Assembly (NCBI GenBank): GCA_029856145.1
Contig: JAHQWK010000007.1
Coordinates: 1 to 52,390 of the forward strand
Source: Promethearchaeia archaeon
GTDB taxonomy: Archaea > Asgardarchaeota > Lokiarchaeia > Sigyniarchaeales > SOKP01
Length of the DNA stretch: 52,390 nucleotides
Direction: 5' to 3'
Shown one piece after another: positions 1 to 52,390 of the stretch (position 1 is the first letter of the stretch; every line of letters begins with the position of its first letter). Below the pieces are notes generated by a model. That model did no database searches and had not been told where the DNA came from. It saw nothing but the letters and a program-made list of their open reading frames with translations. Position numbers and translations under genes: made by a program.

Positions 1-263
1 GTAATATTATTGATCCTGTTAAGCCAGAAAATGCTATTATCTTTCCTTATAGTCAACACTTCATTATTAAGCAAGATCTGGAAAAATATTCGGTTAAAAA
101 TCAAAAGGACTTAGATCATCAAATAAAATCTTTCCTCAGCAGAACTGGATTTAAAGCTATGTCGGGTAAGGATATAAAAAAACCTATTTATGGAATGGTC
201 ATACTTTCTTACCTAATACTTATCAGTATAAATGTATTTTTACTAATACTACTCTTACTATAA
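1..263 (+). CDS. 3' part of a hypothetical protein with a C-terminal hydrophobic anchor (truncated by the window edge)
   Basis: Open frame from position 3 to TAA at 261-263, ending ...GMVILSYLILISINVFLLILLLL*. Confidence 0.6.
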   Translation, partial: NIIDPVKPENAIIFPYSQHFIIKQDLEKYSVKNQKDLDHQIKSFLSRTGFKAMSGKDIKKPIYGMVILSYLILISINVFLLILLLL

Positions 264-278
264 GGTTGGGTAAAAACT

Positions 279-1877
279 TCATTTTTTATTTTTCATTAAA
301 TTCTTGGCAGCTGCTAATCCTGTAAGGATCGCAATGGGTATTCCAGAAGGACTATATGCCCATTGACCAGCTTGGAGTATATTTGGAATAGGAGTTTTTA
401 CAGATGTAGTCATTTTAAGGATATTTTGAACCACAGGGATGGGATTTTCAAACGTCCAACCTGTTATTGCTCCTTCAGAACTTCCTACTCTGTTTGAAAT
501 GCTGACGGGTGTTAAAGAGAAACGAAAGAGAATCTTATCCTTGATTTTCGGGTATATGGATTTTGATAAAATCTCTAACATGCGATTCTCGACTTCTATT
601 TTGAATTCTTCATACCATCCTCCCTCTTGGACTTTTTTCATGAGATCATATTCAAAGAAAATGTTCACTATTAATCCAGTCTTTCCTTTTGGAGTTAAGG
701 TGGGGTCTCTAAGCCCTGGAATGGAAATCTCATAAGTATTTAATTGGCAATAATCGTCTAACCAATGCATAATGGCTTCTTTGGGAGTTGATTCGAAATT
801 CTTAATAATTTTTCTTAAAGTAGTCCAAGTTGATTCTCCTAAACCTTCTTTTGATGGAGTATAAAAAAAATGACCGTTCGAAATCGATTGAAATTTTTCG
901 AGAGGTTCGTCTATCCCTAGGAATAAAGAAAAGACTGAATCTCCGCCTCGATTTGATAGCAATTTATCTTTTTGAATTGATATCTTTCGAGAAACTTTTT
1001 CCTCTAAATCACGGAATGTAAGAAATCGATACAAAGATTTTAAATCCGCGCACCAAATAAGTTTTTCATAATTAAACGTGTTTCCATTGATATCAGTTAA
1101 CTTGTTTTCAGAAGGAATGATCTCGTGTATTTCTGTACCATATAAAATTGATCCTCCCCATTCAATGATTTTTTGCACGATGCCTTCTGGAATTATGCCC
1201 GTACCTCCCTTTGGATAATAATAATCGAGGTAAGTGTGAAAATAACCTAGGGCAAAAAAAGTAGGCGTGCTCTTGAAGAAATGTTGCGTCATAATATTGA
1301 TAAGTGATTGGTTTGAAGTCATTTTTTTTAGAGTATCTTCAACTGGATCATTCCTTCGATTTATCCGGCGAATAGCAAGAAGGAACTTGCCCAAATACGG
1401 AAGAAGCTCCTTAACAAGATAACCTATGTTTTTCATGTCTTTGAAAATCGGATTATCAATCTCGTTTAGAATGGCCATATCTTTCAGGATTTTTTCGATT
1501 AACAAGAAAATTGCGGCAATCTCCTCTTTGTTATCAGGATACAGCTTTTCTAATAGGGATTGATATTCATATATACTTTCATTTGACGTGAAGTGTAAAA
1601 TTTCATTCTCAATACCAATCGAAACCGGACTTTTAAGCATTTCAAGTGAAATTCCAAGGTCATTTAAAAAGGGTAGCACGGCTCCTGAATTTTCAATGGA
1701 CCTCGGACCCATATCAAAAACAAAACCATCTTTTTGGATTGAACTTAGCAGGCCACCACAAGTTTCGTTCTTTTCAATTAAAAGAACATCATATCCCGCC
1801 TTTGATAAATAAGCCGCAGCAGTTAACCCCGCCATCCCTGCTCCTACAATGATCACCTCATGGCTTGTAGTCGTCAT
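279..1877 (-). CDS. Phytoene dehydrogenase-like FAD-dependent oxidoreductase
   Basis: GAGMAG dinucleotide motif, FDMGP, YYPKGG, C-terminal AGQW..GIP. The ATG at 1877 overlaps the upstream TGA (ATGA), so it is preferred over 1910. Confidence 0.85.
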   Translation of the reverse strand: MTTTSHEVIIVGAGMAGLTAAAYLSKAGYDVLLIEKNETCGGLLSSIQKDGFVFDMGPRSIENSGAVLPFLNDLGISLEMLKSPVSIGIENEILHFTSNESIYEYQSLLEKLYPDNKEEIAAIFLLIEKILKDMAILNEIDNPIFKDMKNIGYLVKELLPYLGKFLLAIRRINRRNDPVEDTLKKMTSNQSLINIMTQHFFKSTPTFFALGYFHTYLDYYYPKGGTGIIPEGIVQKIIEWGGSILYGTEIHEIIPSENKLTDINGNTFNYEKLIWCADLKSLYRFLTFRDLEEKVSRKISIQKDKLLSNRGGDSVFSLFLGIDEPLEKFQSISNGHFFYTPSKEGLGESTWTTLRKIIKNFESTPKEAIMHWLDDYCQLNTYEISIPGLRDPTLTPKGKTGLIVNIFFEYDLMKKVQEGGWYEEFKIEVENRMLEILSKSIYPKIKDKILFRFSLTPVSISNRVGSSEGAITGWTFENPIPVVQNILKMTTSVKTPIPNILQAGQWAYSPSGIPIAILTGLAAAKNLMKNKK

Positions 1878-2836
1878 GCTAAACCGCCTAATTTTATACT
1901 TAAATCCCACAGCTCTTCTGCGACCTGCCTATCCAAAGCAGGAGGTGCAGGTTTTTCTTCTGCAGTAAGACGGTAAAACTTACTGCTCACTCCATTCATT
2001 TCCTTTGACACACCGAGATAGTATAAAGCTTTTGCGGATATCTCAGGTGATTTTGCTGCTCGATCAATTAAATGATGTTTAAAAAATCGATAAGTTCTTC
2101 CATTATTTTCTCCCATGTTTGTTTTTACACTCCCAGGATGCATTGCATTTATTAATACTCCACTATCTTTGAAATATTCGTTAAATGAAATCATTGAAAG
2201 CAGCTGAGCTATTTTGGCTTTCCCATAACTACGCAAACCTGAATAATGATGCTCTTCATACTCAAGATCATCTAAACTCAATCCAAGAAGAGCAAAGCGG
2301 TGACCTTCAGAATTTACAAATATAATTCTTGTATTACCTTGGGCTTTTAATTTATCCTTTAATATATAATTTAGAATAAAAGACCCAAGATAATCTACTT
2401 GGAAAACAAGTTCGATATTATCTTCAGTAAATATTTTTTTAGTAGAATAAACGCCTGCATTATGGATAAAAACATCAACATTTATATCTGAATCTAAAAG
2501 TTCATATCCAACTTTCTTTAAATCAGAAATGCGGGTAAAATCCGCAATCTTATATTCACATTCTACTCCATAATCTTGACGAATTTCTTCGCAAACTTTT
2601 ATCGATTTTTCTTCATTTCGATTTATTAGAAGAAGATTAGCTCCATGTGAAGCATACTTTCTCGCAGTACAATAACCGATTCCAGATGTCGCGCCCGTTA
2701 TCACAACTAACTTTTCTTTAAAGTCATCTTGGCATTCCTTTACCTCTGCCTTTTTATTCTTCCGCATTTGGCCCAATTGGCGCCAAAAAAAAGAATATTT
2801 AAAATATTCTTTTAAATATTTATTCAAGCAAATCAC
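1874..2836 (-). CDS. Short-chain dehydrogenase/reductase (retinol dehydrogenase-like)
   Basis: TGATSGIG, HNAG, YGKAK catalytic YxxxK, HPGSV. Overlaps both neighbours by 4 nt (operon). Confidence 0.85.
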   Translation of the reverse strand: MICLNKYLKEYFKYSFFWRQLGQMRKNKKAEVKECQDDFKEKLVVITGATSGIGYCTARKYASHGANLLLINRNEEKSIKVCEEIRQDYGVECEYKIADFTRISDLKKVGYELLDSDINVDVFIHNAGVYSTKKIFTEDNIELVFQVDYLGSFILNYILKDKLKAQGNTRIIFVNSEGHRFALLGLSLDDLEYEEHHYSGLRSYGKAKIAQLLSMISFNEYFKDSGVLINAMHPGSVKTNMGENNGRTYRFFKHHLIDRAAKSPEISAKALYYLGVSKEMNGVSSKFYRLTAEEKPAPPALDRQVAEELWDLSIKLGGLA

Positions 2837-3273
2837 CCGAACAATTTTCTCATGAACTTTCGATACCCTTTAGCTAAAAATGAAATATTATCCATGATAT
2901 CACCCCAGAGATCATAATAATCCCTTTGCTCTATGATTTTTCCCTTATCATTCAATTTCAGGCGACTTACCCCGAATATCTTCGAATCAGGAGTTTTCTT
3001 AAAACTTAATCCCATCTCCCATTCAAAAAAAATGATGTTCCCTTCAAAAAGAATGTTGACAATTTTCATTCTTAAATTTTTAGATCGCTCAACTAATCTT
3101 ACAGTCATAGCTTTAAATTCTTTTATACCTCGAATTTCTTGAATAGTATCACGAAAATATATCTTGTCGTCATAATATGGGAGGATATGCGACCAATCAG
3201 GTTTACCTTCGGTTTGGTAAATATTAGTCCATAATTCGACAAATTGCTCTTTACTTTCAATTCTAAAACTCAT
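2833..3273 (-). CDS. SnoaL-like / NTF2-family protein
   Basis: YDDKIYFRD and GKIIEQRDYYD motifs typical of SnoaL-like proteins. Confidence 0.8.
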   Translation of the reverse strand: MSFRIESKEQFVELWTNIYQTEGKPDWSHILPYYDDKIYFRDTIQEIRGIKEFKAMTVRLVERSKNLRMKIVNILFEGNIIFFEWEMGLSFKKTPDSKIFGVSRLKLNDKGKIIEQRDYYDLWGDIMDNISFLAKGYRKFMRKLFG

Positions 3274-3522
3274 GAATATTTTTCCAAGTTTAATTTTTTA
3301 CAGTAATATCTAATATAAGATAAGAATTTACAATATAAATAAAATTCATTAATAATTTTTAAGTCATAGATTTTACTAAAGTTAGAGATTATTATTGGTG
3401 GAGGGTTTTTTACTTTTCAATGTGAATAAAATTTTCTCTTAAAGCAGCACGTGTAACATGGAATCCACAGATAAATGGATACGATTTTACCAGATTTGAA
3501 GGAATAATAGCTGTATTTTGAA

Positions 3523-4146
3523 CTACTGTTCTCTTTTTCCTATTAATATCCACATTGTATGATATTCTGTGTCTTTTGCATAATTTTTATGATAAAATTC
3601 AGATAATTCATGAATCATCAAAAATTTGAAATCCTCGAGAAGCCCTTCCTTTGAGCTAAAATGTATGAAGTATTCACTTTGAAATGAGTTTGGATCGTCT
3701 TTAACAGGTATGCCTTCTCCGTAATATTGTGTATCATTTGAAGAAAGAGTACTCAAGAAAAAGAAGCCATTTGGCTTTAATATATTCTTAACTTTCGAAA
3801 TAAATGCGGTTCTGTCAGCTAAATTGAAGAAGTGATAAACCCCTGACATGTAAATTATATCATATTTAGTTTCATCTAAATCCTTCCAATCCATGCATTC
3901 AAATGTGACATTATCTTTGTTTGTATTAAGTTTGATGGCTTTTTTAATTGCGTTTGATGATATATCGATTCCTTTTATTTTAAAATTGTTAAAATTCAAA
4001 GAAATATAGTCGATATCACGTCCTTCCCCACATCCAATGTCTAGAAATGATATAAATGTAGATTTATTCAGTTCTTTTTTAAGAAAGCTTGAAGCTACAC
4101 TAACTACTTTACTAACTTTATCCTCGCCACTTGGAATATGGTTCAT
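3523..4146 (-). CDS. Class I SAM-dependent methyltransferase
   Basis: LDIGCGEG motif I, GIDIS, LKPNG. Confidence 0.85.
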   Translation of the reverse strand: MNHIPSGEDKVSKVVSVASSFLKKELNKSTFISFLDIGCGEGRDIDYISLNFNNFKIKGIDISSNAIKKAIKLNTNKDNVTFECMDWKDLDETKYDIIYMSGVYHFFNLADRTAFISKVKNILKPNGFFFLSTLSSNDTQYYGEGIPVKDDPNSFQSEYFIHFSSKEGLLEDFKFLMIHELSEFYHKNYAKDTEYHTMWILIGKREQ

Positions 4147-4973
4147 AATTCAATTATATTTGATTTCTTTAATAAGATTAGACCATCTAAAGTCCATATA
4201 GGTCTCCAATGAGGTAAATTCTGATAGATTATTTTTAAACCACCATCGTCTTGAAGACCATTTAAAAAATTAACTACTTCATTTTTTACTGCTCTATCAT
4301 CCACAATATCTAGAGCATGGTACCAATGTCGACCAAATAAAGGATAATGGGCATTATTTTTTTTAAAAATACTCGGGAGTTGGTTTATAATCTGATTTAG
4401 CATCTTTTTTTCCTCTATATTCTCTCCTAGGTATTTCAGATATATAAAATAAGGATATTCATAGAAAGTAAATTCTTTAGGAAGAGAGTTGTTTGAATAA
4501 AAAGATTTTACTTTTTTAAAAAAAGACGATTCTTTATATCCCCATTTTTTAAGAAAACCTGATATCGCTAATATTCTAAGATCATCAGGACCATCCCACC
4601 AATCTTGAAAGGGAAAATTATACATAGTTTTAGGAGGGTGGTTAATATATCCTTCTTCATTTTGCTCTTCAATAATCCAATTAATTAAATGCTCTGTGAT
4701 TTCATTATCTACATAATCTATGAGATCAAGAATATACAGAGCAGTTTCAGCACCAATAGCAGTACTGTCTGGACATAATAAATCTGGTTCAATTCCATTA
4801 CCAAATCCTCCATCCAAATTCTGATATGCCACTAAAGTCTTAATAACTTCATCTCTATTTCCATTTTCAAAAAAGAATGAAAATAATTTTCTCTCAAGGA
4901 GCCTTCCATTTCGGAATATAAACTCTCTTATCTTTTTAAACTGTTTTTCATCAATAGCTCTCATAAAAAACAC
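4143..4973 (-). CDS. Prenyltransferase/squalene-cyclase-repeat (alpha/alpha toroid) protein
   Basis: QW-like repeats YQNLDGGFG, QNEEG, LQDDGG. Confidence 0.6.
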   Translation of the reverse strand: MFFMRAIDEKQFKKIREFIFRNGRLLERKLFSFFFENGNRDEVIKTLVAYQNLDGGFGNGIEPDLLCPDSTAIGAETALYILDLIDYVDNEITEHLINWIIEEQNEEGYINHPPKTMYNFPFQDWWDGPDDLRILAISGFLKKWGYKESSFFKKVKSFYSNNSLPKEFTFYEYPYFIYLKYLGENIEEKKMLNQIINQLPSIFKKNNAHYPLFGRHWYHALDIVDDRAVKNEVVNFLNGLQDDGGLKIIYQNLPHWRPIWTLDGLILLKKSNIIEL

Positions 4974-5106
4974 AATCTCATTTTTGCAAAATAATTAAAT
5001 GGGGCTTGCTAATTACTAATTTTATTTACAATTAGTTAAGGATTTTCACTTTTTTTTCTTTTTTTTGTTATTGAAAATTCTTTTAAAAGTTAATAATTAA
5101 GCTATT

Positions 5107-6048
5107 CTAATCTAATTGGCTTCCACAATTTTCACAATATTTATTAGTTTTTAAATTTTCAGAGCCACAAGAATGACACATTATTTTTTCTGGTTCTTGT
5201 CTCGGTGCTGGCTGATATATAGGTTCTGGTTGAGATACAAGTTGTGATTGGTAAGACGGGGGTGATTGGACTTTTTTTAAATCTACATATTTTGCTATCA
5301 TCGCTTTTTGCTTTCTAATTCGAGCATTATTTCGGAGCTTTTTTTCTAGTATTTCATGAGGAATAAAATAAATTGCCATAATAATAATACTGATTACAAT
5401 ATTTTCATACAATTGATTTATAGCACTCCAAATTATGAAAATAGGAAAGTAAATGATGAGAGTCACCGCTATAGATTCAGTTATAACTCGAAAGGCTTTT
5501 TCATTGAAAGTATAATCTTTAAATTTTACTTTAAAATCTTTTGAATCAACTTGAATTAAATTTTCAATTTCTTTTTCTTGCCTATATACTGGTTGAGGTA
5601 TTGCTTGTGGCCGAGGTATTGCTTGTGGCTGAGCTATATCTTGTGGTTGAGGTATAGGTTGCTGGTGAGAGATAGATTCTGGTTGAAATGATCTAATTTT
5701 TGCTGCTATTTGTCCTAATTCATTCATTTTTTTCTCTAATTCATTAATCCCATCATTATTAAATACACTCGTGATTAAACCAATAAATTGTGGACGTTGG
5801 GTGGCCTTTATTAGATTAGAAAGACCGTCAGCTATCTGATATTTAGTGATAGGCCTATTATAACTGTCTTTACCTTTTTTTAAAGCGTTAATTGCATCAT
5901 CGATATTTGAACAGATTATTGGAACTTGCTCTTTTGCTTGAGCTATGCCAGCTCCAAAGGTAAAAATCGATGTAGGATATCTTTGAGGTAATTCCAAGAT
6001 GTTTGACTTAAGAGTATGCAGTTCCCGGATGATTGTATTTTTATCCAT
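5107..6048 (-). CDS. Membrane protein with Gln/Pro-rich linkers and a C-terminal double zinc ribbon
   Basis: Two hydrophobic helices, QP(I)PQP repeats, CHSCG...CENCG. Confidence 0.7.
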   Translation of the reverse strand: MDKNTIIRELHTLKSNILELPQRYPTSIFTFGAGIAQAKEQVPIICSNIDDAINALKKGKDSYNRPITKYQIADGLSNLIKATQRPQFIGLITSVFNNDGINELEKKMNELGQIAAKIRSFQPESISHQQPIPQPQDIAQPQAIPRPQAIPQPVYRQEKEIENLIQVDSKDFKVKFKDYTFNEKAFRVITESIAVTLIIYFPIFIIWSAINQLYENIVISIIIMAIYFIPHEILEKKLRNNARIRKQKAMIAKYVDLKKVQSPPSYQSQLVSQPEPIYQPAPRQEPEKIMCHSCGSENLKTNKYCENCGSQLD

Positions 6049-6307
6049 TTCCCTTTTTATTCCAAATTTAATTAGAATGAATATTATTTAACATCAAATA
6101 ATATCGCGATTAATCATTTTTAAAGTTATAAAAATATTTTAGGTTTCTCGATTTATCTCGTTCTTAGCTTCAGTTTTATCTTTGATTTTTTTAATGACGA
6201 ATTAAGGATTTGCAATATTATTCTACTAATTCTTCTAATCTAGTAATTTAAAAACTTTTTGACTTTATCGTTAATTTTTTAATACATATTTTTCTGGAAA
6301 AATTTCT

Positions 6308-6361
6308 TGGATCTTACCCTTAGGCATAGATAATTTCAATTAACCACAATTAAAAAATATG
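6308..6361. repeat. Dispersed ~54-bp intergenic repeat, copy 1
   Basis: tggatcttacccttaggcatagataatttcaattaaccacaattaaaaaatatg; 50/54 identical to 15159-15212. Confidence 0.85.
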
Positions 6362-6490
6362 AATAGTTTTTTTAAATTCTAAAGAAAAGAAATCATATAT
6401 AAATGACTAGTGTTGTTTGGGTCTTTTTCAATAAACCTAAAATATAAGGCGTTATTATTTTGTAACTTAGTTTTCTAAAGCAAAAAAATA

Positions 6491-7429
6491 GTGTGCCGAA
6501 ATAAAATGAGTCAAAAGAGAGAGAAAGTGAAATGTCCGGTTTGCGGTTTTAAATTTATTCCAGAATCTTTTCATTTTGAAAAAACAAGTTTTGATCAGAG
6601 AGAAAGTAAAGGGGAGCTTATAGAATTTCCAAATGGGAAACATCAGTTAGAGCTGAAACCGTTCACTTCGATTCGGGGGTCATTTGTAACGTATTGTCCT
6701 GAATGTAAATATCTAATAAAATTTGCTGCGGAAATAGGCAGGAAAGAAGTAGTGGAAGACCCCTCTCTTATAAAAAAATTGGGTGCGATTAAGGAATTTG
6801 GGAACGTATATAAATATATGTATGAACCAAGTGAGAAACCCTACATGGATTATTCAGATTATTTTTTAGAAAAAGCAGATAATATTAAAAAAAGCATTAA
6901 AACTGCTTTAGATGAAGTCAATTTGGCTCAGTGGGGTACTTCCTATAACCAATGGAAAGAGAATAAATCTATTGACTCATTCAAATTCTTGATACACTTC
7001 TTTTCTACTTTAATGGATTATTTAGATTCTCAAGTAGATGATTCTGATAACAAAACAGTAATACAAAAAATATCAGAGCTAAATCTATCGAAGAACCTTG
7101 ATATGTTGATTAAAAAAGTAAGAGAATTAAGGAATAAAATCGCGCATGAAGTTTATGAATTAAGTGAGGAGGAGGAAGAATTAGTCGAGAACTCCTTTAC
7201 TCAATTCATGCATTATTTAATACTCAAACAATTAACTCCTTTAAATCTAAACAAGATCAAAATTGAGCAAGACTATAAATTCATTGATATAAATAAAATC
7301 AATTACGAAATCTTAAGATTTCTCCATTTATATTTAGGAAATTTGCTGCGTATAAAGAATTTTTATCATGAATTTTTAATCCCGTTATTTATAGATCTCA
7401 AAATAAAATACTCTGATTATAATCCCTAA
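6491..7429 (+). CDS. Zinc-ribbon protein with a putative HEPN-like domain
   Basis: CPVC...CPEC at the N-terminus; RNKIAH matches the HEPN RxxxxH motif. Likely ATG start at 6506. Confidence 0.55.
   Translation: MCRNKMSQKREKVKCPVCGFKFIPESFHFEKTSFDQRESKGELIEFPNGKHQLELKPFTSIRGSFVTYCPECKYLIKFAAEIGRKEVVEDPSLIKKLGAIKEFGNVYKYMYEPSEKPYMDYSDYFLEKADNIKKSIKTALDEVNLAQWGTSYNQWKENKSIDSFKFLIHFFSTLMDYLDSQVDDSDNKTVIQKISELNLSKNLDMLIKKVRELRNKIAHEVYELSEEEEELVENSFTQFMHYLILKQLTPLNLNKIKIEQDYKFIDINKINYEILRFLHLYLGNLLRIKNFYHEFLIPLFIDLKIKYSDYNP
7292..7342 (+). repeat. 51-bp segment duplicated at 11207-11257
   Basis: 49/51 identity; both differences are synonymous in this ORF's frame. Confidence 0.85.
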
Positions 7430-7741
7430 AGACTTGCTTTTTTGGGTAGATACAAAATGTAGTGATGAGTTTTAAATCTTTCCACTTAATTAAATTAAAA
7501 AAAAAAATAAAATCAACAACAATTAAAAAAAGAATATTTTTTGAATTATGAGAAATCAATTTGAAACATTTTTCTACTCGAATTTTTATTAGTAAACTAT
7601 AGTTAAGTTCTAAAATTTAAAATTAGGAGCATTACTGTTTAGACTTTATTAGATATTATATTCATATATATTTTTATAAAATAATTCAGTTATTTAGTAT
7701 TAAAGCTTAATTTTATAATAATAAATAGAGGTTATTTATAT

Positions 7742-10700
7742 TTGAGAATTTTAATTTTAAGTCATCGGAACCCATATTTTCCTCCCTATATTTTTTTAAA
7801 AATGCCTGAAGCGATTCAAAGAGATGATATCAAACAAGTTCCTTTATTGATAGATCTCTATGATAGCGGTTTTTTTAAACATGCGTTTGGAACTTTTAAA
7901 ACAGCTAATTTAATCTTTGAAATTCCAAGTGAATACTCAAGAACAAAAAAGGAGCGCCTTTTAATTTCACTAGTTATTGATAGCAAATCCAAAATTAATT
8001 CTACTTTAGCCCAAAAGTTTTTAGAGGGACTTGTTGAAGATTTCAAAAAAATCGAAGACGCTTTCAAGGCTTTTTATGTAGACTCTAAAATTTATGAAGG
8101 AGATCCCACTAAACTAGAGGAAATTAGAGCACTTCTAAATGCGTTTAATATTTCTTTTCCAGAAGAAGAAGTCATATTTGAACAAAAAGAGGCAAAAATT
8201 TTAATTTTTGGGCTTTCAGTGGCGGGGAAAACGACAATAATTCGAACGAGAAGAAAATCAGTATCAAAAACAATATTTCCAACTATAAATGTAGACATTT
8301 CTAGAATTTTAGTTAATAATGTATCTTTGTTAACATATGATATACCTGGAAAATATAAAGTTAAGGAAATATGGAAACCTTATTTAAAAAATCAGGATGG
8401 GTTGATTTTTGTTTTAGATGTTACTGATAAAATAAAATTCTCATATGCACGCGAATTACTGCATGAAATTGCCGGAAAACCAGAGTTAAGTGAATTGCCA
8501 CTTCTTATCCTTTTCAATAAAATTGATTTAAAGCAACCAGATATTAATGATCTAGAAGAAGCGATGGGACTGAAGAAACTCGGAAAGAGACCAATAAAAT
8601 CATTTTTGACAAGTGGAATTAAAAACATAAATATTGATGAGGCATTTAATTGGCTTTCACTTAAAATTGCAGAGAGAATTGAACAATATATTCCAAGAAG
8701 AGAGGTCGGGATAATTTTTTGTCGATGGGATGAAAATCTAGGTATTAAAATCGAAGCAGTTCATCCTAAAGATGCTTTTGAGAATCCAGAATTGATATCT
8801 GTTAAAAGTTTTTCAATATCACAGTTTATTTTTGGAGGAGATGAAATTAGACCAACCTCAGTAATTCTTCCATTTCCTCACCTAAATTCAAATGCAGCGA
8901 TTTATTTTGACTATGTCCAAAATGAGAGTATTAGAGGTGGTTTATTACCTTTATCTTTAATAATTTATTACAATGAAAAAATTCCCAAAAATATAATTAA
9001 CCAATTTAGTTCTTTCATTCTTAAACAATTTGATGATATAAAAAAAAATTATTCAAATAAAAAGCAAGTAGTAGATATTCTTGAGTCTATTCACAGTACA
9101 ATAATAAATCAAATTGCTTTATTTCAACCTTCAATTGAAGCACTTAAAATAGCCGAATTACGTTATGAGGCTTTATTTAAAGCGGCTCGAGATGCTATTT
9201 TAATAATTGATAAAAAATCAGGAATAATAATGGATGCGAACAAAGAAGCGGAGAAATTATTTCAACGACCATTTGAAGATTTCATTGGTTTGCATTCAAG
9301 TCAAATATTAAGTGGTATAATTAATATAGATTTTAATGAAGAAGTATTTGATCAACTTAATTATCCATTTCCTTTAAGATTAGAGGTTATTGATAATTCT
9401 GGTAATCTTATTCCAGTTGAAATTAGTGTAAATGAAGTTCAGATGGGGGGTCAAATCTTTGTTCAATACATAATTCGAGATATTAGTAAGAGAATAGAAG
9501 CAGAAATTAAATTAAAGCATTCTGAAATAAAGTATCGTCATCTTTTCAAAGATTCACCCTTTTCTATTCTTTTAATTGATCCTAAAGGTTCTTTAGTTGA
9601 TTTCAATCCTGCTTTAGAAGAAACTTTAGGATATACAAGAGAGGAATTAATGGGAAGAAAATTTGTAGATCTTTCATTAATACATCAAGATTATCTGGTA
9701 GAAGTTCTTAAAAGATTGAAAAAAGAAGAAAGAGGTAAGATTTTTCCTCCATTAGAAATTCAACTCTATCAAAAAAATGGCAAGCTCATTTGGGTAAATA
9801 TGCAATCATCTTTTGTTAATATTGGTGATGAAACCTTTTATCAAATAATTTGTCAGAATATAACAGAACAGAAAAAAATAGAACAGGAATTAAAGAAAAT
9901 TTCTAGATTAAAAGCTATTATTACAGGAATTGTATCAAGATTTGTAGGTATACAAGATTTTAATCAGGCAATAATTGATTCACTTAGAGATGTTGGTGAA
10001 TTTGTTAACGCAACACGAGCATATCTTTATATCTTTAATAATAATTTTAATTTCATAAAAAGAAATTACGTTTGGTATGGTAAGTTGATTTATCCCCAAA
10101 TTAATTTACCTGAAAATATATTAATTAATAATTTTCCATCCGTAATTGAGAAATTAAAAAAATCTGATTATTTTTATGTTAAAAATGTAGATACACTTCC
10201 TAAAGAAGCAATAAATTTAAAGAGTTTTCTTGAAAATCAAAAAGTTAAAAATTTTTTAACATTTTCGGTAAAAATTAATGGGATCTTAGAAGGAATTGTT
10301 TGTTTTGATAATATAAAGGACGAGGATTATTGGATAGAAGAAAATTTAGAATTATTAAGCATTATTTCAGATATTCTTAAAAATGTGATGCTACGTAAAT
10401 TAGCTGAAGAGAATTTACGTATAAGTAAAGAAACTATCCACCAAGAATTTGATAGAGAGTATTTTTATAAAGAGCTATTCGTGAATGATATAAATACAAT
10501 AATTAAGAACATTCAATCATTATTAGACGAATATACCAAGCAAGATAATCAAATTTTATTAAAACCTAAAAGAGAATTATTATTTTATATTAAAGATCAA
10601 TGCATAAACGGTCAACTTTTAATATATATAATAAAAAAATTAACGCTGATTAATGAAACAAATGTTGTAATTAAACCAGTAAATATAAATAATGTAATTG

Positions 10701-11113
10701 ATGACGTTAAAGAATTTATTACAAATAGTTATTCTAATAAACAAATTAATATAATTATTGAACATCCAACTGAGGATCTATATGTAAAAGCTGATAAGTT
10801 TCTAGTAGATGTTTTTGTTAATATCCTTATTAGTTCGATTAGATATAACAAAAGACCTACAATAGAGATTAAAATCATTATCTTTAGAAGTCAAAAGGAT
10901 GACCTAAATTATATTAAAATAAAAATAATCGACTATCAGAAAGAGATTTTAAATATCGGGAAAGAAATGATATTTAAGAAAGAAAGAGAAAAGGATGGTA
11001 AAATTAAAGAAATAATTTTAGGATTTCTATTGGTCGAGCGTGTCTTAAATAATTACAATGGAAAAATATGGGTAGAAGGAGATTCTTTTGTAATTTTATT
11101 ACCCGAAGCTTAA
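7742..11113 (+). CDS. Arf-like small GTPase fused to longin/uDENN-like, 2x PAS, GAF and degenerate histidine-kinase domains
   Basis: GLSVAGKT (G1), PT (G2), DIPG (G3), NKID (G4); PAS starts RYEALFKAARDAILIID and KYRHLFKDSPFSILLID; GAF-like region; degenerate HisKA/HATPase ending NGKIWVEG..FVILLP. Confidence 0.85.
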   Translation: MRILILSHRNPYFPPYIFLKMPEAIQRDDIKQVPLLIDLYDSGFFKHAFGTFKTANLIFEIPSEYSRTKKERLLISLVIDSKSKINSTLAQKFLEGLVEDFKKIEDAFKAFYVDSKIYEGDPTKLEEIRALLNAFNISFPEEEVIFEQKEAKILIFGLSVAGKTTIIRTRRKSVSKTIFPTINVDISRILVNNVSLLTYDIPGKYKVKEIWKPYLKNQDGLIFVLDVTDKIKFSYARELLHEIAGKPELSELPLLILFNKIDLKQPDINDLEEAMGLKKLGKRPIKSFLTSGIKNINIDEAFNWLSLKIAERIEQYIPRREVGIIFCRWDENLGIKIEAVHPKDAFENPELISVKSFSISQFIFGGDEIRPTSVILPFPHLNSNAAIYFDYVQNESIRGGLLPLSLIIYYNEKIPKNIINQFSSFILKQFDDIKKNYSNKKQVVDILESIHSTIINQIALFQPSIEALKIAELRYEALFKAARDAILIIDKKSGIIMDANKEAEKLFQRPFEDFIGLHSSQILSGIINIDFNEEVFDQLNYPFPLRLEVIDNSGNLIPVEISVNEVQMGGQIFVQYIIRDISKRIEAEIKLKHSEIKYRHLFKDSPFSILLIDPKGSLVDFNPALEETLGYTREELMGRKFVDLSLIHQDYLVEVLKRLKKEERGKIFPPLEIQLYQKNGKLIWVNMQSSFVNIGDETFYQIICQNITEQKKIEQELKKISRLKAIITGIVSRFVGIQDFNQAIIDSLRDVGEFVNATRAYLYIFNNNFNFIKRNYVWYGKLIYPQINLPENILINNFPSVIEKLKKSDYFYVKNVDTLPKEAINLKSFLENQKVKNFLTFSVKINGILEGIVCFDNIKDEDYWIEENLELLSIISDILKNVMLRKLAEENLRISKETIHQEFDREYFYKELFVNDINTIIKNIQSLLDEYTKQDNQILLKPKRELLFYIKDQCINGQLLIYIIKKLTLINETNVVIKPVNINNVIDDVKEFITNSYSNKQINIIIEHPTEDLYVKADKFLVDVFVNILISSIRYNKRPTIEIKIIIFRSQKDDLNYIKIKIIDYQKEILNIGKEMIFKKEREKDGKIKEIILGFLLVERVLNNYNGKIWVEGDSFVILLPEA

Positions 11114-11206
11114 AAAAATATTTAATCTTCAATATTTAATTAGTATAGTCTCTAACTCATCTTAATAATGTTGAAAATCCATTAAGAATTCCATCCTCTA
11201 CTAATT

Positions 11207-11257
11207 AATAAAATCAATTACGAAATCCTACGATTTCTCCATTTATATTTAGGAAAT
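11207..11257 (+). repeat. Intergenic copy of the 51-bp segment from the ORF at 6491-7429
   Basis: aataaaatcaattacgaaatcctacgatttctccatttatatttaggaaat (NKINYEILRFLHLYLGN). Confidence 0.85.
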
Positions 11258-11342
11258 AAATTAAAAAAAAAGATTAGGTTTAAAAAGATTATAAAAATGA
11301 TATTTTTATGTTCAATTATTTACCAATTAAATTATTTATTTA

Positions 11343-11648
11343 TTAGTAACGTCTTTTTCCACCGCCACCTTTTCTACCTCCACCAAATGAAAAATCTTGG
11401 CGTGGGGCTTTTTTAGTGACGACCACATTACTAGCTTGTGGACCTTTTTGACCTTCTACGACATCAAATGTTACTTCATCGTTTTCATTCAAGGTCTTAT
11501 ATTCATCATCTTCTCCACTTAATGCAGAGAAATGAACAAACACATCAGATCCATCTTCAGAGTTTATGAATCCAAACCCTTTCCGTGAATTAAACCATTT
11601 TAAATAAACGAGGATTTCTCATTAATTTTTTACGGTTCCGTTTGCCAT
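11343..11648 (-). CDS. cspA: Cold-shock domain protein with a Gly/Arg-rich tail, split by a 30-nt insert: complement(join(11343..11597,11628..11648)), 91 aa
   Basis: Joined translation MANGTVK|[84 protein letters not shown] has intact RNP1 (KGFGFI) and RNP2 (VFVHF). Confidence 0.9.
11598..11627 (-). other. Candidate bulge-helix-bulge (tRNA-type) intron in csp mRNA
   Basis: Insert AATTAATGAGAAATCCTCGTTTATTTAAAA has in-frame TAA TGA, forms a hairpin and gives BHB-like geometry with the exon helix GAACC/GGUUU. Removal restores VK-WFN exactly. Confidence 0.6.
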
Positions 11649-11731
11649 TGTAAATTTTAACCTTTTATTTCTTTATTAAATTATATTTCATCTTTGTTAT
11701 TTTTTATCGTTCAAATAAGTAATACTTGAAC

Positions 11732-11785
11732 AATATTTAAGAAGAATGCTAAGGAATTAAACTTTTGGATGATTTCTTAAATATT
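11732..11785. promoter_or_regulatory. 12-bp perfect inverted repeat upstream of csp
   Basis: aatatttaagaa (11732-11743) / ttcttaaatatt (11774-11785), 30-nt spacer. Confidence 0.3.
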
Positions 11786-11912
11786 TCATGGAATGGAATT
11801 TTAATCTTATTTGTATCAAACGTTTGTTTTTTTTTTTTAAGATTTTTTTAAGATTTTTTCATTCTTCGAATATTTTTAAAACAAGAATTTCTATTTCTGT
11901 TAGGTATTAAAT

Positions 11913-12506
11913 TCACTGCTCTTCATGTTCTATTATAAAGGTCTCCTTGGGTGTCTTTCTTGTTTCTCTTACTCGTTGTTTTAACTCTTTTCTTGTATCA
12001 AAATCAATATTTTCAAAAAGTAAGTCATATTCCTCCCATTCGAAGTAATCTAAGTAGCCCTCTTTAATCAAAAAAGTCATTACATTTAAATCTCCACTCT
12101 TAAACCTTTTAAGTATCTCCATCTTAAAAACTTCTTTCGCTAATGGATCTCCTGCAATTGTTAACTTTTTTAATAACGGGAAAGACAGATTCGCATGAAG
12201 CATTTGAGTATCATAATTATTCTCTGCCCAAGCTTGTATGTTTGAGCAATGAGCCCAAAACTCAACCTCAGAGTCGATTTGGTAATTTTGAGTGTCTATT
12301 GAATCATTAAATTCTAGTGATTTGTCCAATTTTTCAGCTAATCTGTCAATTGACAAAAAATCCTTATTATAAACGATAAAATTATCATTAGTATCTTGTA
12401 ATAGCAGATATTTGCACTGAATTATTTTCATATCATTGATATAGACATTTGTCCTGTCCTCTTCCAGTCGTAATGAAATATAATCATTTATTTTGAATTC
12501 CTTCAT
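11913..12506 (-). CDS. Lokiarchaeal conserved domain protein (N-terminal module usually found on LRR proteins), stand-alone here
   Basis: KEFKINDYISLRLE...QCKYLLL...EFWAHCSNIQAWAENNYDT..LHANLSFPLLKKL..AGDP signature. Confidence 0.75.
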   Translation of the reverse strand: MKEFKINDYISLRLEEDRTNVYINDMKIIQCKYLLLQDTNDNFIVYNKDFLSIDRLAEKLDKSLEFNDSIDTQNYQIDSEVEFWAHCSNIQAWAENNYDTQMLHANLSFPLLKKLTIAGDPLAKEVFKMEILKRFKSGDLNVMTFLIKEGYLDYFEWEEYDLLFENIDFDTRKELKQRVRETRKTPKETFIIEHEEQ

Positions 12507-12654
12507 AAGAACCGTATTACCGTATTACATTAACTAATTTATTAAATATTCTTAGATATAAATATTATACAAAACTCTTTAATAGATTGATTAAGATGGT
12601 TGAAAAAAAAAATTGTTACCAAAGAAGATATCTTTATAAAAGCCAGAATGATAT

Positions 12655-12828
12655 CTGAAGGTTCTATTTTTATTAGATGAGAAAGTATCTAATAACTTAA
12701 AGAAGAAATTAGTTTCAGGAATATATAATGTTATTACTGTTCAAGATTTAAATAAAAGAAGTGTCGAAAATAGCGAACTATTAGAACTAGCAAGGATTGA
12801 GAACCGATTTCAGGAATTCATTAAGTAA
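12655..12828 (+). pseudogene. Truncated DUF5615/PIN-like toxin fragment
   Basis: Reads LKVLFLLDEKVSNNLKKKLVSGIYNVITVQDLNKRSVENSELLELARIENR...*; no proper start, C-terminal half missing. Confidence 0.5.
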
Positions 12829-12850
12829 AATTTAAGTCTAAAAGTTATTT

Positions 12851-13363
12851 TTAATTTGATAATTCCTTTATTAGATTGCAGATTTTTTGTGAATTTTTTG
12901 TGGAGAAAACAAATGGTCTGCCAGATTGAAATGTTAATTTTACAGCCTCTCCGAAATCTGTGTTATAGGCCCATGAACCATCTACTCCAAATCGAATTCC
13001 TACTCCACCGTAAGTTCTAAAATTTGCTTTAGTTATATCACAACTTGTTATTGCGTTTAAGGGAATTTTCTTATGGTTAAAAATGCCATATACTACTTCA
13101 AGTTGATTACTGGTTAAGGTGATTTTTAGTCTTCTGTAGTTCCAATACATAAGAAAAATAAATAGACTTACAGCGCCAAGCATAATACCTATAAACGCCA
13201 ATTCGCCGGGATTGAAAGCAGTAATTATAATACCGATTGAAATACATAATACGCAAACAAATAGAACTAACCCTTTTACAAGTCTTCCAGCTGGAACCCA
13301 TTCTACATATAATATTTCATCATTTTTTTGGATATTTTTTTCTTTAATTTTTTTAATCACCAA
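12851..13363 (-). CDS. Membrane protein with a bacterial PH-like domain
   Basis: Two TM helices followed by IPLNAI...YGGVGIR...FVFST motif. Confidence 0.65.
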   Translation of the reverse strand: MVIKKIKEKNIQKNDEILYVEWVPAGRLVKGLVLFVCVLCISIGIIITAFNPGELAFIGIMLGAVSLFIFLMYWNYRRLKITLTSNQLEVVYGIFNHKKIPLNAITSCDITKANFRTYGGVGIRFGVDGSWAYNTDFGEAVKLTFQSGRPFVFSTKNSQKICNLIKELSN

Positions 13364-13584
13364 TTTAATTTTGTTTCTTTCACCATACTAACCATAAATA
13401 ATATGGGATTTAAATTTTTCTAAATTTCTTATACATTACAATCTGCTCAGTTTTCTAAATCGTCTAATACCTCCTCTTATTAGTATTTAGCATCATTTTA
13501 AAAGGAGATGATGTATTCTAAAGTTATAATTTTCGGTTAATTTAATTAGTTTTAAATAAAAAAGAAAGAAATATTAATCTAGTT

Positions 13585-15150
13585 ATGAATGAAATTCAAG
13601 AAAGTTCCGAAACAGTAACAGAATTTCGATTGTCAAAGAAGAAGTTCATGTTAAATTTGATAAAGTTAATTCCAAAAATGAAAAAGATTAGGAAAAAAGC
13701 TGAGGAAATTCTACTTGAAACTGAACCATCAAAATTAAAAGTTGAGGCACCAACCTCAGAAACGATTCAGAAAGATTTAGACGATATTTGTAAAGGTCCA
13801 CATCGGAGAATTGGGACAGAAGAAGCTCATGAAATTGAAAATTTTTTAGTAAGGAAATGTAAAGAATTAGGATTGGAATCTGTGAGAAAGGAACCTGTTG
13901 ACGTTATAAATTGGAGTGCAACGAATTGGAAATTAACAATATCAACAGAAAGAGAAGAGATAGAGGTACCATGCTTTTATGTACTTAATACTGGATTTAC
14001 ACCGGAAAACGGAATAGTAGCCCCTCTGGTTTACATTGGTACGGGACAAGAAAAAGATTTTAAAAAAATAGACGTTAGCGATAAGATTGTAGTAGCAGAT
14101 ATCGAATTTCCAACCTTACCTTTAGGGAAATTGATAAAATTAGCAAAACTATTTTATGTTTCTGATCCATCAAATTTAATTGATGATACTACTGAACTCA
14201 TCTTGACATTTGTATTATCCAATTTCCCTCCCCAGGCTTTAGGGGGAAAAAGAAGAGAAGATTCTATGTACTGGCGAGCATTCGATAGAGGGGCGTTGGG
14301 ATTAATATTAATTTTAAGGGATTATCCTTCAAATATTAACAGCCATTGGGGCCCTTATGACGGAGTTATGAAACCTATCCCGGCATTATATGTTGGTAAA
14401 TATGATGGAGTAAGAGTTCGAGAGCTAGCACAGGAAGAAAATGCTCAATGTACTATAATACTTGAAGGGTTTAAAGAAGCAAGCGTAGCACATAATATTT
14501 GGGGCATTTTACCCGGAAATTCAGAGGAAATGATAATGATTTCAAGTCATCATGATTCAGCATTTAAAGGAGCATCTGAGGATGGAACAGGAGTGGCGAT
14601 GGTGTTAGCTCAACTAAGAGCATGGTCAAATGTTCCAAAAGAAGAACGCCCAAGATCTTTATTATTTTGTTTGTCAGCGGGACATCTATATGGTGGAATT
14701 GGTGCTGAAACATTTGCCCGTAAATATAAGGACACCTTATTAAAAAATGTGCTTGTAGATGTAAACTTAGAACATATGTGTGCTAAAGAAGTTATAGAAG
14801 ACCCTGAAACGCATAATTTTAAAATAACTAATAATCTATCAATGGGAGCACTTTTTATCTCTCGAAATGAAAATTTAGTAGCTCCTGTTATTAAGGTTTG
14901 TAGGGATTATAATATTGAAAAAATGCTGTTAATTCCAGATAACTTTTTCGCAACACCTCCAATTGGAGAAGCAGGACATTTTGCAACTCAGGCAGATTTA
15001 AAAGTTATTCATTGGATTAGATCTCCATATTATTTACTAACGGCAGAAGATACTCTTGATAAGATTGATGTAGATAAACTCCATTCTACTGCTCAGTGTG
15101 TATCTGATTTAATCATTTCACTGATGGATATACCGAGGGAATATTATTAA
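13585..15150 (+). CDS. M28-family metallopeptidase with PA domain
   Basis: HRRIGT, PA-like insert, SSHHDS and GASEDGTG zinc-ligand motifs, TAEDTLDKID. Confidence 0.8.
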   Translation: MNEIQESSETVTEFRLSKKKFMLNLIKLIPKMKKIRKKAEEILLETEPSKLKVEAPTSETIQKDLDDICKGPHRRIGTEEAHEIENFLVRKCKELGLESVRKEPVDVINWSATNWKLTISTEREEIEVPCFYVLNTGFTPENGIVAPLVYIGTGQEKDFKKIDVSDKIVVADIEFPTLPLGKLIKLAKLFYVSDPSNLIDDTTELILTFVLSNFPPQALGGKRREDSMYWRAFDRGALGLILILRDYPSNINSHWGPYDGVMKPIPALYVGKYDGVRVRELAQEENAQCTIILEGFKEASVAHNIWGILPGNSEEMIMISSHHDSAFKGASEDGTGVAMVLAQLRAWSNVPKEERPRSLLFCLSAGHLYGGIGAETFARKYKDTLLKNVLVDVNLEHMCAKEVIEDPETHNFKITNNLSMGALFISRNENLVAPVIKVCRDYNIEKMLLIPDNFFATPPIGEAGHFATQADLKVIHWIRSPYYLLTAEDTLDKIDVDKLHSTAQCVSDLIISLMDIPREYY

Positions 15151-15158
15151 TAGATTGA

Positions 15159-15212
15159 TGGATCCTACCCTTAGGCATAGATAAATCCAATTAACCACAA
15201 TTAAAAAATTTG
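15159..15212. repeat. Dispersed ~54-bp intergenic repeat, copy 2
   Basis: tggatcctacccttaggcatagataaatccaattaaccacaattaaaaaatttg; matches 6308-6361. Confidence 0.85.
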
Positions 15213-15295
15213 TAAAAAAAAATCATCTAAAAATTAAATAATAAGAACCCCAAGTATAGATTAAATAACGTCATTATTATAAGGTGATAATAAAA

Positions 15296-15451
15296 TTGAA
15301 AGAATATAAGGTGGAAACTGTAGGTAATATCTACTCCAGTGCAAAACATGGGAAAGAATTCGAAAAGATCTTGAATGATCAGGTAATCGAGGGCTGGGAA
15401 TTAAAATTAGCTGCTTCATTTTACTTAGTTTTTGAAAGAGAGAAAACTTAA
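15296..15451 (+). CDS. Small DUF4177-like protein (51 aa), absent from the ORF track
   Basis: TTG start after AGGTGA; MKEYKVE...FEKILNDQVIEGWELK....LVFEREKT matches the EYKV/LN...GWEL/FER pattern. Confidence 0.7.
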   Translation: MKEYKVETVGNIYSSAKHGKEFEKILNDQVIEGWELKLAASFYLVFEREKT

Positions 15452-15519
15452 AGAGAGCTGCTAGGAAGTATCTACCACTAAATTATTAATCTTCCCTTTT
15501 TCTTTTATTTAAAATTAGC

Positions 15520-16758
15520 TTAAATACGTAGAGCGCGAAATAACGCTGGAATTAAATGTAAGCTACTTGAAATTCCCAAGTGTTTAATAAGCTTTCGCTT
15601 ACGGGATAACATTATCTTCCAAATCTTTTTCCTCGTTTTACTTCTTGTAAACATAGCGATCATTGCTTGCATCATCTCGGGATCTTCCTGAGCCATCGAA
15701 TAGGCAGCATTGATAATTTTTTCTAGGAGTCCGCTGTGGTATAGAAGTGTATGAATTTTGTAAGAATATCTCAATTCTTCTTCATAAAGGTGCATTAACA
15801 AGAGATTATGATATCTCGAAAGACTATTTTCCCCGAAATCTTCCTCTTCATACGCTTTACAGAATATTTCAGCCGCAAGTTTGCCAGATAACCGGGCTTG
15901 GTAGATGCCTTCATATAAAATCGGGTCTGCAGTTCCACATGCATCTCCGATAATCATAACACGATCACGATAGGGCTTCGCAATCAACTTGTCGGGAATC
16001 GGTGCAGCCCAGATCTTATGACATCCAAATACCTTCATTTCTCTCCCCTCAATTTTATCCTTTATGAATGGATAGCGGAGGAAGGATTTAAAATCCCTTA
16101 TCTTTATGCCTCTGCCTAATACACCAATACTCACTGCTTCCCGCTTAGGAAATGCCCAGGCGATACCGTGTTCACTTATGGTGCGATCGAAGAATTCCCA
16201 AACTCGGTTACCGAATTGTCCTGTGATGGCCGATTCAGGAATCGCAAATTCTGCTTGTATTCCATTTATCATGGGTGGAACTTCCATTCCAAGACTTCGT
16301 TGGAGACGTGCTCCCCCAAGACCAGTTGCTAGAATTACACACTTACATCGAAGATCTTGAGGTCCTTTTACGACTACCACTCCACTTTTAAACTCAAAGC
16401 TTTTAGCTCGAAAACCATATGTAACCTCAGCACCAGCGTTACAAGCTATATCTACAAGATATTTATCAAAATCAGTACGAAACATGCAAAATCCCTTGTC
16501 TTTTTTTTCTGTTGTATCGAAATTCATAGGTCCACTTTTAGGGGTTACAATAACTCCCCCTGTCATTTCACGTTCACCAACACCATGCGGAATTGGTGTG
16601 AATTCTTCATTAGTAACTGGAATACCACCAGCACAACACTTATACCGCCCTTCTTTTCCAGCTTCAAGTAGTAAAACTTTTGAACCCTTTTCTGCTGCAA
16701 TCATTGCGGCGGTAGCCCCACCTGGACCACCGCCAACTATTATCAAATCATAAACCAT
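15520..16758 (-). CDS. Geranylgeranyl reductase family flavoprotein
   Basis: YDLIIVGGGPGG, KCCAGGI, AWAFPK, IGDACG..DPI.YEGI. Confidence 0.85.
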   Translation of the reverse strand: MVYDLIIVGGGPGGATAAMIAAEKGSKVLLLEAGKEGRYKCCAGGIPVTNEEFTPIPHGVGEREMTGGVIVTPKSGPMNFDTTEKKDKGFCMFRTDFDKYLVDIACNAGAEVTYGFRAKSFEFKSGVVVVKGPQDLRCKCVILATGLGGARLQRSLGMEVPPMINGIQAEFAIPESAITGQFGNRVWEFFDRTISEHGIAWAFPKREAVSIGVLGRGIKIRDFKSFLRYPFIKDKIEGREMKVFGCHKIWAAPIPDKLIAKPYRDRVMIIGDACGTADPILYEGIYQARLSGKLAAEIFCKAYEEEDFGENSLSRYHNLLLMHLYEEELRYSYKIHTLLYHSGLLEKIINAAYSMAQEDPEMMQAMIAMFTRSKTRKKIWKIMLSRKRKLIKHLGISSSLHLIPALFRALRI

Positions 16759-16963
16759 AAAAATTCCTTCTCAAAATGATATTTTTATTTATTTTTTTTT
16801 TATTCAGAAAGTCTATCATTAAAGAATTTATGCTATAATTTATTAGTTCAAGATTTTTTAATTATTAATTGGTCTTTATTATAATTAGATTTATGATTGT
16901 GAAAAATAAGAGGAAATTTAAGAATTAATTAGAAAAATATGGTTTTATAAGTCTTTTAATATC

Positions 16964-17674
16964 TTACCAGCAATTTAAATCGTAGGTAGGTTGATCACTT
17001 AGTTTTCCATCCTTTATCCAAATGCTTTCTCCAAGTGGATGGTTAGCAACTAAGGATACAACTCTGGGATCGTGCGTGACAATAATCAAAGTTTTTCCAC
17101 TTTCCGCTAAATTTATTAAGAGCTCTACAATCGATTTTCCGGTTTCACTATCCAAGTTCCCCGTTGGTTCATCAGCTAGGATTAGTTTAGGCTCATTAAT
17201 TAATGCACGAGCAACAGCAACTCTTTGAGATTCCCCGCCTGATAATTTACTTACTTTAGTATTAGCTCTATCACCTAACCCAACAATTTCTAATAATTCT
17301 TGTGCTTTTATTCGATCTTTTTCTGAAATACCAAAGGGTACTATAGGGACTAGTACATTTTCTATTACGTTCAGATTAGGTAATAAATAGAAATTCTGAA
17401 ATATAAATCCAACCTGAGATTTGCGATAATTAGATAATTTTCTTTCAGGTAAACTCCCTATCTCAATGTTGTTAACTAAAACTTCTCCAGATGTAGGTTT
17501 ATCCATAGCTCCAAGGATATTCAATAATGTACTTTTTCCGCTTCCAGAAGGACCCATTACAGTGATAATCTTACCCTCTTCAATTTCTAAATTAATTCCA
17601 TCCAAAGCCTTAATTGTAGTCCTTTCTTCACCATAAATTTTACTAACATTTTTTAACGTTATAAGTTGTATCAT
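16964..17674 (-). CDS. ABC transporter ATP-binding protein (LolD/MacB type)
   Basis: GPSGSGKS, LSGGE, LADEPTGNLD. The ATG at 17674 follows a GGAGGTG Shine-Dalgarno. Confidence 0.9.
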   Translation of the reverse strand: MIQLITLKNVSKIYGEERTTIKALDGINLEIEEGKIITVMGPSGSGKSTLLNILGAMDKPTSGEVLVNNIEIGSLPERKLSNYRKSQVGFIFQNFYLLPNLNVIENVLVPIVPFGISEKDRIKAQELLEIVGLGDRANTKVSKLSGGESQRVAVARALINEPKLILADEPTGNLDSETGKSIVELLINLAESGKTLIIVTHDPRVVSLVANHPLGESIWIKDGKLSDQPTYDLNCW

Positions 17675-17684
17675 TAACACCTCC

Positions 17685-18920
17685 CTATTCTCCTTTCAAG
17701 ACCACTACTGGTCTTACTCTTGATGCTTTTATACCAGGATATAATCCCCCAACAATGCCTAAACCGAGAGCGTAAGCAATTACTTCTATAATTCCTTGCC
17801 AAGTGATTATAGCTGACACCCCTCCAAAAGGAAATAAACCACCACCTAACAAGTATATAAGCACACCACCAATAGATAATCCTATAATAGCTCCCAAAAT
17901 GCCTAGTGTAAGAGACTCATAAATCACATCCTTGAAGATATGACGATTTTTCCAGCCTGTTGCTTTAAGGATTGCAAATTCTTTCATGCGTGATGAAACT
18001 GACATTAATTGAGTTACAATTATAGCCATCCCTCCTGAAAGAACAACAATAAAACTTAAGACTGCTGTGAATGCGTCAAAGATACCAAATGTATCCTCTA
18101 TTTCCTGAAGAAAGGTAGCAAGCGAAAATGCTGTTACATATACGGGGGCATATCCATCATCTTCCGAGTAATCATTAATCCTTTTTACAAGCTCATCCGT
18201 ATCTTCATGTCCTTTAACATTAAATCTGAGACTTATTAAAGTATATACATCATTTGCTTCACCTGCAATATTGAGTAAATTCCATGTTGTTTGTATATCT
18301 GTGTAAATATAATAATCTCTTGGAACAAACGATGGAGCTCCTGTGTCTTCCTGTTCATATATTCCAACTATTGTGAGTGTTGCTGTTTTATTTCCACTAA
18401 GATCCAAACTTATTGTAAAATTACTTCCGATTGTTACTGGAAAATCAGCAATATCTAATAATCGGGAATCTATAATAGTTTCATTTTTAGTAGGATCAAA
18501 AATTCTTCCTTCAATGATTTTTGTGGTAACACCTCCCCAATTTCCATCTATTGTAGAATTTAATCCCTTTAAGAGGAGTCTATCTCCAAAAGTGCTTAAA
18601 TTAGCCCAATATTCAGAAGTAAAATAATCTGGAGTTTGAGATTCAACATTATAACTTAATAAATATTCCCCAACATTTGGAGTATCTTGGATCTCTTGAG
18701 GAAGGCTTAAAGGAAGTTGACTATCAGCTCCCTGCTGCAATTTTTCTGTAACACTTACAATCCCCAATGTTCTAGTAAGACTATCTTGAAACTGAGCACT
18801 AACACCCGCAGTGAATGCAGCAATTACAAAAACTAACATTAATCCAAATCCAACACCAACAGCAGAAAGTATCGCTATTAATTTTTTTCTAAATGCATTT
18901 CTAATACTAAATAATATCAT
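17685..18920 (-). CDS. ABC transporter permease (FtsX/MacB type)
   Basis: N-terminal TM, large extracellular loop, SVSSRMKEFAILKATGW, three C-terminal TMs. Confidence 0.9.
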   Translation of the reverse strand: MILFSIRNAFRKKLIAILSAVGVGFGLMLVFVIAAFTAGVSAQFQDSLTRTLGIVSVTEKLQQGADSQLPLSLPQEIQDTPNVGEYLLSYNVESQTPDYFTSEYWANLSTFGDRLLLKGLNSTIDGNWGGVTTKIIEGRIFDPTKNETIIDSRLLDIADFPVTIGSNFTISLDLSGNKTATLTIVGIYEQEDTGAPSFVPRDYYIYTDIQTTWNLLNIAGEANDVYTLISLRFNVKGHEDTDELVKRINDYSEDDGYAPVYVTAFSLATFLQEIEDTFGIFDAFTAVLSFIVVLSGGMAIIVTQLMSVSSRMKEFAILKATGWKNRHIFKDVIYESLTLGILGAIIGLSIGGVLIYLLGGGLFPFGGVSAIITWQGIIEVIAYALGLGIVGGLYPGIKASRVRPVVVLKGE

Positions 18921-19063
18921 AATTCAATTTTATTCATTTTTTGTAAATACATAATAATTCCATTAAATTCTGGATAATGAGAAATCAGCTTTATTAAAAA
19001 AAATTCTTTCTTTAATTTATAGAATAAAAATCTAAAAAGATAGCTATTGTAAAAGGAAAATTA

Positions 19064-19669
19064 TTATTTTATCTTTTTTCCAAAAATCCAATATTGATAT
19101 TCTCCACCTCTTTCTAGAACAGCTTCAAATATAATTGAAAATCCCGCTTTTTTTACCAGTTCGAGAGTTGTTTTTGGGTTAAAATTACTCCAAAACATAG
19201 GAACTCCAAAGAAGTTATTTTTTCCTTCTGATTCTGAAATCCCCGTATTTATTAATAATATTCCTTCTGGTTTCAATATTTCAAAAAACTTTCTAAATAT
19301 GTCTAGATGGTTTTTTTTAGGGACATGAAAAAGAGCAAATACACTAACAATACCATCAAAGGTATTTTCCTTAAATTCTAACTCATTCATATCCATTTTA
19401 ATGAATTCAGCATTAGGTACCATCTTTCGAGCTAAATTCAACATTGTTTCAGATAGATCAATCCCAGTTACTTTTATTCCTCTTTGTGTTAAGAATTTAG
19501 CTGTAGGAATGCCCGCACCACATCCTACATCTAATATATGAGCATTATCTGGAAGAAGGAAGGCAAATTCCTCTAATTCTTTATTAAATTTATTTAAATC
19601 CCTATGATTGTAATAATCTTCTGCAATTTTATTATATCCTTGTTCTACTAATTTACTTATTTCATTCAT
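19064..19669 (-). CDS. Class I SAM-dependent methyltransferase
   Basis: ILDVGCGAG, GIDLS, LKPEG. Confidence 0.9.
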   Translation of the reverse strand: MNEISKLVEQGYNKIAEDYYNHRDLNKFNKELEEFAFLLPDNAHILDVGCGAGIPTAKFLTQRGIKVTGIDLSETMLNLARKMVPNAEFIKMDMNELEFKENTFDGIVSVFALFHVPKKNHLDIFRKFFEILKPEGILLINTGISESEGKNNFFGVPMFWSNFNPKTTLELVKKAGFSIIFEAVLERGGEYQYWIFGKKIK

Positions 19670-19780
19670 ATAACTAGGTAAAATAATTAAATCTTAAGTA
19701 GGCAGTGTTAATATTTTATTATTGAGAAAGACTCTAACAGTTATAAAAATTAATCCTTTAGAGTAAACAATTTATAATTC

Positions 19781-20245
19781 TTAACACCAAATCTCTTTAA
19801 TTTGTCCAAAATTCTCAATTTGATTATATTTCTTATTTTTGGATTGAAAATGAACAAAAATCTGTGAATTTTTGAGTTCTGGCATTTGCTCAAATAATTT
19901 CTTATCTCCATGTCTAATTGTTTGAAAAACAAGGGGTAAATGAAATCGAAAGATTCTATCTCGTAATCCCGCCCAACCAAAACAAAAACCTCCACTAACA
20001 TGTAAATAGAAGTGGATTTCATAATGACTATTCTTCTTTTGCCATTCAGCTAATACTTCGTCCTTCATAAATCGTGTGTAAAGATTGGATATTTTATCAT
20101 TGTCATATTCGGATCCTATAGTAAGAAAAAGATCTCCAGTTGAATCAGAATGGGTTAATGTATATTTACGAGGTAATACTAACTTGTCAACATCAACCGA
20201 ATCTTTATAGATAATGTGCAATTTTTCAGGATTAAAATCTGCCAT
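19781..20245 (-). CDS. Staygreen (SGR) family protein
   Basis: FNPEKL, PRKYTLTHSD.TGDLFLTIG, DEVLAEW, HVSG, R..IF...LPL motifs. Confidence 0.85.
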   Translation of the reverse strand: MADFNPEKLHIIYKDSVDVDKLVLPRKYTLTHSDSTGDLFLTIGSEYDNDKISNLYTRFMKDEVLAEWQKKNSHYEIHFYLHVSGGFCFGWAGLRDRIFRFHLPLVFQTIRHGDKKLFEQMPELKNSQIFVHFQSKNKKYNQIENFGQIKEIWC

Positions 20246-20381
20246 TATTATAAATATAGTATGTCAAATGGGAGTTTAAACCTTGTTCTTATAAAGTATT
20301 AATATAAACTATAAAAGACTGGATAGAATTTATGATAACAATACTGAATTAAATATATTACAAGAAGTTATGATGGTATAA

Positions 20382-20459
20382 ATGATGGCTCTAAAAGGAA
20401 AAACTCTTTTCATTACTGGTGCTAGCAGAGGGATTGGAAAATCGATTGCATTAAGATAG
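20382..20459 (+). pseudogene. N-terminal fragment of an SDR oxidoreductase
   Basis: MMALKGKTLFITGASRGIGKSIALR* with no continuation. Confidence 0.75.
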
Positions 20460-20538
20460 TATAGTATAAAATTGAGAAAACTTGAAATATTGGAAAATTT
20501 AGAATTAATTGATAATAAATGATCTAGTATTTTGGGTT

Positions 20539-21729
20539 TTAAGTTTCCTTTTTCAAACCATAAAACAATTTATCAAGATGTATTGGTTCAATTTTGTCTT
20601 TCCATCTAGACTCATTTTGCTCGATCCATTTTGTATATTTTGATATGTCGAATTTTTGTATCTCCTCTGGAAAAATCGCTTTCAATCTTATAACAATATT
20701 TTGAATAGCATCTAAAGACATGTCTTTTTTACTTCTAAGAGCATCATTAAGTTGTTCCAAAGCACGGGTCCGCTTATATGGGATTATTAATCTTATTATA
20801 CTTTTGATGATTTTATCGAAATATTTTTCTTTTGGTATTGAATCAAAATCTAAAGAATAAGTTGTAAGTAGTCTATTAACCTGAGCAATCTTTTCATTAT
20901 CAATGAACATTTCGTTGGTACAAAAATCTATACAACGATAACAATAATAACATTCACCTTTCGTACTTAAACCGAAACCTTCTAAAGTAGGGCAAATTTT
21001 TTCGCATATTCCACACTCATTGCAATATGGGGTTCTTCTTATTTTCAATGGACTAACTTTACCGAATAAAAATGCTAAAGCACCAAAAGGACAGAAAAAT
21101 CTACAATAGGGACGATATATAAAGATACTAATGGGAATAATCAATAAAAATATGAGAAATGCTACAAATATCATCAAATTTAATGGAGTCCAAAATATAA
21201 GAAATCCGTTAATAGGATTCATAAATAAAGTTATTTCCAATCCCCAAATTATTGAAACTATCGCATAGATTGCAAAAAATCCCCATCGTAGATAGTTTTT
21301 TTTCTTCCAGTATTTTCTATCATAATCCAATTTTGGTTTGAAACGTATCATTGACGCCAGTTCTTGCATCGCCCCTAAAGGACATACATAACCACAAAAA
21401 ATTCTACCAAAAATTAAAGTTAATCCTAAAAATATCGAAAGTCTTATTAGTAAAAGAGCCCAGCGATTTGGAAAAATAATATCCGCGAAAATGTGTTGTA
21501 TTACCAATACCACATTGGGGACGCCACCTAAAAATATCCCCCCAAAAATAAAGGAAATTGATAATAGGACTAATTTTGATTTGTTGTCTAATTTTTGGCT
21601 TCGTAATAAAATTGCCGCAAGCAGACCAACAGAAATTAAGATTATAAATGATAAAATTACTAAAAGAATAATATCTCTATGAGGAAAATATAATGATTGT
21701 ATGAATTCATCAAAATTTAGACTAATCAT
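20539..21729 (-). CDS. Membrane 4Fe-4S binding protein (NapH/MauN-type polyferredoxin)
   Basis: GRIFCGYVCPLG, RPYCRFFCPFG, CNECGICEKICP, CYYCYRCIDFC. Confidence 0.85.
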   Translation of the reverse strand: MISLNFDEFIQSLYFPHRDIILLVILSFIILISVGLLAAILLRSQKLDNKSKLVLLSISFIFGGIFLGGVPNVVLVIQHIFADIIFPNRWALLLIRLSIFLGLTLIFGRIFCGYVCPLGAMQELASMIRFKPKLDYDRKYWKKKNYLRWGFFAIYAIVSIIWGLEITLFMNPINGFLIFWTPLNLMIFVAFLIFLLIIPISIFIYRPYCRFFCPFGALAFLFGKVSPLKIRRTPYCNECGICEKICPTLEGFGLSTKGECYYCYRCIDFCTNEMFIDNEKIAQVNRLLTTYSLDFDSIPKEKYFDKIIKSIIRLIIPYKRTRALEQLNDALRSKKDMSLDAIQNIVIRLKAIFPEEIQKFDISKYTKWIEQNESRWKDKIEPIHLDKLFYGLKKET

Positions 21730-21886
21730 GATAATAATTATATTTCTTTTTTAATAAAGCGAGTGGAAAGAAATTTACTTAATAGGATATACTATTGCAA
21801 TTTAAAATAATGAAATTTTTTATTGAAAATAATTTACATAGAATAATGTGAAATATTTAAGAATACGATATTGGATATAAACTAAG

Positions 21887-22150
21887 ATGGAACTAATTGA
21901 ATGGACATTTACAATCTTATCCTTTATAGCTTTTTATTTTTTTATAAGTAAAAAGGCAGGTCAGCCAAATTTTCGGATTATAGGGTTAATTTTATCAATG
22001 ATTATTGCAATTCTGATGGCAGTTTTTAGTTTCTCTATTGAAGTCCTAAGTCTTGGTATTATTAATACTTGTTATATTTTTCTTAATGGATATGGAGTTT
22101 TTAATTGCTATAAGGAAATAATGTCAGAGAAAAAAAACATGAAAGAATAA
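21887..22150 (+). CDS. Small membrane protein
   Basis: 87 aa with three hydrophobic segments, directly upstream of the next gene. Confidence 0.6.
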   Translation: MELIEWTFTILSFIAFYFFISKKAGQPNFRIIGLILSMIIAILMAVFSFSIEVLSLGIINTCYIFLNGYGVFNCYKEIMSEKKNMKE

Positions 22151-22164
22151 AGTAGAGATATTAA

Positions 22165-22983
22165 ATGACTTCAAGAAAAAAGAAATCTATTGGTACCTAT
22201 GAAGTAATTAGGTTTCCCAAAGAGCGTAAAATGGTAATAGATATTATGGAACAGGGAATGAAAAAGCATTATATTAAAGGACTAGTTGAATTTGATGTGA
22301 CATATGGAAGAGAACAGATAAAAAATTACAAATTAAAACATGGGAAAAAGTTATCTTTTACTGGATGGCTTTTAAAATGCATTGGCCAAGCTGCGAGTGA
22401 AAATAATGATGTTCATGCCTTAAAAAAAGGGAGGAAGAAAATTTATAGATTTAACGATGTTGATATTTCAATTGTGGTTGAGAAAACAATCAAAGGTAAG
22501 AAAACCCCGTTACCAGTCATAATTAGAAAAACTAATGAAAAAACTGTTGAAGAAATCACTCATGAAATTAGAGATGCTCAAGCAGAAGCAGTTGATGAAG
22601 ATGTTCTGCTAGGACTTAAAAAAGAAGAAAAATTTAAAAGAGTTTTCACATCTCTTCCTAAATTTATAAGAAAAATTACTTACTGGAGATTTGGTAGGAA
22701 TCCTTTGCTACTTAAAGATTTCGGAGGAACTATATCGGTCACATCAGTGGGAATGTTTGGAGATTTAACTGGGTGGGGGATTCCCATTGGAGTACAACCA
22801 TTAATGTTCGCTTTGGGAGCTATAACAAAAAAAGCGGGTGTAATTGAAGAGAAAATCGAAATTAGAAAAATTCTTCATGCAACTATATTATTTGATCATG
22901 ATATTATCGATGGTGCTCCAGCAGCACGATTTTTAACAAAATTAAAAGAATACATAGAAAGTGGATTTGGTCTTGATCAATAA
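22165..22983 (+). CDS. 2-oxoacid dehydrogenase acyltransferase catalytic-domain protein (stand-alone E2-like)
   Basis: GGTISVTSVG, FDHDIIDGAPAARF; no lipoyl domain. Confidence 0.85.
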   Translation: MTSRKKKSIGTYEVIRFPKERKMVIDIMEQGMKKHYIKGLVEFDVTYGREQIKNYKLKHGKKLSFTGWLLKCIGQAASENNDVHALKKGRKKIYRFNDVDISIVVEKTIKGKKTPLPVIIRKTNEKTVEEITHEIRDAQAEAVDEDVLLGLKKEEKFKRVFTSLPKFIRKITYWRFGRNPLLLKDFGGTISVTSVGMFGDLTGWGIPIGVQPLMFALGAITKKAGVIEEKIEIRKILHATILFDHDIIDGAPAARFLTKLKEYIESGFGLDQ

Positions 22984-23471
22984 TAAAATACCCACGTAAC
23001 CGGAACTATAATGAAAAAGTATTTGCTTGTTTGAACTAACAAATGTGTCTAATGGGGTCTTTTATACCTTTTACTTTATATTCACTAAATCAAATTCTCA
23101 AGTATGATAAAATCTTTTATTCATGAAATTGATAAGCAAATCGCTTCTAACATGGAATTATATATTCAAACGAAAATTGAGATTTTTAAAGAGAGATTAA
23201 AAAAGTTAGAATCTCAAAAAAGTGAAATTCTTAAATGCTATGCAAGATCGTGATCCTACTCTGCTTTAATGCATCTTTTTTTCAAAAATTTTGAAATATT
23301 TTTTAGATCATGCTTAAAAAATAGTTTTTCCTTCTTTGGGGGATCTTACCCTTTGAACTTGATTAATCTCATTAAATTTGATTTATCATGATAATTACAG
23401 TATTTCATTTTTAAAAAAGTAAGTGAAAGGAAATATATGATACCAGCATACATAGAAAGTGGATTTGGTCT
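22950..23471 (+). repeat. 24-bp exact direct repeat (22950-22973 and 23448-23471)
   Basis: atacatagaaagtggatttggtct appears twice. Confidence 0.85.
23341..23375. repeat. Diverged third copy of the dispersed repeat
   Basis: ggatcttaccctt identical to copy 1, then gap-free partial similarity. Confidence 0.5.
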
Positions 23472-23504
23472 ATATTTCTAAGTTAAATGGTCTCTAGCGA
23501 TCGG

Positions 23505-24113
23505 TTAATTATTCAGAAATACCATCAGACTGAGTACAAAGTAGAAGAGTTGATAGGGAGTTACCATTATTCTTTCGATTATACCTCTATATTTACCTGC
23601 GGCAAAAATACCCGAAATAATTACACCTATTAATGAGGCAATAGCTGAAATTAGTGAAAATGTAGCAAAACCACTCCATACTGATACAAACTGTAAGCGA
23701 ATCCAAAGTGCTACCATCCCCGCAATAGCAAATAATCCCATTAAAACTACAAGGGTAATATGCATTTTTCCTCTAAGAGATGTGAATTCACCTCCTTCAT
23801 CAAGAGGAAAAAAGAGAGCAACCATTATTCCTAATATAGAACTTATTATAAGAACAATTGGTCCAAAGATTGAACCCCCTCCATCATTGATACCCCCATG
23901 TAATCCAATGAAAAAAACAAATAATAAGACACTTTCTGTAATCACGAATGATTGTGCTAAGCGTTTATTAGGAGCACCAACTGCAAACAGTGAACTTATA
24001 TCATCTCGAATGTGATTATACTCCGAATCTAAACTGCCACAAATAATCCACATCGCAGTATATATAATTGGACTAAGCATTCCACAAATTGCTAAAATCT
24101 GAAATATGCTCAT
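23505..24113 (-). CDS. DUF998 family membrane protein
   Basis: Y.HIRDDISSL.AVGAP, FPLD, H, GIIER motifs. Confidence 0.75.
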   Translation of the reverse strand: MSIFQILAICGMLSPIIYTAMWIICGSLDSEYNHIRDDISSLFAVGAPNKRLAQSFVITESVLLFVFFIGLHGGINDGGGSIFGPIVLIISSILGIMVALFFPLDEGGEFTSLRGKMHITLVVLMGLFAIAGMVALWIRLQFVSVWSGFATFSLISAIASLIGVIISGIFAAGKYRGIIERIMVTPYQLFYFVLSLMVFLNN

Positions 24114-24192
24114 AATTGTCTGGATTTGTGCTTAAAATTAAAACTTTACCCTCAATTAACTACAGCATGTTAGACTTATAGATGAAATTGAC

Positions 24193-25146
24193 TTAATCCT
24201 GCAACGATATCACTACTTTTCCTTTAGGATGACCTTCTTCATAGTATCTATGAGCCTCGACCATCTGACTTAATGGATAAACTTTATCAACGACTGATTT
24301 AACCTTTCCAGCTTCGATGAGCTCTCTAAGATAATCAAGTTTTTCACCAATAACATTACCCATATACCCTCTCACTTTTTTATTCAACATATATCTAAAC
24401 ACCGTTGATTGTGGATCAACTGTAACAAAAATCCCATCCTCAGTTAACGAGTTTTTACATTTCGAGTATGAAGTTATATTTCGACCCACCGCATCAAAGA
24501 TAATATCATAAATTTGTCCATTTTTAGTAAAATCTTCTTTCTTGTAATCAATCGCAGTATTTGCACCAAGTGATTTTACCATATCTACAGCGTCTGTACC
24601 ACATACGCCTGTTACTTCAGTTGTAAATGTCTTCGCAATTTGTACGGCATAACTGCCTACTCCTCCAGAAGCACCAAAGATAAGCACTCTTTGCCCCTCT
24701 TTTATAGTAACTATATCCCTAAGACCTCTCAAAGCTGTGCCACCGGTATCAGGAGCAGCCGCAGCCTCTAAATGGCTCATATTAGCGGGTTTTATTGCGG
24801 GATACTTTTCAGGAACGCATACATATTCGGCATTTGCACCAGGAGTTCTAAGACATGCATAAATAAGATCACCTTGTTTAAATTTTGTTACCTTTTTTCC
24901 TACAGATTCAACCTCTCCAGATACATCAAACCCTAAAATATTATGTTTTGGTTTTTTTAATCCAGCCATTAATTTTGTCATCCCAAATAACAGCGATTCA
25001 CCACTCCGAAAAATCATATCTAAGGCGTTAACTGAAGTTGCATGCACCTTAACAAGCAACTCATCATCCCTAGGTGTAGGTTTTTCCACTTCTTTTAATT
25101 CAAGCACATCCGCAGAACCAAATTCTTCATATATAATAGCTTTCAT
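24193..25146 (-). CDS. NAD(P)-dependent MDR oxidoreductase (quinone reductase/RTN4IP1-like)
   Basis: MKAIIYEEFG, GFDVSG, GASGGVG, GHPKGKVVI. Confidence 0.9.
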   Translation of the reverse strand: MKAIIYEEFGSADVLELKEVEKPTPRDDELLVKVHATSVNALDMIFRSGESLLFGMTKLMAGLKKPKHNILGFDVSGEVESVGKKVTKFKQGDLIYACLRTPGANAEYVCVPEKYPAIKPANMSHLEAAAAPDTGGTALRGLRDIVTIKEGQRVLIFGASGGVGSYAVQIAKTFTTEVTGVCGTDAVDMVKSLGANTAIDYKKEDFTKNGQIYDIIFDAVGRNITSYSKCKNSLTEDGIFVTVDPQSTVFRYMLNKKVRGYMGNVIGEKLDYLRELIEAGKVKSVVDKVYPLSQMVEAHRYYEEGHPKGKVVISLQD

Positions 25147-25255
25147 AACAAGTTCCTTATAGGTTTACATTTCATATATAATTTCTCTAAAATCGAAATT
25201 GTATTGATAAACTCTAATTCTAATTTTTTAATAATTTTTTAAGAAGAGAAAAACT

Positions 25256-26413
25256 TTAAAGCATGAATTTTACAAACTCTTTTTCTCGTATTTGAACAAC
25301 TTTAATTTCCCCTTTACTATTAATTTCAATTAAACTTGGTGTGTCTATTTGTTGCCAGGCACCGGAATTGGCAACTATAGTATCCCACGACTCATTGGAT
25401 TTTTTATTATTTAATAAAAGACTAAGTTTTGTTTCCTTATGAGTATGGCCAAAAATAATTTTATTAAGTTCGTGATCATATCCCATTTTTACTAATTTTG
25501 GGAAAAATTTTTTTCTGATTTGTTTAATATAGCTCTCATTTTTTAATCTTTCTCTTTTTCTCGCAACTATTTTGAGTAATTTGTTAAACAGCTTAAGAAA
25601 AATTAGGAATGGTGCAATCAGTGAGAACTTTAACAACCCTTTCATAACTTTTCGACTTTGAGCCAGCCATCTATCAAATACGTCATCTACTGTTCTAATA
25701 CTTAGCTTAATCACTTCATTCCAGAGTAGATTTCCTACTTCTTTAATAGCATCTGGAGATTTCAACCCCAGATACCATGATATGCCTCCTCCATATTTAC
25801 GTAAAAAAGTTTCAAACTGAATTCCATGTGTCATTAAACAGTTAAATGAGATATCAGGCGCTTCAATTTTATCGAGAGGGTATATATTTTCTTCCTTTTG
25901 TGTAATTATGTCTTTCTTTGTATCATAAAAACCTAGCTTCCATGTTCCCTCATCTGCGGTTAAAATAAAGTATTGCCATATATGTTCTAAGTCAAATAAA
26001 TCAATGTATTTAAAGTTGAATTTTTTAAATTCATCTACGAATTTCTTTTTTCTTTTGTAAAACCATTTATCTAAATTACCAAGTATTTTAATTTCATGAT
26101 TCCCTAGGGTGAAATATACTTTAATTCCCTTTTCTTTCAACTTTTTTAACCCTATAAAAATTTTTTCATAATTTCTTGTTTTCTCGTCTATGTAATCACC
26201 TCCTCCTGGATAATGGATCCTTTTACAGTAATCTCTTACGCTTTCCATAATAATATCAAAGAAATCTCCTAAAATTAGTACCACTTGTAATTTTTTCGGA
26301 TCTTCAATGATTTGATTTAAAAAAGTAATAAAGATTTTATGATGATTTATCGAAGCTCCAACATGTACATCAGAAACTCCCACTAGTATTGTATCATTAT
26401 CTAATTCATACAT
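25256..26413 (-). CDS. Calcineurin-like metallophosphoesterase
   Basis: SDVHVG, GDFFD, GNHE, THG, GHTH, NSGAW. Confidence 0.85.
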   Translation of the reverse strand: MYELDNDTILVGVSDVHVGASINHHKIFITFLNQIIEDPKKLQVVLILGDFFDIIMESVRDYCKRIHYPGGGDYIDEKTRNYEKIFIGLKKLKEKGIKVYFTLGNHEIKILGNLDKWFYKRKKKFVDEFKKFNFKYIDLFDLEHIWQYFILTADEGTWKLGFYDTKKDIITQKEENIYPLDKIEAPDISFNCLMTHGIQFETFLRKYGGGISWYLGLKSPDAIKEVGNLLWNEVIKLSIRTVDDVFDRWLAQSRKVMKGLLKFSLIAPFLIFLKLFNKLLKIVARKRERLKNESYIKQIRKKFFPKLVKMGYDHELNKIIFGHTHKETKLSLLLNNKKSNESWDTIVANSGAWQQIDTPSLIEINSKGEIKVVQIREKEFVKFML

Positions 26414-26554
26414 TTTTATTAGTTTTCTTTTTTTAATTGGATTTTCTTATATTTTATATAAATAAATGAATGATTAACATATTTGTATATTGATTTAAAA
26501 ATATTCTTATATTAAATTTTTTGAAAGTTAATTCAATATAGACTTCCTTTCCCG

Positions 26555-26647
26555 CTATTTTCTTTGACAATTTGGACAATAAAATCCATGCCTTCCAAAA
26601 ATTTCAATACGCTCGATTTCATGTTTACAAATTGGGATTACAATCAT
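26555..26647 (-). pseudogene. C-terminal Fpg/Nei-type zinc-finger fragment
   Basis: PICKHEIERIEIFGRHGFYCPNCQRK* matches the C..C...I.RI...GR..FYCP.CQ pattern, with the first Cys and the rest of the gene missing. Confidence 0.6.
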
Positions 26648-26859
26648 TTTTCTAATCCTTCCTTAGTGATTGTTAATAATAGCTACTTATGAATATATAA
26701 TACTTAATTCCAAGAGTTATTTAAGTTCTGTGAGAATTAAAATTTTATATATATAATTATATGCAATATGCTAGGTCTTGATGAAAAAGAATGGTACTTA
26801 TTTAAATTGCTTGATTAATTGAATTGAATATAAAATTATTATTTTTTAGAGGCTTCCTA

Positions 26860-27855
26860 ATGGAATGGAGATTAAAATATATTTTCAATTTTCCAGAAGA
26901 TATTACGTGGCATAATGGGTATGCTCAATTTGGGTTTCATGATTATCAAGGAAATTTCTATGTTTTGCGACACGATAATCATTGGTTTGGTGAATTCACT
27001 AAAAATAACGAATTTCTCTGGACAGCAGGTTCGATCAATCCTAATCTCAGTGATACACATATGTTTTTTAATTTAAAGAAACCTAAGTATGTTTCAAAAT
27101 CCCCTATAGATGAAGCTTTAATCATCTCAAGTGGTGGAAACAATAGAATATATAAGTTATTTCCGGATGAAGAGAAATTTGACTTATTAATAGATCTAAA
27201 GGGACATGACGTAAAAGATATCGGTAATTGCGTGTTCGATAAGGAAGGGAATATATGGATAAATGAGATTACAGGATGCAAGATCAGGCAATTTGATCCA
27301 GAAGGTAAAAAAATAAACGTATTAGGCGACGGAAAACCTGGCTTTCAAATAGAACCGGTTAGTTATGAGGATGTTCGATTTAGTTGGATTTACGATATCC
27401 GAATTGGGCCAGATAATAATCTATATGTTCTTGATAGTGGAAATTATGCTGTCAGAATGATTGATCTTAAAGAGGAAATGGTCGATCTTATTGTTGGTAC
27501 AGGTGAACCAGGTTATTTTGGTGATGGTAAATTAGCCAAAAAAGCTACTCTTGGTTCTGATAAAAATGAACAGTTTGATGGACCGTGGGCGATATCTTTA
27601 GATGAAGAAGGAAATATTTTTATTGGTGATACTCATAATCATGTCGTTCGTATGGTTAAAAAAAAGAAAAAAAAGCGATTAATATCCACAATAGCTGGAA
27701 ATCCGGATTATATCCCCTCACTAAGAAATTCTGTTGATGAAACTGATCCTTTCAAAATAAATCTTCCTAAGATTTGCAGTATGGATTATTATGATAAGGA
27801 TTTATTTATTTCTGAAGAGGATGGAGATCTCATTGTACTTGAAAAAGTTGATTAA
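26860..27855 (+). CDS. NHL-repeat beta-propeller protein
   Basis: LYVLDSGNYAVR, GTGEPGYFGDG, PWAISLDEEGNIFIGDTHNHVVR. Likely ATG at 26860. Confidence 0.8.
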   Translation: MEWRLKYIFNFPEDITWHNGYAQFGFHDYQGNFYVLRHDNHWFGEFTKNNEFLWTAGSINPNLSDTHMFFNLKKPKYVSKSPIDEALIISSGGNNRIYKLFPDEEKFDLLIDLKGHDVKDIGNCVFDKEGNIWINEITGCKIRQFDPEGKKINVLGDGKPGFQIEPVSYEDVRFSWIYDIRIGPDNNLYVLDSGNYAVRMIDLKEEMVDLIVGTGEPGYFGDGKLAKKATLGSDKNEQFDGPWAISLDEEGNIFIGDTHNHVVRMVKKKKKKRLISTIAGNPDYIPSLRNSVDETDPFKINLPKICSMDYYDKDLFISEEDGDLIVLEKVD

Positions 27856-27872
27856 GAAGTTTTCTAGAAATC

Positions 27873-28463
27873 ATGTTTGATTGGATAAATTTTGGGTCAT
27901 TATTGCTCAGTATCTTTCTTTTTAGTTATTTATATACCTTAAGTATTCAACCAGTTAAGAGAGAAAAACGGAAAGATGACCAAGCCTGGAGGCAATGCAT
28001 GAAATTACGCGTAATTGCTAGTTTCTTTGAACTTATAATTGTAATAAACCTGATACTATGGATTTGGTTCCCAATTTCTTTAGTTAATTGGAAATTACAC
28101 ACAAATTATATAATTGGTATTTTGATTGGAATTTTAATTACCATTCCTTGTTTAATTATTCTTTTAAAGGGAATGAGAGATGCCGGTCAAGAATCTATTC
28201 AACCATCTAAAGAGACCCCAATGTATGGGGGGATATATAATTATATACGGCATCCTCAATCGCTTGGAGAATTCCCATTATTTATCGCAATAGCATTTAT
28301 AGTGAATTCTTGGTTTCTTATTATTCTAATGAGTGTTTACGTTATAATATATGTTCCAATTATGATTTACTATGAGGAACAAGACCTGATAAAACGTTTT
28401 GGTGAAAAATATAGGCAATACCAAAAAAGAACTGGAGCCTTATTTCCTAGATTTAAAAAATAA
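27873..28463 (+). CDS. Isoprenylcysteine carboxyl methyltransferase / PEMT family protein
   Basis: GIYNYIRHPQ, EEQDLIKRFGEKY. Confidence 0.85.
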   Translation: MFDWINFGSLLLSIFLFSYLYTLSIQPVKREKRKDDQAWRQCMKLRVIASFFELIIVINLILWIWFPISLVNWKLHTNYIIGILIGILITIPCLIILLKGMRDAGQESIQPSKETPMYGGIYNYIRHPQSLGEFPLFIAIAFIVNSWFLIILMSVYVIIYVPIMIYYEEQDLIKRFGEKYRQYQKRTGALFPRFKK

Positions 28464-28478
28464 ATTGTAAGATATTTT

Positions 28479-29333
28479 TCAAAAGATAATAGAGAAATAC
28501 TTTTTTAAATCTTTCACTCTTACGAAAAGTGCTGGTACACTTTTTCTGTACTTAATGTAATCTTCTCCAAATCTTTGAATCAGTTCTCTTTCTTCTACCA
28601 ATTTGATGTGTATATTTATTCCTATTAGAAATATTAAGAAATAGATAATAGAATAAATAGAGAACCTAAAAAAAATACTTCCAATCAAAAATAACATTAG
28701 ACTATGATAAGTTGGATGACGTAAAATAGAATAAATTTCGTGGTTTTGAAGTGTAGAATCTTCTGGATAATAAACATAGACTAAACCCATATAATCTATG
28801 CCAAAAATCATTAAAGCTTTTCTAACCACCATAAGGCCTAAAGCAAAAAATACAAGCCATAATACTAATCTAATAAAAAGGAAAATAACCGAAAAGTTGA
28901 AGAATATCTCAGAAATAGGAATACCTAAATACCAACTAATAGATTTATTATCCTCGTAAGGTACAATCAAATCCGTGGGGAAAAAGCTATGAATTACAAT
29001 TGAGATTATCATGGGGACGCCAGTCACCACAAATTTAAAGGCTTTTTGATAAGCTAATTTACTATCCTTATTCAAATATTTGTCTTTTTTCCGCCAGAAG
29101 GAAAGGACCAATGAAAAACCGATTACCAATATAAATAATGAACCAAATATAGGAGTTAATGGTTCCAATATCTTTAAGGCATTGTATTCTCTGAAAATAC
29201 GTGGTAGTGAATCCATTATTAATTGAAACACTAAGGAGCTTAAGAATACAATAATTACGATTATTAAGAATTTAACTAATCTTTTTCCCTGATAATCTGG
29301 TAATTTTTCTTTTAATTTATCAAATCCTTTCAT
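28479..29333 (-). CDS. ICMT/PEMT family protein
   Basis: IYSILRHPTY, EERELIQRFGEDY. Confidence 0.8.
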   Translation of the reverse strand: MKGFDKLKEKLPDYQGKRLVKFLIIVIIVFLSSLVFQLIMDSLPRIFREYNALKILEPLTPIFGSLFILVIGFSLVLSFWRKKDKYLNKDSKLAYQKAFKFVVTGVPMIISIVIHSFFPTDLIVPYEDNKSISWYLGIPISEIFFNFSVIFLFIRLVLWLVFFALGLMVVRKALMIFGIDYMGLVYVYYPEDSTLQNHEIYSILRHPTYHSLMLFLIGSIFFRFSIYSIIYFLIFLIGINIHIKLVEERELIQRFGEDYIKYRKSVPALFVRVKDLKKYFSIIF

Positions 29334-29498
29334 TCACTTTAATTACTCAATTATTTGTATTTAAAACTAACTTTTTTACATAATAATCGAGATTAAAAGG
29401 TAATAAATTTATTATAGACATTTTGAATTAAGTATATAAAATATCTAATTTAAGTAATATATTCCAAAATTAAAGATTAAACAAATTAGAGTGAGATA

Positions 29499-30335
29499 AT
29501 GACCATAGTTAAGGTTAATGATACCGAATTATATTATGAGGAACATGGTTCAGGGGATCCCTTCTTAGTTATGCACGGGGGCTTAGGAATGGATCATGCA
29601 TATTTTCGACCAGCGATAGATCCTCTAGGCGATATTCTCAAACTGATATTTTATGATCATAGAGGAGGGGGTCGATCTGGAAGACCACCAATCAATACTA
29701 TCACGTATGAGCAATTAGCTGATGATGCAGATGCATTACGTGAGATATTGGGTTATAACAAAATAGGAGTAATTGGGCATTCTGCTGGTGGATTTGTTGC
29801 CTTAAATTATGCAATTCGTCATCCGAAGAATATTAGTTATCTTATACTTATGGATGCTAGTCCTGCATTTGATTACATGGAAGAGATGATGGAGAACGTG
29901 ATGCGAAAAAATCCAACACCTGAAATTATAGAAACTTTAAATGCTCCGGTTGATCCTACTATAGAAGGCTTTAGAGAACAATTCAAAATTTTAAACCCGT
30001 TATATTTCTATGACTACAATTCTGAGATGGAAAAGATGGTTAATGAAGTGTTAAATAAAATGATATTAAATCCAGAAACAACAGCACTAAATGAGATATT
30101 GCTTCCAAAATATAACGTGAGTTCATTACTTACCAAAATTGAAGTACCGACATTGATTTTAGTTGGAAAAGATGATTTTATCTGTCCACCATCCCAAGCT
30201 CAGCGAATGCATGATGCAATTCCTAATTCCGAACTATTTATTTTTGAAAAATGCGGACATTACCCCTTCTATGAGGTACCAGATGAGTTTTTCAGTGTTG
30301 TTCGAGACTGGTTCAAACGAGTACATCTTAATTAG
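29499..30335 (+). CDS. Alpha/beta hydrolase (proline iminopeptidase-like)
   Basis: HGG, YDHRGGGRS, GHSAG nucleophile, D and CGH of the catalytic triad. Confidence 0.85.
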   Translation: MTIVKVNDTELYYEEHGSGDPFLVMHGGLGMDHAYFRPAIDPLGDILKLIFYDHRGGGRSGRPPINTITYEQLADDADALREILGYNKIGVIGHSAGGFVALNYAIRHPKNISYLILMDASPAFDYMEEMMENVMRKNPTPEIIETLNAPVDPTIEGFREQFKILNPLYFYDYNSEMEKMVNEVLNKMILNPETTALNEILLPKYNVSSLLTKIEVPTLILVGKDDFICPPSQAQRMHDAIPNSELFIFEKCGHYPFYEVPDEFFSVVRDWFKRVHLN

Positions 30336-30452
30336 AAACATAGTGTAAAATTTCAATATACTCAATTATCTTTTTTTTATTCGATTTTCAATATTTTGAA
30401 TACAGAAAGCAAAATTAGGTGTGTTTTTTAATGATAAGGTTTTTACAAAGTT

Positions 30453-31079
30453 ATGAAAATAGCAAAAGAGTTATTATATCCTGCTCCATTCTATAATTTC
30501 CTTTCTTATATCTCTGATTCTGATATAAATGGACCAATTCTCGATTGTGGCTCAGGTGGTCCTTATCCCAAACAAGCACTTTTTATTCAATTAGGTTTTG
30601 ATACTATTGGTATTGAATATTCAGAAGAAAGACTAGAAATGGCACAAGATTATGCGAAACAGCACAAATTAGAATTACCAATGCAATTGGGTGATATGCG
30701 ATTAATTTCATTTGAATCTAATTATTTCGGGTATGTTTATTCTTGGAATACGATATTTCACATGAATAAAATAGATATTAAAAAAGCTGTAGATGAAATG
30801 ATTCGGGTTTTAAAACCGGGAGGTCTCTGTTTCGTTAATTTCCTATCAGTAGATTCAGAGTTTTCCGGTGAAGGTGAAGAACAAAATCCAGGGGAATTTT
30901 TACAAATTGAAGGTGATGAGAAAATCATACATACTTTTTTCACTGACGAAGAATCTGATGGATTTTTTAGAAACTTAGAGATTGAGATATTACATAAAGA
31001 AAAGAGAATATTACACAAGAAACTTGAAGATCGAGTAATGAAAGATAGCTATATTGATTATATTGTTCAAAAGAAATGA
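30453..31079 (+). CDS. Class I SAM-dependent methyltransferase
   Basis: ILDCGSGG, GDMR, RVLKPGG. Confidence 0.85.
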   Translation: MKIAKELLYPAPFYNFLSYISDSDINGPILDCGSGGPYPKQALFIQLGFDTIGIEYSEERLEMAQDYAKQHKLELPMQLGDMRLISFESNYFGYVYSWNTIFHMNKIDIKKAVDEMIRVLKPGGLCFVNFLSVDSEFSGEGEEQNPGEFLQIEGDEKIIHTFFTDEESDGFFRNLEIEILHKEKRILHKKLEDRVMKDSYIDYIVQKK

Positions 31080-31194
31080 GTTTGAAAACAATTTAAACCC
31101 TAAACAGTGTATCTATTGATTTTTCTTTGAAGAAGTTGAATCCTTACTCTTATCAAATCATGGTGATTGTTTTTTATACTAAATTCAATATAGG

Positions 31195-31228
31195 TCTACT
31201 CTTGGGTAATAATTTACCCAAGAATAGA
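31195..31228. terminator. 15-bp inverted repeat between convergent genes (possible terminator or protein-binding site)
   Basis: tctactcttgggtaa-taat-ttacccaagaataga (1 mismatch), followed by an A-run. Confidence 0.45.
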
Positions 31229-31419
31229 AAAAAAAATGAGATGATCGGAATGATCAATTAAAAAAAATATTCTTGACATAAAAAGAACTATGGTATAATT
31301 TTCCCCAATTAATATAAATTAGTTAGTTTTTATCACTTAAAAAAAAAATGCATAAGTCTAAAGCAGAGATAACAAGATAAAAAAAAAAAAAATAGGATTT
31401 GTTAGAATTTTTTTTACAA

Positions 31420-33621
31420 TTACACAATCGTCCATTCATAACCAGTTGAGAAAGTATGGGTATAACCTGGTTGATTTGCAACTACCATTAGGACATATTT
31501 TTCAGATGTTAGAGTAGCAGATAACTCGAAACTTGCCGTACCATATTGATCGACGTTAAGTATCATTGATTCAATACTTGTAACAACGCCTTCGTCAATC
31601 GTGATAATATCTACCTCAAAATCGTTATAGTGAAGAGAGCTATCACAAGTCCATCCGTTTTCAATAACCCAGTTACTTACTCCTTCGAAATCATCGAATT
31701 CGCCAAGTTCGGGTATACTGATATCATCGACAAACCAACCTCCTCCAATTGTATATGGATCAGTCCAATAGGTAAAGTAGATTTCGATTTCATGTCCCGC
31801 GAATGGTGTAAGATCCATTTCTTCTTCATACCATTCAGTTACAGTACCCGTGAAGGCATTCCACAATTCATCTTCATAATAACCAGTTGGTTCTAGACCC
31901 CAATCAGTTTCATCTCCGGGGCAGTTTTCATTGTCTATTCCTTCATTTTTAGGTAATGTATCCACTGTATTGATACCTTCAAGAGTACACCATGTATCCA
32001 TTGTCAAGTCGTGAACTTCCACGTAACCATAGTCCCAATCCAACTCGATATCATATTGCGTCATAAAGTTAAGAGTTGCAGCAGAATGTCCTGTAAGGTC
32101 AAAATATTGATGGAATCTATACCACGCCCATGCGTCTCCATTTGAAGACATTTTGAAATCACCACTATAGGCGGTAATACCAGTCCATACATCCCCGTCA
32201 AATGTTAGATCAAAGTTAGCGGAACCTGGATGGTAATGGAATTCGATATAGTTTGCGGTATAGGGTAAAGTCGTGTCACTTCCACTTTTTGCAACTTTAT
32301 CATATAGGTCAGGAGTATTTTCCAATATTAGAGGGATGCTAAGATCTTCAGAATCACTGGAAGGAATATCTAACTCATAGTATCCATAAACTCCATCTAC
32401 ACCGAGCGAAGTATCATCAAAATAATTCGCAAGCATCCAATCATGGAATATCTCATCAAAAGTTTTTTCCGTACGACCTACAAGAATAGCGCTCCACCCA
32501 TCAATTCCATTCAACTGTTCATGTGTAAGATCCCATATCAGACTGGCATCACCATAATGTTCCCACATGTAATATGTCCAGAGGAACACGCCTCCATAAT
32601 CATATAGGTTGCCTTGCCAGTAAGTTAATTCATCTAGGTGGTGGTTAAGGAGATATTCTGAGATGTGTCCCGGTGAAAATCCATAACCACAAACCCATTC
32701 TGCCAAAGTGGCGCATCCTTCATCTACCCATGATAATTCATCAGAATCTACGTCGTAATGAACAAGATGCTGAAATTCATGAGCGAAAGTACCATCATAC
32801 TGGAGAGGAAGTGGACTAAGACCATAATGAGTTTCAGTTGGGGTTCCAGCTCTTCTCCACCATTGATAGGTATCCATGTGGAAAATGTTTGAATCAAATA
32901 GTTCACTTACGTATGACCAGAAATAGCCCATAATGAACCATCCTGATTTGTATGGATCATAAAAGAGCCCATCCCGCATGTTGAAGATTAAAACTTGGAT
33001 TTTACCATCATCTAATGGACCTGGTCGATAAGCATATTCTCCGAAATGGGTCACAACACCATCATGAATATTGCCATCGAATTCCTCCTTTATATTTAAT
33101 AAATCTTGTCCAGTTATCCAATCACGATACTCTGGTGGTAAATAGTATCCATCTTCATCAGGATCAGGAGCGTGTGCTCTTTTTGCGGCTATTCCTTCAG
33201 AGCTCCAAGGATAAGCAAAATACCAGACATCATCCTCAAAACCTTCGCCATTTGCGACGTATTCATCGGAGAATCCATCATAATCTTCATCACTTAATCC
33301 GATCCAAAAATTACATTTTTCCCCTTCCAAAACCATTTCAAATTCTTGATCATACATCTCTCCTGTAAAATCATCACTCACAGTGACAACCCATGTATCT
33401 CCAATACCAGAAGTTTGAAGCATACTAGAAGAATGAAGCATACTAGAAGAATAAGGTTTTTTATCTTTTAATAAGGATGTTCCATCAATACCCACATATT
33501 CTCGAATTTCTGGTTCGTTATATGTGAACAACATCGATAATATCATCGAAACACTAGAAACACTTAGAATCGTTAGGAATATTGTTAATACAACAATTTG
33601 TTTTTTTCTCATTATTTTCAA
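31420..33621 (-). CDS. Secreted zinc metallopeptidase (M30/immune inhibitor A-like) with a C-terminal beta-sandwich
   Basis: N-terminal signal/TM, AHEFQHLVH, WVDEG, YDIELDWDYGYVEV and GWFVDDI InhA-like C-terminal motifs. Confidence 0.75.
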   Translation of the reverse strand: MKIMRKKQIVVLTIFLTILSVSSVSMILSMLFTYNEPEIREYVGIDGTSLLKDKKPYSSSMLHSSSMLQTSGIGDTWVVTVSDDFTGEMYDQEFEMVLEGEKCNFWIGLSDEDYDGFSDEYVANGEGFEDDVWYFAYPWSSEGIAAKRAHAPDPDEDGYYLPPEYRDWITGQDLLNIKEEFDGNIHDGVVTHFGEYAYRPGPLDDGKIQVLIFNMRDGLFYDPYKSGWFIMGYFWSYVSELFDSNIFHMDTYQWWRRAGTPTETHYGLSPLPLQYDGTFAHEFQHLVHYDVDSDELSWVDEGCATLAEWVCGYGFSPGHISEYLLNHHLDELTYWQGNLYDYGGVFLWTYYMWEHYGDASLIWDLTHEQLNGIDGWSAILVGRTEKTFDEIFHDWMLANYFDDTSLGVDGVYGYYELDIPSSDSEDLSIPLILENTPDLYDKVAKSGSDTTLPYTANYIEFHYHPGSANFDLTFDGDVWTGITAYSGDFKMSSNGDAWAWYRFHQYFDLTGHSAATLNFMTQYDIELDWDYGYVEVHDLTMDTWCTLEGINTVDTLPKNEGIDNENCPGDETDWGLEPTGYYEDELWNAFTGTVTEWYEEEMDLTPFAGHEIEIYFTYWTDPYTIGGGWFVDDISIPELGEFDDFEGVSNWVIENGWTCDSSLHYNDFEVDIITIDEGVVTSIESMILNVDQYGTASFELSATLTSEKYVLMVVANQPGYTHTFSTGYEWTIV
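33416..33451. repeat. Exact 18-bp tandem duplication inside the peptidase gene
   Basis: tgaagcatactagaagaa x2 (SSSMLH SSSMLQ). Confidence 0.85.
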
Positions 33622-33766
33622 ACCTCATAAAAGTTTGTGTTTAAAAAAAATGTGAATGACATTAAAAGAAATAAGGTATAACTATTCCCATTTGACAAAA
33701 AATTAAACTGAAATTAAACGTAAGTAGATCATATCTTTTTTATATTGGTGTGTTTTATCATATTTT

Positions 33767-34927
33767 ATGAATATTTTAAATACATTTATCATAATCCATC
33801 TTAAACTTAAGCAATATAAATTACAGTTTATATTTTTCTTTCTGTTTTGGCTCATAGGTTTTCTTTTCTTTCTTATCACTGAACCCGAATATAATTTGGG
33901 GGAAATAATTTTATTTTCAATAACAGTGAATATTCCTTCTGAGGCAGGAGATTTTGGTCAATTCTATGCTGTAATATGGCCAATTCTATTAGAAGTGATT
34001 TTCTTTGGATTTATCATGGGAGAACTATTTGAAAAATATAACCCTGTTGTTACTAGTAGAATTCTCGCTTCTCATAAACGAAATCATGCAGTAATTATTG
34101 GATATCATCATCTTTCTGAGAGAGTTATAGAGTATTGTATTAAAAATAAAGAGCAATTCTGTCTTATTGAAGATAGTGAAGAAGCTGTCGAAGATCTAAT
34201 TAATGCAGGACATCCAGTAGTAATTGGCGATGCCACTGAGACCGCTAACCTTGAATTAGCAAATGTAAAACATGCTAAGGAAGTTTTTATTAATACCAAT
34301 GACGTTAGAATCGCAATAATTTGTTCTGAAAAGATTCGTAAGATGAATCCAGATTGCCATATCTATGTTCGGGCATTTGAAGATCATGTACAAGAATATC
34401 TTAGAGAACCACCACTAAATGCATTTTCCTTCTCAACATCTAAATGGGCTATGGATAATGTCCAGGAATGGATTAAAAATAAAACTGGTACTGCAATTGT
34501 AATTGGAAGAGATAGCTTAACACATCGAATTGCATACCATATTTCTCAACAACCAGATCGGGAAGTCTACCTTTTTGATGATATTCATGATGGTATAGAA
34601 TTTGTAGTGAATAAGCAATTACATATATGCAAGGATTTTGCCTGTTTTTTAAGTGATTTACGAGCCCATGTGAACTTAGAAGACGTAACTCAAGTTTTTA
34701 TTTGTTGGAAGCGAGAATCAGAATTTGACGAATCTATTTATCTCACATCTAAATTAAATTTGCGATATCCTCATATTGAGGTGTTTGTAAGAATTTTTGA
34801 TGAAGAACTCAAGGATATAATAAAAAAATACAATGCCAAAACGTTTTCAACTTCTAAAAAGGCGTTTAAAATGCTTCAGAAAGTAGTCAAACCAGATTCA
34901 GTAATTGCTCCGATAATGATGAAATAA
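33767..34927 (+). CDS. Membrane protein with TrkA-N/RCK domains (K+ channel-like)
   Basis: Two TMs, HAVIIGY, VIGDAT...LELANV..A, second RCK-like half. No GYG filter visible. Confidence 0.7.
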   Translation: MNILNTFIIIHLKLKQYKLQFIFFFLFWLIGFLFFLITEPEYNLGEIILFSITVNIPSEAGDFGQFYAVIWPILLEVIFFGFIMGELFEKYNPVVTSRILASHKRNHAVIIGYHHLSERVIEYCIKNKEQFCLIEDSEEAVEDLINAGHPVVIGDATETANLELANVKHAKEVFINTNDVRIAIICSEKIRKMNPDCHIYVRAFEDHVQEYLREPPLNAFSFSTSKWAMDNVQEWIKNKTGTAIVIGRDSLTHRIAYHISQQPDREVYLFDDIHDGIEFVVNKQLHICKDFACFLSDLRAHVNLEDVTQVFICWKRESEFDESIYLTSKLNLRYPHIEVFVRIFDEELKDIIKKYNAKTFSTSKKAFKMLQKVVKPDSVIAPIMMK

Positions 34928-35153
34928 AAAGAGAAAATATTATTTTTTAAGTTTAAATAATTGAGGAATTATATTTCACCTTCAAGGAATTTTTTTGTAA
35001 GACGAAGTATGAATTCAGTAATTTAAGACGGTAAAAGAGGATCCTAGAATTGCCCTATAATCAGTAGTAAATGATTCAAGATATTAGGTTTGACCAATCA
35101 TTCATTACATAAATTAAAAAGAAATTTTGGACTATTTTAAGAGAGTGATAGCT

Positions 35154-36086
35154 ATGATAAATAATAATAAAGTTTTGCAGAATTTTTATACAAGTTTAGA
35201 ACTGAAAGGTTATAAAGGAAAGATAGTATCCGCAGAACATATTCCGGATCTACGTAAAGATGTTCAAAAACATCGGGAGCAAAATCTTTTAGATCCTGAA
35301 TTTTATGAAGAATATAAGTCTTATTTTGAATTTGAGCCAGAAGTGGATTTTCCTGAAATAAAATCACTTTTTATTATATCACTTCCACAACCACAATTTG
35401 AAGCCATATTTCACTGGAATAATAAAAAGATCTCTTTACTGATTCCTCCTACATATTTATATGGACGAAAAGTAATTGATCATATGATTGAATTTCTAAA
35501 CGAGATATTAGAGCCAGAAGGGTATAATGTAGCATACGCTATGCTCCCTCAAAAAACCTTAGCTGTACGTAGTGAATTAGCTGAGTACGGTAGAAACAAT
35601 ATCACCTATGTATCAGGAATGGGCAGTTTTCATCGTTTAACAACATTATATTCAGATTTTCCTATTGAACAAGATAATTGGCAAGAATTACGAATGATGG
35701 ATATGTGTAAGGAATGTTCAGCATGTACGGATAAATGTCCAACAGGAGCAATTCCAACTGATCGTTTTCTATTACGAGTTGAGCGTTGTCTCACATATCA
35801 TAATGAACATCCACCAGAGACTCCTTTTCCAGATTGGATTGATCCCGCGTGGCATAATTGTCTAGTAGGGTGTCTTCATTGTCAGAAAGTATGCCCAGCA
35901 AATAAAAAAGTTATGAATTGGACTGAAAAAGGACCTGAATTTAGTGAAGAAGAAACAAAATTAATATTAGATGGTGTAAGCTTTGATGATCTTCATAAGG
36001 AAACCAAGGAGAAAATTGAAAAGTATGATCTAGTCAATTATTTCGAGGTTCTTCCCCGTAATTTAACTCCTTTCTTAAAAATTTAA
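35154..36086 (+). CDS. Epoxyqueuosine reductase (QueG)-like 4Fe-4S protein
   Basis: YGRNN....GMGS, CKECSACTDKCPTGA, CLTY, GCLHCQKVCP. Confidence 0.75.
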   Translation: MINNNKVLQNFYTSLELKGYKGKIVSAEHIPDLRKDVQKHREQNLLDPEFYEEYKSYFEFEPEVDFPEIKSLFIISLPQPQFEAIFHWNNKKISLLIPPTYLYGRKVIDHMIEFLNEILEPEGYNVAYAMLPQKTLAVRSELAEYGRNNITYVSGMGSFHRLTTLYSDFPIEQDNWQELRMMDMCKECSACTDKCPTGAIPTDRFLLRVERCLTYHNEHPPETPFPDWIDPAWHNCLVGCLHCQKVCPANKKVMNWTEKGPEFSEEETKLILDGVSFDDLHKETKEKIEKYDLVNYFEVLPRNLTPFLKI

Positions 36087-36101
36087 TTTATTTAACTTAC
36101 T

Positions 36102-36617
36102 TTACCATTCATATCTACATTTAGTGCAAGTTTTCTTTTTTGCGTAGATACGTCTTGGAATGTAGCTAATTACATTGGATTTGTCATCAACTTCTCTTAT
36201 AGCAAATCCCATCGCCCCGCAATTTGGGCACTGTCTTTTATTAATTCTAGGATCATTGCTAGCTGTAAATGTAGGGGTTGATTGTTCAATTAGGGTTGTT
36301 GTTGGGGTTGGTTGTGGTATAGGTACTGGTTGTGATATGGGTGCTGATTGTGGTGGAGGTGCTGGTGAAGGTGCTGGTGGAGGTGCATAAGATTGTTGAT
36401 CTGGGTAAGGAGGTGGTTTTAATTCGTGTGATACGTTTTGAATTTGCGCGTTTAGTTGATGATTCTCATTAGTTAATTCAGTTATTTGATGGTCCTTTTC
36501 AGCTATAAGCGCTTGATAAAAATGAATTTTGGAAAATAATTCTGTAATTTGATCTGTTAACTTATTAATTGTTTTTTCATATTCCGAGATCGGATCATCT
36601 GGGTTGTCATACATCAT
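36102..36617 (-). CDS. Coiled-coil / proline-rich / zinc-ribbon protein
   Basis: Heptad N-terminus, PPPAPSPAPPP, CPNCG...CTKC. Confidence 0.7.
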   Translation of the reverse strand: MMYDNPDDPISEYEKTINKLTDQITELFSKIHFYQALIAEKDHQITELTNENHQLNAQIQNVSHELKPPPYPDQQSYAPPPAPSPAPPPQSAPISQPVPIPQPTPTTTLIEQSTPTFTASNDPRINKRQCPNCGAMGFAIREVDDKSNVISYIPRRIYAKKKTCTKCRYEW

Positions 36618-36854
36618 AATTCTTGCACCTCATTACAACCAAAATTGTCGCTTATTTCTATAGAATTTAGTTTGGTTTACTATATAAATGTTTTTGGAGA
36701 GGAATTTTCGAAAAATAGTAAAATGGTTTTTTCTTTTTTTTAAAATTTTAGTATTTATCTGAAAGACATAAAAATTTAGGTATCTTATATATAAATATAG
36801 ATGAAATTTTTAATTCAATTTTTAAGAATTTAATCATATTTCAGAGATAGTTTT

Positions 36855-37490
36855 ATGAATCGTGTCTTAAATGAAATAAGGGATGATAATAGGGAATTTC
36901 TTACTTCTGAGGAAATAAAAGAATATTGTGATGATTTATATCTTAATTACAAAACCAGTAGTGATTATTTAATATCGCGCGGATATTTAGTAAATATTTT
37001 GGAAGACATTTATTATGTGAAGACTATTGATGAAGTGAGAGAAAAAAAAATCAAATATTCACTTTTGGAGCTTGTAGCAAAGAGTTTAAATACTAAGCTT
37101 GTTAAAAATTGGTACTATGGGCTTTATACTGCATTAAATTTAAGTAATATAGAGCATGATCATCAAGATGAAATTTTCTATGTTATTAATGATCAGATGG
37201 TAAAAAATAAACCAATAAAGATTTTCGGAAAGAATTTTAGATTTCTAAGATTCAAAAATGCTCTATTTAATTTTGGAATAATAAACAACAAAGTAAGATA
37301 CTCAGATCATGAGAAGACGATTTTAGATTTAATTTATTTATGGGAATATAATCATATAAATGAAAATAGAATATTAATTGAGATCGCTAAATTGTTAGAC
37401 GGAATTTCTAAAGAAAAAGTATTAGAATATGCCCAATATTATCCAAATTCGAATCAAAAACTAATGATAAAAGCATTAGACCCACTATAG
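36855..37490 (+). CDS. AbiEi-like (type IV TA antitoxin / transcriptional regulator) protein
   Basis: wHTH-like N-terminus (YLISRGYL...IYYV), YYGLYTAL, YSDHEKTILD. Confidence 0.6.
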   Translation: MNRVLNEIRDDNREFLTSEEIKEYCDDLYLNYKTSSDYLISRGYLVNILEDIYYVKTIDEVREKKIKYSLLELVAKSLNTKLVKNWYYGLYTALNLSNIEHDHQDEIFYVINDQMVKNKPIKIFGKNFRFLRFKNALFNFGIINNKVRYSDHEKTILDLIYLWEYNHINENRILIEIAKLLDGISKEKVLEYAQYYPNSNQKLMIKALDPL

Positions 37491-37608
37491 TCTATTATCT
37501 ATTTAATTATTTTTTATATTATTTTTAATTAACCCTTTAAATTGATTTTATGTTATGTTAAAATTCTTTAATAGAAAAAGAAGATTAGTTAAGATTATTA
37601 ATTTTTTC

Positions 37609-38106
37609 TCATCTTTTAAATGGAATTGGAATCCATTTTGATACTTTCTCTTTATATTTTATATATTCTTCACCAAACATATTTTCAAGAATGTTTTCTT
37701 CAAAATTTACCATCCAGTTATAAACTAAGAAAACTGGAATAAAGAGCCCGATGCTAATTAATGAGAGGGAAAATAAGATAAATGCTACATAAATTAACAA
37801 TATTCCAAGATACATTGGATTTCTCACATAACCAAGAATCCCATTAGTAATTAATGAATCGGATGGTTTATGAGATTTAAATAAAGCTCGATGTGATAGT
37901 GTTATAGAACTAAGAGCAATGCCAAAAACTAATATAAATAATATTATGCGAATTGTAAAGGGTACAAAATCATTTAAGAAAGTAGAAATTCTAAATATGT
38001 TTGAATCTAAAAACCATATTGTAAAGAACACTATTGGCATTACTGCATGATATATGTGTCCATTTGGTATTTCTCTCTCATGACCTTCATGTCTTTTAAC
38101 CTTCAT
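37609..38106 (-). CDS. ICMT/PEMT family protein
   Basis: LITNGILGYVRNPMY, EENILENMFGEEY. Confidence 0.85.
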   Translation of the reverse strand: MKVKRHEGHEREIPNGHIYHAVMPIVFFTIWFLDSNIFRISTFLNDFVPFTIRIILFILVFGIALSSITLSHRALFKSHKPSDSLITNGILGYVRNPMYLGILLIYVAFILFSLSLISIGLFIPVFLVYNWMVNFEENILENMFGEEYIKYKEKVSKWIPIPFKR

Positions 38107-38191
38107 TTTTAATCAATAAATTCTAGAGTTTTATATTTTAGATTTTGAGACTTTTTATTTAATTTTTATATAGTCCAATTTTTCATATTCA

Positions 38192-38210
38192 TTTATAATT
38201 TTTTCATACC
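38192..38210 (-). repeat. 19-bp copy of the 3' end of the methyltransferase gene (39092-39110)
   Basis: tttataattttttcatacc at both sites, 900 bp apart (GMKKL*). Confidence 0.65.
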
Positions 38211-38283
38211 CATGGTTGCAGTTGTAGAACTTGTTGAGCTACAACTTAATTATTCTAAAATAAAACTTAGAGATATATGAATT

Positions 38284-39033
38284 TCATAGTAAACCTAGGC
38301 TCATTACCATTACAATCATTCCAAGGATAATTCCTATGATTGAAAGATGTTCAAATCCGCAATCTCGAGACGCGGGGAGTAATTCATCGAGAGAAATGTA
38401 AACCATAAACCCACCTACACTAGCAAGCATTATACCTAATATATAATCATTTATAAAGGGAAAGAGGAAAAATCCTACAATTAAAGCTCCAATTGGTTCA
38501 CTTATTCCTGAAATAAATGACCAGAAGAAAGCTTTTTTTCTATTCTTAGTTGAGGTATAAATTGGAACTGCTACTGCGATACCTTCAGGAATATTATGGA
38601 GGGCAATGGCAAAGCATAACATAATACCGAGATCGATGTCTTTTATGGTAGCTACAAAGGTTGCCATACCTTCTGGGAAATTATGAATAAAAATACCAAG
38701 TGTGACGAGTAATGATGTTTTCTGTAAATTATTTTTAAAATCTCCTTTTTTATCTTCAAATTCGTATTTATGGGAAATTGAAATATCGATTATTAGCATT
38801 AGAACCATTCCAATTAAAAAAAAAAAGTTTCCTAATACGAACCCTAATGACTCTATACCTTCTTGTAATAATTCTACAAATGAAATTAATATCATTACTC
38901 CAACAGAAAATCCCATGATGAGCGAGATAAACTTCTTCCTAGGTTCTTTCACAATAAAAGCAATAACACTACCTATAGTTGTGGATAAACCAGCGATTGT
39001 AGTTAAAATAAGTGCAAATAAAAAAGCTTCCAT
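38284..39033 (-). CDS. zupT: ZIP family zinc transporter ZupT
   Basis: IHNFPEG, IALHNIPEG, SEPIG, YISLDELLP. Confidence 0.9.
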   Translation of the reverse strand: MEAFLFALILTTIAGLSTTIGSVIAFIVKEPRKKFISLIMGFSVGVMILISFVELLQEGIESLGFVLGNFFFLIGMVLMLIIDISISHKYEFEDKKGDFKNNLQKTSLLVTLGIFIHNFPEGMATFVATIKDIDLGIMLCFAIALHNIPEGIAVAVPIYTSTKNRKKAFFWSFISGISEPIGALIVGFFLFPFINDYILGIMLASVGGFMVYISLDELLPASRDCGFEHLSIIGIILGMIVMVMSLGLL

Positions 39034-39092
39034 AATTACTAACCGTGTATACAAATATATATAATTTTTTTAGTTCAATACTTTATTTTTTT

Positions 39093-39734
39093 TTATAATT
39101 TTTTCATACCAATTGCAGTAATCCAGCCTTTTTTATATTCTTCAGAAATTTGGATATTAGAAAATCCCGCTTCTCCTAAAAATTTTCTATACTCTTCTGG
39201 AGTATGAATAGGAAAATTTCCTAATTTTGACCATTTTTTAGCTTTATTTCTTTTTTTTTCATTATTACTTATATATCCTTCATTAACTAAGATCAAATGC
39301 CCATTTGGTTTAAGAACCCTATAAATTTCTTTTAGATCTCTTGTTAAATCTGGCCAGAAGTAATATGCCTCAAAACCACTAATTAAATTGAAGAAATTAT
39401 CTGTGAAAGGGAGAGATGACACAGAACCTTGGTATATTTCAACAATTCCTTGTTCGATATATCTCTTATTAATTTCCTTACTTATATATACTGCAGTTCC
39501 AGAATAGTCTATTCCATAAATCTTTCCATTTAATACCATTTTAGCATAACGTTCTATATTTCCACCGCCACCACATCCAATATCTAAAATTATATAATTT
39601 GGATCTATTATAACATGCGATAAACCCCATACTGCTAACTTTGCATGCCCTTTATTCATGCCTTTTGCAATTATTTTTCCCAGTCTTCCAGATGGCTTTC
39701 TTACTTGGTCAACTAATTTTTGTTTAAAGCCCAT
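39093..39734 (-). CDS. Class I SAM-dependent methyltransferase
   Basis: ILDIGCGGG, GIDYS, YFWPDL, RVLKPNG. Confidence 0.9.
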   Translation of the reverse strand: MGFKQKLVDQVRKPSGRLGKIIAKGMNKGHAKLAVWGLSHVIIDPNYIILDIGCGGGGNIERYAKMVLNGKIYGIDYSGTAVYISKEINKRYIEQGIVEIYQGSVSSLPFTDNFFNLISGFEAYYFWPDLTRDLKEIYRVLKPNGHLILVNEGYISNNEKKRNKAKKWSKLGNFPIHTPEEYRKFLGEAGFSNIQISEEYKKGWITAIGMKKL

Positions 39735-39763
39735 TTTGAGATAATCATCTGTTTTATAATTAA

Positions 39764-40525
39764 TTATTTGATTCCATATAACAAACCCATTGTTTTGAGT
39801 TCAAATTTCAATAAATTAGGCATTGATATCTCATGAGCGGTCTCAATAAAATTAACCTCCTCAATACCCCATTCCTTAATATCTCTTATTAATTCTTCAA
39901 CAACACCAAATTTTTTTTCATTTTTTAATGTATCTTGTAGAGAAAATACCCCTCCTTTTTTTAAAACTCTAAAAGACTCATTTATGAGTTTTTTTTTATC
40001 TTTAATATCTCGAACTTCATGATATACAAAATTACTCACAATAGCATCAAACTCACCATCTTTAAAGGGTAAATTAGAAGCACTTGCTTTTTGAAATACA
40101 ACTTGGTTTGTCACCCCCTCGAGTTTGGCATTTTTTTCACACTTAAGTTTAGAATAATTCCATAATTTTCCCCAATAATCAATTCCCATAACAAAAGATT
40201 CAGGAAATTTTTTCGCAAGCTCAATAGCTAATGCTCCGGCTCCTGTGCCAATATCAAGTGCTTTACCCTGTCCATTCCACGATAATTTCTGGATAACCAA
40301 ATTCCAAACTTTATATTGTAGCTTTTTATTATGTACTGAAAATTGATAGAATAAATACATTAAGTACAAAAAAGGTAAAAGAAGTAATCCTGATATTATC
40401 CATAATATTATTCTAATAACTAGGAATATTGGGAATAAGGACGGAATTAATAGGATTAAAATAATGCCTAATGTTGCGTATAATAAATTTAATGGTACCC
40501 AATTTCCATAATTTGCTGAGTCCAT
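39764..40525 (-). CDS. Membrane-anchored class I SAM-dependent methyltransferase
   Basis: N-terminal TMs, LDIGTGAG, LPFKDGEFD, RVLKKGG. Confidence 0.85.
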   Translation of the reverse strand: MDSANYGNWVPLNLLYATLGIILILLIPSLFPIFLVIRIILWIISGLLLLPFLYLMYLFYQFSVHNKKLQYKVWNLVIQKLSWNGQGKALDIGTGAGALAIELAKKFPESFVMGIDYWGKLWNYSKLKCEKNAKLEGVTNQVVFQKASASNLPFKDGEFDAIVSNFVYHEVRDIKDKKKLINESFRVLKKGGVFSLQDTLKNEKKFGVVEELIRDIKEWGIEEVNFIETAHEISMPNLLKFELKTMGLLYGIK

Positions 40526-40547
40526 GATATTTTAGCACCTATACATC

Positions 40548-41165
40548 TTATCCTTTATTCTTTCTTAAACTAAACGGTGTGTATCTTCCGACTTTTTTGC
40601 TATATTTTTCAAATTCTTCTCCAAACCTAATAGCAAGAAATCTTTCTTCGTTTCTAACCTTTGAATTAAATGTTATAATGTTCGCTATTAAGAAGATAAG
40701 TGAAATCATCGTCGGAATAATAAGAAAACTTCCGAATACAAGCAAATAAACCCCTATAACAATAGGATTCCTCATTAGCCTGTAAATTCCGGTGGTTATT
40801 AATGTAGTTTCTTCCTTTGGCAGGTCAATTCTAAAGTTAGATCCTAATGCAGCTGTTCCCAAAAAATCTAGTAACAACCCGAAAAAAATAATAATAATAC
40901 CTAAAATAATCCAATAATCTGAAATTAACAATTTAAAAGCTAAAAATTGTAAGATTATTGCATTATCTATAATAAAAAGAATAATATATATTACCCAGGG
41001 AAATATCGCTATAGGAGTTAACCTAGTCAATAGTGAGGCTCCGTTATGTGTTATATGAGGATCATTCCCCTTCTTCTTTATTTTGACCATGGGTGCAAAC
41101 ATCCCTATAAGAAACAAGACAACAACTATGATAAAAAAAGATTTAATAAAAATTGGCTCAATCAT
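40548..41165 (-). CDS. ICMT/PEMT family protein
   Basis: LITTGIYRLMRNPI, EERFLAIRFGEEF. Confidence 0.85.
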   Translation of the reverse strand: MIEPIFIKSFFIIVVVLFLIGMFAPMVKIKKKGNDPHITHNGASLLTRLTPIAIFPWVIYIILFIIDNAIILQFLAFKLLISDYWIILGIIIIFFGLLLDFLGTAALGSNFRIDLPKEETTLITTGIYRLMRNPIVIGVYLLVFGSFLIIPTMISLIFLIANIITFNSKVRNEERFLAIRFGEEFEKYSKKVGRYTPFSLRKNKG

Positions 41166-41187
41166 TTTCAGTCTCCTTTCACTTTGT

Positions 41188-41748
41188 TTAAAAAAACAAG
41201 AAATACCTTGGTACTTGCTTTTTATAATTCAAGTATGATTCTCCATATTGCCCAGTTAAGGCCTTTTCTTCTCCTAATATGCTGAAATAAGCGCATATAA
41301 CTGAAATAAATAGGAATATCAAATTAATCCAAGAGCCAATCACAAGTATCATTCCTGCAATGATGAGATATAGCATGACGATTTGAGGATTTCGAGATAT
41401 TTTATATAATTTTCTGGTTATCGGTTTGTCTAAAGGCGCATTTCGATAATTTATGATAGCAATGACTAATCCAATTAATCCAATCGAGTATAATATTGTC
41501 CCAACAATGAACTCTACAGTTCTATATTGTATAACTCCAAAAAAAATCATGATAATATTAGCAAATGAAAATAATTTACCAATGGCTGTTATTATTTTTG
41601 TTTTCTTATCCCATAAAGACCTATCATATAATCGCTTTCTTACCTCTTTAGAACACGTACTCATGATGATAATAAAGACCACTAAATAAAAGACAAAATA
41701 TATCCATCCGTTAATCAATCCAAATCTAATTTCTGGTATCAAATCCAT
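41188..41748 (-). CDS. ICMT/PEMT family protein
   Basis: LYKISRNPQ, EEKALTGQYGESY..YKKQVPRY. Confidence 0.85.
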   Translation of the reverse strand: MDLIPEIRFGLINGWIYFVFYLVVFIIIMSTCSKEVRKRLYDRSLWDKKTKIITAIGKLFSFANIIMIFFGVIQYRTVEFIVGTILYSIGLIGLVIAIINYRNAPLDKPITRKLYKISRNPQIVMLYLIIAGMILVIGSWINLIFLFISVICAYFSILGEEKALTGQYGESYLNYKKQVPRYFLFF

Positions 41749-42139
41749 TCTACATCATTTTATGAAAAAATTATTAATTGTTATATATTGAATTCAAAAT
41801 CATTAAAGTATTGACTAAAAACTGGTTTTAAAGTGCTTTTTTTATTTAATCGTTTCATTACTTTATTTTTAATTTTAGTGCAATACTCAGAATCATTATT
41901 AAACCCTATGATTACTTCACCTAATAACTGATAGTTTATCTTTATATTTAAATTTAGTTATACCTAATTTACTATAAATATTATCACAATTACTATGAGC
42001 TATATAGGATTTTACAATTCTTAGAAAATATCCAACAAAAGTTAAATATTTTATATATGTATAATATGTTATACTAAATATAAATAGAACTGTAAAGGAC
42101 AAAACTAAAAGAAAAACCCTAATGTAAAAATTGGAACAA

Positions 42140-42447
42140 ATGAAAATTGTAATAATACTTTTCTCTCCTTTTAAAAATACATTAAAAATTGGAAACATAA
42201 TTCAAGAGACATTTATTAGTTTGGATTGTAATTGTGTTCTGTTAGATTTAACAGGAAAAACATGGGAAGAAATTATCAACTACGATTATTCTACAATTCC
42301 CAAAATGATTTACTAATCATAGGGTCAGGAGTTTATGCGTGGAGACCAGTTGAACCAATTCAAATATTTCTAAAGAATCTTCCTCGTAGTTCTAATGTAA
42401 AAGTCTTTTTTCTTGTTTATTTTAAATTTTTAAATCAAATTGAGTAG
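42140..42447 (+). pseudogene. Frameshifted, truncated flavodoxin-like (EFR1-type) gene
   Basis: MKIVIILFSPFKNTLKIG... changes frame near 42300 to ...NDLLIIGSGVYAW..., then runs into the end of the GH3 gene. Confidence 0.65.
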
Positions 42448-44461
42448 ATAAAAGATCTTCATTTCTTGATGACGCTCCGATATAAAGATTGTATCTAATC
42501 TGTTCAATCTCCCAAGATTTGGATTTTGGGTTGTACCATGCGAGATTTTTTATTGGAACCTCAATTTTTACATTATTTATTTCATTTGGTTTGAGTGAGA
42601 CACGAGAAAATCCTTTTAAAAGTTTTACAGGGCGGTCGATTTGAGTGTTTTCAAAACCTATATATAATTGAACCACTTCATCTCCAGCAACTTTTCCTAT
42701 ATTTTTAATATCCACCATTGTAATGATTTTATCTCCTTTTAATTCAACTTTTAAATTACTATAATTAAATGTTGTATAACTTAAACCGAATCCAAAAGCA
42801 AACGCTGGTTCATAATCCTTTTTTTCAAAAAGAGTGTACCCATGATAATATCCATATTCAATTTCATCCGCTTTTTTATCAAAAAATGGTAAATGCTTAG
42901 GATCTTTTGGAATTGTAAAAGGCAATTTTCCACCTGGATTTACATCTCCAAAAAGTATTTTTGCCAAAGCTTTTCCTCCTTCCATACCCGAATACCATGT
43001 CATTAGTATAGCAGGTACTTTATCTTTCCATTCCTCCATAGTAATAGCACTTCCTCCAACCAGAACAACAACACAGTTTTTGATTTCATTAGTAACTAAA
43101 TTAATTAATTCTACATGATCATCATGTAAAAATAGATTCTCTCGATCTCCACCAGTTCTGAATTCACGGATATATTCTCCTTCATCCTTATAAGTTAATC
43201 CAACGACCACAATCGCTGCATCTGCTTCTTTAGCCATCTTTTTAACACTATCTTTATCTCTTCCATCATTATAAAGTAATTCAATTGAATCTCCTAAGAA
43301 GTTTTTAATACCTTTTACTGGAGTAATACTTTTTTTGGTATTTACATTACTACTGCCATGATCACCAGTATTTCTAATTCTTGCTAATCTTCCAAATATC
43401 GTTAATTTATTAATCTTGTTTTTATTTAATGGTAAAATAACCTTTTCATTTTTAAGGAGTACCATACTCTTTTCTGCGGCTTCTAGTGCTATTTTACGAT
43501 GTTCTTCACAACCAATTAAGTTAGGTTGATAAATTTGGGGATCTTCTTTTGTAGTATAACGTAAAATCGTACGCATGACTCGTCCAGCAGCCTTATCAAT
43601 CATTATTTCTAAAATTTTACCTTGTTTTAGAGCTTCTTCTATTTTCCTAAATTTATAGTATTTTGGTCGAGGCATTTCAACATCTAATCCTCCTGTTATT
43701 CCCCCGACAGTGTCTTTCACACCATGCATCCAATCAGAATGAACAAATCCCTGGAAATTCCATTCTCCTTTCAAAATATCCCGTAATAAATAGTCATTAT
43801 GACCACAATATTTCCCTCGAACTTTATTATAAGCACTCATTATAGTAGCACATCCTTCTTCCACACAACGTTTGAAGTGAGGAAGATATACTTCACGAAG
43901 AGTACGCTCATCCATTTCCACATTTACTTTGAATCGTGCATTTTCAATGCTATTTGCAGCAAAATGTTTGGCAGTAGCCATTACATTATGTTTTTGTACC
44001 CCACGAGTTAACGCAGCACCAAATTCTCCTATTAGAAAAGAATCTTCTCCATATGTTTCTTGTGCTCTCCCCCACGATGGATGTCGTAAATTATTAATAC
44101 AAACACCGCAAAAAAGATTACCTCCATGTGCTCGAACTTCTTTTCCTATCACATCACCAATTCTTTCCTCTAAATCTACATCCCAAGATGCTCCACGAGC
44201 CATTGATACAGGAAAACAGGTAGAACCAGGAATTGTTACTCCTCGAGGTCCATCAGTAAATTTAAATGGAGGGATATTAAATTTTTCGGAACCTGCCGCA
44301 TCATATACTCGCCGGCCAAACCCTCCGTCCATTATCACTTTTAGATGTATTCCATTCCCTCTCATTTGTTTGACTTTTTCTTCCAAAGTCATTTGATTAA
44401 GCACATTATTGACATAATCTTCAATTTCTTTTTCATTCATGTTTTTCTTAATATCAGTCAA
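42422..44461 (-). CDS. Glycoside hydrolase family 3 beta-glucosidase
   Basis: DGPRG, GRAQETYGED, AKHF, SDW nucleophile, FGFGLSYT, Fn3-like C-terminus. Confidence 0.92.
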   Translation of the reverse strand: MTDIKKNMNEKEIEDYVNNVLNQMTLEEKVKQMRGNGIHLKVIMDGGFGRRVYDAAGSEKFNIPPFKFTDGPRGVTIPGSTCFPVSMARGASWDVDLEERIGDVIGKEVRAHGGNLFCGVCINNLRHPSWGRAQETYGEDSFLIGEFGAALTRGVQKHNVMATAKHFAANSIENARFKVNVEMDERTLREVYLPHFKRCVEEGCATIMSAYNKVRGKYCGHNDYLLRDILKGEWNFQGFVHSDWMHGVKDTVGGITGGLDVEMPRPKYYKFRKIEEALKQGKILEIMIDKAAGRVMRTILRYTTKEDPQIYQPNLIGCEEHRKIALEAAEKSMVLLKNEKVILPLNKNKINKLTIFGRLARIRNTGDHGSSNVNTKKSITPVKGIKNFLGDSIELLYNDGRDKDSVKKMAKEADAAIVVVGLTYKDEGEYIREFRTGGDRENLFLHDDHVELINLVTNEIKNCVVVLVGGSAITMEEWKDKVPAILMTWYSGMEGGKALAKILFGDVNPGGKLPFTIPKDPKHLPFFDKKADEIEYGYYHGYTLFEKKDYEPAFAFGFGLSYTTFNYSNLKVELKGDKIITMVDIKNIGKVAGDEVVQLYIGFENTQIDRPVKLLKGFSRVSLKPNEINNVKIEVPIKNLAWYNPKSKSWEIEQIRYNLYIGASSRNEDLLSTQFDLKI

Positions 44462-44723
44462 CCAAAATACATCTAATTAAAATGGAAATTTTAAACTTAA
44501 TAAAAAAAAATTAAGATTTAAAGTAAATTTTACTTTTTTTGGTTTTTTAGACGGATACTCCAAGATCTGATAAACTAAGGAACAACCACGGAAAAAAGCT
44601 TTACAATTTTGCTGATTTTAATTTCGGTAATGTCGACTTATAGTATATTGGCGAGATATTTATTATAGCTTTATCATTTCACATACTATAAGAAAGATAA
44701 ACTATACAATGAAGTTTTAAATT

Positions 44724-45566
44724 ATGATGGAAGAAAGAATATGTCTAATAACTGGGGCTAATTCTGGTATTGGTAAAGAAACAGCAAAGGTTTTAGCAAA
44801 AATGAACGTTACCGTAGTAATGCTTTGCCGTAATAAAGAACGCGGAGAGGAAGCACGAAAGGAAATCATCGAGCAGACAGGAAACAAAAGAGTGGATTTA
44901 CTTTTATGTGATTTATCATCTCAAAATGCCATTCGTAAAGCTGTTTCAGAATTCAAGAATAAATATCAAAATTTACATATCTTAATAAACAACGCTGGAG
45001 TTATGCTTAAGAAACGAAAATTATCTGTTGAAGGATATGAAATGAATTTTGCTGCACATCTTCTAGCACCATTTCTATTAACTAATTTATTGCTTGATAC
45101 TCTAAAAAAGAGTGCTCCAAGTCGTATTATTAATGTCGCTTCAGCAGCACATAAAAGAGCCAAAATGGATTTTGACGATCTTCAGAGTGAAAATAAGAAA
45201 TATAGCTTATTTAGAGTATACGGTGTCTCAAAATTAGCAGAGATATTATTTACCTATGAATTAAGTAGGAGACTAGAGGGAACTAAAGTAACTGCTAATA
45301 CCCTTCATCCAGGCGTAGTGAATACTAATTTAAGTAGAGATCATTCAAAATATAGCCAATGGTTTGCAAAAAAATTCTTCAAAAGTCCAGAAGAAGGAGC
45401 TGAAACTTCAATATATTTAGCATCTTCACCAGAAGTGGAAGGAATAACTGGGAAGTATTTTATAAATAAAGAACCAAGACAATCCTCGGAAGAATCTTAC
45501 AATGAAGAATATGCTAAACGATTATGGAAGATTTGTGCAGAAATGACAGGGTTAAATGTTCAATAA
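44724..45566 (+). CDS. SDR oxidoreductase (retinol dehydrogenase-like)
   Basis: TGANSGIG, NNAG, YGVSK, HPGVV. Confidence 0.9.
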   Translation: MMEERICLITGANSGIGKETAKVLAKMNVTVVMLCRNKERGEEARKEIIEQTGNKRVDLLLCDLSSQNAIRKAVSEFKNKYQNLHILINNAGVMLKKRKLSVEGYEMNFAAHLLAPFLLTNLLLDTLKKSAPSRIINVASAAHKRAKMDFDDLQSENKKYSLFRVYGVSKLAEILFTYELSRRLEGTKVTANTLHPGVVNTNLSRDHSKYSQWFAKKFFKSPEEGAETSIYLASSPEVEGITGKYFINKEPRQSSEESYNEEYAKRLWKICAEMTGLNVQ

Positions 45567-45632
45567 TTTTGTTTATTAATTATTTTTCTTTTTTTAAATT
45601 AAACTCTAAATTAATTGAACAATAAAATTTGA

Positions 45633-46229
45633 TTGAAAATGTTTCATGATATACCAGAATCTATAAAGAAACGAATGCAATATTTAGAAGAATTAGATAC
45701 ACAGGATAGAATAGATGGAACACATAGAATGGAAAGGCTCCGTCAAATACCTCCTGAAACAGGTAAATTTCTTTCAATTCTAGCTGCTAGTGCCCCAAAA
45801 GGGGATTTTTTAGAAATTGGGACTAGTGCAGGATATTCTACTCTATGGATAGCTCTTGTGTGCCAACTGATTGGAAATAAAGTAATCACGTTTGAAATTT
45901 TAAAAGAAAAGGCAGAATTAGCAAGAGAAACATTTGAATTAACTAATTTAAAAGATGTTGTCGAATTAATAGAAGGTGATGCGAGAGATTATATTCCTAA
46001 TTATAAGAATATATCATTTTGTTTTCTAGATGCAGAAAAAGAAGTTTACGATGACTGTTATGATCTTATCATACCAAATATGATTGAAGGGGGGATTCTT
46101 GTTGCTGATAATGCAATCAATCATTATAAGACATTAAAGCCAATGTTGGATAAAGCTTTAGCTGATGAGCGAGTAGATGCCTTGATAGTCCCTATTGGAA
46201 AAGGAGAACTAGTATGTAGAAGAATTTAA
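45633..46229 (+). CDS. O-methyltransferase (COMT/CCoAOMT-like)
   Basis: [21 protein letters not shown]. Confidence 0.85.
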
Positions 46230-46238
46230 AGATTATTC

Positions 46239-47120
46239 TCAAATACCTTTTGAGATTTTAAAACCTTCACTTAGCCAATAAGCAATAGCTTCTTTAAGTT
46301 TTTGAGGATATTTCTCAAGTTCCGATTTAGGTATTAATTCTGGAAGCGCCTTATCAATCATATAAGGAATATTATCTAGGTTCTCAATATTTTCCTCAAA
46401 TAATCTCCACCACTTATTTAAATTAGTGATAGATTCATCTAAAATACTTTTAGCTTCATCTCCATGGATTAAACCAAAATGTGACAAACTTATTGTATCA
46501 TAATCTATTCCTTTGAGTTTATCGACTGAGTTAAGATATTTATCTTTATCCCAATTTGGAGGTACAAAAGGGGGGACAAAAACAATATCTGAGACTTTAT
46601 CACCAAGAGCATCTCCTACAAAAAGATTTTTATTCTTCTCATCTAATATCGCAATATGATCCGTCATGTGCCCTGGAGTTTCAAAAATCTTTAATGTTAT
46701 TCCATCAAGATCAACAGTATCTCCTTCCTTTAGAGGTATTATATCAACCTCAATATTATTAAAGGGTCCTGTTCCAAAAACCTCATTATAAGATTGATCT
46801 CTTAAGTTTGGAATCGCTTCTACCGAAGCATATATTTCAATTTCTTTTCCCTCCTTCTTTGCTCTTTGACTTAAAAACGGGATAGCTTGACAATGATCCC
46901 AGTGAGAATGGGTTAATACAATCATATCTGGAGGGAAAGCATTCAACTCTTTTAGTTGTCTAAGGATCTTTCGAGCTTCAGTATGAGTTCCTGCATCTAT
47001 TAGGCATTTTTTTTCACTTTCAATGAGATAAAGAGCAGTAATATTAGGAACTCCAAACATTCTGATGTCAATGAGGGTTGTATCATCATTAACTTTTCCT
47101 TCTTTTCTAATAGCTGTCAT
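46239..47120 (-). CDS. MBL-fold metallo-hydrolase
   Basis: THSHWDH, TPGH, GD, SHFG. Confidence 0.9.
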   Translation of the reverse strand: MTAIRKEGKVNDDTTLIDIRMFGVPNITALYLIESEKKCLIDAGTHTEARKILRQLKELNAFPPDMIVLTHSHWDHCQAIPFLSQRAKKEGKEIEIYASVEAIPNLRDQSYNEVFGTGPFNNIEVDIIPLKEGDTVDLDGITLKIFETPGHMTDHIAILDEKNKNLFVGDALGDKVSDIVFVPPFVPPNWDKDKYLNSVDKLKGIDYDTISLSHFGLIHGDEAKSILDESITNLNKWWRLFEENIENLDNIPYMIDKALPELIPKSELEKYPQKLKEAIAYWLSEGFKISKGI

Positions 47121-47430
47121 TTAATCAACTCTTTTATATCTTATATTTTGTTATAATATTTTATCATCACTTTAATCTTATTTATAGTTTCATGCTTAAG
47201 TTTGTCATTGAATGTATAAGAAGAAAATTTTCTAAAGTTATATAATATTTAAAATTTTATGGATATCATTTGCTTTTTATGAGGATAAGATATTACTTCT
47301 AGATTCAAATAATTTTTTTACTATAGAAATACCATATTGGTGGGAAAAATCTTAAATTAGCAATTTTGAACCAAAATTATTAAATCCATTTAAACTAGAT
47401 TAATTAATTATAAGCTTTCAAAAATCATAC

Positions 47431-48369
47431 ATGTCTTTAGTTCTTATGAAATTATCTAAGTATAAAACCTTAATAATATTATTTTTTCTTTATATCTTAT
47501 TTTGGATAATTATAATTAGTGTACTAAAAATTCTATTTCAACCCGCGATTCCAATAGCATTAACTCGTTTGATACCTTTAGATGATGTGCTTTTAGAGCT
47601 CGGTATTATTTTCATTATAAGTCTTCCTCTTTCTTCATTAATTGGATTAATTGTTGGAGGTTACCTCATAGCCCCAATTATTTTATATTTGCACAAAAAA
47701 ATTTATGGCTCAAAAATGCATTATGGAATTCAAATGGAGCAAAGATCAGAAAAAATCAAGTTATTTTCAAAGAGCCTTTTTCCAACACTAATGGCAATTA
47801 ATCTTGCTTCTATTCTTTTTACTCCTACTATAGTACAATTTATCTTGACGGCAGATGTAACAAATATATTTGAGAATGTTTCCAAAATCCCTATGTTAAC
47901 ACGATTTTTTGTGGAAGTAATTTTACTTACATTAACATTCGGATTAGCAACGATGCTATTCTCCTCAGTTTGGTTTTTACATGATTCTGGAATAATTTAT
48001 TCAAATAAACAAAAAATAGAAAATTCTACTGAATCAATTGTATTACGTTCGATTGGTGATTGGTATCAAATAATTTTAAGAAGTTATGCAGGTATAGGAG
48101 CTATTATAACTTATATACTAGTTGTATATGATTTTATTACGAGATATATTGAGAACTTAGGAGCTCCTGGAAATATTTTTAATATTCCTAGCTTAGTGTT
48201 ATGGTTGGGGATGCCACTTTACCTAACAATTTCTTTAATACCAACAATAATAATCAACGATGTACTGAAAAGAAGGAGGATATCCTACATCAAAAGATTT
48301 AGTAACAAACTTGGAATTAAAGACTCTGCTGTTATCTCGTTTGAATTTAAAAAAAGAACTGATTTATGA
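47431..48369 (+). CDS. Multi-pass membrane protein of unknown function
   Basis: About six hydrophobic segments; WFLHDSGIIY. Confidence 0.7.
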   Translation: MSLVLMKLSKYKTLIILFFLYILFWIIIISVLKILFQPAIPIALTRLIPLDDVLLELGIIFIISLPLSSLIGLIVGGYLIAPIILYLHKKIYGSKMHYGIQMEQRSEKIKLFSKSLFPTLMAINLASILFTPTIVQFILTADVTNIFENVSKIPMLTRFFVEVILLTLTFGLATMLFSSVWFLHDSGIIYSNKQKIENSTESIVLRSIGDWYQIILRSYAGIGAIITYILVVYDFITRYIENLGAPGNIFNIPSLVLWLGMPLYLTISLIPTIIINDVLKRRRISYIKRFSNKLGIKDSAVISFEFKKRTDL

Positions 48370-48433
48370 TTAAAATTATTAATTCAATAGAGAGATCCTT
48401 TTAAATTTATATATTTAAATATTTAAGCCAAAA

Positions 48434-49813
48434 TTAAATTCTTCTATCTAAGATTTGTTCTGCACATTCGAGAGCACTTTTGGCTGCCAGTTCTGTTCCA
48501 ATTCCCCAACCACCTGCATCTCCCCCGACTAGATATAATCCTTCTATTGGCAATTTTGGAGAGGGTCTATCATTACCAGTTTGATTCATCATTTGCGCAA
48601 GCCCTATAACTGAAGCTTCTTTTCCACCTAATTGATGTATATCTTTTGGTGTTGATACATCATACCACATTAGATTCTCAGGGAGATCTGGAAAAACATT
48701 TTGAAGACTTTCAAATGAATTCTTTATCCATTTCTCCTGATTTTTTTCAAAGCCCTCTTGTGTTACTGCTGTTCCGGCTATAATTAACTGCCTTCCTTTA
48801 GGTGCTAAAGTAGCATCAAAATTTGAAGGTACCGGAATAAAAAGAAATATTTCTTCAGGTACCTTACCTTTTATTAATGAATTGAAGCGCTCTTCAGGAT
48901 CATATGAAGAAAATGAGGTAACTAACTTAAAATTTGTAATTGGTTTTTTTAATGCAACTTTGAGTGTAAGAGCACTTATGGAATACTTGAGTTTATCAAT
49001 ATTTTCAATATAATTCCTTTGGAAAAATTTTCTCCCGATCATATTATTTACAGTTTCTCTTATTCCAGCATTGCTTATAACTAATTTTGATGATATAAAT
49101 TTACCATTATCGAGTTCAACTCCTTGAACCTTTTCATTTTCAACTATTATTTTTGAAACTGATTGGTTTGTTTGTATGGTTCCTCCGAATTTCTCGATTG
49201 CATTGGCATAGGCTTGAGGTATCGAAATACAACCTCCTTTTGGGTATCCAATACTAAAAGCTGCTGATAGTGAGGATAAGCATCTCACAAATTCACTGGC
49301 AGATATTTCATAATATGGGATAACAAAATAGAGTAATGAAATAATATCAATAAAGGAATGTACAAGATTATTGTTAGTATATTTAGAGAGTAATGATTTT
49401 GCACTCTTTCTTTCAAATTCTTCTAAATTTTTCATTTTCATTACATCTCTGAATAATTTCATAAGACTGGAAAAATCTGAGGCTGGAATAAATTCTTTGA
49501 GTTCTCTTGGAAAAGCCCAAAACTTGCCCTGATAAAACCATCTGGGTCCAGGCTTTCTACATATAACCCAATCTATAGCATCCTCCATTCCAATCATATT
49601 TAGAATTTCACCATGGGGACCTTTACTTGATCTTCCAAAAAGATGTACTCCTACATCAATTTTAAAGCCGTCTTTCTCATACGTACTACAACGTCCACCT
49701 ATAAATTTGTTTTTCTCAAGAAGTAAGGTCTTAAAGCCTTTAGATGCTAAAATTGCACCGATAGCTGTACCTCCAACCCCGCCCCCAATAATAACTATAT
49801 CATAATCAGACAT
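48434..49813 (-). CDS. Phytoene dehydrogenase-like FAD-dependent oxidoreductase
   Basis: GGGVGG, GGRCST, DVGVH, YPKGG, GLYLVG. Confidence 0.85.
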   Translation of the reverse strand: MSDYDIVIIGGGVGGTAIGAILASKGFKTLLLEKNKFIGGRCSTYEKDGFKIDVGVHLFGRSSKGPHGEILNMIGMEDAIDWVICRKPGPRWFYQGKFWAFPRELKEFIPASDFSSLMKLFRDVMKMKNLEEFERKSAKSLLSKYTNNNLVHSFIDIISLLYFVIPYYEISASEFVRCLSSLSAAFSIGYPKGGCISIPQAYANAIEKFGGTIQTNQSVSKIIVENEKVQGVELDNGKFISSKLVISNAGIRETVNNMIGRKFFQRNYIENIDKLKYSISALTLKVALKKPITNFKLVTSFSSYDPEERFNSLIKGKVPEEIFLFIPVPSNFDATLAPKGRQLIIAGTAVTQEGFEKNQEKWIKNSFESLQNVFPDLPENLMWYDVSTPKDIHQLGGKEASVIGLAQMMNQTGNDRPSPKLPIEGLYLVGGDAGGWGIGTELAAKSALECAEQILDRRI

Positions 49814-50032
49814 TGAATATCATTGTTTTAATTGGGGGTATATTATAAGAAGTTATTGAATTTTCATCTAAAAATCATTTATAAATTTTTAGAACTAAAT
49901 ATTTAAATTTAAAAAAATATTTTAAATAAGATATATTTCTCTTAAAAATTAGTAGTTCTACAAATAAAGGTATAAGAAAAGACTATTTTATGTGATGATC
50001 ACATAAAAATTCAAAAATACAACTAGGGATAT

Positions 50033-50596
50033 TTGAAGATGGTAGAGACTAAACAACAAAAATTAAATCTAACGTACAAGATTTGTGTATTCGGGGATAG
50101 CGGAGTTGGAAAAACCACATTTATAAATCGTTATCTCACAAATAAATTTTATGAAAATATTAAATCAACCTTAGGCGCAACTATCCATATTAAGTTATTA
50201 GATATAGAAAATGGAAAAGTCACACTTCAAGTATGGGATTTTGGAGGTGAAGAGAAGTTCAAATTCCTAATACCCTCATATGCTCAAGGATGTTCTGGAG
50301 GAATTTTCATATTTGACCTTACTAATTATGAAAGTTTAATTAATGTAATTAATTGGCTTCCAGAATTTCGAAAAGTATCGAAAAATTTTCCCATTTTAAT
50401 GGTTGGCAGTAAACTAGACCTTAAAGAAGAAAGAGTCTGTAATAAAGAAGAAGCATTAGATTTAATGGAATTACATAAACTACACAATTATCTCGAATGT
50501 TCATCAAAGACAGGAGATAATGTACAGACAATATTTAGTCTTTTATTAAAGGAAATCCTTAATCATAAAGGGTATAATAACTTCAAATTGAACTGA
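50033..50596 (+). CDS. Rab-like small GTPase
   Basis: GDSGVGKT, STLG, WDFGGEE, GSKLD, ECSSKTG; no C-terminal prenylation motif. Confidence 0.9.
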   Translation: MKMVETKQQKLNLTYKICVFGDSGVGKTTFINRYLTNKFYENIKSTLGATIHIKLLDIENGKVTLQVWDFGGEEKFKFLIPSYAQGCSGGIFIFDLTNYESLINVINWLPEFRKVSKNFPILMVGSKLDLKEERVCNKEEALDLMELHKLHNYLECSSKTGDNVQTIFSLLLKEILNHKGYNNFKLN

Positions 50597-50679
50597 ATAA
50601 AGTTTATTCCTCTATAGTTTTTAAAAAATCGAGTTATTTCATATTTAAAAAGAAATTGAATTCAAACTCACTCTTAAAA

Positions 50680-51030
50680 TTACTCATCAATAATTTGAAC
50701 ATTTTTTATGGGAACCCAACCACTTTTCCCAAGTTGATTTATAACCCAGAACCATTCAGCTTCTTCTTCTTTAATGATTAATTCTTCTCCAATATTAACA
50801 GAAAGTTCAGTTGCATTATAATTCTGTTTTGCCTTTCCTATTTTTCCTTTGATTTCAAGATAATTTTCAGGTACCCATCGACTATCTCCAAATTTATTAG
50901 TACACCAGATCCATCCAGACCATTCACTATCTTTTTTACCAATCATCAAAATCTCTCCTTCTTTTATTAAAAAAGGATCTGTGTAAGGTGATTTATAATC
51001 TTCAATAACTCGGCACTTTTTTCCTTTCAT
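50680..51030 (-). CDS. Tandem SH3-domain protein
   Basis: Two repeats: DY.....F.IKEGE...W.GWIWC......WVPENYL and NY...ELSVNIGE....EWFW.....GKSGWVP. Confidence 0.8.
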   Translation of the reverse strand: MKGKKCRVIEDYKSPYTDPFLIKEGEILMIGKKDSEWSGWIWCTNKFGDSRWVPENYLEIKGKIGKAKQNYNATELSVNIGEELIIKEEEAEWFWVINQLGKSGWVPIKNVQIIDE

Positions 51031-51050
51031 AATTTTCTCTATTATTAGAT

Positions 51051-51455
51051 CTATTTCCTAATTTTAAAAATTGAAAAAGTTCCATATGCCTTTGAAACTA
51101 GAGTTTCATCATTCATAATCTCTGATTCAAGAAAACCAAATGATTTGCCTCTATGAATTACCTTTGTATTACAAATAAGGGTTCCTTCTTTAACTGCTTT
51201 GAAATAGGTAATCTTAATTTCTACAGTTGCACATGATTCTTCTTTTTCTAATAAAGAATATATCGCTCCTCCCATACCTGTATCCGCCATTGAATACATC
51301 ACAGCCCCATGCACAATTTTATGGGGGTTAAAGTGATTCTTGTTAATTTGTAGAACACATTGGGAATATCCTTTTTTCAAATTAGTAAATTCAAACCCGA
51401 TTAAATCAGCATATGGGTGAAATCCTTTTGCCTTAAGAGGATTAGGTTCAGACAT
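51051..51455 (-). CDS. PaaI family thioesterase (hot-dog fold)
   Basis: NPHKIVHGA..SMAD, ATVEIKITY. Confidence 0.85.
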   Translation of the reverse strand: MSEPNPLKAKGFHPYADLIGFEFTNLKKGYSQCVLQINKNHFNPHKIVHGAVMYSMADTGMGGAIYSLLEKEESCATVEIKITYFKAVKEGTLICNTKVIHRGKSFGFLESEIMNDETLVSKAYGTFSIFKIRK

Positions 51456-51711
51456 GGTCTTTACATTAATCAATTCAATTTAATTTTTATTCAATTATTG
51501 AGTATGATACATTATTATTAGTTCTTTATTTTATTTTCTCTAACAAGGTCGGTGAAATTATAATAGGACAATTCAGTCGATTGGAGCTCTCATCCGTATA
51601 TTTTTAATCGTGCGCATACCGTACTGCGTCTGAAACAATTTGTTCATGAGTTATTTGCTAATAATTATTTGAAAAGATAAATAATATTTTAAAACCTATT
51701 TGAAATTATAA

Positions 51712-51999
51712 ATGGAAAGCATTTAAGAGGAAATTGAGAAGTTAAACGGAGCGGATGAAGAGACCCGTAAAAAAATAATCAGAGACATGCTTAAAATTAT
51801 CAAGGAAGCGTGGAATGAAGGCAATAGCTATGAAGATATTTCTCAAATGAAAGAATTGGCCGAAAGCGCGATTTGTAAATTGGGAAAATCCGCCTTCAAA
51901 CCATTATTATCATTAATGAAAGAAGATAAGCATTACGTGAAAGTTCATGCTGAGAAATTAATTAATAAAATCAAAACAAATTATGAGAACAAAAAATAA
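51712..51999 (+). pseudogene. HEAT-repeat-like small protein with a premature stop at codon 5
   Basis: ATG GAA AGC ATT TAA GAG GAA ATT... continues in frame into the ORF at 51787 (AICKLGKSAFKPLLSLM..ED..V...A). Confidence 0.5.
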
Positions 52000-52056
52000 G
52001 CAATAATTAGTTATATTTTAAGACTTATTTTTAAAATATGGAATCTTAAATTGATT

Positions 52057-52390
52057 ATGGGACTATTAACCGTGAAAAACATAATAAGTTTAGTTTCCAT
52101 GGGTCCGTCATTTTTACAGTCAATAATAAGAAAAGTTCCGTTATATGTGAATTATGATTTAACTTGGCAATGTAACTTAAAATGTAAGCATTGTTATTTT
52201 TTCTCATCAACAACGGAATTAAAAAATAAAAGAACGGAATTATCGGACGAAGAATGGATTAAGGTTTTTAAATACCATAGAAAATTAGGAACAAAAATAG
52301 CTGTTTTAACCGGTGGAGAACCTACTTTAAGAATGGATGTTATAAAAGAAGCGATTAAAATTTTTCCCTCAGTTCAGGTTGTATCAAATG
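52057..52390 (+). CDS. Radical SAM protein (5' part, runs off the window)
   Basis: DLTWQCNLKCKHCY (CxxxCxxC), LTGGEPTLR. Confidence 0.9.
   Translation, partial: MGLLTVKNIISLVSMGPSFLQSIIRKVPLYVNYDLTWQCNLKCKHCYFFSSTTELKNKRTELSDEEWIKVFKYHRKLGTKIAVLTGGEPTLRMDVIKEAIKIFPSVQVVSN

Follow-up and report, generated by a model that had tools for sequence, protein, structure and literature searches.

The window (the whole 52,390-nucleotide stretch that was analysed, contig C6 of the host assembly) carries on its minus strand, at 11648-11343, a cold-shock protein (csp) gene whose reading frame is interrupted close to its start by a short insert; letters and coordinates were checked against the stretch. 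The parts of the gene are as follows.

11628..11648, minus strand: csp exon 1, seven codons (MANGTVK), conserved in intron-bearing relatives, where it shows silent changes
11598..11627, minus strand: putative 30-nt intron of BHB/BHL type with two in-frame stops, built of 1+9+5+9+4+2 nt
11343..11597, minus strand: csp exon 2 (WFNSRK...), cold-shock domain and Gly/Arg tail, stop included; PF00313 over cut-off
11343..11543, minus strand: GTG-start ORF of 66 aa, the gene callers' version of csp

Read without splicing, the frame gives MANGTVKN followed by two stops, which bears out a preliminary description of this DNA in which the start of csp was said to be split by 30 nt at 11627-11598 with two in-frame stops. 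That description also held that removing the 30 nt repairs the gene and that the remainder is free of lesions, and the removal does yield an open frame of 91 aa with a Gly/Arg tail. Because the insert is edged by runs of A, six registers of removal, from 11632-11603 to 11627-11598, give the identical product. Exon 2 matches PF00313 above its cut-off, and its NCBIfam Csp matches all fall below theirs. The 66-aa GTG ORF lacks the first 25 residues of the spliced protein, the KGFGFI (RNP1) motif among them. The host genome has two other csp paralogues, on contigs C12 (76%) and C11 (55%), both intronless and intact, and the named close relatives of the gene are almost all from Promethearchaeota/Lokiarchaeota (for example Loki_b31, Loki_b32 and GC14_75), which marks the host as an Asgard archaeon of Loki type. 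Convergent with csp, window positions 7742-11113 (plus strand) encode a 1123-aa protein in which an Arf/Ras-type GTPase domain is fused to PAS domains (Pfam). A 13-bp inverted repeat (window 11705-11735, minus strand) precedes the csp start by about 60 nt, and the related gene L150 has a similar one upstream; either an operator function or an RNA hairpin is conceivable.

The host genome is a metagenome bin (3.55 Mb, 97% complete, 30% G+C) with 5.4% contamination, a source that would allow the insert to be an artefact of assembly or binning. However, 15 other contigs (ENA, JGI, Logan), which differ in sample, assembler and archive, also have the csp gene. In 14 of them the insert is the same letter for letter, and in the remaining one, L107, it differs at two intron bases, with the result that the central helix described below becomes perfect and a TAAAA repeat disappears. 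Neighbouring genes are unchanged wherever the contigs are long enough. With insert and neighbours recurring in this way, the chance of an artefact is practically nil, and an insert confined to one assembly, the case that the preliminary description had named as counting against its proposal, is ruled out. The insert is real and near-fixed in the species. No stop or frameshift occurs in the 15 same-species copies, and their eight coding variants, read by eye, comprise four silent changes and four mild ones (S-T, V-I, K-R and, in the tail, G-R).

The RNA around the insert can be drawn as a relaxed bulge-helix-bulge (BHB) with the following elements, the slash marking the predicted cut.

11634..11638, minus strand: exon helix, 5' arm GAACC, which requires the Thr codon ACC; 5/5 pairs in all 10 close alleles
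11630..11633, minus strand: central helix, exon strand GUAA
11627..11629, minus strand: 5' bulge AA/A, predicted cut between 11628 and 11627 by the BHB rule; unique register in six relatives
11604..11626, minus strand: intron hairpin, 9-position stem and loop AAAUC; two-sided changes at 9/9 stem pairs across alleles
11600..11603, minus strand: central helix, intron strand UUAA (UUAC in L107, L150, L153 and L095)
11597..11599, minus strand: 3' bulge AA/U, predicted cut between 11598 and 11597
11592..11596, minus strand: exon helix, 3' arm GGUUU

The endonuclease cleaves BHB motifs just past the second nucleotide in both bulges. Here such cuts would remove exactly the 30 nt and restore the frame, as the preliminary description had it, and in six relatives no register other than the predicted one restores K-W. 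The exon helix has 5/5 pairs, the central helix 3/4 (the exception being a G.A mismatch), both bulges are of 3 nt, and the intron stem pairs at 8 of its 9 positions (one U.U) under a 5-nt loop. The same BHB geometry arose at the site by chance with 0.14% of random genomic 30-mers in 20,000 trials and with 0.03% of shuffled inserts.

The substrate RNA spanning the motif is 47 nt long. The minimum-energy fold in ViennaRNA is a rod with a 3x3 internal loop, at -11.8 versus -4.1 kcal/mol for the forced BHB; for the nine related alleles the program likewise favours a non-BHB rod, by 2-6 kcal/mol. The helices, bulges and hairpin of the preliminary description are thus confirmed as drawn, although they do not form the minimum-energy structure. 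Nor is the productive register the best-scoring one in this allele: against -4.1 kcal/mol for removal of 30 nt, frameshifting removals of 28 and 26 nt score -5.5 and -4.7 kcal/mol. The 28-nt register has a perfect central helix and is better by ~1.4 kcal/mol, a gap that lies within model error for bulged helices. In all nine other alleles (9/9), among BHB folds that keep the exon helix intact, that of the productive register scores best, and a competing register wins in this allele only. The productive register reaches only -4.1 kcal/mol here because of a UUAC to UUAA change in the intron strand of the central helix.

That change could mean weaker or less exact splicing of this allele. Carried further, the argument would be that the class of introns is real and this member of it is decaying, the C-to-A substitution leaving it poorly spliced or spliced at 28 nt while the paralogues supply Csp. 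The closest alleles have UUAC, the register energies point the same way, and a dead csp copy could be compensated for by the intact intronless paralogues on C12 and C11. Yet 14 of the 15 other copies carry this same version of the insert without any other lesion and with only the silent and mild variants listed above; the energy gap is too small for the model; and a central helix of 3/4 recurs in the tRNA-Ser and tRNA-Gln introns of the host. Since the uppS insert (described below) has a mismatch of its own at the corresponding position of the helix, and since the species is close to fixation for this allele, tolerance of a central-helix mismatch seems more likely than impaired splicing, and we regard decay of this allele as improbable.

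Pattern scans and protein look-ups gave a close set of ten alleles, consisting of this one and nine other inserts at the identical K/W codon boundary. Group A (L107, L150 and L153) has inserts of 30 nt; the inserts of group B (L094, L095, which is G148, L096, L098, L099, which is L154, and L100) are of 29 or 30 nt and largely different in sequence. Four of the related inserts are 29 nt long. When the ten are aligned on the structure, 92.6% of cells are paired and 6 pairs show two-sided changes, whereas sliding the partners lowers pairing to 39-49%; of the 9 other close alleles, 7 have a central helix of 4/4. A distant csp paralogue of WFDY type, in genomes G077, G088 and G090, has three further 30-nt inserts at this K/W boundary (L240:1525-1572, L246:1495-1542 and L248:568-615). 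With these added, covariation extends to every one of the 9 stem pairs and to one pair of the central helix (GUGA/UCAC), counts that come from related alleles rather than independent events, on a structure first drawn from one of these sequences. Inserts at the same site with compensatory changes, which the preliminary description had proposed looking for in relatives, therefore exist in nine close alleles and in the distant paralogue. Unless the fold is under selection, it is difficult to see why pairing should be kept while the letters turn over. Moreover, in the six group-B alleles (L094-L096 and L098-L100) the last base of the insert is C or U, with the result that V-K-W is restored by the BHB-predicted register alone.

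The insert pattern was matched in 5 of the 161 genomes of the class, most relatives being without it. A scan of GTDB as a whole for the pattern returned mostly bacterial matches; L133 (the same record as G148) was the only one of its matches confirmed as an insert. Four further candidates, L091, L093, L097 and G087, were rejected as introns because they are short duplications, and a G079 gene bearing the 'spliced' junction sequence proved to be a different, intronless paralogue (64% identical). A search of viral contigs gave no match, nor did Rfam, a search for shorter proteins found nothing, and sigma-70 promoter and terminator scans were uninformative.

The comparison of alleles also bears on two readings in which nothing is spliced. 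The first is that a 25-nt insertion with a TAAAA target duplication inactivated csp and left a pseudogene. This allele does have the direct repeat, and most relatives have no insert. The repeat is missing, however, in L107 of the same species and in every other allele, four of the inserts are 29 nt long, the hairpin covaries, and no 18-mer of the insert occurs on other contigs of the genome, where a transposon-type insertion would be expected to have copies. The second is that protein is made without splicing, whether the ribosome bypasses the insert between AAA codons, reads through the stops or starts at an internal GTG. Here the insert does lie between matched AAA codons, and the 66-aa GTG product is what gene callers give; against this, the landing AAA is missing in nine of the ten alleles, the four 29-nt inserts shift the frame, and the stops vary (TAA, TGA, TAG). 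Both the target duplication and the bypass had been offered as alternatives in the preliminary description, and neither holds across the alleles.

Selection on the exons argues further against a pseudogene and against the internal GTG start. Compared with the intron-bearing gene L150, this csp has dN 0.085 and dS 1.1 over codons 2-74, and dN 0.074 and dS 1.14 over the stretch ahead of the GTG, codons 2-25. On this codon comparison both exons are under purifying selection, with dN/dS of ~0.08, and the conservation of codons 2-25 implies that the protein is maintained continuously from exon 1 into the beginning of exon 2. We consider production of Csp without splicing very improbable and inactivation by a TAAAA-duplicating insertion more improbable still. 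The Thr codon ACC, which the exon helix requires, is present in 10/10 close intron alleles and in 2/64 intronless csp genes.

Inserts of similar size and shape are found in other genes of the genome. The ORFs of 1.2 Mb from a relative that belongs to a different family were used to screen it by homology; the screen covered 294 genes, and the candidates were judged by eye. Four clean frame-breaking inserts of 28-32 nt were recovered, with BHB geometry of 8-10/10, in genes that we take, from motifs and partly from general knowledge, to encode uL11, RNase HII, NifU and an Elf1-like protein; the remaining candidates were repeats or low-complexity noise. The inserts in other genes are the following.

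C28:14768, minus strand: uL11, 28 nt, BHB-shaped, in the genome's only uL11-type gene
C18:41846, minus strand: Elf1-like zinc-ribbon gene, 32 nt, BHB-shaped, immediate stop
C18:61155, plus strand: RNase HII, 30-32 nt, BHB-shaped
C10:33334, plus strand: NifU, 30-32 nt, BHB-shaped
C3:195615, minus strand: uppS, 30-32 nt, BHB/BHL-shaped
C3:203065, plus strand: mevalonate kinase (mvk), 30-32 nt, BHB/BHL-shaped
C2:161153, plus strand: FAD oxidase, 30-32 nt, BHB/BHL-shaped

The four genes from the homology screen are single copy, with no second tblastn match in the genome. The uL11 insert is 28 nt in each of the 14 genomes, of 54 in the genus, that match a strict pattern. The spliced Elf1-like frame has 200 codons, which is long for that family. 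Several of the inserts in RNase HII, NifU, uppS, mvk and FAD oxidase share with csp a 5-nt loop ending in UC. If these core genes are functional, the organism must remove such inserts from its mRNA. A genome scan for ORFs repaired by BHB excision, suggested in the preliminary description, gave 731 candidates when run de novo; these are mostly chance and are not a count of introns.

The host also has the enzymes that such splicing would need: two EndA genes and one RtcB. The EndA subunit on C11 finds its best match in the A. pernix enzyme (E 1.4e-34). Its catalytic residues Tyr, His and Lys are all present, and a K-P-R loop in it aligns with the A. pernix Crenarchaea-specific loop (CSL), a feature linked to broad substrate range (PMC12397907). 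The subunit on C24 lacks the catalytic His in an alignment read by eye. This two-subunit pattern fits an (alpha-beta)2 enzyme, for which the sequences would predict broad specificity. Introns in the host's tRNA genes resemble the csp insert: that of tRNA-Ser(CGA) is 30 nt long with the same build and a central helix of 3/4, and that of tRNA-Gln is 29 nt, also 3/4. ARAGORN listed 19 tRNA genes in the 97% complete bin, several of them spurious, with a tRNA-Sec on C8, and at low threshold it returned noise; the low number suggests that many tRNA genes are hidden by introns or unassembled.

Taken together, the covariation, the unique cut registers, the purifying selection and the presence of the enzyme genes favour the reading that the csp insert is an mRNA intron spliced by EndA and RtcB, to which we give a probability of about 0.85; the core of the preliminary description is to that extent well supported from sequence. 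The csp pre-mRNA would fold into the relaxed BHB, an (alpha-beta)2-type endonuclease would make the two predicted cuts, RtcB would ligate the exons, and the joined mRNA would be translated into the 91-aa cold-shock protein, the csp intron being one of several stereotyped 28-32-nt mRNA introns in the genome. Spliced csp contigs were sought indirectly, and no intronless protein more than 89% identical to this gene was found. Thirteen intronless contigs with near-identical group-B proteins were considered as spliced transcripts and rejected, all having ACA and none ACC.

Splicing had also been proposed to gate Csp expression. This part of the proposal fares poorly: housekeeping genes carry the same kind of insert, two intronless paralogues are present, and the pattern was matched in only 5 of the 161 genomes. 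Removal of the csp intron is most likely constitutive, its apparent lack of regulation being read from these observations. The competing 28-nt register raises the thought of a temperature-dependent register switch that controls Csp output; since that register wins in this allele only, we hold such a switch to be unlikely, and much less likely than a genome-wide spread of introns.

The history of the csp intron appears to be one of exchange as well as gain. Intron-bearing alleles have ACC before the site and a TCN Ser codon after it, whereas intronless genes mostly have ACA and AGY; the combination of ACC and TCN was found in 3 of 135 genomes of the family, two of these with the intron. The TCN codon lies outside the helix and so can be read as a marker of descent, which makes shared descent of the 5' block that it marks more likely. 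In a tree of the 3' exon (174 columns, midpoint root), by contrast, the intron-bearing genes do not form one clade, at least five changes being forced (p-AU 7.6e-6). Between L094 and the intronless L161, the 30 bases that follow the site contain 6 differences and the 180 bases beyond them only 9; L098 and L099 each have an intronless csp ~550-600 bp downstream. These patterns suggest that alleles and tandem paralogues have exchanged sequence by recombination or gene conversion. The intronless csp at L152:611, which has the 3' TCN marker together with a 5' ACA codon, looks like a recombinant. The paralogue of G077, G088 and G090 has neither the ACC nor the TCN marker, and its inserts are probably a separate gain in which the K/W boundary was hit again.

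We therefore lean, with somewhat better than even confidence, towards a broader proposal: that Loki-type Asgard archaea have genome-wide, still-spreading, endonuclease-spliced mRNA introns of ~30 nt, which reached csp genes by recombination of the 5' block and by repeat gain in a distant paralogue. If this is true, coding genes have undergone intron proliferation, with no spliceosome involved, in those prokaryotes that are most closely related to eukaryotes. If the csp insert is indeed a spliced intron, some Asgard archaea depend on tRNA-type splicing for ordinary genes, one ribosomal protein included. Gene calling would then truncate or miss such genes, as with this csp, stored as a 66-aa fragment. 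Such introns can also mimic alternative genetic codes: public gene calls for L150, L153 and L154 read the intron-bearing csp through with TGA=W or TAG=Q.

The nearest precedent is the intron in cbf5 pre-mRNA of Crenarchaeota (Desulfurococcales and Sulfolobales; Watanabe 2002; Yokobori 2009, PMC2738675). Like the csp insert, it is a short coding-sequence intron with a BHB-like motif, patchy among relatives, in hosts whose EndA has a CSL-like loop. However, cbf5 splicing has been demonstrated in RNA and with EndA, whereas csp splicing is deduced from sequence, and cbf5 represents one old intron in one gene, in contrast to csp, an Asgard case whose host genome has introns of this size in several unrelated genes. 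In Haloferax volcanii, HVO_1309 has an EndA-processed mRNA intron, as proposed for csp, but that intron is 46 nt long and lies in the 5' UTR, whereas the csp intron must go for the frame to open; the same paper gives cbf5 as the only other reported BHB intron in archaeal mRNA (PMC7714728). Within the searchable literature, endonuclease splicing inside an archaeal coding sequence is thus documented for cbf5 only (PMC2738675, PMC7714728). Our literature search, which did not cover subscription papers, found no paper on BHB introns in Asgard coding genes and none combining cold-shock protein, intron, archaea and BHB.

Archaeal tRNA introns at 37/38 have the same geometry as that predicted for csp, in which the joined exons form a stem of 5 bp closed by a 7-nt loop. 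Asgard archaea have intron-rich tRNAs with repeated gains at BHB-capable sites, as csp probably has, the substrate there being tRNA rather than mRNA; that account deals with tRNA genes only, and the word 'mRNA' appears in it 0 times (bioRxiv 10.64898/2026.10.13.758758).

If correct, the csp case bears on the first entry of introns into coding genes and on the ancestry of splicing of the XBP1/HAC1 type. In XBP1/HAC1, Ire1 cuts two separate stem-loops under stress, and RtcB or Trl1 ligates the exons. The csp intron would share with these a short non-spliceosomal intron, restoration of the frame on removal and the use of a tRNA ligase, but it differs in presenting a single BHB for the tRNA endonuclease and in showing no sign of regulation.
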